Below, piece by piece: positions 1 to 54,953 of a stretch of DNA of 54,953 nucleotides. The translations under genes and the position numbers were made by a program. Numbering within the stretch: position 1 is the first letter of the stretch; each line of letters starts with the position of its first letter. Under the pieces are notes generated by a model. That model was not told the origin of the DNA and searched no databases. It saw only the letters and a program-made list of their open reading frames with translations. The stretch is taken from assembly GCA_048941605.1 (NCBI GenBank), contig JBHLNL010000007.1, forward strand, positions 1-54,953, written 5' to 3'. The stretch comes from Promethearchaeota archaeon. GTDB lineage: Archaea > Asgardarchaeota > Lokiarchaeia > Sigyniarchaeales > SOKP01.

Positions 1-270
1 ATCCCAATTGATATTATTATTATACTATGACTGATCACATCAATTATGTCAGAATGAAATTAAGAAGTAAAAATTAATTTCAAACTAGAGATCATAAGAT
101 TAAAAGAAATATTAAGGCGGATATATTTTTAATAGGAGAGAACAATTTTTAACTCATAGATAATTGGCATAATTTTATAATTTAAAAGAAAAATTTTAAT
201 TAATTCTGATTATTTATATTATCAAAATAGTTCCTAATTTGAGTTATAAATCCTAAAGAGAGAAAAGAAA

Positions 271-888
271 ATGTCGCAAGAAATAATGATTCCCGGAGCT
301 GTGGGCGTAGCTATCAAATGTAAGGATGGTGTGGTGCTTGGAAATGATCGTCGTGCTACTTGGGGCTACACTGTCACTAATAAGTCAACCCAAAAGGTCT
401 TTAAGATTACAGATTATATTGGTCTCACATGTTATGGCTTAATAGGGGATTTCCAAATACTTATACGGATTCTTCGGGCACAAGCTAACCTCTACGAATT
501 AGAAACTGGGGAACATATATCTACAAAAAGTATGGGAAAATTAGTCTCAAATTACCTTTACTCACGTAAGATGGCTCCTCTATATACCAATTTAGTGATT
601 GCTGGAATGGATGAAGATGGACCAAAGTTATACACCCTCGATGCACTTGGTTCACTTATGGAAGATGATTATGGAACCGCTGGAACTGGGATGTTACTTT
701 CTATCGGTATTTTAGAAGCAGAATATAAAAAAGATATGACAGTTGCTGCAGGTATAAAATTAGTTGAGAAGGCTATTAGAAATTCTACTAAAAGAGATGC
801 AATGACAGGTAATGGTATAGATATTTTAATCATTACCGAAAAGGGAGCAGAAGAAAAATATTTCGAGATTAAAGAATTAGGAGAATAA
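271..888 (+). CDS. psmB: Proteasome beta subunit (Ntn fold), probably non-catalytic
   Basis: VAIKCKDGVVLGNDRRAT, KVFKITDYIG, GPKLYTLDALGS and RDAMTGNGID match the beta family; G-A-V-G stands where G-T-T-T is expected. Confidence 0.95.
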   Translation: MSQEIMIPGAVGVAIKCKDGVVLGNDRRATWGYTVTNKSTQKVFKITDYIGLTCYGLIGDFQILIRILRAQANLYELETGEHISTKSMGKLVSNYLYSRKMAPLYTNLVIAGMDEDGPKLYTLDALGSLMEDDYGTAGTGMLLSIGILEAEYKKDMTVAAGIKLVEKAIRNSTKRDAMTGNGIDILIITEKGAEEKYFEIKELGE

Positions 889-1003
889 TCTCTCTAACCC
901 TTTGTTTTTATATTTCAGAGATTCTACTTTTTTTACCATTAATAATTTATTTAATCAAAGCTTAATAATTATTGAATACTCATGTGCTAATAGGCGTAAA
1001 ATC

Positions 1004-3064
1004 ATGGTGAATTTTTCAAATAATAAGTTCAATGATAAAAGGGAAATTCAAGGGTTTGCTAAAGATGAGATTATAAAAATTAAGGAAACTATTGCAAAGC
1101 TAAAATCTGAAGATATTGAGGGTACAAAGTTAAATGACTATTTAAGATCAAAACTTCACACTTCCCCTGAAATTCTTAATCAATATTCTAGCTATTTAAA
1201 AGATCTAGAAGTATTTGTATATGATTATTTATTATCAATTGATAATTTTAATTATTTCTATTTAAAGACTGAAATACTAAATGAATTACAGGTTATTTCA
1301 AATAATTTGCAAAATCTTAGCTCTAATACCAGAAATATAAGAAGAATAATAAAACACAACATATCATTAGAAGATTCCCTTGTGATAATAGAGGATCTTC
1401 TTAAAAAGAGTACTTCTCTTGGATCCAATATACAGCAATCAATTAAAGAAATTATCTCTGTTCATCAGGATTTTACAATGCTTTGGACAGAAATTAATAG
1501 GATTAAGAATTTGAATTTTAAATTAAATGATATACCTCCCACAATAGAAAAATGGGATGAAATTAAAGAATTAGTTACTTTTATTATAAGTCTAAATGAT
1601 GTTTTTCAGAATAAAAGGAAGAAAGATAAAAAAGAGAAGATTTTAACATTTCATTTTGAGGAGATTTATCAGTTCTTCCTTTCAAAAGATGAAAGTAGGA
1701 TAAAATTTTATTCTGATTTGATATATCTTTTATATTTAAACAAAATTTTTGAAATATATCAAGGAGAGGAATTTATTAATATCCTTGAAAGAAAAGAAGT
1801 CATACACAACCTGAAAAATTTTATACGTCCTCTGCTTAAACAATTAATTGAAGTAAAATTAGTAGATGTTTTAGCTGAAATTGATGATATTAATTCAAAA
1901 GAAAAAGATTTGAATATTAATTTAAAGACTTTAAATAATCAAAGAATTAGTGAATTTTTACCAAAAATTGTTGATTATTATATAGTAGCTCTAGAGAAGA
2001 AATTTCAGGAGAAAATACATGATGTAATTGAAGCGGAGCAATTCGAAGAAATTGCTAATTTTTATTATCAAAAAATCGATCATTTTTTATCTAAAGTTAA
2101 TGAGATCGAAGATTGGGTTCTAAATGTTGAGAATTTCCTAAATCCTTACGAAACTATTACCGTAGCATTGAGAAAAATATTTTCTAATGTATCCTCTGAA
2201 GTATTTCGTAGAAAAAATGAATATCTAACTTTTATTAAAACTGTTAAAGATGAAGAACTAAGAGTTGATATAAGAAAATTTGTCTCTAGTAAAATATCAG
2301 AGGTAAATGATTTGATTAGAGTATATGAGGATGAAGCATCTTTAATAATTAAAGAGGAATTCCCTCAACTCAAGAGAATTAGAGAAATTTTAAATGATTA
2401 TAACATTAAAATCCAGAAAATTAAAGATGAAGTATTTAAAAAATTAGATTCTGTAAAATCAAATGATGTCGATATATATCAAGTAATAAAATTTTGGGAA
2501 GATAGTTTAAATCGGAAAAAGCAACAATTAACTTTTCTTATCTCTCTTATTCTTAATAAATTGTTTAAGAGTTTTAAAGAATTAATTGAGAAAGAAGGAA
2601 TTTTATTTGCAACTATTACAGAGATCACTGAACAAACAGAAAATTTCGAGGGATTACCTCTTAATTTTGCATTATCATCATTTTTAGCAGAGAAACTAAC
2701 AGAAGAAGAATTGAAGGAGAGAATTTCTGAGATTAAGGCTAAAGTAAACCAATTGAATAATTCACTAGGTCTTTATCAAGTTGAAGTAGCAAAATTGGAG
2801 ACAATACTGGCAAATAGAGTTAAAGTAAGAAAAGGAATATCTAGTTCAGATGTTCAATGTACAGTTTGTCATAAATTTATTAATTTTGCTTCAGATAGAG
2901 TTATTACTTGCCCTTTTTGTGGAAGTACTTATCATTATTTATGTGTTGCGTTTTGGCTTTCTAAATATAACTCATGTCCAATGTGTCAAAACCATTTTCT
3001 TGAACCTCATTCAGAGCTATTTGAAACTGAAGAAGATCATGAATTAGATGATATTAAATATTGA
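1004..3064 (+). CDS. Large helical/coiled-coil protein with C-terminal C4HC3 RING finger (candidate E3 ligase)
   Basis: CTVC-x13-CPFC-x4-H-x2-C-x3-W-x6-CPMC at 2858-2986; ATG at 1004 preferred over the track's TTG at 902. Confidence 0.8.
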   Translation: MVNFSNNKFNDKREIQGFAKDEIIKIKETIAKLKSEDIEGTKLNDYLRSKLHTSPEILNQYSSYLKDLEVFVYDYLLSIDNFNYFYLKTEILNELQVISNNLQNLSSNTRNIRRIIKHNISLEDSLVIIEDLLKKSTSLGSNIQQSIKEIISVHQDFTMLWTEINRIKNLNFKLNDIPPTIEKWDEIKELVTFIISLNDVFQNKRKKDKKEKILTFHFEEIYQFFLSKDESRIKFYSDLIYLLYLNKIFEIYQGEEFINILERKEVIHNLKNFIRPLLKQLIEVKLVDVLAEIDDINSKEKDLNINLKTLNNQRISEFLPKIVDYYIVALEKKFQEKIHDVIEAEQFEEIANFYYQKIDHFLSKVNEIEDWVLNVENFLNPYETITVALRKIFSNVSSEVFRRKNEYLTFIKTVKDEELRVDIRKFVSSKISEVNDLIRVYEDEASLIIKEEFPQLKRIREILNDYNIKIQKIKDEVFKKLDSVKSNDVDIYQVIKFWEDSLNRKKQQLTFLISLILNKLFKSFKELIEKEGILFATITEITEQTENFEGLPLNFALSSFLAEKLTEEELKERISEIKAKVNQLNNSLGLYQVEVAKLETILANRVKVRKGISSSDVQCTVCHKFINFASDRVITCPFCGSTYHYLCVAFWLSKYNSCPMCQNHFLEPHSELFETEEDHELDDIKY

Positions 3065-3093
3065 TTCTTAAATATCTGTCTTCATTTTTTAGA

Positions 3094-3747
3094 TCATATC
3101 ACGGGAGGGGAGAGAAATATATTAAATGTCAAATATGTTCCAAAAATTATCATAAAAGCCCCGCAAATTATCAAAACATATTTATAAATTTTAGGATTTA
3201 AAGATTTACCACCAAAATATACAAAAATAGAAATTGGTATATACCACACGAAATCACCTAATTCATGTCCAATGAAAAATAATAAAAGTCCGAGAGGATT
3301 TCCAAAAGTTATATTATAATTTACCAAGAATCCCCATCCAACTAAAGCCCACCATAACTCCCAATACGGGTTTGATAGGCTCACTATAATGCCTCCAACA
3401 AAACTATTTCCTTTATAACCCTTTGAATCTTCTTGGATTAATCCTAAAGAAAAATCAGTTTTATAGGCATCTCGTATAACGAAAATCCCATATATTTCTA
3501 ACAAAATTCCTCCTACAACACCAACTATTGTTAAGAAGATAATATTTTGAAAAAACAATGATGCTCCTGCTAGCAATATGATTATTAAGGTAAATTCTAT
3601 TAATGCATGACCTAGTAAAATAAATACTCCTGCGAGATATCCCCTTTTTTGTTTAACAGATTTATATATGGTAAATGTTAATAAAGGTCCTGGTGATAAT
3701 GCACCTGATAAAGCTACGAGAAAGGACATCAACAAAATTTCAATCAT
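3094..3747 (-). CDS. LysE-family translocator
   Basis: ALSGALSPGP, LGHALIE and SLSNPYW motifs; multiple TM helices. Confidence 0.85.
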   Translation of the reverse strand: MIEILLMSFLVALSGALSPGPLLTFTIYKSVKQKRGYLAGVFILLGHALIEFTLIIILLAGASLFFQNIIFLTIVGVVGGILLEIYGIFVIRDAYKTDFSLGLIQEDSKGYKGNSFVGGIIVSLSNPYWELWWALVGWGFLVNYNITFGNPLGLLLFFIGHELGDFVWYIPISIFVYFGGKSLNPKIYKYVLIICGAFMIIFGTYLTFNIFLSPPVI

Positions 3748-3767
3748 AGTTCTTTAAATTAAAGCCT

Positions 3768-4238
3768 TTATCCTAACAACCATCTCATAACTGCAAACAC
3801 TACGATAACAATGATTAGAATTGGTATAATTAATAGTAAAATCCAAAGATAAGCTCGTAAAAAGCCTCTCCTAAAAGATTTTAATCCCTCCTTCCAATCT
3901 TGTCGTGTTTTTTCTTGCCATTCTTTAAAATCTTGACGAACTTTATTCTTGTAAGTATCCCATTGTTCTTTTGTTTCTATTCTTCGTTGTTCTACACCTT
4001 GGTTCCATTCTTTTATATTATTTTCCCAATCTTGTTTAACTTTTTTGAAGAAACCATTCACTTTTTCTTTATTCTCTTCCCATAATTCTTTGTTCTTTTT
4101 TGATTGTTTTTCTAGACTATTTTTAAAAGTTTCGAATCCATCCTTTATTCCATCTAAAAAGTTTTGCCAACCTTTTGAACTCTGTTTTTCAGTTTCTATT
4201 TGTTTTTCAGAATCTTCTGAATTGTTTTCATTACTCAT
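3768..4238 (-). CDS. Hypothetical tail-anchored protein with Trp-rich 11-mer amphipathic repeats
   Basis: KVKQDW / KVRQDF / KTRQDW repeats; single hydrophobic helix at the extreme C-terminus. Confidence 0.7.
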   Translation of the reverse strand: MSNENNSEDSEKQIETEKQSSKGWQNFLDGIKDGFETFKNSLEKQSKKNKELWEENKEKVNGFFKKVKQDWENNIKEWNQGVEQRRIETKEQWDTYKNKVRQDFKEWQEKTRQDWKEGLKSFRRGFLRAYLWILLLIIPILIIVIVVFAVMRWLLG

Positions 4239-4355
4239 AATTGTTGGTTAATTTTTTTTAATATTTAAATTCAGTAAATAAAATTCAATTCCATACAAAT
4301 ATTATTTATTCCTAGATAAGATTCTTTTTAATTTTTAAAAAGTGTATTGATAATT

Positions 4356-5732
4356 ATGAAATTTAGCATTATTCAAAAAACTCCATTATTTAATACTTTT
4401 TCAGAAATTGGAAAAAGAATATTTCTACCAGATGGGATTTTCTATTGGTCTGGAAGAGCTAAAAATGAAGCTGAGTTAATTGGAACAATTGGAGCCGCTT
4501 ATGGTTTTGAGAAGGATTTTATTGAAGGAGGAGATTCTGATTGGTTGCCTTGTTATCTGAAAGAAATTGCAGAATATTCAAACTTAAATATTAATGAGAT
4601 CGTTCCTTATACCTCTATTGGTGGATTGAAGGCTACAAGGGAAATTTGGAAGGAATGGATAGTATACAAATCATTATATAACCTGAATGACGATTTATCT
4701 TCGAGATTAAACAAATATATAACAACTCCAATAATAACAGGGGGAGTTACTAACGGAATTTTTCAAGCTTGCTCAATATTTTTAGATCCAAGTGATTATA
4801 TTATAGTTCCAAATAAGAGATGGGGTAATTATGATAATATTATAAACAAATTCATTGGTGCAAAAATTAAATCTTTCGAATTTTTTAAAAATAGTAAGAT
4901 AAATTTTAATGGATTGGAGACTGCTATCAGAGAAATTGGTAAAAAACAAGAAAAGATTGTCATCCTTTTAAATTTTCCCAATAACCCGACCGGCTACGTC
5001 CCCACAGAAGAAGAGGGTTTTAAAATTGTTGAAACATTAAAAGAATGCCAAATAGCTCAAGAAAAACCAATTATTGTTTTAGCTGATGATGCGTATGAAC
5101 CATATATTTTCAAAGATAACGTGTTAAAGAGATCAATATTCTATGACTTACATCAATTGGATGAAAATGTCATTCCAATTAAATTAGATGGAATTACCAA
5201 GGAACTTTTAATTTATGGAGGGCGTATTGGTTTTCTCACATTAGGGTTAAAGCCAAAATGGATAAAAAACGATGAAGAATTGAAAATTTTAAAACAGGAA
5301 ATAAATAATAAATTGGAAGGTTTTGTTCGGGCAACAATTTCAAATTGTAATAGTTTCTACCAAGTAATTGTCCATAAGTTATTTCAGGAAAAGGGAATAG
5401 ATCAAATTATGCAATCAAGAAATGCTGTACTAAATTTACTCAAAAAAAGATATGAATGTATTAATTCCGAGTTAGAGAAAATAGATAATCCAAATATTTC
5501 AGTCGATCCTAATTCGGGAGGATTTTTTGTATTTTTAAATTTAAACTCTGATAAAATTAAAGCCACAGATTTCGCAGATCACTTATTAAAAGAATTCAAA
5601 GTAGGGATAATTCCCGTTGAGAAGTTAGACGAAAATGTAAATGGAATTCGAATTGCTTATTGCTCCGTAGATCTAAACAAAATACCGGAATTGATTAGAA
5701 GAATTAATTTAGCTTTAAATGAATTTTCTTAG
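4356..5732 (+). CDS. Class I/II PLP-dependent aminotransferase
   Basis: NFPNNPTGY, DDAYE, DGITK...GGRIG (PLP lysine) and GIRIAY; ATG at 4356. Confidence 0.9.
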   Translation: MKFSIIQKTPLFNTFSEIGKRIFLPDGIFYWSGRAKNEAELIGTIGAAYGFEKDFIEGGDSDWLPCYLKEIAEYSNLNINEIVPYTSIGGLKATREIWKEWIVYKSLYNLNDDLSSRLNKYITTPIITGGVTNGIFQACSIFLDPSDYIIVPNKRWGNYDNIINKFIGAKIKSFEFFKNSKINFNGLETAIREIGKKQEKIVILLNFPNNPTGYVPTEEEGFKIVETLKECQIAQEKPIIVLADDAYEPYIFKDNVLKRSIFYDLHQLDENVIPIKLDGITKELLIYGGRIGFLTLGLKPKWIKNDEELKILKQEINNKLEGFVRATISNCNSFYQVIVHKLFQEKGIDQIMQSRNAVLNLLKKRYECINSELEKIDNPNISVDPNSGGFFVFLNLNSDKIKATDFADHLLKEFKVGIIPVEKLDENVNGIRIAYCSVDLNKIPELIRRINLALNEFS

Positions 5733-5862
5733 CTTTTTTTCAACCTTTCTGAAGAGAATAATATATTAATATTATCTTAGTTTTTATCAAAATTTTTATA
5801 AACTTATTTTTATAATGTTATTAAAAAATAATTTAATTTATTCAAAAAAGTGAGAATAAAAC

Positions 5863-6870
5863 ATGAAACTTTTTCTTATTGATCAAGGAAATCTAAATGA
5901 AATAAATAAGCCAATCTTTTCCAGTGGAGATGTTTATCTTGTTGACGATGAAAAAACCATCTATGTCTGGATAGGTAATAAATGCTCTGTGGATGAGAAA
6001 ACCGCTGGTGCTGCTCAAGCAAGAACACTCGACCAGCAGCGCGGAGGTGCTGCCAAGATAATTACAGTAGATCAGGGGCAAGAATCAAAAGAATTTATGA
6101 AAGCAATTAACCTTATGGGTGCCATGAAAATTGTTGAAAAGAATTTTGCCAAAACATTACTTAAGGATGTCACAACTGGCGATTTTGCGCAATTCCATGA
6201 GTGGAAAAATGTATTGTATCGAGTCTCTTCAGAGGAATTTGAAGATATCAATGCTATGAAGATGATTCAGGTTCCTTTTAAAAAAGAATCATTAGCCTCA
6301 GAAGATTGTTTTGTTGCAGATTTAGGTAATAAAGTATATATTTGGCAAGGGAATGCTTGTACTGTGACTGAACGTGTAAGAGCAGGACAGTGGGCACGAG
6401 CTATAGACGCTGATAGAGCAGGATTGCAACAGGAAACTATTTTTGAAGAAGGTGATGATTCAGAATTTCTAGCGGCTATAACAAGAGGAGAAGATTATAA
6501 AGAATCTGATGCAGTACAATTAAAGGCAGAATCTGTATTAGAGGGTGAGGATGAAGATGACAGAGTAGCAAAAGCAATCCAACCAGAATTTAAATCAAAA
6601 GTAATGGAAGTTTCTCCAGATGAAGTAAAAGCAGATATTTCGGAAGTAAAAGCTTCTGGAGCAGCTCCAGGCATTCCAGGCAGAACAGATTCTTCCATTT
6701 TAACTGTAGAAAAATTAGAGGGTCGAAGGAAATGCCCAGAATGTGACAATGATAATCCCCTTATGATTCATGAAAGCGTTGATAAGTCTAATATAATTCT
6801 TGATTATCCACGAGTTTATGGAAAGAAATATAAATGTGGCCAATGTGGAGTAGAGTGGCGCGAAAAATAA
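5863..6870 (+). CDS. Two-domain gelsolin-like actin regulator with C-terminal Zn ribbon
   Basis: Two gelsolin repeats (SSGDVYLVD..IYVWIG..CSVDEK..QGQESKEF and SEDCFVAD..VYIWQG..TVTER..EGDDSEF), acidic linker, then CPEC...CGQC. Confidence 0.9.
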   Translation: MKLFLIDQGNLNEINKPIFSSGDVYLVDDEKTIYVWIGNKCSVDEKTAGAAQARTLDQQRGGAAKIITVDQGQESKEFMKAINLMGAMKIVEKNFAKTLLKDVTTGDFAQFHEWKNVLYRVSSEEFEDINAMKMIQVPFKKESLASEDCFVADLGNKVYIWQGNACTVTERVRAGQWARAIDADRAGLQQETIFEEGDDSEFLAAITRGEDYKESDAVQLKAESVLEGEDEDDRVAKAIQPEFKSKVMEVSPDEVKADISEVKASGAAPGIPGRTDSSILTVEKLEGRRKCPECDNDNPLMIHESVDKSNIILDYPRVYGKKYKCGQCGVEWREK

Positions 6871-6884
6871 AGTTATTCTAAATA

Positions 6885-6905
6885 TTTTATTTTTTCTCTT
6901 TTTTT
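6885..6905 (+). terminator. Oligo-T tract, probable intrinsic terminator
   Basis: T-rich run 15 nt after the gelsolin stop, between convergent genes. Confidence 0.5.
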
Positions 6906-6944
6906 AAAAGTCTAATATTAAAAAGAATTTATAACCTCAATTAA

Positions 6945-8045
6945 TTATGATTTCTGAAGATCTCTTCTCATCATTTTAATTTTCTTTTTAAGTTCAATTA
7001 TTTCTTCATTTTTTTGTTCGAGTTCTGATTCGAGTTTTACTTTTTCATCTTCAATTTGTTGGAGATCCCTTAAAAGCTGTTCTTCCTTTTGTTTTGTATC
7101 ACCTGTTTTGCTCTGTAATTCCTTCAACTGTTCTCTGAGACTCTTTATTTCCTGTGTTTTATCATCAAGTATATTTCGCATATTGGCGAGCTCTAATTCA
7201 AATTTACCTGCAAGGTTTCCAGCTTTTTTATGTGCGTCTTCTAATTTTTGTTCAAGATGATCTATTAAATCCTGATTAGATATGTTTTTTTGTTTCATTT
7301 CTTCAATTTCTACGACAAGTGTTTTATTTCGTTCTATTTTCTTTTCAAGATCCTTCTTTACTAAATTGAATGTTTCTAATTTTTGTTGAAGATCATGAAT
7401 TTTTTGATGGGCAGTTTTCAGATCATTTTCAATAGTAAAAATTGATTTTTCTTTTTCAGTTATAATTTCATCTTTTTTTTCTAAGAGAACTTCAAGTTTT
7501 TCAAATTTAGATTTTTGGATGGAATCTTTTTCAAGGTACTGAAGTTGTTCTTTTAATTCTTTAATCATTATTTCTTTTTCATCCAATTTATTAATTAAAT
7601 CCTGATTTTCAGTTTGTTTTGATTTAATTTGCTCAATTTCAGAAGTTAGTTCTTTAATTTTTTCGACTTGGTCATTGATAATTTTATTGAATTTTGATGA
7701 TTCTTCCTCAAATGTAGAATTTAGTTTTTCGATTTCATCATTTTTAGTTTCAATTGTTTCATATAATTTTTGAACGGCTTGATTTTGCATGGTAGTTTCT
7801 TCAGCTTGTTGAGTTATTTCTTTAATATTTTGCTCTAAATTCTGTATTTTTTGACTTTTTTCAGAAATCTCCCCGATTAATCTTTTATTTTCCTCCATAA
7901 AGTAGTCGAGTTGTTCTTTAAGCTCGTCTTCAGTTTTTAATATTTCTTCTTTCTCTTCTTTTTCTTCTACCCAACCGAGCGTCGAGAGTGCATCAACAAT
8001 TGATTTATCGTTATCTTCCTCATGACTTTCACGATCATCAGACAT
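6945..8045 (-). CDS. Long uninterrupted coiled-coil protein
   Basis: E/K/Q/L-rich heptads over about 330 aa, no Pro, no globular domain. Confidence 0.8.
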   Translation of the reverse strand: MSDDRESHEEDNDKSIVDALSTLGWVEEKEEKEEILKTEDELKEQLDYFMEENKRLIGEISEKSQKIQNLEQNIKEITQQAEETTMQNQAVQKLYETIETKNDEIEKLNSTFEEESSKFNKIINDQVEKIKELTSEIEQIKSKQTENQDLINKLDEKEIMIKELKEQLQYLEKDSIQKSKFEKLEVLLEKKDEIITEKEKSIFTIENDLKTAHQKIHDLQQKLETFNLVKKDLEKKIERNKTLVVEIEEMKQKNISNQDLIDHLEQKLEDAHKKAGNLAGKFELELANMRNILDDKTQEIKSLREQLKELQSKTGDTKQKEEQLLRDLQQIEDEKVKLESELEQKNEEIIELKKKIKMMRRDLQKS

Positions 8046-8080
8046 ATGTTTAAAATCACCATTTGATCTATTAAATTTTA

Positions 8081-8584
8081 TTATTTTTCAATTTTTAATT
8101 CTTCTATATTAAAAATATATCGTCTATCTAAGAAAAATTTTGTAATATATCCAATAGTAAGTGCGATTATAAAGCTAATTTCTAGCGGTGTATTTAGATA
8201 ATTTGTTAATAAAAATTGAATTCCAATATTTTCAATAGTTGTTATTATTGCAAAGCCGAAATATTTAAAGAATTCTATTGATGTTTCTTTTAATCCAGTG
8301 CCGGTTTTTTTAAAAACTATATATTTATCAAGAAAGAATTTAATAATATAGGTAATTCCTACTGCGAAAATGGAGCCAATTAATTCACGCATATTGAATG
8401 GTTCAACTGAACAATAAAATACATGAAAAAACTCAATTGTCCCAAAACTTTGACAGAAAACTGGAGCTATAACTAATTGGTTTAGTTTTTGAATTAAATA
8501 ATTCAGGCCAATCATTAAAGCCGCAAATAAAAAATAGAGCATCATTTGTCTTTTAATATCATTATTTTCAACCATATTTAACAC
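8081..8584 (-). CDS. GtrA-family membrane protein
   Basis: Duplicated KFFLDKY.VF / KFFLDRRY.F motif; EFFKYFGFA; four TM helices. Confidence 0.8.
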   Translation of the reverse strand: MLNMVENNDIKRQMMLYFLFAALMIGLNYLIQKLNQLVIAPVFCQSFGTIEFFHVFYCSVEPFNMRELIGSIFAVGITYIIKFFLDKYIVFKKTGTGLKETSIEFFKYFGFAIITTIENIGIQFLLTNYLNTPLEISFIIALTIGYITKFFLDRRYIFNIEELKIEK

Positions 8585-8587
8585 ATC

Positions 8588-8881
8588 TTATTCAATTATT
8601 AATTTTTCTCCACAATGATAGCAAAATTTCGCAACAGACTTTGTTATTACACCTTTACATCTCGGACAATATCTCAATTTTGAATTATCAATATCCTCCA
8701 AGAGTGAAAAATCAGTTTTTTTATTTTCAAATTTAGCACCTTGGGATTTAATAGAGCTAAAAGAAAAGGGTAAAAAGCAAATAATTGGGATAAAAAAAAA
8801 GAAATCAATAGTCAATGATAATACTAAGAAAATTATAAAAATCGAGATAAAAATTAAGTTTAAAACAAAATTTCGCTTCAT
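8588..8881 (-). CDS. Small membrane protein with C-terminal zinc ribbon
   Basis: N-terminal hydrophobic stretch; YCPRC...AKFCYHCG; ATG at 8881. Confidence 0.7.
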   Translation of the reverse strand: MKRNFVLNLIFISIFIIFLVLSLTIDFFFFIPIICFLPFSFSSIKSQGAKFENKKTDFSLLEDIDNSKLRYCPRCKGVITKSVAKFCYHCGEKLIIE

Positions 8882-8928
8882 TTTTATTAAATAACTCAAA
8901 ACAATTAAAAATTATACTTTATGATTTT

Positions 8929-9510
8929 TTATTCCTCAATACGATCTTTCCAAGAGTCTGTTCTTGTTAAATTGTCATCTTGTATAGCTGAAGGTGCATA
9001 AAGTGAACCTCCTGCTCTTTGTCGAGTAGGTGAAACAATCTCCATGATTTCTCTGAAAGATTCTTGTGTTTTGCCCTTCTCTCCTATAAGTCTTTTTACC
9101 ACATATATTATTACAGAAAAATACAGTGAAAAAATTAAGTAAAGAGCTAGCCATCCACTGCCAAAAATTAGGATTGGAAAGGGGAGTAATCCACTATTAT
9201 AATCTATATAAATAAAACCTAAAACTACAAAAATACCTATAAAAATTGAGCATCTAAGACACAGAGGAACCAATTGTTTTTTCATCATCAATTTCATAAA
9301 TTGTGTTGATTCACGTTGCAATTGAGCCATTGATTGGTAATCTCCTAGAACTTGGGCATTCTTCATGCGTTCTCTAAGATTTATTGCTTTTTTTCTCATA
9401 TCTTTTAAGTTTTCCTTTTTAATTCCTAAGGCATAATTAAGAATCATGCCTAAGAGTATCATCCCTAAAGTTATAATAAGAATTTGTAATATTACTGCTA
9501 AATTTGACAT
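8929..9510 (-). CDS. DUF106 / EMC3-TMCO1 (Oxa1 superfamily) membrane insertase-like protein
   Basis: TM1, cytosolic helical hairpin, Met-rich MKLMMKKQLVP, TM2, LPFP and GWLALYLIFS TM3. Confidence 0.75.
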   Translation of the reverse strand: MSNLAVILQILIITLGMILLGMILNYALGIKKENLKDMRKKAINLRERMKNAQVLGDYQSMAQLQRESTQFMKLMMKKQLVPLCLRCSIFIGIFVVLGFIYIDYNSGLLPFPILIFGSGWLALYLIFSLYFSVIIYVVKRLIGEKGKTQESFREIMEIVSPTRQRAGGSLYAPSAIQDDNLTRTDSWKDRIEE

Positions 9511-9627
9511 TATTCCATCACTATATTATGAAAATTATTTTTTTAATTAAATTTTTTGAATTGTCAATATTCTTGATGTATAATTTATATCAAGCTACAT
9601 AAATTTAAGATTGAGTAAAAACCTTTA

Positions 9628-10704
9628 TTACCTTAATTTACCTTCTAGAAAACCTTTTATATATTTAGCATAAACTGTCTTCCAGCGAGTGGGGATTGAG
9701 GAAGCTATTGCGCATCCAATTCTGCAGCCATTACAAAAATCATAACTGTCATTTTTCTTCATTATCTCTTTAACCTTTTTAGAGTAATATATATTTGAAA
9801 TTGGGTACTTCAAAGCATTAAAACTTATTAATGGATGAATTTTACAAGGATAATTGATATATCCATCATGACTTATAAATAAATAAGCTTCTGCAACATG
9901 ACAACGCAAAATGTTTTGGTTATATATAGGAAACCCACCAAAACCGCCTCTCTCAACTACTTCAACACTAATAGGATCAGTTAAAACATTATGATATTTT
10001 TTTCTTAATTCTCGAATTAAACCTGCCCAGATTGAGATATCTGGAATCATTTCTTGAATATCTTGGATCTGATACCTCCCATTAGAATAATCTCTTATAA
10101 TATCTTCACATGGATATAACTCTATAGAGCATCCTAAATTCTCAACTAATTGGCAAATATCATCTAATAAGTGAATATTATCTTTCATAACTACCGTACT
10201 AATGATAGGTTTAATATCGAACTTATTAGCTAGTTTAATAGATTCGATTACTCTATCAAATACTTTAATTCCTCTCATTTTATCATGTAATTTTGCTGTC
10301 GGATAGTCCAGTGAAAGTAATACATAATCCAAACCTTCAATTTTTTGTTCTTTAAATAATTTAGGCAATAAAAATCCGTTAGAAGCTATACCATTCATAA
10401 AATCATGAATTACACCAGTGTAATATATTAATTCTGGTAAATCTTTTCTTAGAGTTGGTTCCCCACCTGTAAAAGAGAGTGAAAGGACACCTAAGTCTGC
10501 GACCTGATCAATTAATAATTTTATTTGTTCTGTGGTCATATCATTTCCTAAAATAGATTCAGGTAAAGAATGAATCGAACAGAATGGACACTTCCCATTA
10601 CAGCGAAGAGTTAATTCTATCTGAGCAGAATAGGGAATCTTACTACTAGTAAAATTGTTTAAAATAAAATTTTTTATATATTGAATCCATTTTTTAACTC
10701 TCAT
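9628..10704 (-). CDS. Radical SAM protein with C-terminal SPASM/twitch-like cysteines
   Basis: CNGKCPFC, FTGGEPTLR, DGYINYPC and CNGCRIGC. Confidence 0.9.
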   Translation of the reverse strand: MRVKKWIQYIKNFILNNFTSSKIPYSAQIELTLRCNGKCPFCSIHSLPESILGNDMTTEQIKLLIDQVADLGVLSLSFTGGEPTLRKDLPELIYYTGVIHDFMNGIASNGFLLPKLFKEQKIEGLDYVLLSLDYPTAKLHDKMRGIKVFDRVIESIKLANKFDIKPIISTVVMKDNIHLLDDICQLVENLGCSIELYPCEDIIRDYSNGRYQIQDIQEMIPDISIWAGLIRELRKKYHNVLTDPISVEVVERGGFGGFPIYNQNILRCHVAEAYLFISHDGYINYPCKIHPLISFNALKYPISNIYYSKKVKEIMKKNDSYDFCNGCRIGCAIASSIPTRWKTVYAKYIKGFLEGKLR

Positions 10705-10836
10705 TTGAGGAATTTATTTCTACACCGCATTTCCCTTATTAAATTTCTAATTAAGAATTTAAAGAAGTTTATTATTAAAAATCTAACTTATAGAATTAAT
10801 AACATAATCATAAAGATATCTACTTTGCAGAATTAC

Positions 10837-10852
10837 AAAAAAAATAAAAAAA
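10837..10852 (-). terminator. Oligo-T tract downstream of the Zn-ribbon gene
   Basis: A-run on + strand (T-run on -), 15 nt past the stop at 10867. Confidence 0.45.
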
Positions 10853-10866
10853 TATAATTCTTACGT

Positions 10867-11211
10867 CTAATATTCATACCCACACTGTTTACAGACGTAT
10901 TTTTTTGCATATATCTTTACTCCACCCATTTGATGCAAAACTTGGCTTTTATCTTCATGTGTGGCAAATGTGGTACTTCCACACTCTGGGCAAATTCTGC
11001 GACCCTCGACTGGAGGTTTCTCTTCTAATCGTGCTTCTTCCTTTTGCTTGTCGACTATAGCAGAAGGTTTCACTGTTGTAATAGCGGGAGTAGAAGGTGC
11101 TGATGCCACTGGAGTTGAACTTACAGATATAGGTTCAGCTTTCATTAATTTATCAAGTTTAAGGTTAATGTCTTCAAGTAGTTTTAATACTTTTTGTTCA
11201 AATTCTGACAA
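10867..11211 (-). CDS. Small protein: short coiled coil, P/S/T linker, Zn ribbon homologous to the gelsolin C-terminus
   Basis: EGRRICPEC...DKS...IYAKKYVCKQCGYEY; GAGGAG RBS before a TTG start. Confidence 0.85.
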   Translation of the reverse strand: MSEFEQKVLKLLEDINLKLDKLMKAEPISVSSTPVASAPSTPAITTVKPSAIVDKQKEEARLEEKPPVEGRRICPECGSTTFATHEDKSQVLHQMGGVKIYAKKYVCKQCGYEY

Positions 11212-11602
11212 TATAGTTCTCCTCTTAAAAATTATTTTTCAAATTTAATCTATTTTTTTAAAGAATTAATCTAAGTTTGATTTTATATACTTTGGTAAAA
11301 TGAAAAATCCTCAATCTTAATTGGAATAAATTGTTCGGATGAAGCATTGTAGAATGGTACTTATTTATCTTAATGCTTGAAATAATTGTTTTTGCAACAA
11401 TAATCTCCAATTTAAAGCTATTCATTAAAAAAAATAGAGGAATTATTTTGGTTAATGATTTCAATAATAATTTAAAAATTAGTTTGATTATCCTCTTGAT
11501 TTATAATATTCATTAATGAATTTAATTCATTAGAATAATTTAATTACCTATTATTATATTTATATTCATTTAAAAATGAAATAATTTGAATGTGGGTTTT
11601 AG

Positions 11603-13084
11603 ATGAAAAAACTGATTTTTGCTTATGTTTCTGATTGCTCAGACCCAAAAGATTTACTCCTAGCAGCAAGTATTCGTAAATTTGGAGGATCTTTATCAGG
11701 TTATCCAATTTGGGTTTTAATTCCAAAAAGGGAAGAAAGTGTTGTTAACGAGATAAAAAATTTATTTTTATTGCTGAATGTTGACCTCATTCCTTTTTCA
11801 ACTGAGGATGAGTCAAAATTCCCTTTTATTACCTATGTCCTTGCTGCCGCAAATGCTGAAGCATTAGCAAAAGAAAAAACAAAACTTCTTGCATGGCTTG
11901 GTTCAAATACAATTATTTTTAATGAACCAAAACACTTTCTTTTGGATAATGATAAGAATTTAGGTTATCGACCAGTTCATCATACTAATATTGGGTCATT
12001 TTATGATGAATCAATAGATCCATTTTGGGATCTAGTGTATCAAAAATGCAATATATCTAAAGAACAAATTTTTCCAATGAAAACACATGTTGACCATAAC
12101 AAGCTCCGCCCTTACTTTAATGCTGGTTGTTTGATCATTAGACCAGAGAACGGATTACTTCAATCATGGTGGAATACTTATAAAGAATTACATAATGAAA
12201 AGTGTATTAAAGATTATTACAATAAGAACTACATATATGCTATATTCATTCATCAAGTAATCTTATCAGGTGTAATACTCTCTACCATGGAAAGAAGTGA
12301 ACTTTTTGAACTGCCTTTTGATTATAATTATCCATTAAATCTATATTATAATTGTCCGTTTGTTTATCGGGCTAAAGATGTTAATAAATTAATTACAGTA
12401 CGTTATGAGGATTTAGGAGATCTTAAAAAGATTCCCATTCAAGATCCTTTGAAAAGTTGGCTAATAAGTCAAATAGATAACTTTTTCCTAAAAACATTAT
12501 CCTCTGTTGAGAAAGCTAAATTTGGAAAAGTACCTCTAATTTATCCTGTCCCGATTATTCTTGCAGGAGCACTTGTTAACAATAAACCTAATTTTGAGAC
12601 ATTAGGAGATGTTGGAATAATGGGCATTAATCCTCCACTTGTTTACATCTCATCAGGTCAAGATCATTATACAAATCAAGGAATTCTTGAACATGGAACC
12701 TTTAGTGTTAATTTTCCGACAACTCAACTTCTTGTAAAGACCGACTATTGCGGAATAGTATCTGGAAAAGATGAGGATAAATCACATCTATTTAATATTT
12801 TCTATGGTGACCTAAAAACGGCACCCATGATTCGAGAATGCCCTGTGAATTTAGAATGTAAAGTTGTTAAAGAATTCTCAATTCAACATCGACAGATTTT
12901 TATTGGAGATGTTGTACAGGCTCATGTTAGTGAAAATTATGTAATCATTAGCGAAGAAGGCCAAAAAATTGCAGATATGGTAAAATTAGATCCAATTATC
13001 TATGCATTAGATAATCGTTATTATAAAATTGGTGAAATTATCGGAATGGGATATCAAGAAGGCAAGAAATTTAAACAGGATTAG
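11603..13084 (+). CDS. Fusion of a GT8-like (GT-A) domain and a flavin reductase/flavoredoxin domain
   Basis: N-half has PYFNAGCLII and LPFDYNYP; C-half has IYPVPIILAG, HYTNQGI, DYCGIVSG, APMIRECPVNLEC and IFIGDVV. Confidence 0.7.
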   Translation: MKKLIFAYVSDCSDPKDLLLAASIRKFGGSLSGYPIWVLIPKREESVVNEIKNLFLLLNVDLIPFSTEDESKFPFITYVLAAANAEALAKEKTKLLAWLGSNTIIFNEPKHFLLDNDKNLGYRPVHHTNIGSFYDESIDPFWDLVYQKCNISKEQIFPMKTHVDHNKLRPYFNAGCLIIRPENGLLQSWWNTYKELHNEKCIKDYYNKNYIYAIFIHQVILSGVILSTMERSELFELPFDYNYPLNLYYNCPFVYRAKDVNKLITVRYEDLGDLKKIPIQDPLKSWLISQIDNFFLKTLSSVEKAKFGKVPLIYPVPIILAGALVNNKPNFETLGDVGIMGINPPLVYISSGQDHYTNQGILEHGTFSVNFPTTQLLVKTDYCGIVSGKDEDKSHLFNIFYGDLKTAPMIRECPVNLECKVVKEFSIQHRQIFIGDVVQAHVSENYVIISEEGQKIADMVKLDPIIYALDNRYYKIGEIIGMGYQEGKKFKQD

Positions 13085-13149
13085 AACAAATTTGAAAATC
13101 TTATACAAATAACTTGTTCATAACCTTATAAACTCATAAGGTCATTTTT

Positions 13150-13545
13150 TTAATATTTAATTAAATCTCTGCTTGCTATAATATTTATATCAAGTCCCAG
13201 AACATTTGATACTAAAATATCTCCCATTTTTATAGGCGCTTTGCTTTTCATTTTTGCAATTTCTTTAAGAGCTTCTTCTAATCGTTCTTTTGGAATTGGT
13301 TTGTCTGATCTTACAGGGATTAAGGGTAAGAATCCATTTTCTACTTGTATGGTTGTGGTAAGAATTCTCTTTGGTGCGACGAATTCTTCTCTTGCATATT
13401 CCTCTCCCCTCTTACATGAATGACCTTCTATAATCAATTCACCATTTACATTTTCAACATGAACAAGGCAACCAGTAGGACAAATAATGCATCTTATATC
13501 CTTAAATCCTTCTGGTAGCTCATTTTCTTTGGTTTTCGTTGATAT
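13150..13545 (-). CDS. DUF1667 / CxxC Fe-S small subunit of the G3P dehydrogenase operon
   Basis: Frame extends 36 codons upstream of the track start to include CIICPTGC; also CKRGEEYAREE and PKRILTTT; apparent ATA start. Confidence 0.85.
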   Translation of the reverse strand: MSTKTKENELPEGFKDIRCIICPTGCLVHVENVNGELIIEGHSCKRGEEYAREEFVAPKRILTTTIQVENGFLPLIPVRSDKPIPKERLEEALKEIAKMKSKAPIKMGDILVSNVLGLDINIIASRDLIKY

Positions 13546-13551
13546 TTCTCA

Positions 13552-13560
13552 TCACCTCCT
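13552..13560 (-). promoter_or_regulatory. Shine-Dalgarno AGGAGGTGA for the DUF1667 gene
   Basis: Strong SD motif 6 nt upstream of the ATA at 13545. Confidence 0.7.
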
Positions 13561-13567
13561 CTTTGGA

Positions 13568-14866
13568 TCAGTCTTCCTCAATTAAAACCTCCGGTCGAGG
13601 GATCACCTCGATTTCCAAGGTTTTACATTCAGGATCTATTTGTTGCTCACTTAAATTTAATTTTATTTCAATCATTTCACTAGGAATAACATATCGCCTC
13701 TTTCGTCTATACACAATCTTATTTTTTTCATCTTTAAATTGAATTAAAAGTCTTCTATCTGGTCGTTTAACTCTAAAGGTAAAAATGATATCTTTAGATA
13801 AATCAGTTCTATTAATTAAATCGGGCTTTATATAATTAACATTTTCACCGGGTTTACAGACTATTTGGTCTTTTTTTTCACTCTTTTTTCCAAATCTTTC
13901 CTTAATGTATTCAACAGCATTTAAACCTGCGCGCTTTGCTTCTGCCGATACCAAATCAACTAAATCATGAACTTGTAAAACATTACCGCATGCAAATATA
14001 CCATCAATAGTAGTCTCTAAATTATTGTCAATAATGGGACCACCCATTAGTGAGATTTCTGCTCCTGCTTCTCTAGTTAATTCATTTTCAGGAATTAACC
14101 CAACTGATAATAATAGTGTATCACATTCAATAAATTTGTCAGATCCTATAACCCTATCAAAATTTCTATCTACCTTTGATATTGTTACACCTTGAACTCT
14201 GTCCTTTCCATGGATCTTTGTTACTGTATAACTGGTAATTAAAGGAATTCCGTAATCTTCTAAACATTGTACTTCGTTTCTAATTAACCCACTTACGTAA
14301 GGTTGAATTTCGACAACAGCTTTTACTTGACATCCTTCCCAGGTTAAACGACGTGCCATAATCATACCAATATCGCCACTCCCTAAAATCACATACGTTC
14401 GACCAGGTAAATATCCTTCGATATTAACAAATCTTTGAGCTTGCCCAGCAGTGTATATTCCAGAAGGTCGAAATCCAGGAATATTAATTGCACCTCTTGT
14501 TCTTTCACGACATCCCATTGCAAGGATAATAGTTTTAGCTTGAATCTCGATTAGTCCTTCATCTTTGTTTACAGCATATAATTTTTTATCTGGAGTGAAT
14601 TCAATTACCATTGTGTCTAATTTAGAAGGAATTTTAAGTTCTTTTGCTTGATTAATAAACCTTTGCACATATTCAGGTCCAGTTAATTCTTCTTTAAATT
14701 CATGCAGACCAAATCCATTATGAATGCATTGGAGTGTGATTCCTCCTAATTCTTTATCCCTTTCTATAATTAAAACATCTAATTCAGCTTTTTTAACGAC
14801 AATAGCAGCAGCTAATCCAGCAGATCCCCCTCCTATCACAACAACATCTACTTCATATTTCTTCAT
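13568..14866 (-). CDS. FAD/NAD(P)-binding oxidoreductase (G3PDH-associated subunit)
   Basis: GGGSAG, QCIHNGFGL, LAMGCRER, GSGDIG and GIFACGNV; start overlaps upstream stop (ATGA). Confidence 0.9.
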   Translation of the reverse strand: MKKYEVDVVVIGGGSAGLAAAIVVKKAELDVLIIERDKELGGITLQCIHNGFGLHEFKEELTGPEYVQRFINQAKELKIPSKLDTMVIEFTPDKKLYAVNKDEGLIEIQAKTIILAMGCRERTRGAINIPGFRPSGIYTAGQAQRFVNIEGYLPGRTYVILGSGDIGMIMARRLTWEGCQVKAVVEIQPYVSGLIRNEVQCLEDYGIPLITSYTVTKIHGKDRVQGVTISKVDRNFDRVIGSDKFIECDTLLLSVGLIPENELTREAGAEISLMGGPIIDNNLETTIDGIFACGNVLQVHDLVDLVSAEAKRAGLNAVEYIKERFGKKSEKKDQIVCKPGENVNYIKPDLINRTDLSKDIIFTFRVKRPDRRLLIQFKDEKNKIVYRRKRRYVIPSEMIEIKLNLSEQQIDPECKTLEIEVIPRPEVLIEED

Positions 14867-16335
14867 TTTTCACTAATACCTCTTTTTTTGCTTTTCAACA
14901 TTAAATCTTTTGTTTTTCCCATCAAAAAATTAGTGTCTTCGCCCCTTTTTGTGATTTCTTCATATTTTTTATTCAACTCTCTTGAAAGGATTTCAATGAC
15001 ACGAGGACGACAAAATCCTCCTTGACATCTACCCATCCCAGGTCTGCATCGAAATTTAATTCCATCTACAGTATTAGCTCCAACTGGTGCATGAATAGCA
15101 TTAATAATTTCCTTTTCAGGAATAGTTTCACAACGACATATAATTCTCCCCCAAGCAGGGTCTTCTTGAATCTTTTTGTCAAGTTGTTCTTTAGTAAAGT
15201 CGTTAAATCTTTCAGGTTTAGGTCTAATTGGATTATAATCTTCTTTAACTTTTAATTCTACGCCTAACAGTTCAAGAAATTCAACAACCTTCTCTGCAAT
15301 TGCGAATGTTGCTGATAAACCAGGAGATAAAATGCCCGCTACATTAATAAAGCCATACACATCTGTATTATCAATTATAAAATCATAAGTGTCTGGAACT
15401 GCTCTTAATCCAGCAAAATTTCTAATTGAGCTTCTTACAGGAAGACCTGGAACTAATTTCATTCCTCCATCTAAAATTTCTTTTAAGCCAGCAGTTGTTG
15501 TTGAAATATCCTCACTATCAGTTATATTTTGAGCATTAGGTCCTACAAAAGTGTTTCCATGTAATGTAGGACAAACTAATATTCCTTTTGACACTTTTGT
15601 GGGAATTGGGAATAGGATCTTATTCAATTGAATAGCATTTCTATCAAAGAGAATATATTCTCCCTTTCTTGGCATAATGCTAAAATAATCTAAGCCCAAC
15701 ATTTTAGAAATTTTTGCTGCATATAAACCAGCTGCATTAATAAGATTTCGACCCTGAAATTCACCTTGATATGTTCTTACAGTGAAAATATAATCTTGAT
15801 GTTTAATTTTCACAACTTCATGATTTCTGAAAAATTTCACCCCATTCATAACTGCATTTTCTGCTAAAGCAAATGTTAGTTCATAAGGGCTAGCGAGTCC
15901 TGCAGAAGGTGCATATAAGACGCCCACAACCTCATCAGTTAAATGTGGTTCCATTTTTTTTATCTGTTTCTTATCTAATATTACTTCTAAATCAGGAACG
16001 CCATCTTCAATGCCTTTTTTTCGTTCTTCTTCTAATTGTTTTATTTGATTATCCTCTAAAGCTACAACAAACGAACCAATTCTTTTGAAGGGAAAATTCA
16101 ATTCTTTTGCTGCTTGGGTATATAATTTATTTCCTTTAATACATAAATATCGCTTAATATATTCTCTAGAAGAAGCATACCCAGCATGTATTACTCCAGA
16201 ATTAGCCTTTGTAGCCCCAGAAGCAACTTCTGCTTCCTTTTCTAGTAAACAAATCTCTAAGTTATATTTTGAAAGCATACGAGCTATAGAACAACCAGTA
16301 ACTCCGCCTCCAATTATTATGACATCGTAAATCAA
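14863..16335 (-). CDS. glpA: FAD-dependent glycerol-3-phosphate dehydrogenase (GlpA/LhgO-like) with BFD-like 2Fe-2S domain
   Basis: GGGVTG, TKANSGVIHAG, SKGILV, CRCE and GMGRCQGGFC; typical three-gene operon. Confidence 0.8.
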   Translation of the reverse strand: MIYDVIIIGGGVTGCSIARMLSKYNLEICLLEKEAEVASGATKANSGVIHAGYASSREYIKRYLCIKGNKLYTQAAKELNFPFKRIGSFVVALEDNQIKQLEEERKKGIEDGVPDLEVILDKKQIKKMEPHLTDEVVGVLYAPSAGLASPYELTFALAENAVMNGVKFFRNHEVVKIKHQDYIFTVRTYQGEFQGRNLINAAGLYAAKISKMLGLDYFSIMPRKGEYILFDRNAIQLNKILFPIPTKVSKGILVCPTLHGNTFVGPNAQNITDSEDISTTTAGLKEILDGGMKLVPGLPVRSSIRNFAGLRAVPDTYDFIIDNTDVYGFINVAGILSPGLSATFAIAEKVVEFLELLGVELKVKEDYNPIRPKPERFNDFTKEQLDKKIQEDPAWGRIICRCETIPEKEIINAIHAPVGANTVDGIKFRCRPGMGRCQGGFCRPRVIEILSRELNKKYEEITKRGEDTNFLMGKTKDLMLKSKKRGISEK

Positions 16336-16500
16336 TTATAGACAAACCCTTTAAATAATATTTTGGTTTAAAAATCTAAAATGGATATTAGAATCTAATC
16401 TTAACAAATATATATACCTTTTAAATTTATTAAAGAGAAGAATAGATTTTTAGAATCAAATTTACAAAATTGATTGTGTAGTTTTATTACACCTTTTAAT

Positions 16501-16842
16501 CTAAAAAATAGCGATTAATATAAACCAGATAAGATTAAATACAATCGCAAGAAGAATTAAAATCTTTGTTACGGGATTAAACATTGTATTCTTTATTCCT
16601 TTTGCCATCTTTGACTTTAACTCATTCTCAATGAGATTTTCAATCGCATTATTACTTGGGCTTGCTTCCTTTTTCATATGAATAGATCCCAGAAATCGAG
16701 GATTTACTAAACTTTTAATAATATTACCTAAATTATTTGAATAAAGTTGACTTTTCTTATTAATAACCGGAAGTTCCTTAAATTCTGTCTCATCTTTAGA
16801 TTCCTTATTTACTGGTTGCTTCATTCTTTTTTCCTTTGACAA
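16501..16842 (-). CDS. Hypothetical tail-anchored membrane protein
   Basis: Hydrophilic body; single TM (ILILLAIVFNLIWFILIAIF) at the very C-terminus; TTG start. Confidence 0.65.
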   Translation of the reverse strand: MSKEKRMKQPVNKESKDETEFKELPVINKKSQLYSNNLGNIIKSLVNPRFLGSIHMKKEASPSNNAIENLIENELKSKMAKGIKNTMFNPVTKILILLAIVFNLIWFILIAIF

Positions 16843-16959
16843 TTCACTAATTTTCTTTTCATTATTTAAAAATCAACATAATCTTAAATTTTTTTCGATT
16901 ATAGAACAAAAAAAGAATGTATCTTATAATTGATAAAATAATGATTTTATACATTAATA

Positions 16960-17346
16960 TTATAATTCTTCCAATGAATCTGCAATATGATTCTTAAATT
17001 CGGCAAATGTTTTTATATTCATTCCAACATTTTTTAAGATCTCTTCAGGATATATTTTAAAAAATTTTTTAGATATATTTCTTAACTCATTCAAGATTTT
17101 TTTAGCTTTTATTTCATTTGATGAATTTGCCACGAAAAGGAAATGATTATTCTTAATGATGGTAAAACGAATGCTACTCATCTCAAAATTAGAAATTCCC
17201 CCTTCAGTAAGGTTTTCAGCAAATGTATTCAAGGCACTCATTAACCCTCCAAAAACTTGTGGTCCTACTCTCGGATCAATTACTCGACTAAATACGGTTA
17301 AACCACTTTCAGTTAATATCCAAATATCTCTTACAACTTTTGCCAA
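16960..17346 (-). CDS. Longin-domain protein (Asgard type)
   Basis: IWILTESGLTVFSR, FGGLMSALNTFA, three strands, then LRNISKKFFKIY helix and F..F: beta-beta-alpha-beta-beta-beta-alpha-alpha pattern. Confidence 0.8.
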   Translation of the reverse strand: MAKVVRDIWILTESGLTVFSRVIDPRVGPQVFGGLMSALNTFAENLTEGGISNFEMSSIRFTIIKNNHFLFVANSSNEIKAKKILNELRNISKKFFKIYPEEILKNVGMNIKTFAEFKNHIADSLEEL

Positions 17347-17507
17347 AATAAATTCCTCGTTTTAATAAAATTCTCATCAATAAGATTGTATTTTATTAGT
17401 ATTAAGATTATGATTTTAAAAAATCACGATTTTATTAAAAAAGAATAATATATAACTTAAGTTGATTATCAAAATATAATTAAATATCAACATAAAAATT
17501 TTGACAT

Positions 17508-19253
17508 ATGGAACTAGATTATAATAAAATCTCTGAAGATTTGTCTATTAAGTTTAAGGAAATTGTCGGAGATAATTTTTTTTTTGATAATTATGAAATC
17601 AGATATAGTTATGCTTTCGGTTGTTCAATTTTTAACAAAGATTGGATTCCAGATTTAATTTTAATTCCACAAAATTCTCAACAAATTTCTGCAATTTTAA
17701 AATTAGCAAATGAAAATAAAATTCCAATTACTCCTCGAGGTAGTGGAACTAGTTTATGTTCTGGCTCATTAAGTCCATATGGTGGAATAATTTTAGATTT
17801 AAGTAATATGAGTAATATTATTTCAATAGATATTGATAATAATATTGTAGAGGTTGAGCCAGGGGTAATTTGTGATGAATTAAATGAAACATTAAAACCA
17901 CATGGATACTTTTTTCCTCCAGATCCAGGTTCAAGTTCTGTTGCTACGATAGGAGGAATGGTTGCTAGTAATGCAGGTGGCATTCAAGCATTCAAATATG
18001 GTGTTACAAAAAATTATGTAACATTTTTAGAAGTAATACTACCTGATGGGAGAATTTTAAATTTAGGTTCAAGAGTTTTAAAGTCTGTTTCTTCTTACAA
18101 TTTAAAAGACCTTTTTATTGGTTCTGAAGGAACTTTAGGAGTTATTACAAAAATTGGTTTAAGAATCCGCCCTTTACCGAAAACAAGAAAATTAGGGCTT
18201 TTTATATTTGATAATGTTGAAGATTTGAGGGATGCTGTTTTAGAGTTAAGACGAAGTGGGATCGTGCCAAATTTGTTGGAATTTATGGATAAACTCATAT
18301 TAAAAGCAGTCACTGATTATTTAGGAGGAGAGTTCTATGATTTTCCAAATGGATATGTCTTATTGGCAGAAGTTGATGGAGATTCTACAAGAGAAGTGGA
18401 TGAAATATTCACTATTATGTTTGACATCATTATTCAAAAAAATCCTATTTTCCATAAAGTTGCGATGACAGAAGAGGAACGAGAAAGATTAATTTTAGCA
18501 AGAAAAGCTAATCTTCCAGCTTTATCAAGAATCAGACCAAATTCATGCGTTGAAGATTGTACAATTCAAATTTCAGAATTTTCAAAGGTTGTAAAAAAAA
18601 TTGAGAAGATCCCTAAAAAGATCAATGCAAAAAACTTATTAGTTGCGATTATTTGTCATATGGAGGGAAATTTGCATCCCACTTTTCTATTTAATGAAAA
18701 TGATGAGCAAGATGTAAAAGATTTTAAAAAAGCAATAGATTATTTATACCGAAAAATAATCATCCCAGCAGGGGGGTCTATAACTGGTGAACATGGTATT
18801 GGAAAAATAAAAACTCCATATCTTGAACTAGAACATGATTCTAGTATAATTGATTTGATGGCTCAGATTAAAAAAATTTTTGATCCGAATATAATATTAA
18901 ACCCAGGAATTGGAAAAGGAGATAGCCGTACTTTAATGGAGGTTAGTAAAAAGCGTAAATTAAAAAAACACACTAATCAAATTTTGGAATTAAAGTGTAT
19001 GAGATGTGGTTTTTGTATCTCATGTCCATCGAGAATTAATTATGTTATAGAGACTTATAGCCCTAGAGGGCGTTTGAGTCTTCTTAATGGATTAATATAT
19101 GGCGATTTAGAATTAAGTGATTTAATCATTGATGTATTACATACTTGCACATTATGTGGACTTTGTCAGAGCAAATGCCCTGCAGGAGTAAACACAATCG
19201 AAATTTTTGAAAAAGTGAGAGAAATTATCCATAAAAATCGTGAAAAAAAATGA
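17508..19253 (+). CDS. FAD-linked oxidase (GlcD/D-lactate dehydrogenase-like) with C-terminal 2x[4Fe-4S] domain
   Basis: PRGSGTS, FPPDPGS, GSEGTLG, GNLHP, ITGEHGIG; CMRCGFCISCP and CTLCGLCQSKCP. Confidence 0.9.
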   Translation: MELDYNKISEDLSIKFKEIVGDNFFFDNYEIRYSYAFGCSIFNKDWIPDLILIPQNSQQISAILKLANENKIPITPRGSGTSLCSGSLSPYGGIILDLSNMSNIISIDIDNNIVEVEPGVICDELNETLKPHGYFFPPDPGSSSVATIGGMVASNAGGIQAFKYGVTKNYVTFLEVILPDGRILNLGSRVLKSVSSYNLKDLFIGSEGTLGVITKIGLRIRPLPKTRKLGLFIFDNVEDLRDAVLELRRSGIVPNLLEFMDKLILKAVTDYLGGEFYDFPNGYVLLAEVDGDSTREVDEIFTIMFDIIIQKNPIFHKVAMTEEERERLILARKANLPALSRIRPNSCVEDCTIQISEFSKVVKKIEKIPKKINAKNLLVAIICHMEGNLHPTFLFNENDEQDVKDFKKAIDYLYRKIIIPAGGSITGEHGIGKIKTPYLELEHDSSIIDLMAQIKKIFDPNIILNPGIGKGDSRTLMEVSKKRKLKKHTNQILELKCMRCGFCISCPSRINYVIETYSPRGRLSLLNGLIYGDLELSDLIIDVLHTCTLCGLCQSKCPAGVNTIEIFEKVREIIHKNREKK

Positions 19254-20530
19254 AATTCGACTATGGAAAGAGTGGTATTGAAATAAATTTGGATCCAAAA
19301 TGGAATACTACAATTTTTTATGCTTCAGAAAATAAATCTATTGAGCATCCAATAGCTAAAATCAAGGAATCCATTAACAATCCAATTGAGGGGCCATCTT
19401 TAAAAGAAATAATTAATAGAAAAACCAAACTAGAATCTGTATGTATTGTTTCGAGTGATGTGACTAGACCTGTACCATCGAACCTAATTCTTGAAGCAAT
19501 AGTAGAGGAGTTGAACTCATATGGAATTAATGATAATCAAATTTATGTTCTAATTGCTACTGGATTACATCGTACTTCTCGTGATGATGAGTTGGGACGT
19601 ATTTTAGGGAAAAGTCTAAAAAGTAGAATTAAAACAGTTGATCATAGATCAAATTATATGGATTCATTGGTATATATAGGCAATTCAGTTGATAATGATC
19701 CAATTTTTGTAAATAAATACTATTATTCAGCAGATTTGAAGATTTTGACTGGTTATGTCGAACCTCACTTCTTTTTTGGATTTTCAGGTGGCCGTAAATC
19801 ATTGGTACCGGGAATTGTGGGTACAGAAACTATCCAAGCGAATCATTCTGCAGAAAAAATTTTTTCTCCATATGCTCGTTTTGGATTTTACAAAGAAAAT
19901 CCATTGCACCTGCATTCACTTGAAATTTCTAAGAAAATAGGTGTTGATTTTGTTGTTAATGTTTGTATTAATAAACAACATAAAATTGTTGAAGTAGCTT
20001 CTGGGGATTTAATTAAAACTCATGAAAAATTGGTAGAATATCAGTTAAAACATATCTTCACCGAAATTAAGGAGCGTTATGAAGTGGTTGTATGCGGAAA
20101 TGGAGGATATCCTTTAGATCTTAATTTATATCAAGCAGTAAAAAGCATGGCAATTGGAGAAATGGCTGTAAAAGATGGAGGAACAATAGTCGCTGTAAAT
20201 GAATGTGCAGAAGGTATTGGAGTAGGACAAGATAATTTTAAAGAGTTATTATTCTCTGGAATGACTCCAAAAGAAATTCATAAAAAGATCTTAAATAAAG
20301 AAATTATAGTACCTGATCAATGGGAAATACAAATTTTAGCTCGAATTCTTATGAAAGCGGAGATATTTATTATTTCTGAATTGAATAAAAATGAGATTGG
20401 TAATATTGGGTTAAAGTATGCAAAAAATGTTGAGGAAGCTATTAGAATATGTTTAAAAAAATATGGACAAGAAGCGTCTATATTAATCTTACCAAATGGT
20501 CCCCAATTACTACCATTATGTAAAAAATAG
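19250..20530 (+). CDS. larA: Nickel-pincer lactate racemase family protein
   Basis: SDVTRP, ATGLHR, EPHFFFGFSGGRKS, GGYPLDLNLYQAVK, ECAEG and DQW; ATGA overlap with upstream gene. Confidence 0.9.
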   Translation: MKFDYGKSGIEINLDPKWNTTIFYASENKSIEHPIAKIKESINNPIEGPSLKEIINRKTKLESVCIVSSDVTRPVPSNLILEAIVEELNSYGINDNQIYVLIATGLHRTSRDDELGRILGKSLKSRIKTVDHRSNYMDSLVYIGNSVDNDPIFVNKYYYSADLKILTGYVEPHFFFGFSGGRKSLVPGIVGTETIQANHSAEKIFSPYARFGFYKENPLHLHSLEISKKIGVDFVVNVCINKQHKIVEVASGDLIKTHEKLVEYQLKHIFTEIKERYEVVVCGNGGYPLDLNLYQAVKSMAIGEMAVKDGGTIVAVNECAEGIGVGQDNFKELLFSGMTPKEIHKKILNKEIIVPDQWEIQILARILMKAEIFIISELNKNEIGNIGLKYAKNVEEAIRICLKKYGQEASILILPNGPQLLPLCKK

Positions 20531-20742
20531 ATTGTTTATTACTAAAATCTCTCTAACTTTTATAAATTCGTGATAAGGAAATACGTGTTAGTATCACGCA
20601 TAACAAAGAATGGTGGAAAAGATGGTAATCCTAAGTCCGGTTTAATCATTTAATTTTTAGATCCTCCGTTTTCGCTTTAAATATTTTTCTTTTTGTATAT
20701 ATTTTAATATGAAAAACTAGATTAATTTTATAGGATTAAACT

Positions 20743-20764
20743 GTGATTCCATAGTGAATCACTA
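20743..20764. promoter_or_regulatory. Overlapping inverted repeats, candidate operator
   Basis: GTGATTC-N6-GAATCAC (20743-20762) overlaps TAGTGA-A-TCACTA (20752-20764), about 105 nt before the hydrolase ATG. Confidence 0.4.
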
Positions 20765-20868
20765 GGTATTAGAATATATTATTGTTATTCATCTTTGAAA
20801 TATACATATCCCATTTTTTTTATAGATAGTATTAGGGGTTATCTCAAAGCAATAAGAGCTGTAAGGAA

Positions 20869-22599
20869 ATGAAGATCGGGAAATATTGGATAAAAATTCC
20901 AAATATTAAATTCGCCTGCTACTCCTCAGTCATTTTAAATTCGATCTGTGGTTTCTTGGGTATTTTTTATCTATTCAGTTCTTCCTACTCGAGATTATGG
21001 AGTTTTTACGGAATTATTCTATTAATTACTATTTTTGGTAATCTAATTCTTATTTTTGTTAGTTCAAGAAAAAAAAATGGAGAAAATAGATTCACAAATA
21101 AAATGAATACTTTTAGTTATACTTATCTAACTTTTATCATTCTTGCTATGGTTTGTATGATGCTTGGTAATTTACTTGTTTCTGTAACTTATTCCAATCA
21201 ATTAATTGATAATTTATTATCATATGTTTTAATAGATTTCTTCTATTTTGGAATTTTAATTATTGGAATTATTTATGCTATTTTTGGAGTTAAAACATAC
21301 AATAAAATTAACTTGGGGGTTGATACTTATACGCTCAATATAAAAATCTCAAGAAGATTTGTCAAAGCTAAAAAAGTATTTAAAAAAATAGCAATAATCA
21401 TTTCAAGGGGAACCTTTATCATTGGTATTATATTTGGAATTGTAATTTTATTTGGCTCATTTGAAATCGTAACAACTTTTATCGCAATTGTTTCTGGCCA
21501 ATTCGGCATCTTCTTTTCTATTATATTTTTCGCAAATACAATTTTACTCTTAAAATTAAAGCATCATAGATGGAATAAAAGAAAATTCTATAGAACCGCA
21601 ATGTCTGGAATTTTTGTCTCATTATTATTATTAACTCCATTATTTTTAACCCATTATACTATTAATAATATAGAAAGAAATTTCTCAAGTATTTTTGGCC
21701 CAAATTGGAGAGAGGAAATACCCGCTGAAGCAAATAATTATTTTTTAGAAACTCCTTTTTCTTTATCAAGTTATTTTCTAGGTATACCACCTAAAGATTG
21801 TAGGATTGAAAAAAATGTTTTATTTTATAATGATGAAGGAATCCAGCTATATTTTGATGCATATATGCCCAAATCTAATATTAAAGGACTTCCTGGCGCA
21901 AATTCTACTATTATTAGGATCCATGGAGGTGCTTGGGTTTCTGGTGATAAAGGTTTGATGAATATGATGCAGATGAATAAATATTTCGCTGCTCAGGGTT
22001 ATATTGTTTTTGATATTCAATATGGAATTGCTGAAAATCCATTATATGCTTTAGATCCCTTAACACCTACTTATAAAAAAGGTAGCTTTAATATAGATGA
22101 TATGATACGGCATATTGGAATTTTTACGAACTACTTAACAAATCATTCAGAAGAATATGGAGCAAATTTAGATTCTGTATTTTTCAGTGGGGGTTCGGCA
22201 GGAGGTCATCTAAGTTGTGCTGCTGCTTTAGCTATAGCAAGCGGAGATTATACAGATATATTCAGTGCTAATTTAACCATAAAAGGTTTAGTACCATTCT
22301 ATCCCGCAAATGATCTAATGAATTTTTTTGGACTTAGTGGAAGCCTTGAGTTTAAAAATCCAGAAAACTTAATTGAAAGCGATAGTCCTCCCTGCCTCAT
22401 CTTTCAAGGTACTCATGATATAATTAATTATTTCGGTATATCTAAGGAGATTCAAAATACCTATTTCTCAAAAGGAAATGGAAATTGTGCGATTTTATGG
22501 ATGCCCTTTGGAGGACATGCCTCAGATATCTATTTCACCGGTTATTATAACCAAATTTTCTTATATTACATGGAGAGATTTTTGTATCTAAATCACTAA
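20869..22599 (+). CDS. Multi-pass membrane protein with C-terminal HSL-family alpha/beta hydrolase (lipase/esterase)
   Basis: About 7 TM helices, then HGGAW, GGSAGG, QGTHD and GGH catalytic motifs. Confidence 0.85.
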   Translation: MKIGKYWIKIPNIKFACYSSVILNSICGFLGIFYLFSSSYSRLWSFYGIILLITIFGNLILIFVSSRKKNGENRFTNKMNTFSYTYLTFIILAMVCMMLGNLLVSVTYSNQLIDNLLSYVLIDFFYFGILIIGIIYAIFGVKTYNKINLGVDTYTLNIKISRRFVKAKKVFKKIAIIISRGTFIIGIIFGIVILFGSFEIVTTFIAIVSGQFGIFFSIIFFANTILLLKLKHHRWNKRKFYRTAMSGIFVSLLLLTPLFLTHYTINNIERNFSSIFGPNWREEIPAEANNYFLETPFSLSSYFLGIPPKDCRIEKNVLFYNDEGIQLYFDAYMPKSNIKGLPGANSTIIRIHGGAWVSGDKGLMNMMQMNKYFAAQGYIVFDIQYGIAENPLYALDPLTPTYKKGSFNIDDMIRHIGIFTNYLTNHSEEYGANLDSVFFSGGSAGGHLSCAAALAIASGDYTDIFSANLTIKGLVPFYPANDLMNFFGLSGSLEFKNPENLIESDSPPCLIFQGTHDIINYFGISKEIQNTYFSKGNGNCAILWMPFGGHASDIYFTGYYNQIFLYYMERFLYLNH

Positions 22600-22936
22600 T
22601 TTTGTTTTTTAACATTAAAACTGGAGAAAAAGCAATTTAGTTAAAAGTTATAATTTATAAATTATTTGGAGATTCCCACGAAATACCCATAAAACGTTTG
22701 TTCGTAGACATATCACAAATCTGTATAGTTAAATATTTATATTATGAAGTAACTTAAATAGACATAGTCAATAAAAAAATGTTATACAAAATTATAAAAA
22801 TTATAATTTAAAACACATAATAATTTATACAAAACTGATCATTACGGTCATAGAAACACACACATAACGATCAATATCAATATTGATTGAAATTTTGACA
22901 GCCGTAAATAAAAAATACAGTAAAAAGTGAACAGAA

Positions 22937-23869
22937 ATGAGCTATAGAGATAGATTACGTTCAACAAAAACAACTCCAGAAAGTGAAGTAAGCTGTAGTT
23001 CAGATGCTCAATGCTGTAGTAATCCTTGCATTGAATCCCGAGATGGGGATAATGTTTGCTTAAATTGTGGTATGATAATTGGAAGAAACTTGGTTGGAAA
23101 CGAAAGACGCGCTTATACAATTGAGGAAGTCAATAAAAGGCGCCGAACTGAACCTCGTTGGAGAGAATTTGGTCCACGTACAATGTTACCTGCCTCTAAA
23201 GTTGATTCAAAAGGAAGATTAATCAACGCAAAAGGTAAAACTCTCTTTTCGAGATTATCCAAGATTCAAAATTCACTTATCTCTTCAATTGAAAGAAATT
23301 TTTGGGAAGCTAAACCTAAGCTTAAGATGCTTACAAGTAAAATGAATATACCAGAATATATCAAGGAAACTGCATGGAAGATTTATTCTGTTGTTGCTAA
23401 GAAGAAACTTACAATGGGTAGATCAATAGATGGTTTTATTGCAGCTTCTTTATATGCTGCAATTCGAGTACATGAATTCCCACGATTACTTGAAGAAGTT
23501 TGTGAAGCTTCAATGACTCCAAGAAGAACTGTACACCGTTCTTTAGGCATGGTTGTTAAAGAAGTACTTCCTGAATTAAATTTGAAGTATAAGCCTATCA
23601 CAGCAGAGCAATTAGTTTTTAGATTCGGTAATGATTTAAGCTTACCGATGAATATTCAAAAGAATGCAGTGAATATGTTAGCAGAAGCATCCAAAAACGG
23701 ATTATTACGAACTGGTAAGGATCCAAAGGGTTTAGCCGCAAGTGTGATTTATATGGCAGCAAAAGCAGGAAACTGTCGGAAGACACAGGCAGAAGTATCT
23801 GAAGTTGCGAAAGTCACAGAGGTTACGCTACGCTCTCGATCTAAACAGATAAAAAGTAAACTTCAATAA
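22937..23869 (+). CDS. tfb: Transcription initiation factor IIB (TFB)
   Basis: VCLNCG ribbon, ERRAY B-reader, two cyclin repeats (MGRSIDGFIAASLY; GKDPKGLAASVIY; TQAEVSEVAKVTEVTLRSR). Confidence 0.95.
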   Translation: MSYRDRLRSTKTTPESEVSCSSDAQCCSNPCIESRDGDNVCLNCGMIIGRNLVGNERRAYTIEEVNKRRRTEPRWREFGPRTMLPASKVDSKGRLINAKGKTLFSRLSKIQNSLISSIERNFWEAKPKLKMLTSKMNIPEYIKETAWKIYSVVAKKKLTMGRSIDGFIAASLYAAIRVHEFPRLLEEVCEASMTPRRTVHRSLGMVVKEVLPELNLKYKPITAEQLVFRFGNDLSLPMNIQKNAVNMLAEASKNGLLRTGKDPKGLAASVIYMAAKAGNCRKTQAEVSEVAKVTEVTLRSRSKQIKSKLQ

Positions 23870-23900
23870 AAGAGTTCATAATTCCAAACAAGTTAGTAGA

Positions 23901-23928
23901 TTTTTTCTTTTTTTTCCTTTATTTTTTT
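23901..23928 (+). terminator. Oligo-T terminator after tfb
   Basis: Long T-rich run 30 nt after the stop. Confidence 0.55.
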
Positions 23929-24044
23929 AGTATCCTTTCATAAACAAGATATATTCTTGATAAAATCACCAAAAAAATCATATATAAAAGTATTTAAATA
24001 AGATAGTTTCAAGTATATAATGATAAGAAAATTGGTGAGAATTA

Positions 24045-25259
24045 ATGGATTTGATTGAGATATTTTTAACAATATTAAGTTTAATTATTGCTTACCTATT
24101 AGGTGCGATACTACCAGCTTTTTTATTCGGCAAATTAAAAGGTATTGATGTAAGAGAAGAAGGAACAAAAAATCCTGGAACTGCAAATGCTTTCCATGTA
24201 TTAGGTCTTCCTTTTGCAATTCCAACGGCTCTATATGATACTTTGAAAGGATTGTTGGCAATTCTAATAGCGTTTAGTTTAGGAGTCAATCCAATTTTCA
24301 TGCAAATCTGTGGTATAGTTGCAATAGTAGGTCATGTTTTTCCATTTTATTTAAAATTTCGTGGAGGTGAAGGCAATGCTACAGCCACTGGATTATTACT
24401 CTATTATCTTGTGAATTATTTAACAGTCAGTTTTGAAATTTTTTATACTTTAACGATTTTACTAATCCTTGTAGTTATCTTTACTTATATCTCTAGAGCA
24501 GGCTCCCTTTTACCGGCTGTATTATTTCCCCTACTTGGATATTCTGTATTTATTACTTATCCAGCCAGTATTTTCAATGTATTCTTTGTAATCGTTTTAG
24601 CACATATTGCTACTATTGGAATGTCAAAAGTAATAAGAGAGAAGAAATTAGTAATTACTGATGAAGAATTTCTAGCACGTTGGTGGAGAGTAGCAATAAG
24701 ACCAGTTTCTCTCTTATTTTTAGTATTCTATTTCATTTCAAATGTAGTAGGTATTATTTTGATAGGTATTGTATGTTTATGCTTTATTGCTCTTGATGTT
24801 TTTCGATTTCTTTCTAAACAAACTCAAGAATTATTAACAGTTAAAGTTAAAGCAATTTTTCGAAAAGGGGAAGAAAAGAAATTCTCATCAATGACGATCT
24901 TTTTGATCTCAACCTTTATAGTTGTGTTATTATTTGGTCAACTTTCTCTAGAGATAGCGATAACAGCTTTAGTTTTTCTTACATTTGGAGATATCTATAG
25001 TAAAGTATTTGGATTAGCTTATGGACGTCATAAATTATTTGAACATAAAACTGTTGAAGGAACTTTAGCATACATTGGTTGTGTAATTACATGTGGGTAT
25101 TTTATTTATACAATAACAGGTATTTCATTACCTGTTCTTATAGTAGGCGGAATCGCAGCAACTTTTTCTGAATTTTTTCCATTAGGAATGAATGACAATT
25201 TCACTGTTCCAATAATAAGCGGGGCAGCAATGTTTGTAGCAGTTTTTTTTGGCTTATAA
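24045..25259 (+). CDS. PlsY-like glycerol-3-phosphate acyltransferase domain fused to a SEC59/DGK1/VTE5-family CTP-dependent lipid kinase domain
   Basis: N-half AYLLGAI, DVREEGTKNPGTANA, DTLKG, GHVFPFYLKFRGGEG; C-half FRKGE, LTFGDIYS, KTVEGT, NDNFTVP. Confidence 0.85.
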   Translation: MDLIEIFLTILSLIIAYLLGAILPAFLFGKLKGIDVREEGTKNPGTANAFHVLGLPFAIPTALYDTLKGLLAILIAFSLGVNPIFMQICGIVAIVGHVFPFYLKFRGGEGNATATGLLLYYLVNYLTVSFEIFYTLTILLILVVIFTYISRAGSLLPAVLFPLLGYSVFITYPASIFNVFFVIVLAHIATIGMSKVIREKKLVITDEEFLARWWRVAIRPVSLLFLVFYFISNVVGIILIGIVCLCFIALDVFRFLSKQTQELLTVKVKAIFRKGEEKKFSSMTIFLISTFIVVLLFGQLSLEIAITALVFLTFGDIYSKVFGLAYGRHKLFEHKTVEGTLAYIGCVITCGYFIYTITGISLPVLIVGGIAATFSEFFPLGMNDNFTVPIISGAAMFVAVFFGL

Positions 25260-25361
25260 AAAGTTAATTTTTATTTAAAATATAACAATAAATAAATAGT
25301 AAGAATAAATAGAGAATACATAACTTAAGCGAAATCTTATAAATATATTTTATTAGGAAAT

Positions 25362-26006
25362 TTGAAATCTATAAGGATAGCTAAATTAACGATAGCAAAG
25401 TGGCCTTTATCTTGTGTAATAGGAATTTTAATAATTTTAATTAATTATATTTCAATAATAATATCGATTGCTTTAGCGCCACCACCTTTCAGTCCTTTAA
25501 AGAATTATATGAGTAGTTTAGGAAACTCAACCTATAATCCTAATGGGGCAATTATTTATAATGGTTCGGTAATAGTCTCCGGATTTTTATTTTTATTTTT
25601 TTTTATTGGCTTATTTCAGTGGTATTCTGAGAGTAAAAGGGACAAAACCATATTAATTGCTACTCAAATAATAGGGATCTTATTAGCTATAATATTTACC
25701 CTGACAGGATTTTATTCTGAGGACTTTAGACCTCAACATGTTTTCTGGTCAATTATTGCAGGGATTTTTGGTTTTTTAGCTAATGTTTGTTTAGCGTATT
25801 ATTTACTAAGACAAGAAGAATCAATTAAGACTATTTCTTATTTTGTATTTGGATTTATGGGTTTTTATATTATATTTTTATTTATATTATCTCCCCAACA
25901 TGTTCTAACTGAATGGGTGGTGAGAACAGCAGGAGACATTAACTTTATATTAATGATTTTTAATCTTAAACATATATATCAAGTAAGGAATAAATTGAAA
26001 TTATAA
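25362..26006 (+). CDS. DUF998-like membrane protein
   Basis: FSPLKNYMSSLG, GAIIYN, GFYSED..H and EW; multi-TM. Confidence 0.65.
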   Translation: MKSIRIAKLTIAKWPLSCVIGILIILINYISIIISIALAPPPFSPLKNYMSSLGNSTYNPNGAIIYNGSVIVSGFLFLFFFIGLFQWYSESKRDKTILIATQIIGILLAIIFTLTGFYSEDFRPQHVFWSIIAGIFGFLANVCLAYYLLRQEESIKTISYFVFGFMGFYIIFLFILSPQHVLTEWVVRTAGDINFILMIFNLKHIYQVRNKLKL

Positions 26007-26065
26007 ACCCACTAAAATTAGATGTGTTGAAGCAATAAAAAGTATTAAGTTGTGATCAGATTCAT

Positions 26066-26698
26066 TTAATCTGTTATACGATATAATCTAATAGACATTA
26101 TTAATACCCAGGTAATTGGAACACTAAGTCCTAATCGTTGTATGAATCCATTGACTAAAGATATATCAATGAGTAGTGAAATTGGAGAATAGATGATCAA
26201 ATAAATTCCAATTAGGACAAAAAAGAACCACCAATATTTTTTCCAGTTGTGATCTCTCCATAGTGGATACAATGAAAGAATAATCGCAGCGGGCATAGTA
26301 ACCGAAGGTAATTTTATAAGGATATTATGTCCAATACCTGTAAATGTTAAGTTTCCACATCCTGAATCGCATGGAAACATCGGAAGGCTTAAAATACAAA
26401 TACCAGAGAGAATAAATAAAATCATACTGATTTTAGTTAAAAAATGCTTTTCAACACCTAGATAAAGCCCCACTCCAAAGAAAATCAAATAAAGTCCAAA
26501 TATAATAAAACCAAAAATATTCATATAGATATTTGTTGGAGCTTCAGTACTAGCCAGTTCACTAATAAATTGACTAATTGGATTATAACCTGGATAAAGA
26601 AAACCTAAAATTGTAAAAACTATAATATTAATTACCGGTCCTAAAATTCCAAAAATAGCTGACGTTTTCTGAAGTCGATTAATATGATCTATATCCAT
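26066..26698 (-). CDS. DUF998-family membrane protein
   Basis: PGYNPISQFISELA, FPCD..GHN and GFIQRL. Confidence 0.8.
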   Translation of the reverse strand: MDIDHINRLQKTSAIFGILGPVINIIVFTILGFLYPGYNPISQFISELASTEAPTNIYMNIFGFIIFGLYLIFFGVGLYLGVEKHFLTKISMILFILSGICILSLPMFPCDSGCGNLTFTGIGHNILIKLPSVTMPAAIILSLYPLWRDHNWKKYWWFFFVLIGIYLIIYSPISLLIDISLVNGFIQRLGLSVPITWVLIMSIRLYRITD

Positions 26699-26942
26699 AT
26701 CCCCTAACCCATTGATAGAAAATAGCGGTAGAAGGAATAAAAACCTTTCTAATTCACTACATCATTAATAAAATTTATTATTTAATAAATTTTGCATAAA
26801 GCAAATTTTAAATAGAGATTATTTTGTATGTTAAAAATTCTCAAAGAATTTAAACGACTTTAATGAATTTATTTTGGTTCTTATTCTTCTTATTGATAAA
26901 AATAATGTTATATAGGAATATTTTTATCTTTTCTATATACTG

Positions 26943-27689
26943 ATGAGCTATATTGAAAAAAAGTATAGGCAAAAGATAAAAGAAACATTTGATGATCAAA
27001 AGGAATTAGAAAATGCCTTGTTAATTGAATTAAATCAAAAATCTGTGAAAAATGTAAATGAAATTGCTAATCTTTGTGCGAAATTTAACCATAATATTAA
27101 CTTGATTCTTAAAAAGTATTATCCTGAGATAAAAGAAATGAAGGATAAATTAGAAATTAAATCTATTCTAAAATTTTATTATGATTTGATTGACAAATTA
27201 ACAGATTTAGTCAGAAATATCGAAAACTATCGGAAAATCGATCCCGAATATTATAATCATTTAATTGAATTCATAGAGGATAAAGAAAGTTTAATAACTG
27301 GAAAATATCGAACTATTTGCGCTCAAGAATTAACTGCTTTTTATGATCCAACATCAAGAGAGAATTTGGAAAAGATATTGTTAGAAAAGTTAGAGATGAA
27401 AAGTCAGCAATATTTTACATTTGGCGCATTAGAAGAAGAAATCAAGAAAATTGCGAAAATAGTGGGTGCTAATTATGTATCCATAAGCACTATAAATGAA
27501 TTTTATAAAGAGGAATTTAAATTTGCTGAGTCAATTATTAATTATACTGTTTTGGAAGATAATAATCAAGATTTATTAGATAAAATTGGGGAAGAATTAA
27601 GAAGATATTTAGAATCTAAAAAATATCAAGCAATAGTAAAACCCGGAATGGTCATTACTAATGCTATTTTAATATCTGATAAGAGTTAA
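26943..27689 (+). CDS. Hypothetical soluble, mostly helical protein
   Basis: 248-aa ORF with coding-like composition; no recognised motif. Confidence 0.7.
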   Translation: MSYIEKKYRQKIKETFDDQKELENALLIELNQKSVKNVNEIANLCAKFNHNINLILKKYYPEIKEMKDKLEIKSILKFYYDLIDKLTDLVRNIENYRKIDPEYYNHLIEFIEDKESLITGKYRTICAQELTAFYDPTSRENLEKILLEKLEMKSQQYFTFGALEEEIKKIAKIVGANYVSISTINEFYKEEFKFAESIINYTVLEDNNQDLLDKIGEELRRYLESKKYQAIVKPGMVITNAILISDKS

Positions 27690-27750
27690 TCATTGAAACA
27701 ACTTATTGTAATGAAAAAACTTATTTGAAAATGTAATTTTAAAGGGATTA

Positions 27751-28752
27751 ATGAAGATTTTATATAGAATCCTAAAAGCATTAATAATTTCGTTTTTTAC
27801 CGTTTCAAGCTTTTTTTTCCTTTACTATTTCTTCTATTTTGATCAACATTATAGATGGGATGAGATTGAAATAAGCATTAATTGGATGGTTACAATTCTT
27901 TCTTTTATTATTTATTTTTATATTCTTTTTTTTTTGATTGATTATCGGGTTTTTAATGGCATGTTTTTACTTATAGTTTTTGTAGGGGCACCAGTTTGGA
28001 TTTTAATATATGTTCTAGAATTTTTAAAAATTGAATTGATTTTTTGGAATTGGCCTGCTATAAGAGATCTTGCCAGTATTTTATGTTTTTATATATTAGC
28101 TCCAGGACTATCATTAAATTTTATTAAATTCATTAAAAGCAACTCAAATCAAGATAAGAAAAGAAGAATATTTAGAAAGTATCGTATTCATGAAGGGTTT
28201 GTGGGTATTTTATTCATTATGATAGCTTTTTCTTTATGGATACTCAGACTTGTAATGATTCAAAACGAGATACTGAGAAGAGAATTAAGAATATTTTTGG
28301 CTTTAAACATGATTCCTTTAATTTTATTCTTATTCAGTGGTAGTTTCCTAACTTTTAGAGACAGAAGGGATATATTTAAGCTCAAATTTATTGAAAGAAG
28401 AAAGTTACAAGTTGAAGGCATAACCTCAACAGTTTTTAATCCAATCACTATAAATTCAATTAAATTTTTTAAATCACCAAAATATATTATTTTTCCATTA
28501 GGAATATTTTTTTTTAGCTTTGGCTTAAACATGTTTATCCATGGTACAGATTTTATAATAGCAGAATTATTCAATTTGAGCCATGAATCAATTGTTTTTC
28601 TAGGTTTTTTATTGTGTTTTATTTCTGGAGGAATGATTGGTATAGATTGGTTTCGTTTGTTTGGCAAAATTTATCCTAGTTTATACAAAGAAGTCGAGCA
28701 TAAAATTAATGAAATTAAAATGAATTTGAATCAAAAAATCAAGAAATTTTGA
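27751..28752 (+). CDS. Hypothetical multi-pass membrane protein
   Basis: About 8 hydrophobic segments; YRIHEGFVG motif. Confidence 0.7.
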   Translation: MKILYRILKALIISFFTVSSFFFLYYFFYFDQHYRWDEIEISINWMVTILSFIIYFYILFFLIDYRVFNGMFLLIVFVGAPVWILIYVLEFLKIELIFWNWPAIRDLASILCFYILAPGLSLNFIKFIKSNSNQDKKRRIFRKYRIHEGFVGILFIMIAFSLWILRLVMIQNEILRRELRIFLALNMIPLILFLFSGSFLTFRDRRDIFKLKFIERRKLQVEGITSTVFNPITINSIKFFKSPKYIIFPLGIFFFSFGLNMFIHGTDFIIAELFNLSHESIVFLGFLLCFISGGMIGIDWFRLFGKIYPSLYKEVEHKINEIKMNLNQKIKKF

Positions 28753-28807
28753 ATTTTTTCACTAAAAAAATATATAATTTTTGAAATATTATAATTGATG
28801 ATTTTCT

Positions 28808-30283
28808 ATGGCTAAAAAGAAGAAAGAAGCCCCTATAACGGGAATAACTGTATCAAAGGAAGAAGATTTTTCTGCGTGGTATACTGAATTAATTAATAAA
28901 GCCGAGTTAGCTGATATTAGATATAATATTAAGGGTTTTGTTGTGTACAGAGAATGGGCGACACTCACAATTAGGAAAATGTATAAAAAAACAGAAGATT
29001 TGCTGGATAAAAAAGGTCATCTCCCACTTACAATGCCCTCTCTTATTCCTGAATCTAATTTTTTATTAGAAGCTCAACATGTTGAGGGTTTTGCTCCTGA
29101 AGTATTTTGGGTTACCGAAGCAGGGAGTTCTGGTAAATTATCTGAACGCTTAGCATTACGTCCTACAAGCGAGACAGCTCTCTATAAGATGTATGCTTTA
29201 TGGATAAGAAGTTATAAAGATTTACCATTTAAGAGATATTTATCATGCCAAGTGTGGAGATATGAAGGAAAAATGACAAGACCGTTTTTTAGAGGTAGAG
29301 AATTTCATTGGATTGAATCACATAATGTATTCGCTACAATGGAAGAAGCAATGGAACAGGTTAAAGAGGATATGGAAACAACATACCAAGTTCTTCAAGA
29401 TGAATGTTGTATTCCAATTATCTTTTTTCAAAGACCAGAATGGGATAAATTTCCAGGGGCAATTCATACCTATGCTGCAGATGCACTAATGGGTTCTGGA
29501 AAAGTTCTACAGTTACCTTCAACTCATTTATTAGGTCAAATTTTTTCAAAACCATTTAATGTGAAGTTTGTAGATACTGATGGACAAGAAAAATATGGAT
29601 ACCAGACTTGTTATGGCCCTGCTCAGAGTAGAAACTATGGTGCAATGATTGCATATTTAGGTGATGATAAAGGTTTAGTTTTACCTTTTGATTTAGCACC
29701 AATTCAAATTATTATTATCCCCATAATTTATAAAGGAAAAGAGAAATTGGTGTTGGCTAAAGCAAAAGAAATATACAATATCTTCAAAGATAAATACTTT
29801 GTCAAAATTGATGATTCTGACGAGTCAGTCGGAAATAAATATTATCACTGGGAAATGAAAGGCGTGCCTATAAGAATAGAAATTGGTCCAAAAGAAATTG
29901 AAAAGCAACAAGTTTTTGTCGTAAAAAGACATGATGGTGAAAGTTTTGAGATAAAGGAGAGCCAATTAGAGGATAAGATTGAAAAAATTGCTCAAAATTA
30001 TACTAAAGAAATAAAAGAAAAGTCTATTATTGATTTCGAATCTCAAGTTGAGTGTGTTTATGAAAAAGATGCTGCGATTGAAGCAATTAATAATGGAAAA
30101 ATTGTCTGCTGTGGTTTTTGCTCAATTGATATGGATGCCTACCATTGTGCTGAAGTGGTCGAAAAAGAAGTAGGAGGTTTTGTCCGTGGGAAAAGAGTCG
30201 ATGAAGAAAAACATGAATTTGCTACTTGCTTAATTTGTGGAAAACCTGCTGGTTGTACCGTTTATATTGCTAGGAGTTACTAA
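28808..30283 (+). CDS. proS: Prolyl-tRNA synthetase (archaeal/eukaryotic type)
   Basis: FSAWY, HVEGFAPEV, LRPTSET, RGREFHW, WEMKGVPIRIEIGP, C-terminal Zn site and ARSY. Confidence 0.97.
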   Translation: MAKKKKEAPITGITVSKEEDFSAWYTELINKAELADIRYNIKGFVVYREWATLTIRKMYKKTEDLLDKKGHLPLTMPSLIPESNFLLEAQHVEGFAPEVFWVTEAGSSGKLSERLALRPTSETALYKMYALWIRSYKDLPFKRYLSCQVWRYEGKMTRPFFRGREFHWIESHNVFATMEEAMEQVKEDMETTYQVLQDECCIPIIFFQRPEWDKFPGAIHTYAADALMGSGKVLQLPSTHLLGQIFSKPFNVKFVDTDGQEKYGYQTCYGPAQSRNYGAMIAYLGDDKGLVLPFDLAPIQIIIIPIIYKGKEKLVLAKAKEIYNIFKDKYFVKIDDSDESVGNKYYHWEMKGVPIRIEIGPKEIEKQQVFVVKRHDGESFEIKESQLEDKIEKIAQNYTKEIKEKSIIDFESQVECVYEKDAAIEAINNGKIVCCGFCSIDMDAYHCAEVVEKEVGGFVRGKRVDEEKHEFATCLICGKPAGCTVYIARSY

Positions 30284-30384
30284 ATTACACAAAGCTAGAT
30301 TTACATTATCATTTTGAATTCTTTTAATTATTGATAAAATGAAATATTTTAATTACTAAGTCATATTTTTATCTGTGATCTATT

Positions 30385-30561
30385 ATGGCAAATAAAGAAA
30401 AAGTCATAGATGTGTTTAAAACAACAGATAAAGCATTACGACCAGGTGAAATTGCAGAACGACTTGGAATTGATTCTAAGGAAGTATCAAAAATAATAAA
30501 AGAATTGCGTGAAGAAGGAAAGGTTTATTCTCCTAAACGTTGTTATTATGCTATTAAATAA
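30385..30561 (+). CDS. 58-aa winged-helix DNA-binding protein (not in ORF track)
   Basis: MANKEKVIDVFKTTDKALRPGEIAERLGIDSKEVSKIIKELREEGKVYSPKRCYYAIK. Confidence 0.85.
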   Translation: MANKEKVIDVFKTTDKALRPGEIAERLGIDSKEVSKIIKELREEGKVYSPKRCYYAIK

Positions 30562-30625
30562 GTAAAATTTAAATAATTCTTGATTTTTATTCTTATCTTA
30601 TAATTTGATTTAGGGATTTAAAGCT

Positions 30626-31417
30626 ATGGTAATAATTGATTTTCACGTGCATGCACAAAAATTAGAAACTCTCATAACAGATAATCAAGAATTTTTAGAG
30701 AAGGAAACGATTCTTAGGTCTATGGATGAGGCAGGTATTGATTATTCTGTGCTCATTGTTGTTGCTAAGAGAGGAGAGTTAAAGAAAACGAGAGTAGTAA
30801 ATGATCAATTAGCAACTCTTTGTAGCGACGAAAAAAGATTTTTAGGGTTTGGTTCGATCCATCCGTTAGATGGTAAGCCAGCGTTGGAAGAAATGAATCG
30901 TTGTGTTAAAGAATTGGGTTTAAAAGGATTTAAATTCCACCCAGTAATTCAAGATTTTGATGTGGGTGATCCTTCATTAATTAAAATTTTTCAAAAAGCA
31001 GCTGAATTGGGAGTTCCTATTCTTATTGATTCTTGTGACCCTCGTGATGCAACACAAAATACAAAATTCTTTAATCTAGCTTCTAAATGTCCAGAAACCA
31101 CGATATGTTTTGCTCATGTTGGGTTACACAGATTTATGGATTATTTTATTTTTGGTTTTTTAAAAGATAATCCTTATTTCAAAATGAATATTTATTTTGA
31201 TCTTACTAGCATCTGCTCTGTTTTTAAAGATTCACCATTCCATGAACAAGTTCGTTGGATTACTGAAAAAATTGGATCTGAATACCTTCTCTTTGGTTCA
31301 GATTTTCCAGGAAATAGCCAGAAAGAATCTTTGCAGGATATTATTGAATTTGGTTATCCCAAAGAATGGATGTCGAAAATTCTTGGAGAGAATGCAATGA
31401 AATTATTAAATTTATAA
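30626..31417 (+). CDS. Amidohydrolase-2 family metallohydrolase
   Basis: IDFHVH, GFKFHP, FAHVG, FGSDFP and ILGENA. Confidence 0.9.
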   Translation: MVIIDFHVHAQKLETLITDNQEFLEKETILRSMDEAGIDYSVLIVVAKRGELKKTRVVNDQLATLCSDEKRFLGFGSIHPLDGKPALEEMNRCVKELGLKGFKFHPVIQDFDVGDPSLIKIFQKAAELGVPILIDSCDPRDATQNTKFFNLASKCPETTICFAHVGLHRFMDYFIFGFLKDNPYFKMNIYFDLTSICSVFKDSPFHEQVRWITEKIGSEYLLFGSDFPGNSQKESLQDIIEFGYPKEWMSKILGENAMKLLNL

Positions 31418-31508
31418 TTAATATATTTCTATTCTTTTTCGTTATTCATTATAAGGATACCATTCTTAAGATTTCACTATGTTTGAGTTTTGATATGGAA
31501 GATAACCT

Positions 31509-31521
31509 AAAAAAAAAAAAA
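31509..31521 (-). terminator. T13 terminator of the small Zn-finger gene
   Basis: A13 on + strand, 9 nt past the stop at 31530. Confidence 0.55.
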
Positions 31522-31529
31522 TAAAGACT

Positions 31530-31694
31530 TCAATGAGAATGGAAGAGCGGAGTAGATTTTTGTTGATGTTCTTTTATAAATTTCGATTCTACGTTGATAT
31601 ATCCACAATTTAAACATTGAACAGTTTTAGGTGGAAAATAATTTAAGACTTTAGGCATTTTCATTGAAGCACAATTAGGACAATAATAATACAT
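31530..31694 (-). CDS. 54-aa zinc-finger microprotein (not in ORF track)
   Basis: MYYYCPNCASMKMPKVLNYFPPKTVQCLNCGYINVESKFIKEHQQKSTPLFHSH; ATG start, two CxxC knuckles, downstream T-run. Confidence 0.75.
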   Translation of the reverse strand: MYYYCPNCASMKMPKVLNYFPPKTVQCLNCGYINVESKFIKEHQQKSTPLFHSH

Positions 31695-31784
31695 TTTTTA
31701 AAACCCTTCGATTTAAATTATTATTATCTAACCTAAAGGTTTTTAAGAATCATTAAAAACTACTATAATTTATTTTAGATAATA

Positions 31785-32687
31785 ATGAATGATTTCATAC
31801 ACCTAGTTTCAGAGGAATTCAATAAAATTTATTTCATACAAGGAGCTAGAGAGGGTAAATATCCATATTCACACTCTATGCTTATTGAGGATCTTTTAAT
31901 AGACACGGGGATTTCTAGTAGGTTATTAAGAAAACTTAAGAGGCTTTTTCCAATAAATAAAATATTACTTTCCCATTGGCATGAAGATCATACTTCAGGT
32001 AATCGATTATTCCCTAATACTCGATTCTTTATTCATTCAAAAGATAAATTTTTAATAGAGAATGTAAATAAATTTAATGAATTTTATGGTATCTCAAATA
32101 CTCAAGCAGAAAAAGAATCTGAGTGGGTTATGGAAAGTTTGAGACTGACAAATACTAAGATTGATAAAGTAATAGAGGATAATGAAGTAATTGAAGTTAA
32201 AGACGGACTAAAAGTTAAAATAATTCATACTCCTGGTCATACAGCTGGTCATTGCGCCTTTTTTGAACTAAACTCTAAAATAGCATTCTTAGCTGACATT
32301 GATCTAACTAATTTTGTATTTTATGCGGGTATTGATTCAAATTTAATTGATTTTGAAGAATCACTCGATAAATTAAATAAATTTAATATAAAAATGGCTG
32401 TTACTGGTCATAGAGGAATAATTGAAGGTGAAAATGTAATAAAAGAAGAATTAAATAAATATAAATCAATAATTTATAAACGAGATCAGCGAATTTTATC
32501 TTATTTTTCTGAAGGTAATCCAAAAAATATTATAAATTTTAAAAATAAAAATCTTATTTATAAATATTACAGTCAATTCAAGGAATATGAAATCATTGCA
32601 GAATTAATAATGATCGAAAAGCATTTTGATAAATTCCTTAAATATGGATTGATAGAACAAAAAGGGAATGGTTATGTTTTAAGCTAA
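31785..32687 (+). CDS. Metallo-beta-lactamase-fold hydrolase
   Basis: IDTG, SHWHEDH, HTPGHTAGH, ADID and TGH. Confidence 0.9.
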   Translation: MNDFIHLVSEEFNKIYFIQGAREGKYPYSHSMLIEDLLIDTGISSRLLRKLKRLFPINKILLSHWHEDHTSGNRLFPNTRFFIHSKDKFLIENVNKFNEFYGISNTQAEKESEWVMESLRLTNTKIDKVIEDNEVIEVKDGLKVKIIHTPGHTAGHCAFFELNSKIAFLADIDLTNFVFYAGIDSNLIDFEESLDKLNKFNIKMAVTGHRGIIEGENVIKEELNKYKSIIYKRDQRILSYFSEGNPKNIINFKNKNLIYKYYSQFKEYEIIAELIMIEKHFDKFLKYGLIEQKGNGYVLS

Positions 32688-32734
32688 AATTAGGAATTTA
32701 AAGAATTGTTTTTAATCTACATAGAGGTTCAAAA

Positions 32735-33505
32735 ATGGAAGATATTGTCTTATATGAAAAAGAGAATGTTATTGGGAAAATTACTTTAAATAATCCAGAA
32801 AAAAGGAATGCACTAGATTTGGAAATTCTTAGGAAGTTAATCGATACTTTCAATAAGAGTGCTAATAATAACGATATATGTGTTATTTATTCCGCTAACG
32901 GTAAAGATTTTACTGTCGGTGCAGATTTGAAATACGGATATGATTTACTTACTAGTAAGAATCGAATGAGTGAAGCTGTTGAATTTTTAGAATCTTTTCA
33001 AAATTTAACAAGAGCAATGTTAGCTCATCCTGGTATAATAATTGCAGGGCTTCATGGGTGGGTTATTGGAGGAGGTTTTGAACAATTATTATACTGTGAC
33101 TTAAGAATTGCTGCTAATAATACTCGAATAATGCTCCCAGAGTTAGGAGTGGGGCTTTTCTTTTCAAATGCTTCTACAAAATTATTGCCAAGAATTATTG
33201 GAGAAGGAAGAGCCAAAAATTTTATGTATTTAGGGGGTGAAATTAATGCTGAGGAAGCCTTTAATATTGGGTTAGTGAATCAAGTGTGTAAACCTGAGGG
33301 GTTAAGGAGGATTCTTAAACGTATAGCCAATACAATAGTCCAAAAAGATCACACTGCTATAAAATTAGCAAAAAAATTAATAAATGAAAATCAGGATGAA
33401 TCAATTGAAGCTGTTTTAACCAAGGAATTACAGGCTATGATCTTAACTGGTCAATCCGCGGACCTTAAGAGAAGACTTAGTAAATTTGTGAAAGATAAGA
33501 AATAA
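32735..33505 (+). CDS. Enoyl-CoA hydratase/isomerase family protein
   Basis: LNNPEKRNAL, FTVGADL, GGGFE..CDLRIA and LPE. Confidence 0.92.
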   Translation: MEDIVLYEKENVIGKITLNNPEKRNALDLEILRKLIDTFNKSANNNDICVIYSANGKDFTVGADLKYGYDLLTSKNRMSEAVEFLESFQNLTRAMLAHPGIIIAGLHGWVIGGGFEQLLYCDLRIAANNTRIMLPELGVGLFFSNASTKLLPRIIGEGRAKNFMYLGGEINAEEAFNIGLVNQVCKPEGLRRILKRIANTIVQKDHTAIKLAKKLINENQDESIEAVLTKELQAMILTGQSADLKRRLSKFVKDKK

Positions 33506-33588
33506 ATTTTAAATCTTTGAAATTTATCATAATAATTTTAATTGTTTGATTTCAAAGTTAGGATATTATCGTGGAAGTTTTAGTTAGA

Positions 33589-34578
33589 TTAAATGATCTT
33601 TAAACGTTGAAATAAACCTGTGATTAAGATTGGCAAAGCAATTGTAGCATCACACCACACACTAATATGTTTTGATTCAAGAGAATATTTTCCCCAAGAT
33701 TTTGCTTCTGAAAACGTACTTCCTGAAAGTCCTCCATCATACTCTATTGCGGTGTGAATACGAACTGAATAATTATATCCCATTTTCGTTATTTTATCAA
33801 ACTGATCTAACATTGGAAAGATTTGTTGAGCCCAATTCCGTGGAACACCACCTCCTATTATTATAGTTCCGTACTCTTTATATTTTCTTATAAGATCCCC
33901 AAACTTCTTCACATCCCCTAAAATGTCAAATTGAAAGTCATATCCTTCATAAATATCATATTTTATAAGTTTCAAAGCTAACTCTGAGTCTGAAAAGGCT
34001 GGTATAAAAATGGGTATGTTCTTTTTAGCTGCTATTGAAAGAATACACTCAGTGGATAGTTTAGTACCAAGTTTTTCTAAAAATTCTGAAGGAGATATGT
34101 GAATTTTTTTCTCATTAAATGAGGATTGAATAATTTCTAATAACTTCAGATCAGCTTTGTCATAATTTTCTTCAGGGAGGAAGATATCATAAATTCTATT
34201 TATGCGGTATTTGAACAATTCATCATCATTGACATTAGGACTTCCTAAATAATGTCCAACATTACTAGCAGCATCTACCAAATCATGTGTAATATTAGCA
34301 CCTGTACTTATTAAAGCATCAATTAATTCATTTTCCATTAATACTGAAATTAGTTTACCCATCCCTGCTGGAACCAAAGCTCCGCTTAAAGTCAATACAG
34401 TTAAACAGTCTTTGTTAGTAACCATTTTTTCTAATATATCCAAAGCTATACCTAGATTTCTTCCTTGAAAGCCACAATCTTTAAGAGACAGTAAAAGATC
34501 ATCAATTTTTTTTACTTTTTTAACATCAAACGGTTGGACTTTTTTTATTAAATAATCTTCTTTTTGATGAGTATGCAT
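33589..34578 (-). CDS. dys: Deoxyhypusine synthase family protein
   Basis: GFQGRNL, SGALVPAG, STGANITHD, PAFSDS and DGGLSGSTFSEAKSWGK. Confidence 0.9.
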   Translation of the reverse strand: MHTHQKEDYLIKKVQPFDVKKVKKIDDLLLSLKDCGFQGRNLGIALDILEKMVTNKDCLTVLTLSGALVPAGMGKLISVLMENELIDALISTGANITHDLVDAASNVGHYLGSPNVNDDELFKYRINRIYDIFLPEENYDKADLKLLEIIQSSFNEKKIHISPSEFLEKLGTKLSTECILSIAAKKNIPIFIPAFSDSELALKLIKYDIYEGYDFQFDILGDVKKFGDLIRKYKEYGTIIIGGGVPRNWAQQIFPMLDQFDKITKMGYNYSVRIHTAIEYDGGLSGSTFSEAKSWGKYSLESKHISVWCDATIALPILITGLFQRLKII

Positions 34579-34912
34579 AAATAAGATTAAATATTTTAAC
34601 TATTTTAAATTAATTTTTTTCATTTTTCTTAAAGAAATTTGAAAAAATTCTGTTTAATTGACTGATATGCTTAAAATAGAATATATTCTTTGCAAACTCG
34701 TTAAACTTTTCGTTAGATAGTTGATTTAATTCAAATTTATGTAATTTTTTATTATATAGAAAAATACTGATTATAATTTGCTTAATTAGGCATAATATGA
34801 GCGCTTTAATCATCAAATTTATTATTAATTTATTAATCTTTCGAATAAATTTAAATAAAAGCTTTAATATTAAATTCTTAATTATATAACATAAAGGAAT
34901 AACGATTAATCA

Positions 34913-35461
34913 ATGTCTTTAGTCCCAAAGAAGGTTTTTTTTGTTAAGGGAAAAGGTTTTCATAAATCTAAGCTCGCTGCTTTTGAAGAAGCCCTTAGGG
35001 ATGCTGGAATTGAAAAATATAATTTAGTTAATGTTTCTTCTATTCTACCTCCATATTGTATTGAAATTAATGCACAAGATGGGTTAAAACAATTACGCCC
35101 TGGTCAAATTGTATTTGCAGTTATTGCTAGGGCAGATTCAAATGAGTATAATCGCCTGATCTGCTCCTCAATTGGTGTAGCTAAGCCTGCTGATAAAGGT
35201 CAATATGGATATTTAAGTGAACATCATTCTTTTGGTGTTAAACCAGAAAAAGTAGGGGATATAGCAGAAGATTTAGCAGCAGAAATGCTAGCAACCACTC
35301 TTGGCATTCCATTTGATCCCAATTTAAATTATGATGAGAAAAAGGAAGTGTTTAAAATGGGAGGCAAAATCGTTGAAACCAAAAGTATTACTGCTCATGC
35401 TACTGTTAGAGAAGAAAATGAATGGGCTGCTGTTATTGCTGCCGCAATTTTTATCCTTTAA
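34913..35461 (+). CDS. pdaD: Pyruvoyl-dependent arginine decarboxylase
   Basis: AFEEALRDAGI, NLVNVSSILPP (Ser-Ser autocleavage site) and YGYLSEHH. Confidence 0.93.
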   Translation: MSLVPKKVFFVKGKGFHKSKLAAFEEALRDAGIEKYNLVNVSSILPPYCIEINAQDGLKQLRPGQIVFAVIARADSNEYNRLICSSIGVAKPADKGQYGYLSEHHSFGVKPEKVGDIAEDLAAEMLATTLGIPFDPNLNYDEKKEVFKMGGKIVETKSITAHATVREENEWAAVIAAAIFIL

Positions 35462-37046
35462 TTTTTCTAAAAGAATCAATATTTATATCTTGAAAACAAG
35501 AATCTATTGATTCAATTTCTTCTAATTCTCTTAGAGAAATACGATTTTTATCCTTTGAATTCTTAGCAGCCCATATTAATTTATTAAATCGCTGGTGATG
35601 ATGATGAAACCGTTGATTGGCATATTCTTTTGCTTGTTTTGTGTAAAGAAGAAAAGGCCAATCACTCCCTTCCATCAATAAAAGTTCTCGTGCAGTTTGT
35701 TGTAATATTCTTTTCCCCCATTTATTTGGATTTAAATTTTGTTCCAGAACATTTTCAAATTCCTTGATTGATCCATTGATATATGGCCAAATCCAACCAT
35801 GTTCAGGATTTCTCCAAACTTGAAAATGTCCACCTTCACCCCAACTACTCTCACGCATTCTAATTATTGAAAAGTTATCTTTAAATTTAGATATATAGTC
35901 TGAAATGGTGATCATTTTTAGATCTTCAAGATTGTCCATTATTTCAAATATTCTCTTTAGCCATACAATTCCCTCCATCCACCAATGACCATAAAGCTCA
36001 AAATCATAGGGTGAGATGACAATTCCTCTTTTATCAAATTTTTTTGAGAATTGAACTAACTCTTCAGATACTAAGGAGATAAAGTGATTAGCATGATTTT
36101 CAACAATTTCTCTAGCCTTATCAATATTATAAAATTGTTTTTCTCCTTTTCCTAAATCTTTATTAGTGATTCTCCAATATTGTAATCCTGATTCATGATC
36201 TTTTCTGTGAAATTCTCTATAGTATTCATTTCCCGGATATCCTATTTCTGCATCCCATACTTGTCTACTTGTCATTTTATTTCTACCAAATACAGAGACT
36301 CCTGTTTCTAAAAGATATCCATAATTTGTGGTTAATCCGAGATTATTCTTTTGCTCCAATAACTCAGCATCTAATATTCCATGAGAATCTACGAAGAAAT
36401 ATTCAATACCTGAATTATTTAACCAATAATCTATACTCTCTCTCATTTGACCATTTTTATATTGTTTTGGTCTATAAGCACATTCAGGAAGCCAAATACC
36501 CTTAGGTTCTTTGTTAAAATATTTTTTGTGAGTATCAACAGCTATCTGAATTTGTGAAAAAATCCCAGAATCATTTTGCATTAATGGTAAAAAACCGTGT
36601 GTTGCTCCACATGTTATTAACTCAATCATTCCTTCATTTTGAAGCCATTTAAAGCTTCCTAAGATATCTCTATAATAATTATGATAAAAAGAATTTAATA
36701 CATACTCAAAATTCTTTAGATAATATTCAGCAATGTGCTTTCTTTCTTGGTGATTTTCAAATCGTTGTATCTCGTTTTTAGTCCTTGAGATTAAATTCTC
36801 CATATATTCTGTAAATCTCTGTTTCATATATTCATCTGCTAACTGTTCCGCCAATATTGGTGTAATATTAATAGTGATAGCTGTTTTTATTCCATGCTCT
36901 TTTAATTCTCTTAATATATTTAACATAGGAATGTAAGTCTCATTCATAGCCTCCATGAGCCATTCCTCTCCAGCAGGCCACACACCAGACTTTTTACACC
37001 ATGGAATATGTCCGTGTAAAACTAAGCCAAAATAACCAAGAGTCAT
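35451..37046 (-). CDS. GH57 1,4-alpha-glucan branching enzyme (DUF1957)
   Basis: LHGHIP, EEWL, ETYIP, THGFLP, WLPECAY, PYDFELYGHWW and SDWPF; 3' ends overlap pdaD by 11 nt. Confidence 0.92.
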   Translation of the reverse strand: MTLGYFGLVLHGHIPWCKKSGVWPAGEEWLMEAMNETYIPMLNILRELKEHGIKTAITINITPILAEQLADEYMKQRFTEYMENLISRTKNEIQRFENHQERKHIAEYYLKNFEYVLNSFYHNYYRDILGSFKWLQNEGMIELITCGATHGFLPLMQNDSGIFSQIQIAVDTHKKYFNKEPKGIWLPECAYRPKQYKNGQMRESIDYWLNNSGIEYFFVDSHGILDAELLEQKNNLGLTTNYGYLLETGVSVFGRNKMTSRQVWDAEIGYPGNEYYREFHRKDHESGLQYWRITNKDLGKGEKQFYNIDKAREIVENHANHFISLVSEELVQFSKKFDKRGIVISPYDFELYGHWWMEGIVWLKRIFEIMDNLEDLKMITISDYISKFKDNFSIIRMRESSWGEGGHFQVWRNPEHGWIWPYINGSIKEFENVLEQNLNPNKWGKRILQQTARELLLMEGSDWPFLLYTKQAKEYANQRFHHHHQRFNKLIWAAKNSKDKNRISLRELEEIESIDSCFQDINIDSFRKIKG

Positions 37047-37123
37047 TTACAAGAAAATTGATGATTTATTTATAATTTAGTCTTATATGATTATTATATT
37101 CTAACAATTTCGTGATTAAAATC

Positions 37124-38290
37124 ATGAGTATAAAATTAAAAGCTATTACAAGCCCCCCTAGCAGTGAAGAGTTATCAAATCGTTTAGAAAAAGTCAGAGA
37201 TTTAATGAAAGAGCAAGATTTGGATTATTACGTTTCATTTAATCCAGTAAATATCTACTATTTAACAAATTTTGCTTTTTATGTCCATGAACGCCCTTTT
37301 TTATTAATTATAGGAAAAGAAGGATTACCAAAGATGTTAATTCCAAAATTAGAGAAAGGACATTTTACATCTAGATCTCGAGTTAAACTTGAATTTATTA
37401 TATATAATGAATTTCCTGCCAAAATTAATGAAAATTGGTATGATTATTACCGGAAGCAAATCAAATCAGATGGTAATGTGGGTATTGAGTCAGAATTACC
37501 TATAGGAATTGCTAATAAAACACCTGGAAAAAAGATTGTTTCAGATATAATTGATGAAGTTCGAATAATTAAAACTGATTATGAAATAGGGCGAATGTAT
37601 CATGCTTGCAGAGTAGTTAATAAAGGTCATAAGGTCTTGTTAAAGAAATGTCGACCAAAAGTTCTTGAGTTCGCGTTATATAAAGAAGTTACTGATGCTA
37701 TGACTTCCAAAATAGTTCAAGATATTCCTAACGCTAATTTCAGGGCCACAGAAACCACTGGAGCTGTCTGGCCTCCTTCAATTTCACATGATCCTCACTT
37801 AGTACCACACATTTTTTGTGAAATGGAAGTGGGAGGTCCACATGTATCAATAGTCTCTGCTCAAGTAGATGGATATGGGGTTGAAGTAGAGAGGACTTTT
37901 TTTCTTGGAGAAGTACCTAAAAATGCTTTAAACCCTTTTGAAGTAATGTTTGAAGCAAGAGCAATAGCATATGATATGTTAAAACCAGGCATAATTATGA
38001 GTAATGTGGACAAATCAGTTAAGAAATTTATCTCAGAGAAAGGATTTAGTGATTATATTATACATCGCACTGGTCATGGGTTAGGCATCACTGGACATGA
38101 GGCGCCATTCTTAGCTGAGGGATATAATAAACCATTAGAAAAAAATATGGTGATTAGTGTTGAACCAGGTATTTATATTCCAGGGGTAGGCGGATTTCGT
38201 CATTCAGATACCGTGTTAATAACTGAAGAGGGATATCAAAAATTAACTAAAGCTCCAGAAACATTAGATGAGCTAACAATATCATTATAA
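37124..38290 (+). CDS. M24 pita-bread fold protein (Xaa-Pro peptidase/creatinase-like)
   Basis: NIYYLTNF, RIIKTDYEI, HRTGHGLG, HEAP and SVEPGIY; atypical metal ligands. Confidence 0.85.
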   Translation: MSIKLKAITSPPSSEELSNRLEKVRDLMKEQDLDYYVSFNPVNIYYLTNFAFYVHERPFLLIIGKEGLPKMLIPKLEKGHFTSRSRVKLEFIIYNEFPAKINENWYDYYRKQIKSDGNVGIESELPIGIANKTPGKKIVSDIIDEVRIIKTDYEIGRMYHACRVVNKGHKVLLKKCRPKVLEFALYKEVTDAMTSKIVQDIPNANFRATETTGAVWPPSISHDPHLVPHIFCEMEVGGPHVSIVSAQVDGYGVEVERTFFLGEVPKNALNPFEVMFEARAIAYDMLKPGIIMSNVDKSVKKFISEKGFSDYIIHRTGHGLGITGHEAPFLAEGYNKPLEKNMVISVEPGIYIPGVGGFRHSDTVLITEEGYQKLTKAPETLDELTISL

Positions 38291-38305
38291 AAATTAACTA
38301 TACAA

Positions 38306-38821
38306 TTATATTTTTCTTACAATTTTATTAAAGGGTTTCCTAGGTTTAGGATCTGGAATGGAGCCTTTAATATAGCCGAAGGGGAGAACAGTTAAAAGGT
38401 AATCGTTTTCACTTAATCCTAATAGCACCTTTACTTTGCCTCTATTCATTGTTCCAATCCAACATGATCCAATTCCTAAAGACCAAGCCATTAAAATCAT
38501 ATTCATTGAAACTAACGAAGTATCAATCACATACCATTTTGGACTTATTTTAGTTTTACCAACAATTGCTATTACAACAGGAGCCTCCTTAATGAATTTG
38601 CCATAAAATGCATTTCTCGAAATTTTTTCTACGATTTCTTTATTTTTTATGACAATAAACTCCCATGGTTGACGATGGGAAGCGCTAGGTGTCCACCTTC
38701 CTGCTTCTAATATCATTTCAATATCCTTTTCCGGTAAAGAAGTGTTTTGAAAAGATCTAATACTTCTTCTCCCTTTAAGGAATTCAAGAAAAACTTGTGG
38801 TTCAATCATTTTTGAAATCAT
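38306..38821 (-). CDS. Nitroreductase family protein
   Basis: RRSIRSF, TPSASHRQPWEF, AWSLGIGSCW and RKP. Confidence 0.92.
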   Translation of the reverse strand: MISKMIEPQVFLEFLKGRRSIRSFQNTSLPEKDIEMILEAGRWTPSASHRQPWEFIVIKNKEIVEKISRNAFYGKFIKEAPVVIAIVGKTKISPKWYVIDTSLVSMNMILMAWSLGIGSCWIGTMNRGKVKVLLGLSENDYLLTVLPFGYIKGSIPDPKPRKPFNKIVRKI

Positions 38822-38911
38822 TTTGATTATTATTCAATATAACCTAATCTAAAAATTATTAAAAATGCTATTTAAATTTCATTTAAAATATAAATTTAAA
38901 TTCTAATATTT

Positions 38912-39340
38912 TTAGTTAATTATTGAGTATTCTAATTCACCTAAATAATAAGATACTAATTTAATTGTCTTCCTAAACTTATCTAAAGCATCATGATGAG
39001 AAGTAGTGAGAGGAAAAATAGCTATTAATTTTTTGCCTTGATTAATAGTTTTTATTAAAAGAAAAAAGCCCTCATCTTCTCTATTATTGATCTCAGAACA
39101 AAAAATTGTTTGAGTTTTTGTCTGATAATCTACAAGTATGTTAAAATCTTCTGAGATTAATTTAATAACATTATATAATTTCATAAGTTCAATATTATAA
39201 GTTTTTGAGATAGAATCTCTACTTTTGGAGAATATTTCATTATCATATTCATCAATTAAAACACAGGAGATCGCATCAGTTTGTTTAAATAATAAATCAA
39301 AAAATACTGTAATTTCTTTTTTAAAACTAGTTATATTAAT
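38912..39340 (-). CDS. Divergent roadblock/longin-like protein, longer than the track ORF
   Basis: Frame stays open 52+ codons upstream of ATG 39184 (KKEITVFFDLLFKQTDAISCVLIDEYDNEIFSK), giving an alpha-beta-beta-alpha-beta-beta-beta-alpha pattern; start uncertain (ATT/ATA). Confidence 0.5.
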   Translation of the reverse strand: MNITSFKKEITVFFDLLFKQTDAISCVLIDEYDNEIFSKSRDSISKTYNIELMKLYNVIKLISEDFNILVDYQTKTQTIFCSEINNREDEGFFLLIKTINQGKKLIAIFPLTTSHHDALDKFRKTIKLVSYYLGELEYSIIN

Positions 39341-39494
39341 CTTATTGCACCAAATTTATGGTTCTTCCGTTAACTTACAAAATAGAAATATTTTTATAAA
39401 GAGTTAAGGTATATTTTTTCCCAATTACGAAATTACTCCAAATTATTCAGAGAATAAAACAATGATGTTTCTTATTAAATAAAAATAGGTTAGG

Positions 39495-40745
39495 TCATTT
39501 TTGATTGAAATAATCTGCATCTAGGTTTGGAAAGATTTTCTTCTTTCTTCCTTCTTTTTCAAAATGAACCAAACCAAGTTCTTCTAATTTATTTATATGA
39601 TATAAAATCGTCTTATGATCAACTTTAAGTTTTTTCGTAATTATGTTATTCCAAATTCCTGGATCTTTTTCTATTATTTCTAAGATTTCTAAGGTTAATT
39701 TACTTTTTTGTAAGGCCAAATCGACATTGGAAATTGGATTTTTTTGATAATAGGGAAAATACGCAAGAATATTTCCAATTCTCTTCTTACCTATTACTTT
39801 ATATGTTAATAATATATCTAAATGCCATACCAAGTTTCCTGCTGCTAATCCAGTTTTCCGTAATAACTCATTAAAATGGATACCAGGTTCGTCTAGAATT
39901 AAATCTATTATTTTATTTCTATTATCATTCTCTAACACATCATCTAATGATAATCTGTGAGCTCCTTTCTCAATTGGCACTGTTCTTGTTCTTAGATATT
40001 GAAAATAATCTTTTTTTGATATTAAAACTACTAAAGAAATAATTCCAATTGCTATAAATGAAATCAAGACTGCTAACCAAACCCAGTCTTCCTGAATAAT
40101 ACCTATTTCAAAAATGGTAATGTAGTATTCAGTATCTTGTTGTAGATTTGTAAGATAACTTTCTAAATATTCTTCAGAACTAGTTTCATTAATAAGTTCG
40201 ATTGTATCAACTAACTCCCATGAATCCTGACCAGATTCATATATTGCCAAAGAAAATGAAGATTCTGGATTTAAACCATAATATTGTAATTTTTTATATT
40301 GGAATGTCATATTTTCAATTGATATATTCGATATTATCCGATAAATACAGTCGTATCTATACTGATATCTAAAATTACCTCTTTTAGGTTCTTGTGGAGC
40401 CTGGATCACCCCAAAGTTTTGTAAATTCGATTTAGTTGATACATTTAGTGAAATTGGATTAGAATTATTAATTATAAAGAAAGTTTGACGATTTTCAATA
40501 TTATTTTCATATTCAATTGATAGATCGATTAGAACATCCGAAGAAATTTGAAAAGTAAGACTATTATTAAAATGATATGATACTTTTTCATTAGGGTGAA
40601 CTCTATCTTGCGTTGAAAAACCCGTGATAGTCTTTGTACGAGCATTCCCTATTATTAGAAAGAAATTAAATCCAAGGAAAATTATTAAGACGATTAGAGC
40701 ACTATACCTATAGTTTTTCCTTTTAAGACCTCCAAAATTATGCAA
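39495..40745 (-). CDS. Transmembrane one-component regulator: signal/anchor, beta-rich ectodomain, TM, tandem winged-helix domains
   Basis: RNKIIDLILDEPGIHFNELLRK..NLVWHL and EKDPGIW..TILYHINKLEELGLV wHTH pair follow a TM helix. Confidence 0.85.
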   Translation of the reverse strand: MHNFGGLKRKNYRYSALIVLIIFLGFNFFLIIGNARTKTITGFSTQDRVHPNEKVSYHFNNSLTFQISSDVLIDLSIEYENNIENRQTFFIINNSNPISLNVSTKSNLQNFGVIQAPQEPKRGNFRYQYRYDCIYRIISNISIENMTFQYKKLQYYGLNPESSFSLAIYESGQDSWELVDTIELINETSSEEYLESYLTNLQQDTEYYITIFEIGIIQEDWVWLAVLISFIAIGIISLVVLISKKDYFQYLRTRTVPIEKGAHRLSLDDVLENDNRNKIIDLILDEPGIHFNELLRKTGLAAGNLVWHLDILLTYKVIGKKRIGNILAYFPYYQKNPISNVDLALQKSKLTLEILEIIEKDPGIWNNIITKKLKVDHKTILYHINKLEELGLVHFEKEGRKKKIFPNLDADYFNQK

Positions 40746-40809
40746 GTGTATTCTTTCCTATATTTTTATTTTTATATAATAATTATAAAAAAAAAATTTT
40801 TGTAAACTT

Positions 40810-41490
40810 TTACTTTCTTTTCCTAATAATTAACACTGTAATCAGAGCAATAATTCCTATAATTCCTCCAATGCCTACCACAATTAAAAGTGTATTATCC
40901 GGTTGTGGAATCAATATTGTCCAAGTAGAAAATTCGCTTGTTTCAGTAACTAAATAGTTATCCTGTATTGTTGTTTGGACAGTTTCCCATGCTCTAGTCT
41001 GTTCATTATATCGAGCCCATTGTCCATTTTGATTTCGGTTGTTAGCTTGAATTTTGAGTTTTGCATCACATGTACCATTGCATTTTAATTGTACACAAAA
41101 TCCTTCTTCGTATAAATATCTGTGTCTGTTTCTTAATCTGTATGTGAATCCTTTCATTAATCCAAGTTGTACTTGTTCTTCTGTGCAAGTCATATTCATT
41201 AATAAAGGCCCTGAACCATTTACTTCAATAACAAAATTTTTTGAACCAATTTTTGATGCCTCGCAATTAATAATTCCTTCAAGGTCTACATTAGTAATGA
41301 ATGTTAAACGAGTTTGTGCCATAAATCTGAACATTACTTGATTATTGGCTTCAACTTGGTACTGATAAGGAGCTTCGTCGTTTACATTAATTTCAGTTGG
41401 TTCAACTGCTAGAACACTAGTAACATTGAAGATTGAAAATAGCATTAGGAAAGCAAACGCTCCAAGTGTTATTTTGCTTATTTTTCTCAT
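40810..41490 (-). CDS. Secreted, C-terminally anchored surface protein
   Basis: Signal peptide ending VLA, beta-rich domain, TM plus RKRK tail. Confidence 0.8.
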   Translation of the reverse strand: MRKISKITLGAFAFLMLFSIFNVTSVLAVEPTEINVNDEAPYQYQVEANNQVMFRFMAQTRLTFITNVDLEGIINCEASKIGSKNFVIEVNGSGPLLMNMTCTEEQVQLGLMKGFTYRLRNRHRYLYEEGFCVQLKCNGTCDAKLKIQANNRNQNGQWARYNEQTRAWETVQTTIQDNYLVTETSEFSTWTILIPQPDNTLLIVVGIGGIIGIIALITVLIIRKRK

Positions 41491-41805
41491 TTTTTATTAA
41501 ATCTCCTAATTTATTCTATTTAGTAAAAAGGAAGTTGGTAATAAAAGGATTAAGGAATAATTCTCCACAATTAAACTAAATAGAAGTATTACAAATAAGT
41601 AAATTGAGAAATATTATATTTTTTTTAAGAATAAGACACCTTCTTAAATCAATCCTATTTAAATGAAAAAGATATGTCAACCTTAAGTTTAATTATAATG
41701 ATTTTGAAAATATTATTAAAGATTTTCAAATTAAAATATTTATATCGAATTCATCTTAAATCTAATATAATTTGAATTCTAATTCATACTAATGGAGAAA
41801 AATTT

Positions 41806-44061
41806 ATGTCATTAAAAGATTTCACTAAAGAAGTATTCACTCGATATGGATTTACTGAAGATCATATCAACGTCTATTTAGTGTATTTAAGAGTTCCCAG
41901 AGCTACCACTTCCGAAGTTTATATGACTTTAGTGGACGAACATGAAGATTTACAGTATGAAACTGTAATAGAGGTTACTAATTGGTTAGTTGAGAAAGGT
42001 TTCCTTAAGAGAATTGAAGGTATTGTTGATAGATATGTTCCGCTCCAACCATATTTTGAATTATTTACCACTGAATCTGAGAATTTTCGAAATGAAATTG
42101 CCAAAATTAAAGACAATATCTTAGCTGATCAATCTGATCGATTTGAAAAGCTAGAAGCAATTCAAGATAAAAGTATAGGTGAAGTAGAAAAAGCTGTTGA
42201 CACCCAAATCAAATCTTTTTTTGAAGATTCAGATTCAAAAAATAAAACTAAACGGAACCGAATTGATAGTGCTACAAATCGCTTTACTGAAACTACAAAG
42301 GCGTTAGAAAGCAATATCCATGATATAATGGATTCCTTAAATTCAAATTTAAAAAACATATCAGAAACAAGCGTTAGTAAAAATGAATCTGAAATTACTA
42401 CTACAAAGGATAATTTAACAAGTTTAGTTTCTAATTTATTAAGCGACTTTTCAGCTAGAGTGGAAAATTTAGACAAAGAGTTAAAAATTGAGCTGGATGA
42501 ACATGTAGAAAGACATAAAAACACAGCAAACCAGCTTAAACCCAAAATGGAACAAATTCTTGAGAAATACTTAGAACGGATGGATAAAGTTGTCACTGAT
42601 CTAAAAGCCAAAATTTCGAATTTGTTAAAAGAACACATTACTCATGTAAAGAATACTACAGATACACTCCAAGTGAAATTAAAAGCTATAGTCGATGAGA
42701 GACATCGAATATTAACAGATCAGACAAATGATTTTAAAAGTATGACATTAACTTTAATCGATAATTTACTTGAACACGCAAATAGATTTACAGATTTTTC
42801 AGAAGATATGGCAAAGAAAGGATTTTTCTGGATGGGTAAAAAGAAGAAATATAAAGCAAGACATGAAACTACAATACAAAATATACTAAAATATAGTGAA
42901 CCAATGAAACCTGATTTTACTTCCACATGTGATACTTATGTAGCCGACACTCGAGGAACTACAGATAATATCAAATCTGATTTAACTGATATTATGACTA
43001 ATGAAAATGATGGATTAGCTACAGAAACTAATGATCTTGATTATAGGGCTCAAGAAACCATAGCAGCTCAATTAGAAACCCTTGCAACTGATTTAGCTGG
43101 AGAAGTAGATGATACTTTACAAACTGGTATAAAAGATTGTTCTGATACAAGAATAAAACTAAAAGACTCCCTAGAACGCTCATTAAATCAACACCATAAT
43201 CAATATGATACTGCTATAAATAGTCATAAAGAAAATTCACTAAAACATTATACTGATTTTGACTTAGAAATTAAAAGAATAAACGCAGATTGGACAAGAG
43301 ATGTCAATGCAAACTTTGATAATGGCAAAAGAGATTGTTTAGAGAAAATTGACAGTGAAATTAGACTATGGAATGCTGAAGCAAAAGATATGGATACTAA
43401 TTTAACCGACATGTTAGCAGATCATAAATCCAAATATGAACAAAATGCAAAAACTCTTCAAAATAGTCTATCAAATACTACAAGAGATACAATTCAAAAT
43501 GTTAAAGATGCTATTGCGGACTTTACTTTACAATTTATGAATTCTATTGATGATTCAACTGAATTAGCTGAAAATAATGAAAGTAAATTAACTGATATTC
43601 ATAATGCTGCTAGTGCAATTCCAGAAATATCTAAGGTTACAACATGGCCTGTTGTTGGAAAAGACGCGATGGTTGCTGCTATTAAAGACGCAGTTTATCG
43701 CGTAAAATCTTCAATCATAATTGTAACTCCATACGTCGTTCCTGATATTTTACAAGTTGTTTCTGAATATGCGTTCCAGAAAAAGGCTGTAAGATTTATG
43801 TTAACATCACATTGGGATTTGCAGCAATACAGTGGAATTATAGGAAAAATGAAGCAATTAGGAAACATCCAATTTAGACAGTTGCAAACTGCAGGCGAAT
43901 TTTTTGCTGTTACTCGGGATGCTGAAGAAGTAATACTTGCTCCTGCTACCACAAAAGAATCAGAAATGATTGCTGTAGTTTCCAATCAAGAAGGGTATTC
44001 CAAGCTGTACAGTCAATTTATAGGTCCTATATTTCAAGCAAACTCAAGGCCGATTAAGTAA
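41806..44061 (+). CDS. TrmB-like wHTH + long helical/coiled-coil insert + TrmB/PLD-like C-terminal domain
   Basis: YGFTEDHINVYLVYL..ATTSEV..LVEKGFL..RYVP at the N-terminus; WPVVGKD..AVYRVKSSIIIVTP..RDAEEVILAP at the C-terminus. Confidence 0.75.
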   Translation: MSLKDFTKEVFTRYGFTEDHINVYLVYLRVPRATTSEVYMTLVDEHEDLQYETVIEVTNWLVEKGFLKRIEGIVDRYVPLQPYFELFTTESENFRNEIAKIKDNILADQSDRFEKLEAIQDKSIGEVEKAVDTQIKSFFEDSDSKNKTKRNRIDSATNRFTETTKALESNIHDIMDSLNSNLKNISETSVSKNESEITTTKDNLTSLVSNLLSDFSARVENLDKELKIELDEHVERHKNTANQLKPKMEQILEKYLERMDKVVTDLKAKISNLLKEHITHVKNTTDTLQVKLKAIVDERHRILTDQTNDFKSMTLTLIDNLLEHANRFTDFSEDMAKKGFFWMGKKKKYKARHETTIQNILKYSEPMKPDFTSTCDTYVADTRGTTDNIKSDLTDIMTNENDGLATETNDLDYRAQETIAAQLETLATDLAGEVDDTLQTGIKDCSDTRIKLKDSLERSLNQHHNQYDTAINSHKENSLKHYTDFDLEIKRINADWTRDVNANFDNGKRDCLEKIDSEIRLWNAEAKDMDTNLTDMLADHKSKYEQNAKTLQNSLSNTTRDTIQNVKDAIADFTLQFMNSIDDSTELAENNESKLTDIHNAASAIPEISKVTTWPVVGKDAMVAAIKDAVYRVKSSIIIVTPYVVPDILQVVSEYAFQKKAVRFMLTSHWDLQQYSGIIGKMKQLGNIQFRQLQTAGEFFAVTRDAEEVILAPATTKESEMIAVVSNQEGYSKLYSQFIGPIFQANSRPIK

Positions 44062-44184
44062 TTCTGGCAGAGGAGATTTATCAAATACCGAGAATGGTAA
44101 TTTTTTTTATTAATTTTTTTCTTTTTAAAAAATTTTGTTCAAGCTGGTTACGGAAGTTAGCATGGGTAATATTTATTAAGTGTG

Positions 44185-44577
44185 TTATTCAACGTATGCA
44201 ATATCTTTCATTTTTGGAGGTTTCTGGTCAAAATATCGGGTTAGATCTCCTATGCTAGTTTCTTTTTTAAGTAAAGTGCAGAGGATTGCCTTCATATCCA
44301 TCTTTGGTAATGAGATCTTTGATATTTTAATAAATCCATAAGTTCCTTCTATAAGAATTCGTTTGAAACCACCACGAGTAAGCTCTTTTACTCCATGTTT
44401 CGACATACTTACTATTGCTGCACATATTGCACTTATTAATTCATAGTTTGTATCCTCTGGAAGAGTAGAGCATATCGGAAGCCCTTGGATACTTACAACT
44501 GCTAAACCTTGAATATCTGGATTTTCCCCTTCTATTCTTCTTAAGAGATCAATGAGCTCTCTATTATTTTCACTCAG
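44185..44577 (-). CDS. Roadblock/LC7 domain protein
   Basis: Extension adds LIDLLRRIEGENPDIQGLAVVSIQGLPICSTLP..ISAICAAIVS ahead of KELTRGGFKRILIEGTYG; apparent CTG start. Confidence 0.88.
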   Translation of the reverse strand: MSENNRELIDLLRRIEGENPDIQGLAVVSIQGLPICSTLPEDTNYELISAICAAIVSMSKHGVKELTRGGFKRILIEGTYGFIKISKISLPKMDMKAILCTLLKKETSIGDLTRYFDQKPPKMKDIAYVE

Positions 44578-44758
44578 AGATAGATCAACTTGGATTTCTT
44601 AAATATTGAAATTTATTATACTTAATATTAAGAAATAATCGGATTTAATTTTTTTAACAATAAAGTGAAATTATTATAATAATTTTCAGAAGTATAAAAT
44701 GTTTAAAATTCTGCTTTTTACAATTTTAAACAATTTTACAATTATTCAAAGAAAGACA

Positions 44759-46048
44759 TCAAAAATTCTTAAAGAATTCCTTTTCAAGCTGTGCGCGAAA
44801 GTTAGGATGAGCAATATTTATTAAATTCTTAGCTCGTTGACGAACACTTTTTCCTCGTAAATCAGCTATCCCATACTCAGTGACTATATAATGAACATCA
44901 AAACGAGAAGTAGTTACACAAGCACCTTCATTGAGTTTAGGAACTATTCGAGATATTGTTTTTTTCTTATTTGTCGATGGAAAGGCTATTATAGATTTAC
45001 CCCCTGGTGATAGACTAGAAGCTCTCACAAAGTCAACTTGTCCTCCTACACCAGAATATTGTTGATATCCTAAAGTATCCGCGCATACTTGACCATATAA
45101 ATCAACTTGAATCGCTGAATTAATTGAGACAAGATTATTAATACGACCCGCAACTGTAATATGATTTGTATAATCAACTGGTTGCATATCAACATTAGGG
45201 TTATCATCTACGAAATCATAAAGACGTTTAGTACCCATTAGAAAAGTTGCTGTAAACTTACCTGGATTAAGATTATTATTGGTATTTGTGATTATTCCTT
45301 TTTCATAAAGATCAACAACACCATCAGAAAACATTTCTGAATGAATACCCAGATCTTTTTTATCAATTAAGAATTTTAATACTGCATCTGGAATTGCCCC
45401 TATACCTAACTGAAGATTTGCATTATCTGGAACTAAAGAAGCAATATAATTTCCTATTTTTTCCTCGATTTCAGTAATTTTGGGAATAGGAATTTCCAAT
45501 AAATCTCTATCAGTATCTACAATGTAATCAAGTTGAGATATGTGAATATTAGAACCTCTTGTTCTGGGCATTTGTTTATTTACTTCGGCAATTACAATTT
45601 TGGCAGATTCTGTGGCAGCCTTGGTATAATCAACAGAGATCCCATAGCTTAGATATCCATCTTTATCTGGAGGAGAGAGTTGGATTAGAGCAACATCAAC
45701 TGGTAAAATCCGGTTTTTAAAAAGGCGTGGGATTTCAGAAAAAAATACAGGTGTATAATCAGAACGACCTTCTCGAATTGAATCTCGCGTTCCAACTCCT
45801 GTAAACAAAGAATTATGGTGAAAATGCTTTTCCATTCCAGGTAAACAATATTTGCATTCGCGTAGTGGAACCATATGAACAATTTCTACATCAGAAAGCC
45901 GATCCTTTTGATTTACCAATTCATCTGTTAAAACTATTGGTTCACCAGCAGCATGCCCTACAACAATTCTATTGCCAGATTCTATGCATTTAACTGCGTT
46001 TTCAGCAGAACTCTGTTTCTTTTTATATTCTTCTTCCCATTCTTTCAT
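44759..46048 (-). CDS. Acetyl-CoA hydrolase / 4-hydroxybutyrate CoA-transferase family
   Basis: LQLGIGAIPDAV, LGIHSEM, SGVGGQVDF, VTEYGIADL and IAHPNFR. Confidence 0.93.
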   Translation of the reverse strand: MKEWEEEYKKKQSSAENAVKCIESGNRIVVGHAAGEPIVLTDELVNQKDRLSDVEIVHMVPLRECKYCLPGMEKHFHHNSLFTGVGTRDSIREGRSDYTPVFFSEIPRLFKNRILPVDVALIQLSPPDKDGYLSYGISVDYTKAATESAKIVIAEVNKQMPRTRGSNIHISQLDYIVDTDRDLLEIPIPKITEIEEKIGNYIASLVPDNANLQLGIGAIPDAVLKFLIDKKDLGIHSEMFSDGVVDLYEKGIITNTNNNLNPGKFTATFLMGTKRLYDFVDDNPNVDMQPVDYTNHITVAGRINNLVSINSAIQVDLYGQVCADTLGYQQYSGVGGQVDFVRASSLSPGGKSIIAFPSTNKKKTISRIVPKLNEGACVTTSRFDVHYIVTEYGIADLRGKSVRQRAKNLINIAHPNFRAQLEKEFFKNF

Positions 46049-46161
46049 ATTTTTATCTTGATATTATTTTAAAATCAACAAAGAAAAACTCAATATTAAC
46101 TTAATAAGTTTAAAACAATTAAAAAAATAAAATTTGTTTAAATTAGATTATAGATTTTGAT

Positions 46162-46641
46162 TTAGTTTTGTATCCAGATTGCAACCTCGTCAGCATCCCA
46201 AGCAGAACATTATATATCAATATCAGAATCACCATCAATATCAATCGCAGAATAACTTGAGGCACCAGTAAATGTGTTGGTTATTATAGGTTCACTAAAA
46301 GCTTGAAAACCATCAACAGTACCTTCTTGGGCATGCATTCCAACTAGCACTAACGCATCGTAAAGATGTAATTTTTCAGTTCTTATCAAATCTGCCAATG
46401 TTATCATCCAACCTCCTCCTAAATAGTTAGCTTGATTATCTAGTTTTTTAAGAATTAAATTATCTCCCATACCATGGCCATCAAAAATATCGATATGAGT
46501 TGCTCCACCTTTTTTTAAACCCTGAATAATAGCGTTTATCTCAGCTGTAGTTAATTTCATATATTTTTCATCAGTGTAATTATAATCTTGATCAGTTATC
46601 CCTGAAATTCCTTCCACATCATTCCAAATTAAAACTCTCAT
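46162..46641 (-). pseudogene. Chimeric pseudogene: 5' half of an M55 (DppA) D-aminopeptidase joined to an FG-GAP/VCBS repeat fragment
   Basis: DVEGISG, DGHG and VGMHA, then abrupt switch to AIDIDGDSDIDI*CSAWDADEVAIWIQN* with an in-frame TAA. Confidence 0.75.
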
Positions 46642-46785
46642 TTTAACATCAATTAAGATATAAGGTAAAATCTAAAATAAATTCGTAAATTTAAAATAAA
46701 TTTTAAATATAATTGCTTAAAATGTATGTATTCCTAATTTCACATAGAGATCTCTCGAATTAATTATTCATGGAAAAAAAGTACT

Positions 46786-48042
46786 ATGAAAGAAATGCTT
46801 AAAAAAAGAGTAGAATTAATGACTCCGTTAAAAAATTATAAGTCTTTAAACGCAGTATTAGGCAAAGCTGCTGCTGTATATTTTGGTATTGAATCATTTA
46901 ATATGAGAATGTATAGTGATAATTTTAAATTGGAAGAATTGAGTAAAATTGTGAAATCTTGCCATGATAATCATTGTCATGCATATCTGACTACAAATAT
47001 AGTAATATATGAGAATGAACTTCCTCTATTAGATAAAATTTTGGATAAAGCTGTAGAAGCGGAGATTGATGCAGTAATCATTCATGACATTGGTGCTATT
47101 AAACTTGCAAAAGAAAAAGGGTTAAAATTTCATATCTCAACTCAAGCAAACATTTCTAATTCTAATACAGCTCTCTTTTATGAATCTTTAGGAGCTCAAA
47201 GGTTAATTCTAGCTCGAGAACTTTCTTTAGAACAAATTAGAGAAATTAAGAGTAAATTAAGTAAAGCTGAAATTGAAACTTTCATTCATGGAGCGCAATG
47301 TACTTCAATTTCTGGGAGATGTTATTTTTCTGCAGAACTTTGCCAATCTCAAGATTACTCAGCAAACAGAGGAAAATGTATTCAACCATGTAGAAGAAAA
47401 TGGCGTGTTTATGATGACCAAAATAATGAATTATTATATGATGGAGTTTTTTTTATTAATACAAAAGATCTATGCATGATTGAACATATTCCGAAATTAA
47501 TTGAAGCAAATATTGATGCGTTTAAAATTGAAGGCCGGATGAGAGATCCACTCTATATTGAAGAAACTACTTTGTGTTATAGAGAAGCTATCGATTCTTA
47601 TTATGATAATACATTTTCGCAAGAAAAAGTTAAGAGTTGGCTCAATCGTTTAAATAAAGTATATAATCGAGGATTTTCTACAGGTTTTTATTTTGGACTT
47701 CCAAAAGGGAGTGAAATTCAAAGAGAATTTGATGGAAATATCTCAAATTATAAAAAGATTGAGATTGGTAAAGTATTAAACTACTTCCCAGAAAAAAAGG
47801 CAGCAAAAATTCTTTTGACATCAGGGAAATTAAAATTAAAAGATGAAATTTATATTATTGGAACTCATACGGATACTTATTTAAGGCAAGAGATAAAATC
47901 TATTCAAATTAAACAAAAGAAAAATTTGACTGAAACCCCATTTATTTCATCTAAAAATGAAAGAATAGCTGTTGGAATCGTAGTTGATAATCCGGTTAAA
48001 AAAAACGATAAAATTTTCAAGCTAGAACAATTAGAAAATTAA
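46786..48042 (+). CDS. U32 'peptidase' family Fe-S protein (TrhP/RlhA-like RNA hydroxylation)
   Basis: HISTQAN, LARELSL, HGAQCTSISGRC, NRGKCIQPCR and KIEGR. Confidence 0.9.
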   Translation: MKEMLKKRVELMTPLKNYKSLNAVLGKAAAVYFGIESFNMRMYSDNFKLEELSKIVKSCHDNHCHAYLTTNIVIYENELPLLDKILDKAVEAEIDAVIIHDIGAIKLAKEKGLKFHISTQANISNSNTALFYESLGAQRLILARELSLEQIREIKSKLSKAEIETFIHGAQCTSISGRCYFSAELCQSQDYSANRGKCIQPCRRKWRVYDDQNNELLYDGVFFINTKDLCMIEHIPKLIEANIDAFKIEGRMRDPLYIEETTLCYREAIDSYYDNTFSQEKVKSWLNRLNKVYNRGFSTGFYFGLPKGSEIQREFDGNISNYKKIEIGKVLNYFPEKKAAKILLTSGKLKLKDEIYIIGTHTDTYLRQEIKSIQIKQKKNLTETPFISSKNERIAVGIVVDNPVKKNDKIFKLEQLEN

Positions 48043-48115
48043 AAATTAGTTTCTTTAAATTTTATATATACTAAATCATAGATTTTAGATAAAATTAGTC
48101 CAAAAAAAAATTAAA

Positions 48116-49414
48116 TTAATCCCATTTAGGGCCGCCTGATCTTTCTACTGTATTATCATCATCTTCAGAGTGGATTCTTTTCAGATCTATGTCTTGATAA
48201 CCAGGAAGAACACCTAGCATCCTTCTCATCGCAAATTCAACATCTTTAGCTGATGCAATAAAGCGTCCAACTATTAAAATATCAGCACCCTGTTCTATTG
48301 CATATATTGCTGTACTTGGCTCAATACCTCCAGCAACAGCAACCAAAACCCTATCTCTTCCTGAAGCTTTCTTTTGACCAGCATATAATTCCTTAATTTT
48401 AGGTACTAGTCCCCAACGAGCTTTTTGAGCCGCATCTGGAGATTTAACTCCTTCTATGGATTGTTCAACATCAATTGCTCTATGAATAATTACTACATCA
48501 GGAGTTTGTCTTAATGAACCTAGTTTTTCAAGAGGATTTTGAACTTCCATAGTGTCAACAAATGCATGAATACCAAGTCTTTGTGCTTCTAATATAAATT
48601 TATCAAGTGAAGCTGCAGAAGCTAAACCGCTTGCTACAACTCCGTCAGCAGTAGCATCAAAAGCAAAATCAACCTCTAATTTTCCTACATCTAATGTCTT
48701 TAAATCAGCTACAATGAATTTATCTTTGGCAACTTCTCGAATCTTTTTGATCGATTCTACCCCATATTTCTTAAGAAATGGTGTTCCCACTTCAAGTAAT
48801 ATTCGATCACTTTTAGGTAGTTCTTTAACAACCTTTATTTGCTTTTCTAAGGCAGGATGATCTAAAGCCACTTGAACATATGGAGGACGCCAAAGTCTTG
48901 GAACTCGTATCCCAGCAACAGGGTGTTTAGCTCGATCTTTATCATAAAATATTTTCTCAATTGGAGGATATCCTTTTATAGCTCTCTGAATTGCTAATTT
49001 TGTAGCTCCATAATTATATTGATAAATTTTGCGATAATCATTAGCACTTGGATGGATATAAACACTTGCTATAATTACCCAATCATCTATTTTATTCATT
49101 GGAATTATTCCTTCTTCAACGGCATCTGCAATACCTTTAGCAACAGCAGCTTGAGCAGGACCAAAAATTTTGCTTGCATCATCCATTTTAGCAAGAGTTA
49201 CTTTAGGAACTATTAGGCTTACCGGTTTCGCCAATAGGTTAGGACGGATGCCAGCGAGCAATCCTCCATGGCCTTTAGAAGGTGTACTGAGTGCATTGGC
49301 AAACGAGATTCCCACAGGTCCATTTTTAGACCCAATTATTAAATCTATATGTGCTAAATCATCTCCTTCCCCAACTAATGCTTCTCCAACATAATACTCT
49401 ACAGCTTTTGGCAT
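48116..49414 (-). CDS. fae-hps: Bifunctional formaldehyde-activating enzyme / 3-hexulose-6-phosphate synthase
   Basis: GEALVG..AHIDLIIG, GPAQAAVA and YNYGATK (Fae); QVALD, EVGTP, ADLKTLD, HRAIDVE and VAGG (Hps). Confidence 0.95.
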   Translation of the reverse strand: MPKAVEYYVGEALVGEGDDLAHIDLIIGSKNGPVGISFANALSTPSKGHGGLLAGIRPNLLAKPVSLIVPKVTLAKMDDASKIFGPAQAAVAKGIADAVEEGIIPMNKIDDWVIIASVYIHPSANDYRKIYQYNYGATKLAIQRAIKGYPPIEKIFYDKDRAKHPVAGIRVPRLWRPPYVQVALDHPALEKQIKVVKELPKSDRILLEVGTPFLKKYGVESIKKIREVAKDKFIVADLKTLDVGKLEVDFAFDATADGVVASGLASAASLDKFILEAQRLGIHAFVDTMEVQNPLEKLGSLRQTPDVVIIHRAIDVEQSIEGVKSPDAAQKARWGLVPKIKELYAGQKKASGRDRVLVAVAGGIEPSTAIYAIEQGADILIVGRFIASAKDVEFAMRRMLGVLPGYQDIDLKRIHSEDDDNTVERSGGPKWD

Positions 49415-49700
49415 AAATTTCACGATAAATTTTTACTTGTAATAAAATTTTTGTATAATTTGTGGATATTTTTTATTTATAATAGTGTGTTTTATAGATA
49501 ACATAAAAAAATTGCGTATCTACAATATTCTAGAGTTAATACTCTATTATTAAAATTATCCTTGATTGAAGTTTTTTGTATCTTTTTCATTAAGAGTGAA
49601 ATATATTTAGTATAAAGGTCTAATCTTCCTTCTTACCAATACTTTTTAAACATATATCTTCTTTTTAGAAATAGTGAAATCATGATGAGTAAAATTTAGT

Positions 49701-50414
49701 ATGCCACTTGTAAATCATGATATAAGTAAGAAAGAAAGAGAAAAGGAAAAAGATAGATATCGAGTTAAATTTAAAAATCTACTATGTATTAGATGTGAAT
49801 CAACTGATAATGTTATACCTTATCTCTATAAAGGAATATTTAGAACTAGCGATGTGATACAAGGAAAGTTAGTTAGAAATAAGCGCAAAGATGACTGTAT
49901 TGTACCTGTATGTACTAAATGCTCTGATTATTTTAAAAAATGGAAAATCCTAAGAAAATCATTAATTATTCCTTTTATTTTATTAGGACTTTTTATACTT
50001 GGCTTCTGTCAATATTTAGTTTTTGAGCAACGCGAATCTTGTAATGCGTGGTGTGAAGGAATGGTTGTTTATCCTCCATGTGGTGAATGGATATGCTTAG
50101 ACCAATTTTATATAATTTTGGGAAGTGCTATAATTCTGACTGCTATAGCGTTTATTTATAAAGGAATAGTTAGAGTATTAGAGAAAAAAGATAAAAATCC
50201 TGATTTATTCATAAGAATAAATGAACACAAAAAGGTTATGGTAAAACCTATAAGTGCTCGACATTGGATATATTATAATCGTCTCATCAAACTTTTTAAG
50301 AAACCACCTTATTTTTGCATACAGTGCCAATGTGATCATTTTCATGGTCAAATCTATCAAGATCATGTGAATTTTGCAGATAAAATAAAGAGTCGTCTGT
50401 CTAACTACTTCTAA
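49701..50414 (+). CDS. Hypothetical 2-TM protein with multiple Cys/His clusters
   Basis: CIRC..VPVCTKC, two TMs around a 4-Cys loop, C-terminal CIQC..H..YQDH. Confidence 0.7.
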   Translation: MPLVNHDISKKEREKEKDRYRVKFKNLLCIRCESTDNVIPYLYKGIFRTSDVIQGKLVRNKRKDDCIVPVCTKCSDYFKKWKILRKSLIIPFILLGLFILGFCQYLVFEQRESCNAWCEGMVVYPPCGEWICLDQFYIILGSAIILTAIAFIYKGIVRVLEKKDKNPDLFIRINEHKKVMVKPISARHWIYYNRLIKLFKKPPYFCIQCQCDHFHGQIYQDHVNFADKIKSRLSNYF

Positions 50415-50458
50415 ATTCAAGATTAATTAAGTAAAATATAGGTATTGCATAAGAATTA

Positions 50459-50647
50459 TTATCTTGTGCTTTGTATAAACTGCTTTTCTTTTTCATGTAT
50501 TTCTAGCCATTTTTTACATTCAGAACGTAGTTTAAAGAGGTGAATGTCCTTGAAAATCAAACCTTCTTCCTGAGGTGGGGTAATTCCTTCAAATCTTTCT
50601 TTTTCTGGAGTATAGATTAATGATTTGCCATTATCATTCTTGGAAAT
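50459..50647 (-). CDS. Possible small hypothetical protein without ATG, in frame after the ATL stop
   Basis: 67 open codons after the TAA at 50663; (I)SKNDNGKSLIYTPEKERFEGITPPQEEGLIFKDIHLFKLRSECKKWLEIHEKEK looks coding-like. Confidence 0.4.
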   Translation of the reverse strand: MSKNDNGKSLIYTPEKERFEGITPPQEEGLIFKDIHLFKLRSECKKWLEIHEKEKQFIQSTR

Positions 50648-50662
50648 TATAAGGATGATTTC

Positions 50663-51007
50663 TTATTCTGACATATCTCCAAAAGTTTCACCCTTCCATA
50701 AATACTCTTTAAGATCTATTTTAAAGCCATCCTCCACTTTTATTCCTTCATGTTCTAATAGAAGTTTTTGGTACTCACAATCGTCAACAGATTTCATAGA
50801 AATGATTCCCTTTGAGCTAATAACGCGATGCCAAGGAAGATTATATTTTTTTGTTGATGAATGTAAAATCCATGAGACTTGTCTAGCAGCTCTAGGATTT
50901 CCTGCTAATTTTGCTACAAAACCATAAGTAAGTACTTTCCCTTTTGGAATACTTTGAATAATTTGAATAATTCTTTGTGTAAAATCAGTAGGGATGAAAT
51001 TCACCAT
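50663..51007 (-). CDS. Alkyltransferase-like protein (ATL/YbaZ; MGMT family without active Cys)
   Basis: IPKGKVLTYG, AARQV and PWHRV instead of PCHRV. Confidence 0.9.
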   Translation of the reverse strand: MVNFIPTDFTQRIIQIIQSIPKGKVLTYGFVAKLAGNPRAARQVSWILHSSTKKYNLPWHRVISSKGIISMKSVDDCEYQKLLLEHEGIKVEDGFKIDLKEYLWKGETFGDMSE

Positions 51008-51026
51008 ATTAAATTTTTAGAAGAAA

Positions 51027-52373
51027 TTATATTTTACGTTGATAATCATGTTCAATTCTTTTTGCTTCGATGTATAATTCTTCTAATTTAACTTTATTTA
51101 ATTCTTTTGTCTCAAAAATGAGGTGATTACAATCATATTTCCTAAAATCACTTTCATATATCTTGATACCAAAATATTCCTTATCATCCCATAAACGAGA
51201 TCCTGGGTAAGGTGTTGCTATGAAATAATTTAATTCATCGTGATTGTCGAATGGTAATGATTTAATGTAGTCTATAGTTTCATAAAAGCTATATTCTGTT
51301 TCACCTGGTAAACCTAACACAAAATAGGCTTGAATAGCAATATTATGTTCTTTTAAATTAATAATTCCCTGCCTTACTTGTTCTGGATCTTGATATTTGA
51401 AATTAGTTTTAAGAACAGTTACGTTTGCAGACTCAATACCTGTTGCAATCAATTTACATCCCGCTTCTTTCAGTAATCGAGCTTCTTCTGTGCTGATTGT
51501 ATCTACTCGAAGTTCACATCCCCAAGGAATATCTATTTTGTTTTCTATAAACATTTTGCAGAAGTTTCTAAAGAATTCTTTATTAATATTAACGTTATCA
51601 TAAAAATTGATGTGAGTATAGGTCTGTAATGATTGAATTTCTCTAATTTCTTCTAAAATTGAATTAATGGGTCGAATTCTCGTTGTTTTGAATAGATTTT
51701 GCCGTGAACAAAATGAACATTGATTAGGACAACCCCTATTTACAATTATATTTGCGACTGAATAATAATAGTTTTCTTGTGTTAATTTATAACGAGCCGG
51801 TAAAGGTAAATTTCCTAGATTTATATTGTCATATGTCTGGTTAACGTATAGTTCTCCCTTTGAATTAATATAAGCAATCCCATTTATACTATTAAGTTGT
51901 TTTTCATAAGTGGCCAAGCTTATTCCGTTTTGTATCTGTGATTTTAGAATTTTGATAAGATGTAGAAAGCTGTTCTCTGCTTCTCCAATACATATAAAAT
52001 CGATTAAATTTTCTCTTCTTTCGTCATCCTTAAGAATTTGGTCATATATAAAAGAGACATGTGGACCTCCTAATATTACATAATTATCATTTTTCTGAGA
52101 TTTAATAATCCTTGCGATATTGAGAGCTAGATGAAAAGTATTTGTTAGAGACGTAATACCAAATATTCTATAGCCTTGAATTCTTTCTTTAATTACATTT
52201 TCGAACTCAGTCTCATTTAAATCAATAAATTGTTCTAGATCTAGGAGATCAACGGGCAAATCATTTAGATCTAAAATAGCTGCTAGATATAACAAACCTA
52301 AATTTGGTTCTCTAAAAAATTGTGATCGAACTTCTGAAGGTTTTGAAGTTCGAGGATTAATTAGGAGTATCAT
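51027..52373 (-). CDS. B12-binding-domain radical SAM protein
   Basis: LGLLYLAA, LGGPH, GEAE, NRGCPNQCSFC, GIES, GLPGET and PYPGS. Confidence 0.92.
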   Translation of the reverse strand: MILLINPRTSKPSEVRSQFFREPNLGLLYLAAILDLNDLPVDLLDLEQFIDLNETEFENVIKERIQGYRIFGITSLTNTFHLALNIARIIKSQKNDNYVILGGPHVSFIYDQILKDDERRENLIDFICIGEAENSFLHLIKILKSQIQNGISLATYEKQLNSINGIAYINSKGELYVNQTYDNINLGNLPLPARYKLTQENYYYSVANIIVNRGCPNQCSFCSRQNLFKTTRIRPINSILEEIREIQSLQTYTHINFYDNVNINKEFFRNFCKMFIENKIDIPWGCELRVDTISTEEARLLKEAGCKLIATGIESANVTVLKTNFKYQDPEQVRQGIINLKEHNIAIQAYFVLGLPGETEYSFYETIDYIKSLPFDNHDELNYFIATPYPGSRLWDDKEYFGIKIYESDFRKYDCNHLIFETKELNKVKLEELYIEAKRIEHDYQRKI

Positions 52374-53187
52374 TTTGAAGGTTATATTCGTCTTTTTTGT
52401 TTTTTTCTTCTTCTAATTTTTTAGGAATCTGAAATGCTTTAATTAAATTTTTCATAGAGCCCGGTTTTTTGAATTTTTCCTCCTGAATAACTGGTATTTC
52501 AATTTTAAAAGTAGGGGATTCATCATCCTTGTTAATATATAACTCAATACCCTGAATATTACGCTCTTTTATAATAAGTCGAGTAGAATAATTATGATCT
52601 TGAAAAAAAGTAAAACCATTATTTAATCTCCCCAATTTTATTGGTTTTAGTATAGTTTTTTCTTCTTTTAAAAAAGATTCTGTAATTTCTTCATCCGTAA
52701 ATATTGTCCCTCCGATTATTGTGAACCTTTTAGTTAGTTCATCAGGGTGAGGAAATTGATCAATATATTCAAATGCCTTATTTATGTTCGGATTTGAAAC
52801 TGATATATTATCAGCATACTTATCTGGAGTGGGTTCTGGAAAATCTTTTTTTTCAATTGGTTTTGCTCTTCCGCCTCCAACATGTTTCTCTAATAATTCT
52901 TGAAATTCATGATCTTCTTTTGAATACATATTTAATGGATACACTCTATAAAATAATCTTAATTGCTGTCTTAACTTACCAGCTAAAATACCTCCATATA
53001 TTTGAATTTTAAAAGAACTCTTTGGACCATTATACGCCCAAATTCTCTTAGTGTCGTGATCCACCAGCAAATACACTTTATCTATGTTAGTATCATTTAT
53101 TATATCGCCTACTACCTGTCCTTGAACTATTTCTCGCGATTCCATATAGGGGAATTCTGGTAATTCAACTATTTCAAATATTTGCAT
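52357..53187 (-). CDS. Protein with a degenerate N-terminal gelsolin-like domain plus an unknown domain
   Basis: DKVYLLVDHDTKRIWAYNGPKSS...EDHEFQELL follows the gelsolin repeat pattern. Confidence 0.6.
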   Translation of the reverse strand: MQIFEIVELPEFPYMESREIVQGQVVGDIINDTNIDKVYLLVDHDTKRIWAYNGPKSSFKIQIYGGILAGKLRQQLRLFYRVYPLNMYSKEDHEFQELLEKHVGGGRAKPIEKKDFPEPTPDKYADNISVSNPNINKAFEYIDQFPHPDELTKRFTIIGGTIFTDEEITESFLKEEKTILKPIKLGRLNNGFTFFQDHNYSTRLIIKERNIQGIELYINKDDESPTFKIEIPVIQEEKFKKPGSMKNLIKAFQIPKKLEEEKNKKDEYNLQNDTPN

Positions 53188-53322
53188 AAAGGAGTATCCA
53201 TTAATTTCTTATATAATTTTAATAGGTAATTCATTAAAATAAATTTCATTATCAAAAAATTTTTATGAAAATATACATTTTAGAAGTTAATCTTGCTTTT
53301 TTAAGTTCGATATTGATGCATC

Positions 53323-53721
53323 GTGAGTTCAGAAAAAATTGTCTATAAATTGAATATCAGTGGCGGGAATGAAGGCCCTGGAAAAGGATTATCCAAACTA
53401 ATTGAGATTGATGAGAAGAAATTTCGATTTGAGGGGATGAAAATTGGTGATATCATTAAAGGTGGTGTTATAGGATTTCCTAATTATGAATTTAAAATTA
53501 CAGGGGGCAGCGATTCAAGCGGATTTCCGATGAGGAAGGATGTACACGGCCCAGTTAAGAAAAGGATTCTTGTTTCAAAAAGAAGCATAGGTTACAAACC
53601 CCAGAGAAATGGAGAAAAACGAAGGAAAACTGTTCGAGGTAATGAAATATCTCATGACATGACATTAATTAACTTGAGAGTCATAAAATATGGGGAAGCT
53701 GAACTATTCAAGACGGAATAA
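53323..53721 (+). CDS. rps6e: Ribosomal protein S6e
   Basis: KITGGSDSSGFPM and GEKRRKTVRGN. Confidence 0.96.
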   Translation: MSSEKIVYKLNISGGNEGPGKGLSKLIEIDEKKFRFEGMKIGDIIKGGVIGFPNYEFKITGGSDSSGFPMRKDVHGPVKKRILVSKRSIGYKPQRNGEKRRKTVRGNEISHDMTLINLRVIKYGEAELFKTE

Positions 53722-53749
53722 AATCAAATAAAACCCAAGATTGATAATA

Positions 53750-53932
53750 ATGGTCAAAGTAAAAAAATGTAGTTTCTGTGGTTATGATATTCCTATTGGA
53801 AGAGGGATAATGTTTGTTAAAAGAGATGGCACAGTCTTAAACTTTTGTGCTAATAAATGCCGAAAATCGATGCTTGATTACAATAAAAAAGCAAGAAAGA
53901 CCAGATGGACTAATTACTACGGAAAACAATAA
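53750..53932 (+). CDS. rpl24e: Ribosomal protein L24e
   Basis: CSFCG.DI..GRG.MFV..DG...FC..KC and WT. Confidence 0.96.
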   Translation: MVKVKKCSFCGYDIPIGRGIMFVKRDGTVLNFCANKCRKSMLDYNKKARKTRWTNYYGKQ

Positions 53933-53980
53933 TTATTTCTATTCTTATTTAAGTTTACTAGCTTTTTAAAAACCGTTTAA

Positions 53981-54181
53981 TTATTGTAAGCGAGGAAATT
54001 TAAGCAGTTCATCAATCAAATCTACATGTCCCACTATCATTCTTTCACAGCAGAATCTTTTAATTCCAAGCTCTTTAAAAGCTTTTTCTGAAGTTTCACC
54101 CTTTTCTAACATTTCTAAGTAAGGTTTGTAAATATGAGCAATTAATTTACCGCAGCTAAAACATCTTATTGGTATAATCAA
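53981..54181 (-). CDS. rpo10: RNA polymerase subunit Rpo10 (N)
   Basis: MIIPIRCFSCGK..LGIKRFCCERM..HVD; TTG start. Confidence 0.96.
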   Translation of the reverse strand: MIIPIRCFSCGKLIAHIYKPYLEMLEKGETSEKAFKELGIKRFCCERMIVGHVDLIDELLKFPRLQ

Positions 54182-54504
54182 GTTATTTCCTCTTTCTTTT
54201 TCTAATTCTAGTAAATATTATTATAATTAATAAAAATATCTCTTATTATAGTTTATCAAATGAATTATATAAAAAAAATTTTTCCATTTTCCCTACTTCA
54301 TTAAAAAAAATTCTGAAATTGAGTAAAAGTTCATTCGTTTTAGAATGCAATTGGCTTATCTGGATTAAGATTAGTCTTTAATAAAATTTCTATAATGTAT
54401 TCGCATTAATATAGAATGAAAAAGGGTAAAGAGTTAAAATCAGCAAAAAAATTTTAATAGTAATCTTTGATCATTTTAATTACTAAAATCTAAGGTGAAA
54501 TCTT

Positions 54505-54953
54505 TTGATAAAAAAACCATTTCTATTCTTAATAGTATTAGTTCTATGTTGTTTAGGTTCAATTAACTCAATTACATTAATTGACACTTCTTTAAAAGGT
54601 GATGAAAATAACCTTTTAATTAATCAAATAACACCACCACCACCCACGATTATCTACGGTGCTAGTTCTAATCCCATTACTATTGATCCTGTTGATTGCT
54701 GGCATATTCCTTCAGCAAGCGTAATGTTTCAAGTCTGTGAGGGATTAGTCACCTACAATTTATCAGATCCAGATTATGGGATAATTCCTATGTTAGCGGA
54801 AGCATGGCATTGGCATAGCCCTACAGAAATATCTTTTAAGCTAAGACAGGGTGTAACATTTCACGATGGAACAGCTTTCAATGCTTCAAGCGTGATTTGG
54901 AACTTGGAAAGAATTACTTGGTTCTGTAATTATACTGGTACCCTTCAAGATAA
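54505..54953 (+). CDS. ABC transporter family 5 (OppA/DppA) substrate-binding protein, runs off the window end
   Basis: TTG start after AGGTGA; signal-like N-terminus; TIDP..QVCEGL..PMLAEAW..FKLRQGVTFHDGTAFNA. Confidence 0.88.
   Translation, partial: MIKKPFLFLIVLVLCCLGSINSITLIDTSLKGDENNLLINQITPPPPTIIYGASSNPITIDPVDCWHIPSASVMFQVCEGLVTYNLSDPDYGIIPMLAEAWHWHSPTEISFKLRQGVTFHDGTAFNASSVIWNLERITWFCNYTGTLQD

Follow-up and report, generated by a model that had tools for sequence, protein, structure and literature searches.

PlsY, the bacterial acyl-phosphate:glycerol-3-phosphate (G3P) acyltransferase, is known structurally from Aquifex aeolicus (aaPlsY; 5XJ5-5XJ9) as a protein with a 7-TM fold. In the account given by Li 2017, His92 and the Gly102-Gly103-x-Gly105 loop hold the acyl-phosphate, Asn37 stabilizes the oxyanion, Thr41 hydrogen-bonds the acyl carbonyl, and the phosphate of G3P is clamped by Ser35, Arg45, Lys104 and Asn180; His177 completes the five residues counted here as the G3P pocket. 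Replacement of clamp residues by alanine was reported there to cost more than 92% of the activity and the R45K replacement over 90%, with 17% kept in S35T. The same paper describes acyl-phosphate as unstable and raises as a question how enzymes pass it on.

A "PlsY homolog" of the Lokiarchaeia has repeatedly been cited as evidence that ester lipids of the bacterial type might be made by the archaea closest to eukaryotes, and its function, in the words of a 2022 review, "remains to be elucidated". The gene described here, found in a Promethearchaeota archaeon (Lokiarchaeia; the analyzed window is the whole stretch of 54,953 nucleotides from contig JBHLNL010000007.1), is this homolog. It is not a newly found gene, being already cited in lipid-divide papers. 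The parts of the literature that we found on PlsY in Asgard archaea, or on PlsY together with dolichol kinase, make no mention of a second domain; Manoharan 2019 and Coleman 2019 may show the architecture in their supplementary figures and trees.

Fused architecture and the PlsY-like half

The gene (24045..25259 on the + strand, as for all features below) is a single ORF of 404 amino acids plus stop, with an ATG start that coincides with the starts of its homologues. As initially proposed, one reading frame carries both a PlsY-like and a CTP-type lipid-kinase-like domain. The PlsY-like 7-TM half (residues 1-200, 24045..24644) is joined by a basic cytoplasmic linker, EKKLVITD (residues 199-206, 24639..24662), to the lipid-kinase-like half (residues 201-404, 24645..25256), whose domain of about 190 amino acids has a predicted CdsA/CarS-like fold. 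About 14 TM helices are predicted for the whole protein. The AF2 model of the full-length fusion reached a pLDDT of 85.3 and a pTM of 0.78; with its helices taken as TMs, the proposed inner loops hold 19 Lys and Arg residues and the outer loops none. Prediction of a complex between the two halves, run without controls, gave scores of 0.20 and 0.14 against a mark of 0.32, which speak neither for nor against contact.

The N-terminal half matches Pfam PF02660 (G3P_acyltransf) over residues 15-191 (E 1.7e-33; at 116.5 bits, well clear of the 24.1 cut-off) and scores 109.4 bits with the NCBIfam equivalog model TIGR00023, below the cut-off of 137.2; judged by these profiles, it is a PlsY member at the family level, not an equivalog. 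The Aquifex PlsY chain 5xj5_A matches residues 12-187 with an E of 1.5e-16. A Foldseek search with the whole AF2 model returned PlsY only, with no match to the C-terminal half: 5xj7, 5xj8, 5xj6 and 5xj5 were found (E 1.4e-4 to 1.7e-3, TM(target) 0.61-0.68), of which 5xj7 was the best (E 1.4e-4, TM(target) 0.68), pointing to the 7-TM PlsY fold.

Alignment to aaPlsY places the three motifs, all of which read as the initial annotation had quoted them. In motif 1, GTKNPGTANAFH (residues 40-51, 24162..24197), T41, N43, A47, N48 and H51 correspond to S35, N37 (the oxyanion residue), T41, N42 and R45. His97 (24333..24335) corresponds to His92, which lends its side chain to the "phosphate hole" for acyl-phosphate; the backbone part of the hole is G107-G108-x-G110 in the motif 2 loop FRGGEGNAT (residues 105-113, 24357..24383; GGEG at 107-110); E109 of this loop stands at the K104 position. 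The motif 3 remnant HIATI (residues 187-191, 24603..24617) brings H187 to the position of H177 and T190 to that of N180. The R37, D65, K68 and P100 positions of aaPlsY are also shared by the fused domain.

Residues of the acyl-phosphate site (H97, G107, G108, G110 and N43) are invariant in 117 of 117 close relatives, which rules out the alternative of a decayed PlsY copy, and in the wider fused clade the H97 position is His in 61 of 63 scored sequences and the N43 position Asn in 39 of 55. The G3P clamp S35/R45/K104/N180, in contrast, reads T/H/E/T in this protein, and its close family has T/(K,R)/Q/(T,S) there. Among the 117 close relatives, position 41 is Thr in 101, position 51 is Lys in 74 and Arg in 38, position 109 is Gln in 106, position 190 is Thr in 58, Ser in 37 and Ile in 12, and position 187 is His in 113; two of the substitutions quoted initially are thus uncommon even here, H51 occurring in 2 and E109 in 11. 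The wider fused clade has T/D/S/N at position 41, R16/H13/K9/Q4/A3 at position 51, Q24/R12/K11 at position 109 and F20/Y19/H6 at position 187. Alanine stands at the position of aaPlsY Thr41 both here and in 26 of the 117 relatives. Of 11 stand-alone PlsYs from other Asgard families, 7 have all five canonical G3P-pocket residues.

The proposed loss of the cationic phosphate-binding residues therefore stands in part: the clamp positions are substituted across the family and variable in the wider clade, but 112 of the 117 close relatives have Lys or Arg at the Arg45 position, and many fused proteins have either kept K104 or have Arg in its place. The family-wide substitutions are consistent with a non-canonical acceptor, as the proposal of a non-G3P acceptor had it. 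At the level of aligned sequences, the fused PlsY-like domain is shown to have kept the acyl-phosphate site and to have lost constraint on the G3P-clamp residues.

The kinase-like half

Kinase-type members of the CTP-transferase superfamily carry the motif set GD...G...G.K / K(T/S)xEG / E...DDN..P, and CdsA-type proteins a C-terminal His-Gly-Gly/Asp-Arg-x-Asp signature. Scanned alone, the C-terminal half has a single Pfam match, PF01148 (CTP_transf_1), at E 7.3e-4 and 19.9 bits, below the 24-bit cut-off; the part of the profile that it covers is the one matched by the dolichol-kinase-like paralogue of this genome. PF01148 is matched at E <= 0.01 by 12 of 52 family members (best P0190, 24.3 bits) and PF01864 by one of the 52 (E 0.0087). 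PF01940 (DUF92/VTE6/TMEM19) is matched by none of the 52 at E <= 0.01 and by this protein not even at E <= 10. Against NCBIfam, no CdsA or CarS model appeared at E <= 10 and only a chance-level CoxB row was returned; the sequence profile found no PDB chain at E <= 10. With hhalign, the dolichol-kinase-like paralogue of the same genome was matched at E 1.5e-4 (probability 52%), versus a probability of 0.7% for the genome's CarS.

Modeled alone, the half reached a pLDDT of 94.3 and a pTM of 0.89. In a wide VIA-align search of 48,161 chains, the first rank was taken by CdsA (4q2e_A, Z 9.3, 177 residues aligned) and the second by CarS (5guf_A, Z 7.9, rmsd 2.8 over 102 residues, 19% identity), both Z values being moderate and of a size that a like arrangement of helices in a bundle can give on its own. 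Foldseek with the same half found nothing at E <= 0.001 and ranked CdsA first at E 0.43.

Four conserved stretches mark the domain. It starts with the Arg pair of WWRVAIRP (residues 213-220, 24681..24704), in which W213, W214, R215, R219 and P220 are invariant; by analogy with the Arg/Lys/His clamp modeled for PfPolK, this pair is a candidate phosphate clamp. A conserved cytoplasmic loop, FRKGEEKKFSSMT (residues 272-284, 24858..24896), has K274, E276, S281, M283 and T284 invariant. The core nucleotide-site motif, FGDIYSKVFGLAYGRHKLFEHKTVEG (residues 314-339, 24984..25061; D316, G323, K335, E338 and G339 invariant), is common to enzymes of the CTP-transferase superfamily, and it is here that the hhalign match to the dolichol-kinase-like paralogue falls. 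Near the C-terminus, the E...(D/N)DN..VP motif EFFPLGMNDNFTVP (residues 376-389, 25170..25211) takes the place of the CdsA-type signature; its E376, D384 and N385 show little or no variation, stand-alone relatives included. The GD (315-316), KTVEGT (335-340) and DNFTVP (384-389) motifs quoted initially are all present.

The profile tests and hhalign favor a kinase-type half over CdsA, CarS or DUF92, and a placement in the kinase-type branch of the CTP-transferase superfamily is supported. A fragment of a C-terminal half is listed at NCBI as "diacylglycerol/polyprenol kinase family protein", and for a stand-alone relative JGI gives "dolichol kinase"; a neighbor cluster in the ESM Atlas carries the automatic name "putative phosphatidate cytidylyltransferase" (score 0.89, a lead only). 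Like the CTP-dependent lipid kinases (Sec59/DOLK, VTE5, FOLK/PfPolK, Dgk1), the half has multiple TMs, a similar size and a weak PF01148 match, and the Asp of its GD motif resembles the Asp177 reported as essential in Dgk1, a suggested equivalence that comes from the motif and not from alignment. Unlike them, it falls below the Pfam cut-off and is fused to a PlsY-like domain. Over the same 22 sequences, mean column identity is 72% in the C-terminal half versus 65% in the N-terminal half.

Distribution, phylogeny and genome setting

Relatives of the fusion number 349, with 23 genome loci, 22 of them in Asgard MAGs. Whole-protein identity is 57-100% among the 120 relatives listed, a conservation by which the fusion is not due to chance. 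In one GTDB family, no fewer than 77 of the 134 genomes carry it, the counts of the phylum survey being lower bounds (at most four first-look candidates scored per genome, with 131 matches further to those listed), and 19 genomes of the same genus that gave no match in this survey are not evidence of absence. The best 150 representatives include 65 fusions in the N-C order and one in the reversed order.

Bacteria have this fusion too (Actinomycetota, Aminicenantia and Clostridiaceae), a range drawn from a few named cluster members and three bacterial genomes, and the idea of an archaeon-specific fusion has to be given up. All three bacterial genomes checked have a canonical high-scoring PlsY alongside. 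In a phylogenetic tree, from a quick search and with a biased sample of canonical PlsYs, 56 fused N-domains and 15 stand-alone non-canonical sequences separate from 45 canonical and 11 Asgard stand-alone PlsYs with an SH-aLRT of 99. The reversed-order fusion and the separate clade support a functional coupling of the halves, as far as can be told from sequences. This N-domain type can also be unfused: stand-alone genes of the fused type exist in Aminicenantia, and at two such loci (L046 and L047) no kinase-like ORF was found within 4 kb, which is a point against the bifunctional reading given below. At 10 loci from other Asgard families, a search within 3 kb of the stand-alone PlsY likewise found no kinase-like ORF. 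The sole split form seen is a Clostridiaceae pair with consecutive accessions, which clusters at 90% with a 404-aa fusion and may be a frameshift.

A TFB gene adjoins the fusion gene, in line with an Asgard archaeal host, and a gene for a membrane-anchored esterase is often found directly upstream. In Aminicenantia, the fusion sits upstream of gap-pgk-tpi-secG, a setting that is little informative. In the genome of this archaeon (94.8% complete), the fusion is the sole PF02660 gene, and neither PlsX (PF02504) nor DegV/FakB (PF02645) was found. PlsC-type acyltransferase domains are present, as are two further stand-alone dolichol-kinase-like paralogues; searches for GpsA (PF01210) and G1P dehydrogenase (PF13685) gave weak generic matches only.

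Possible roles of the fused protein

We estimate an even chance (about 0.5) that the fusion is an integral-membrane enzyme with two functions, from an old subfamily of its own, and not a canonical acyl-phosphate:G3P acyltransferase; the textbook bacterial lipid step annotated for this gene is probably not its role. This reading draws on the domain matches of the two halves, the kept acyl-phosphate site beside a G3P pocket that is not kept, the separate clade, the canonical PlsY next to the fusion in bacteria, the missing PlsX and DegV/FakB matches in the archaeal genome, the recurrence of the N-C fusion together with one reversed case, the slightly stronger conservation of the C-terminal half, the distribution of Lys and Arg over the loops, and the instability of acyl-phosphate described by Li 2017. 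Both polar sites would face the cytoplasm. There, the kinase-like half would phosphorylate a membrane lipid with CTP, and the PlsY-like half would perform a transfer of the PlsY kind, assisted by the substrate and with a lipid phosphate taking part, the acceptor being held differently from G3P in PlsY. The protein shares with PlsY the 7-TM fold, PF02660, the phosphate-hole His with its GGxG loop and the oxyanion Asn, and differs from it in the substituted G3P clamp, an H177 position that is unconstrained in the wider clade, the extra domain of about 200 amino acids, the separate clade and the coexistence with canonical PlsY in bacteria.

As to the chemistry, the version that we prefer, though taken by itself it is less likely than not, has the kinase half use CTP and free fatty acid to form the labile acyl-phosphate on the spot, in place of PlsX or FakAB, and hand it directly to the PlsY-like half. 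Such a kinase-like half would resemble PlsX and FakA/FakB in supplying acyl-phosphate beside a PlsY-type site, and would be unlike these soluble or peripheral, ATP- or ACP-dependent systems, with which it has no homology. No member of the CTP-dependent lipid-kinase family is known to phosphorylate a carboxylate, which counts against a fatty-acid kinase; a carboxylate substrate would be unprecedented among these enzymes. The Ala at the Thr41 position would, on the alignment, also speak against acyl transfer, as does the report, in reviews, that one cultured Lokiarchaeote showed isoprenoid archaeal lipids only. The complete route, in which a CTP-dependent fatty-acid kinase channels acyl-phosphate to a remodeled PlsY site without PlsX or FakAB and the acyl group goes to G1P, glycerol or an archaeal ether lipid rather than to classically bound G3P, is unlikely in this full form; the upstream membrane-anchored esterase would fit it as the source of fatty acid.

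A rather doubtful alternative dispenses with acyl chemistry: the C-terminal half would phosphorylate polyprenol, dolichol, geranylgeraniol or an archaeol-type alcohol with CTP, and the PlsY-like half would bind or pass the isoprenoid phosphate through its phosphate hole, or anchor or regulate the kinase. The characterized relatives of the C-terminal half are all known to act on lipid alcohols, and the two database names, the isoprenoid lipids of the cultured Lokiarchaeote, the better conservation of the C-terminal half and the variability of the G3P pocket and the Thr41 position would all agree with such a role. The two further dolichol-kinase-like paralogues make a polyprenol substrate equally natural, yet as stand-alone genes already in the genome they also weigh against a third enzyme for it. 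An oxyanion Asn, kept at N43 in every close relative and in most of the scored wider clade, has a rationale only where a carbonyl is attacked, and an invariant H97 and GGxG loop are not expected of a mere scaffold.

It is quite unlikely that the existing annotation is right and the protein a working acyltransferase for glycerol phosphate (G3P or G1P), its kinase domain acting as an accessory on the product or a neighboring lipid, for example from mono- or diacylglycerol to the level of phosphatidate. Such a role would be favored by the PF02660 score well above cut-off, by H187 and the basic residue at the R45 position in nearly all close relatives, by the PlsC-type domains, by the lack of another PlsY-family gene in the genome, by the activity left in the S35T variant of Aquifex PlsY and by the report that bacterial PlsY accepts both G1P and G3P (PMC13400652). 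Against it stand the missed TIGR00023 cut-off, Gln or Glu at the K104 position in 117 of 117 close relatives, Thr, Ser or Ile at the N180 position, the drastic effects reported for the alanine and R45K variants, the lack of constraint on H177 and the clamp positions across the fused clade, the distance of that clade from canonical PlsY, the retention of canonical PlsY beside the fusion and the lack of a detected acyl-phosphate source (PlsX, DegV) in the archaeal genome. A CdsA- or CarS-like cytidylyltransferase in the C-terminal half, which would make a CDP- or CMP-activated lipid such as a CDP-alcohol from the product of the PlsY-like half or an acyl-CMP donor, is highly unlikely. The two solved cytidylyltransferases are its top structural matches and the ESM Atlas name agrees as a lead, but the half has no sequence-profile match to them, the hhalign probabilities favor the dolichol-kinase-like paralogue over CarS, and its PF01148 match ends at profile position 209 of 264, before the C-terminal region matched by the genome's CarS (170-231), where it reads E...NDNFTVP instead of the CdsA-type signature.

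With two domains, a clade of its own, a G3P pocket that is not conserved and a true PlsY alongside it in bacteria, the Lokiarchaeal gene changes in what it can be evidence for, and two kinds of Asgard "PlsY" can now be told apart, the fused type and the canonical-looking stand-alone type of other families. The bifunctional reading suggests a new lipid-activating reaction that can be tested directly, and names candidate residues for it. If a fatty-acid kinase were indeed present, the dolichol-kinase superfamily would gain a new activity, and the Lokiarchaeia and some anaerobic bacteria would have a means of building salvaged fatty acids into hybrid or ester lipids.

A conserved two-domain gene and its surroundings

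The fusion is encoded by a single ATG-started ORF of 404 amino acids on the forward strand (24045-25259), in a window with a G+C content of ~26-34%, and every sequence string quoted in the initial annotation was found in it (residues 40-51, 107-110, 187-191, 315-316, 335-340, and 384-389). A word-indexed search returned 349 relatives at E ≤ 1e-3, the best 120 of which were 57-100% identical, nearly all ~400 amino acids long, and covered in both halves. The named relatives among these 120 were 'glycerol-3-phosphate acyltransferase' from Asgard MAGs; database names for the full-length protein reflect the PlsY half only. Scanning 185,579 species genomes located the full-length gene in 22 Asgard loci, closed chromosomes among them, together with one cyanobacterial-relative PlsY whose match was limited to residues 14-119. 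Conservation spans the entire protein in the 117 close relatives with lengths of 390 amino acids or more, and mean column identity over the 22 window and locus sequences was 72% in the C-half (residues 201-404) versus 65% in the N-half (residues 1-200). The fusion is thus genuine and conserved, with both halves under strong constraint.

We surveyed 400 genomes from the archaeon's GTDB phylum with at most four candidates scored per genome, so that the counts are lower bounds. At least 77 of the 134 genomes in the window's own family matched the fusion, and all full-length matches (query 1-400) among those listed belonged to this family; the matches listed for other families covered the N-half only, in ORFs of ~200-280 amino acids. 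Tandem copies were also seen: one genome of this family, G270, carries four clustered full copies (C6:54189-64999, locus L041; ORFs 1998-3227, 4936-6207, 6310-7524, and 7606-8811, all on the minus strand) with Gln, Lys, Lys, and Arg at the position of PlsY Lys104, and many other genomes of genus g12 contain two to four matches. Such multiple copies suggest paralogues of diverging specificity.

On one side the fusion is flanked by a TFIIB/TFB gene (22937-23869, PF00382). A membrane-anchored esterase of 576 amino acids (20869-22599, plus strand), with a multi-TM N-terminal part and C-terminal BD-FAE (E 9e-19) and Abhydrolase_3 matches, is encoded farther upstream; 11 of the 22 Asgard loci carry a homologue 5' of the fusion, and in three of these (L018, L019, and L020) the two genes adjoin directly, without an intervening TFB gene. 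This esterase might supply free fatty acids, or the gene order may simply have been inherited as synteny. Directly 3' of the fusion lie two convergent DUF998 membrane-protein genes (25362-26006, plus strand, E 1.4e-14; 26066-26698, minus strand, E 1.6e-22), a pair shared by just 5 of the 22 related loci. They are followed by two plus-strand genes with no Pfam match, one for a 248-aa protein (26943-27689) conserved beside the fusion in 20 of the 22 loci and one for a 333-aa multi-TM protein (27751-28752) found in 6; a prolyl-tRNA synthetase gene lies farther downstream.

The PlsY-like half and its acceptor pocket

The N-half matched the PlsY family (PF02660, residues 15-191, E 1.7e-33) and the Aquifex aeolicus PlsY (aaPlsY) chain 5xj5_A (E 1.5e-16), while scoring 109.4 bits against the NCBIfam equivalog TIGR00023, under its cut-off of 137.2. 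Residues were mapped by alignment to 5xj5_A, with the roles given for aaPlsY by Li et al. (2017, PMC5700162). In this mapping, the acyl-phosphate side of the active site is intact: H97 (aaPlsY His92), G107-G108-x-G110 (Gly102-Gly103-x-Gly105), and N43 (the oxyanion-stabilizing Asn37) are invariant in all 117 close relatives, which speaks against the PlsY half being a decayed copy with unconserved substitutions, a possibility raised in the initial annotation. The G3P side, by the same mapping, is not intact. Ser35 is replaced by T41 (Thr in 101 and Asp in 11 of the 117), Arg45 by H51 (Lys in 74, Arg in 38, Thr in 3, His in 2), Lys104 by E109 (Gln in 106, Glu in 11), and Asn180 by T190 (Thr in 58, Ser in 37, Ile in 12); His177 is retained as H187 in 113. 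The rewiring of PlsY motifs noticed earlier is therefore real and family-wide at the Lys104 and Asn180 positions, while the histidine at the Arg45 position is peculiar to this copy.

The same division was seen when the comparison was extended to a broader set from the fused clade, made up of the query and 66 representatives clustered at 50%, with gaps left by fragments. The acyl-phosphate residues persist (H97 in 61/63, G107 in 61/64, N43 in 39/55), and the G3P positions are unconstrained: Thr 14, Asp 13, and Ser 12 at position 41; Arg 16, His 13, Lys 9, Gln 4, and Ala 3 at position 51; Gln 24, Arg 12, and Lys 11 at position 109; and Phe 20, Tyr 19, and His 6 at position 187.

Stand-alone PlsY-like ORFs from other Asgard families presented a different picture, with all five canonical residues (GSGN...R, GGK, H-R/K-x-N-I) in 7 of 11 ORFs from 10 loci; one was partial and three, all from one family, were divergent. 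The label 'Asgard PlsY' therefore covers at least two distinct entities. Stand-alone PlsYs with a canonical G3P pocket occur among loci L031-L034 and L037-L040, and the stand-alone copies at L035 and L036 are divergent, reading GGQG or GGNG and lacking the H..N motif.

In a fast maximum-likelihood analysis of 127 PlsY-type domains, from which several rows were left out and whose canonical sample is biased in that it consists of word-sharing hits, a branch with SH-aLRT 99 separated 56 fused and 15 stand-alone non-canonical domains from 45 canonical PlsYs and the 11 Asgard stand-alone ones. The stand-alone non-canonical group sits nested inside the fusions, and fused clusters include named Actinomycetota and Clostridiaceae MAG members. 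The fusion was confirmed in three bacterial genomes, one of Actinomycetota (Ca. Subteraquimicrobium) and two of Aminicenantia, each of which also encodes a canonical PlsY (PF02660, 175-189 bits); in bacteria the fused PlsY-type domain is retained as a paralogue next to the housekeeping enzyme. A third Aminicenantes genome (G403) gave a weak C-type match alone and no clear fusion. In two Aminicenantia genomes (G401, L053:2501-7597, and the genome of locus L054), the fusion lies immediately 5' of gap-pgk-tpi-secG on the same strand.

The kinase-like half

Taken alone, the C-half had a single, sub-threshold Pfam match, to CTP_transf_1 (PF01148, E 7.3e-4, 19.9 versus 24 bits, profile positions 64-209 of 264), and PF01148 was reached at E ≤ 0.01 by 12 of 52 members of its family. 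A profile search of 1.84 billion representatives retrieved 3758 proteins at E ≤ 1e-3, 109 of them at E ≤ 1e-30. The best 150 comprised 65 N-C fusions, 84 proteins with the C-type domain only (many stand-alone at ~190-200 amino acids, the rest including fragments), and one fusion in reversed order (P0250, kinase-like domain at 31-206 and PF02660 at 226-390), showing that the two domains were joined at least twice, in both orders. Named relatives came from a Woesearchaeota archaeon, an Aminicenantia bacterium, and a Spirochaetales bacterium; one is called 'dolichol kinase' at JGI, and a Promethearchaeota fragment is a 'diacylglycerol/polyprenol kinase family protein' at NCBI.

The C-half profile matched no PDB chain. 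Folded alone from 52 sequences, the C-half gave a confident model (pLDDT 94.3, pTM 0.89), which in a search of 48,161 chains ranked the two solved enzymes of the CTP-transferase superfamily highest, CdsA (4q2e_A, Z 9.3, 177 residues aligned) and then CarS (5guf_A, Z 7.9, rmsd 2.8 Å over 102 residues, 19% identity), the Z values being moderate for a helical protein. Foldseek again placed CdsA first, weakly (E 0.43). The fold assignment rests on the agreement of this ranking with the weak profile hits.

The genome has two dolichol-kinase-like genes besides the fusion, one of 384 amino acids with a long N-terminal extension and the other cut by a contig end, and a CDP-archaeol synthase, CarS (PF01864, E 3.8e-36); their loci are on other contigs (L026:877-2031 and L025:25-474, plus strand; L024:1294-2064, minus strand). 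The C-half aligned to a dolichol-kinase-like paralogue over the GD...G...GxHK...KxxEG...E...DN core (hhalign E 1.5e-4, probability 52%) but gave no alignment with CarS (probability 0.7%), and its PF01148 match stops short of the C-terminal region matched by CarS. We therefore place it in the kinase-type branch of the superfamily, as the initial annotation had. The NCBIfam CdsA, CarS, and DUF92 models gave no match at E ≤ 10, and none of the 52 members matched DUF92. These tests speak against a CdsA-type cytidylyltransferase and an inactive DUF92-like domain, the two alternatives named for this half in the initial annotation. The polar motif residues D316, G323, K335, E338, G339, E376, D384, and N385 show little or no variation, also in stand-alone relatives ~30% identical, which argues for an active site. 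D316 may correspond to the essential Asp177 reported for yeast Dgk1, and R215/R219 may correspond to the basic clamp modelled in PfPolK.

Possible chemistry and its meaning

If the helices modelled for the whole protein (pLDDT 85.3, pTM 0.78) are read as ~14 TM segments, all 19 Lys/Arg residues of the loops lie on the same side, and the opposite loops contain none. Located on this basic side are the three polar loops of the kinase-like half together with the linker, the phosphate-hole loop, and motif 1, so both sites should face the cytoplasm, as described for PlsY (Li et al. 2017, PMC5700162).

The simplest chemistry using the conserved parts would be PlsY-type, substrate-assisted acyl transfer from acyl-phosphate, with the acceptor held differently from PlsY's G3P mode. 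This is favored by the conservation of the phosphate hole, the His, and the oxyanion Asn, which has no known role other than stabilizing a tetrahedral oxyanion. In favor of a canonical G3P or G1P acyltransferase, the fusion is the sole PF02660 gene of the genome (94.8% complete), which also encodes PlsC-type acyltransferase domains, namely a tandem PF01553 pair (105.7 and 95.3 bits) in one 568-aa open frame on contig C184 (L027/L028) and a third PlsC-like gene of 240 amino acids on contig C150; with its altered G3P side, we consider this reading less likely. Less likely, too, is a cytidylyltransferase C-half, which has the structural ranking on its side and the kinase-type alignment against it.

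For the acyl donor, we hypothesize that the kinase-like half might make acyl-phosphate in place from fatty acid and CTP. Three points favor such a supply: the lability of acyl-phosphate (Li et al. 2017, PMC5700162), the finding of neither PlsX nor DegV/FakB in this 94.8% complete genome, and the resemblance of the fused partner to a nucleotide-dependent lipid phosphotransferase. Two points count against it. No member of the CTP-dependent lipid kinase family is known to act on a carboxylate. In addition, a 2026 EMBO Reports paper and a 2022 review describe only archaeal lipids in the cultured Lokiarchaeote. The main rival is a kinase for isoprenoid alcohols, in which the PlsY-like half either deals with an isoprenoid phosphate or is a scaffold; here the conserved acyl-phosphate side fits acyl transfer better.

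'PlsY' in Loki- and Thorarchaeota is already in print (Manoharan 2019; Coleman 2019); its function 'remains to be elucidated' according to the 2022 review, and Asgard plsY/plsC genes are singled out as 'most striking' in the 2026 EMBO Reports paper. The passages on PlsY in these papers mention neither a fused second domain nor altered G3P residues; a literature search pairing PlsY with 'dolichol kinase' yielded no paper, and none was among those listed by a broader search. Both domains are members of known superfamilies, but the clade of fusions, the remodelling of its acceptor pocket, and the way it differs from the canonical stand-alone PlsYs of other Asgard lineages appear undescribed; together they change the meaning of a much-cited gene.
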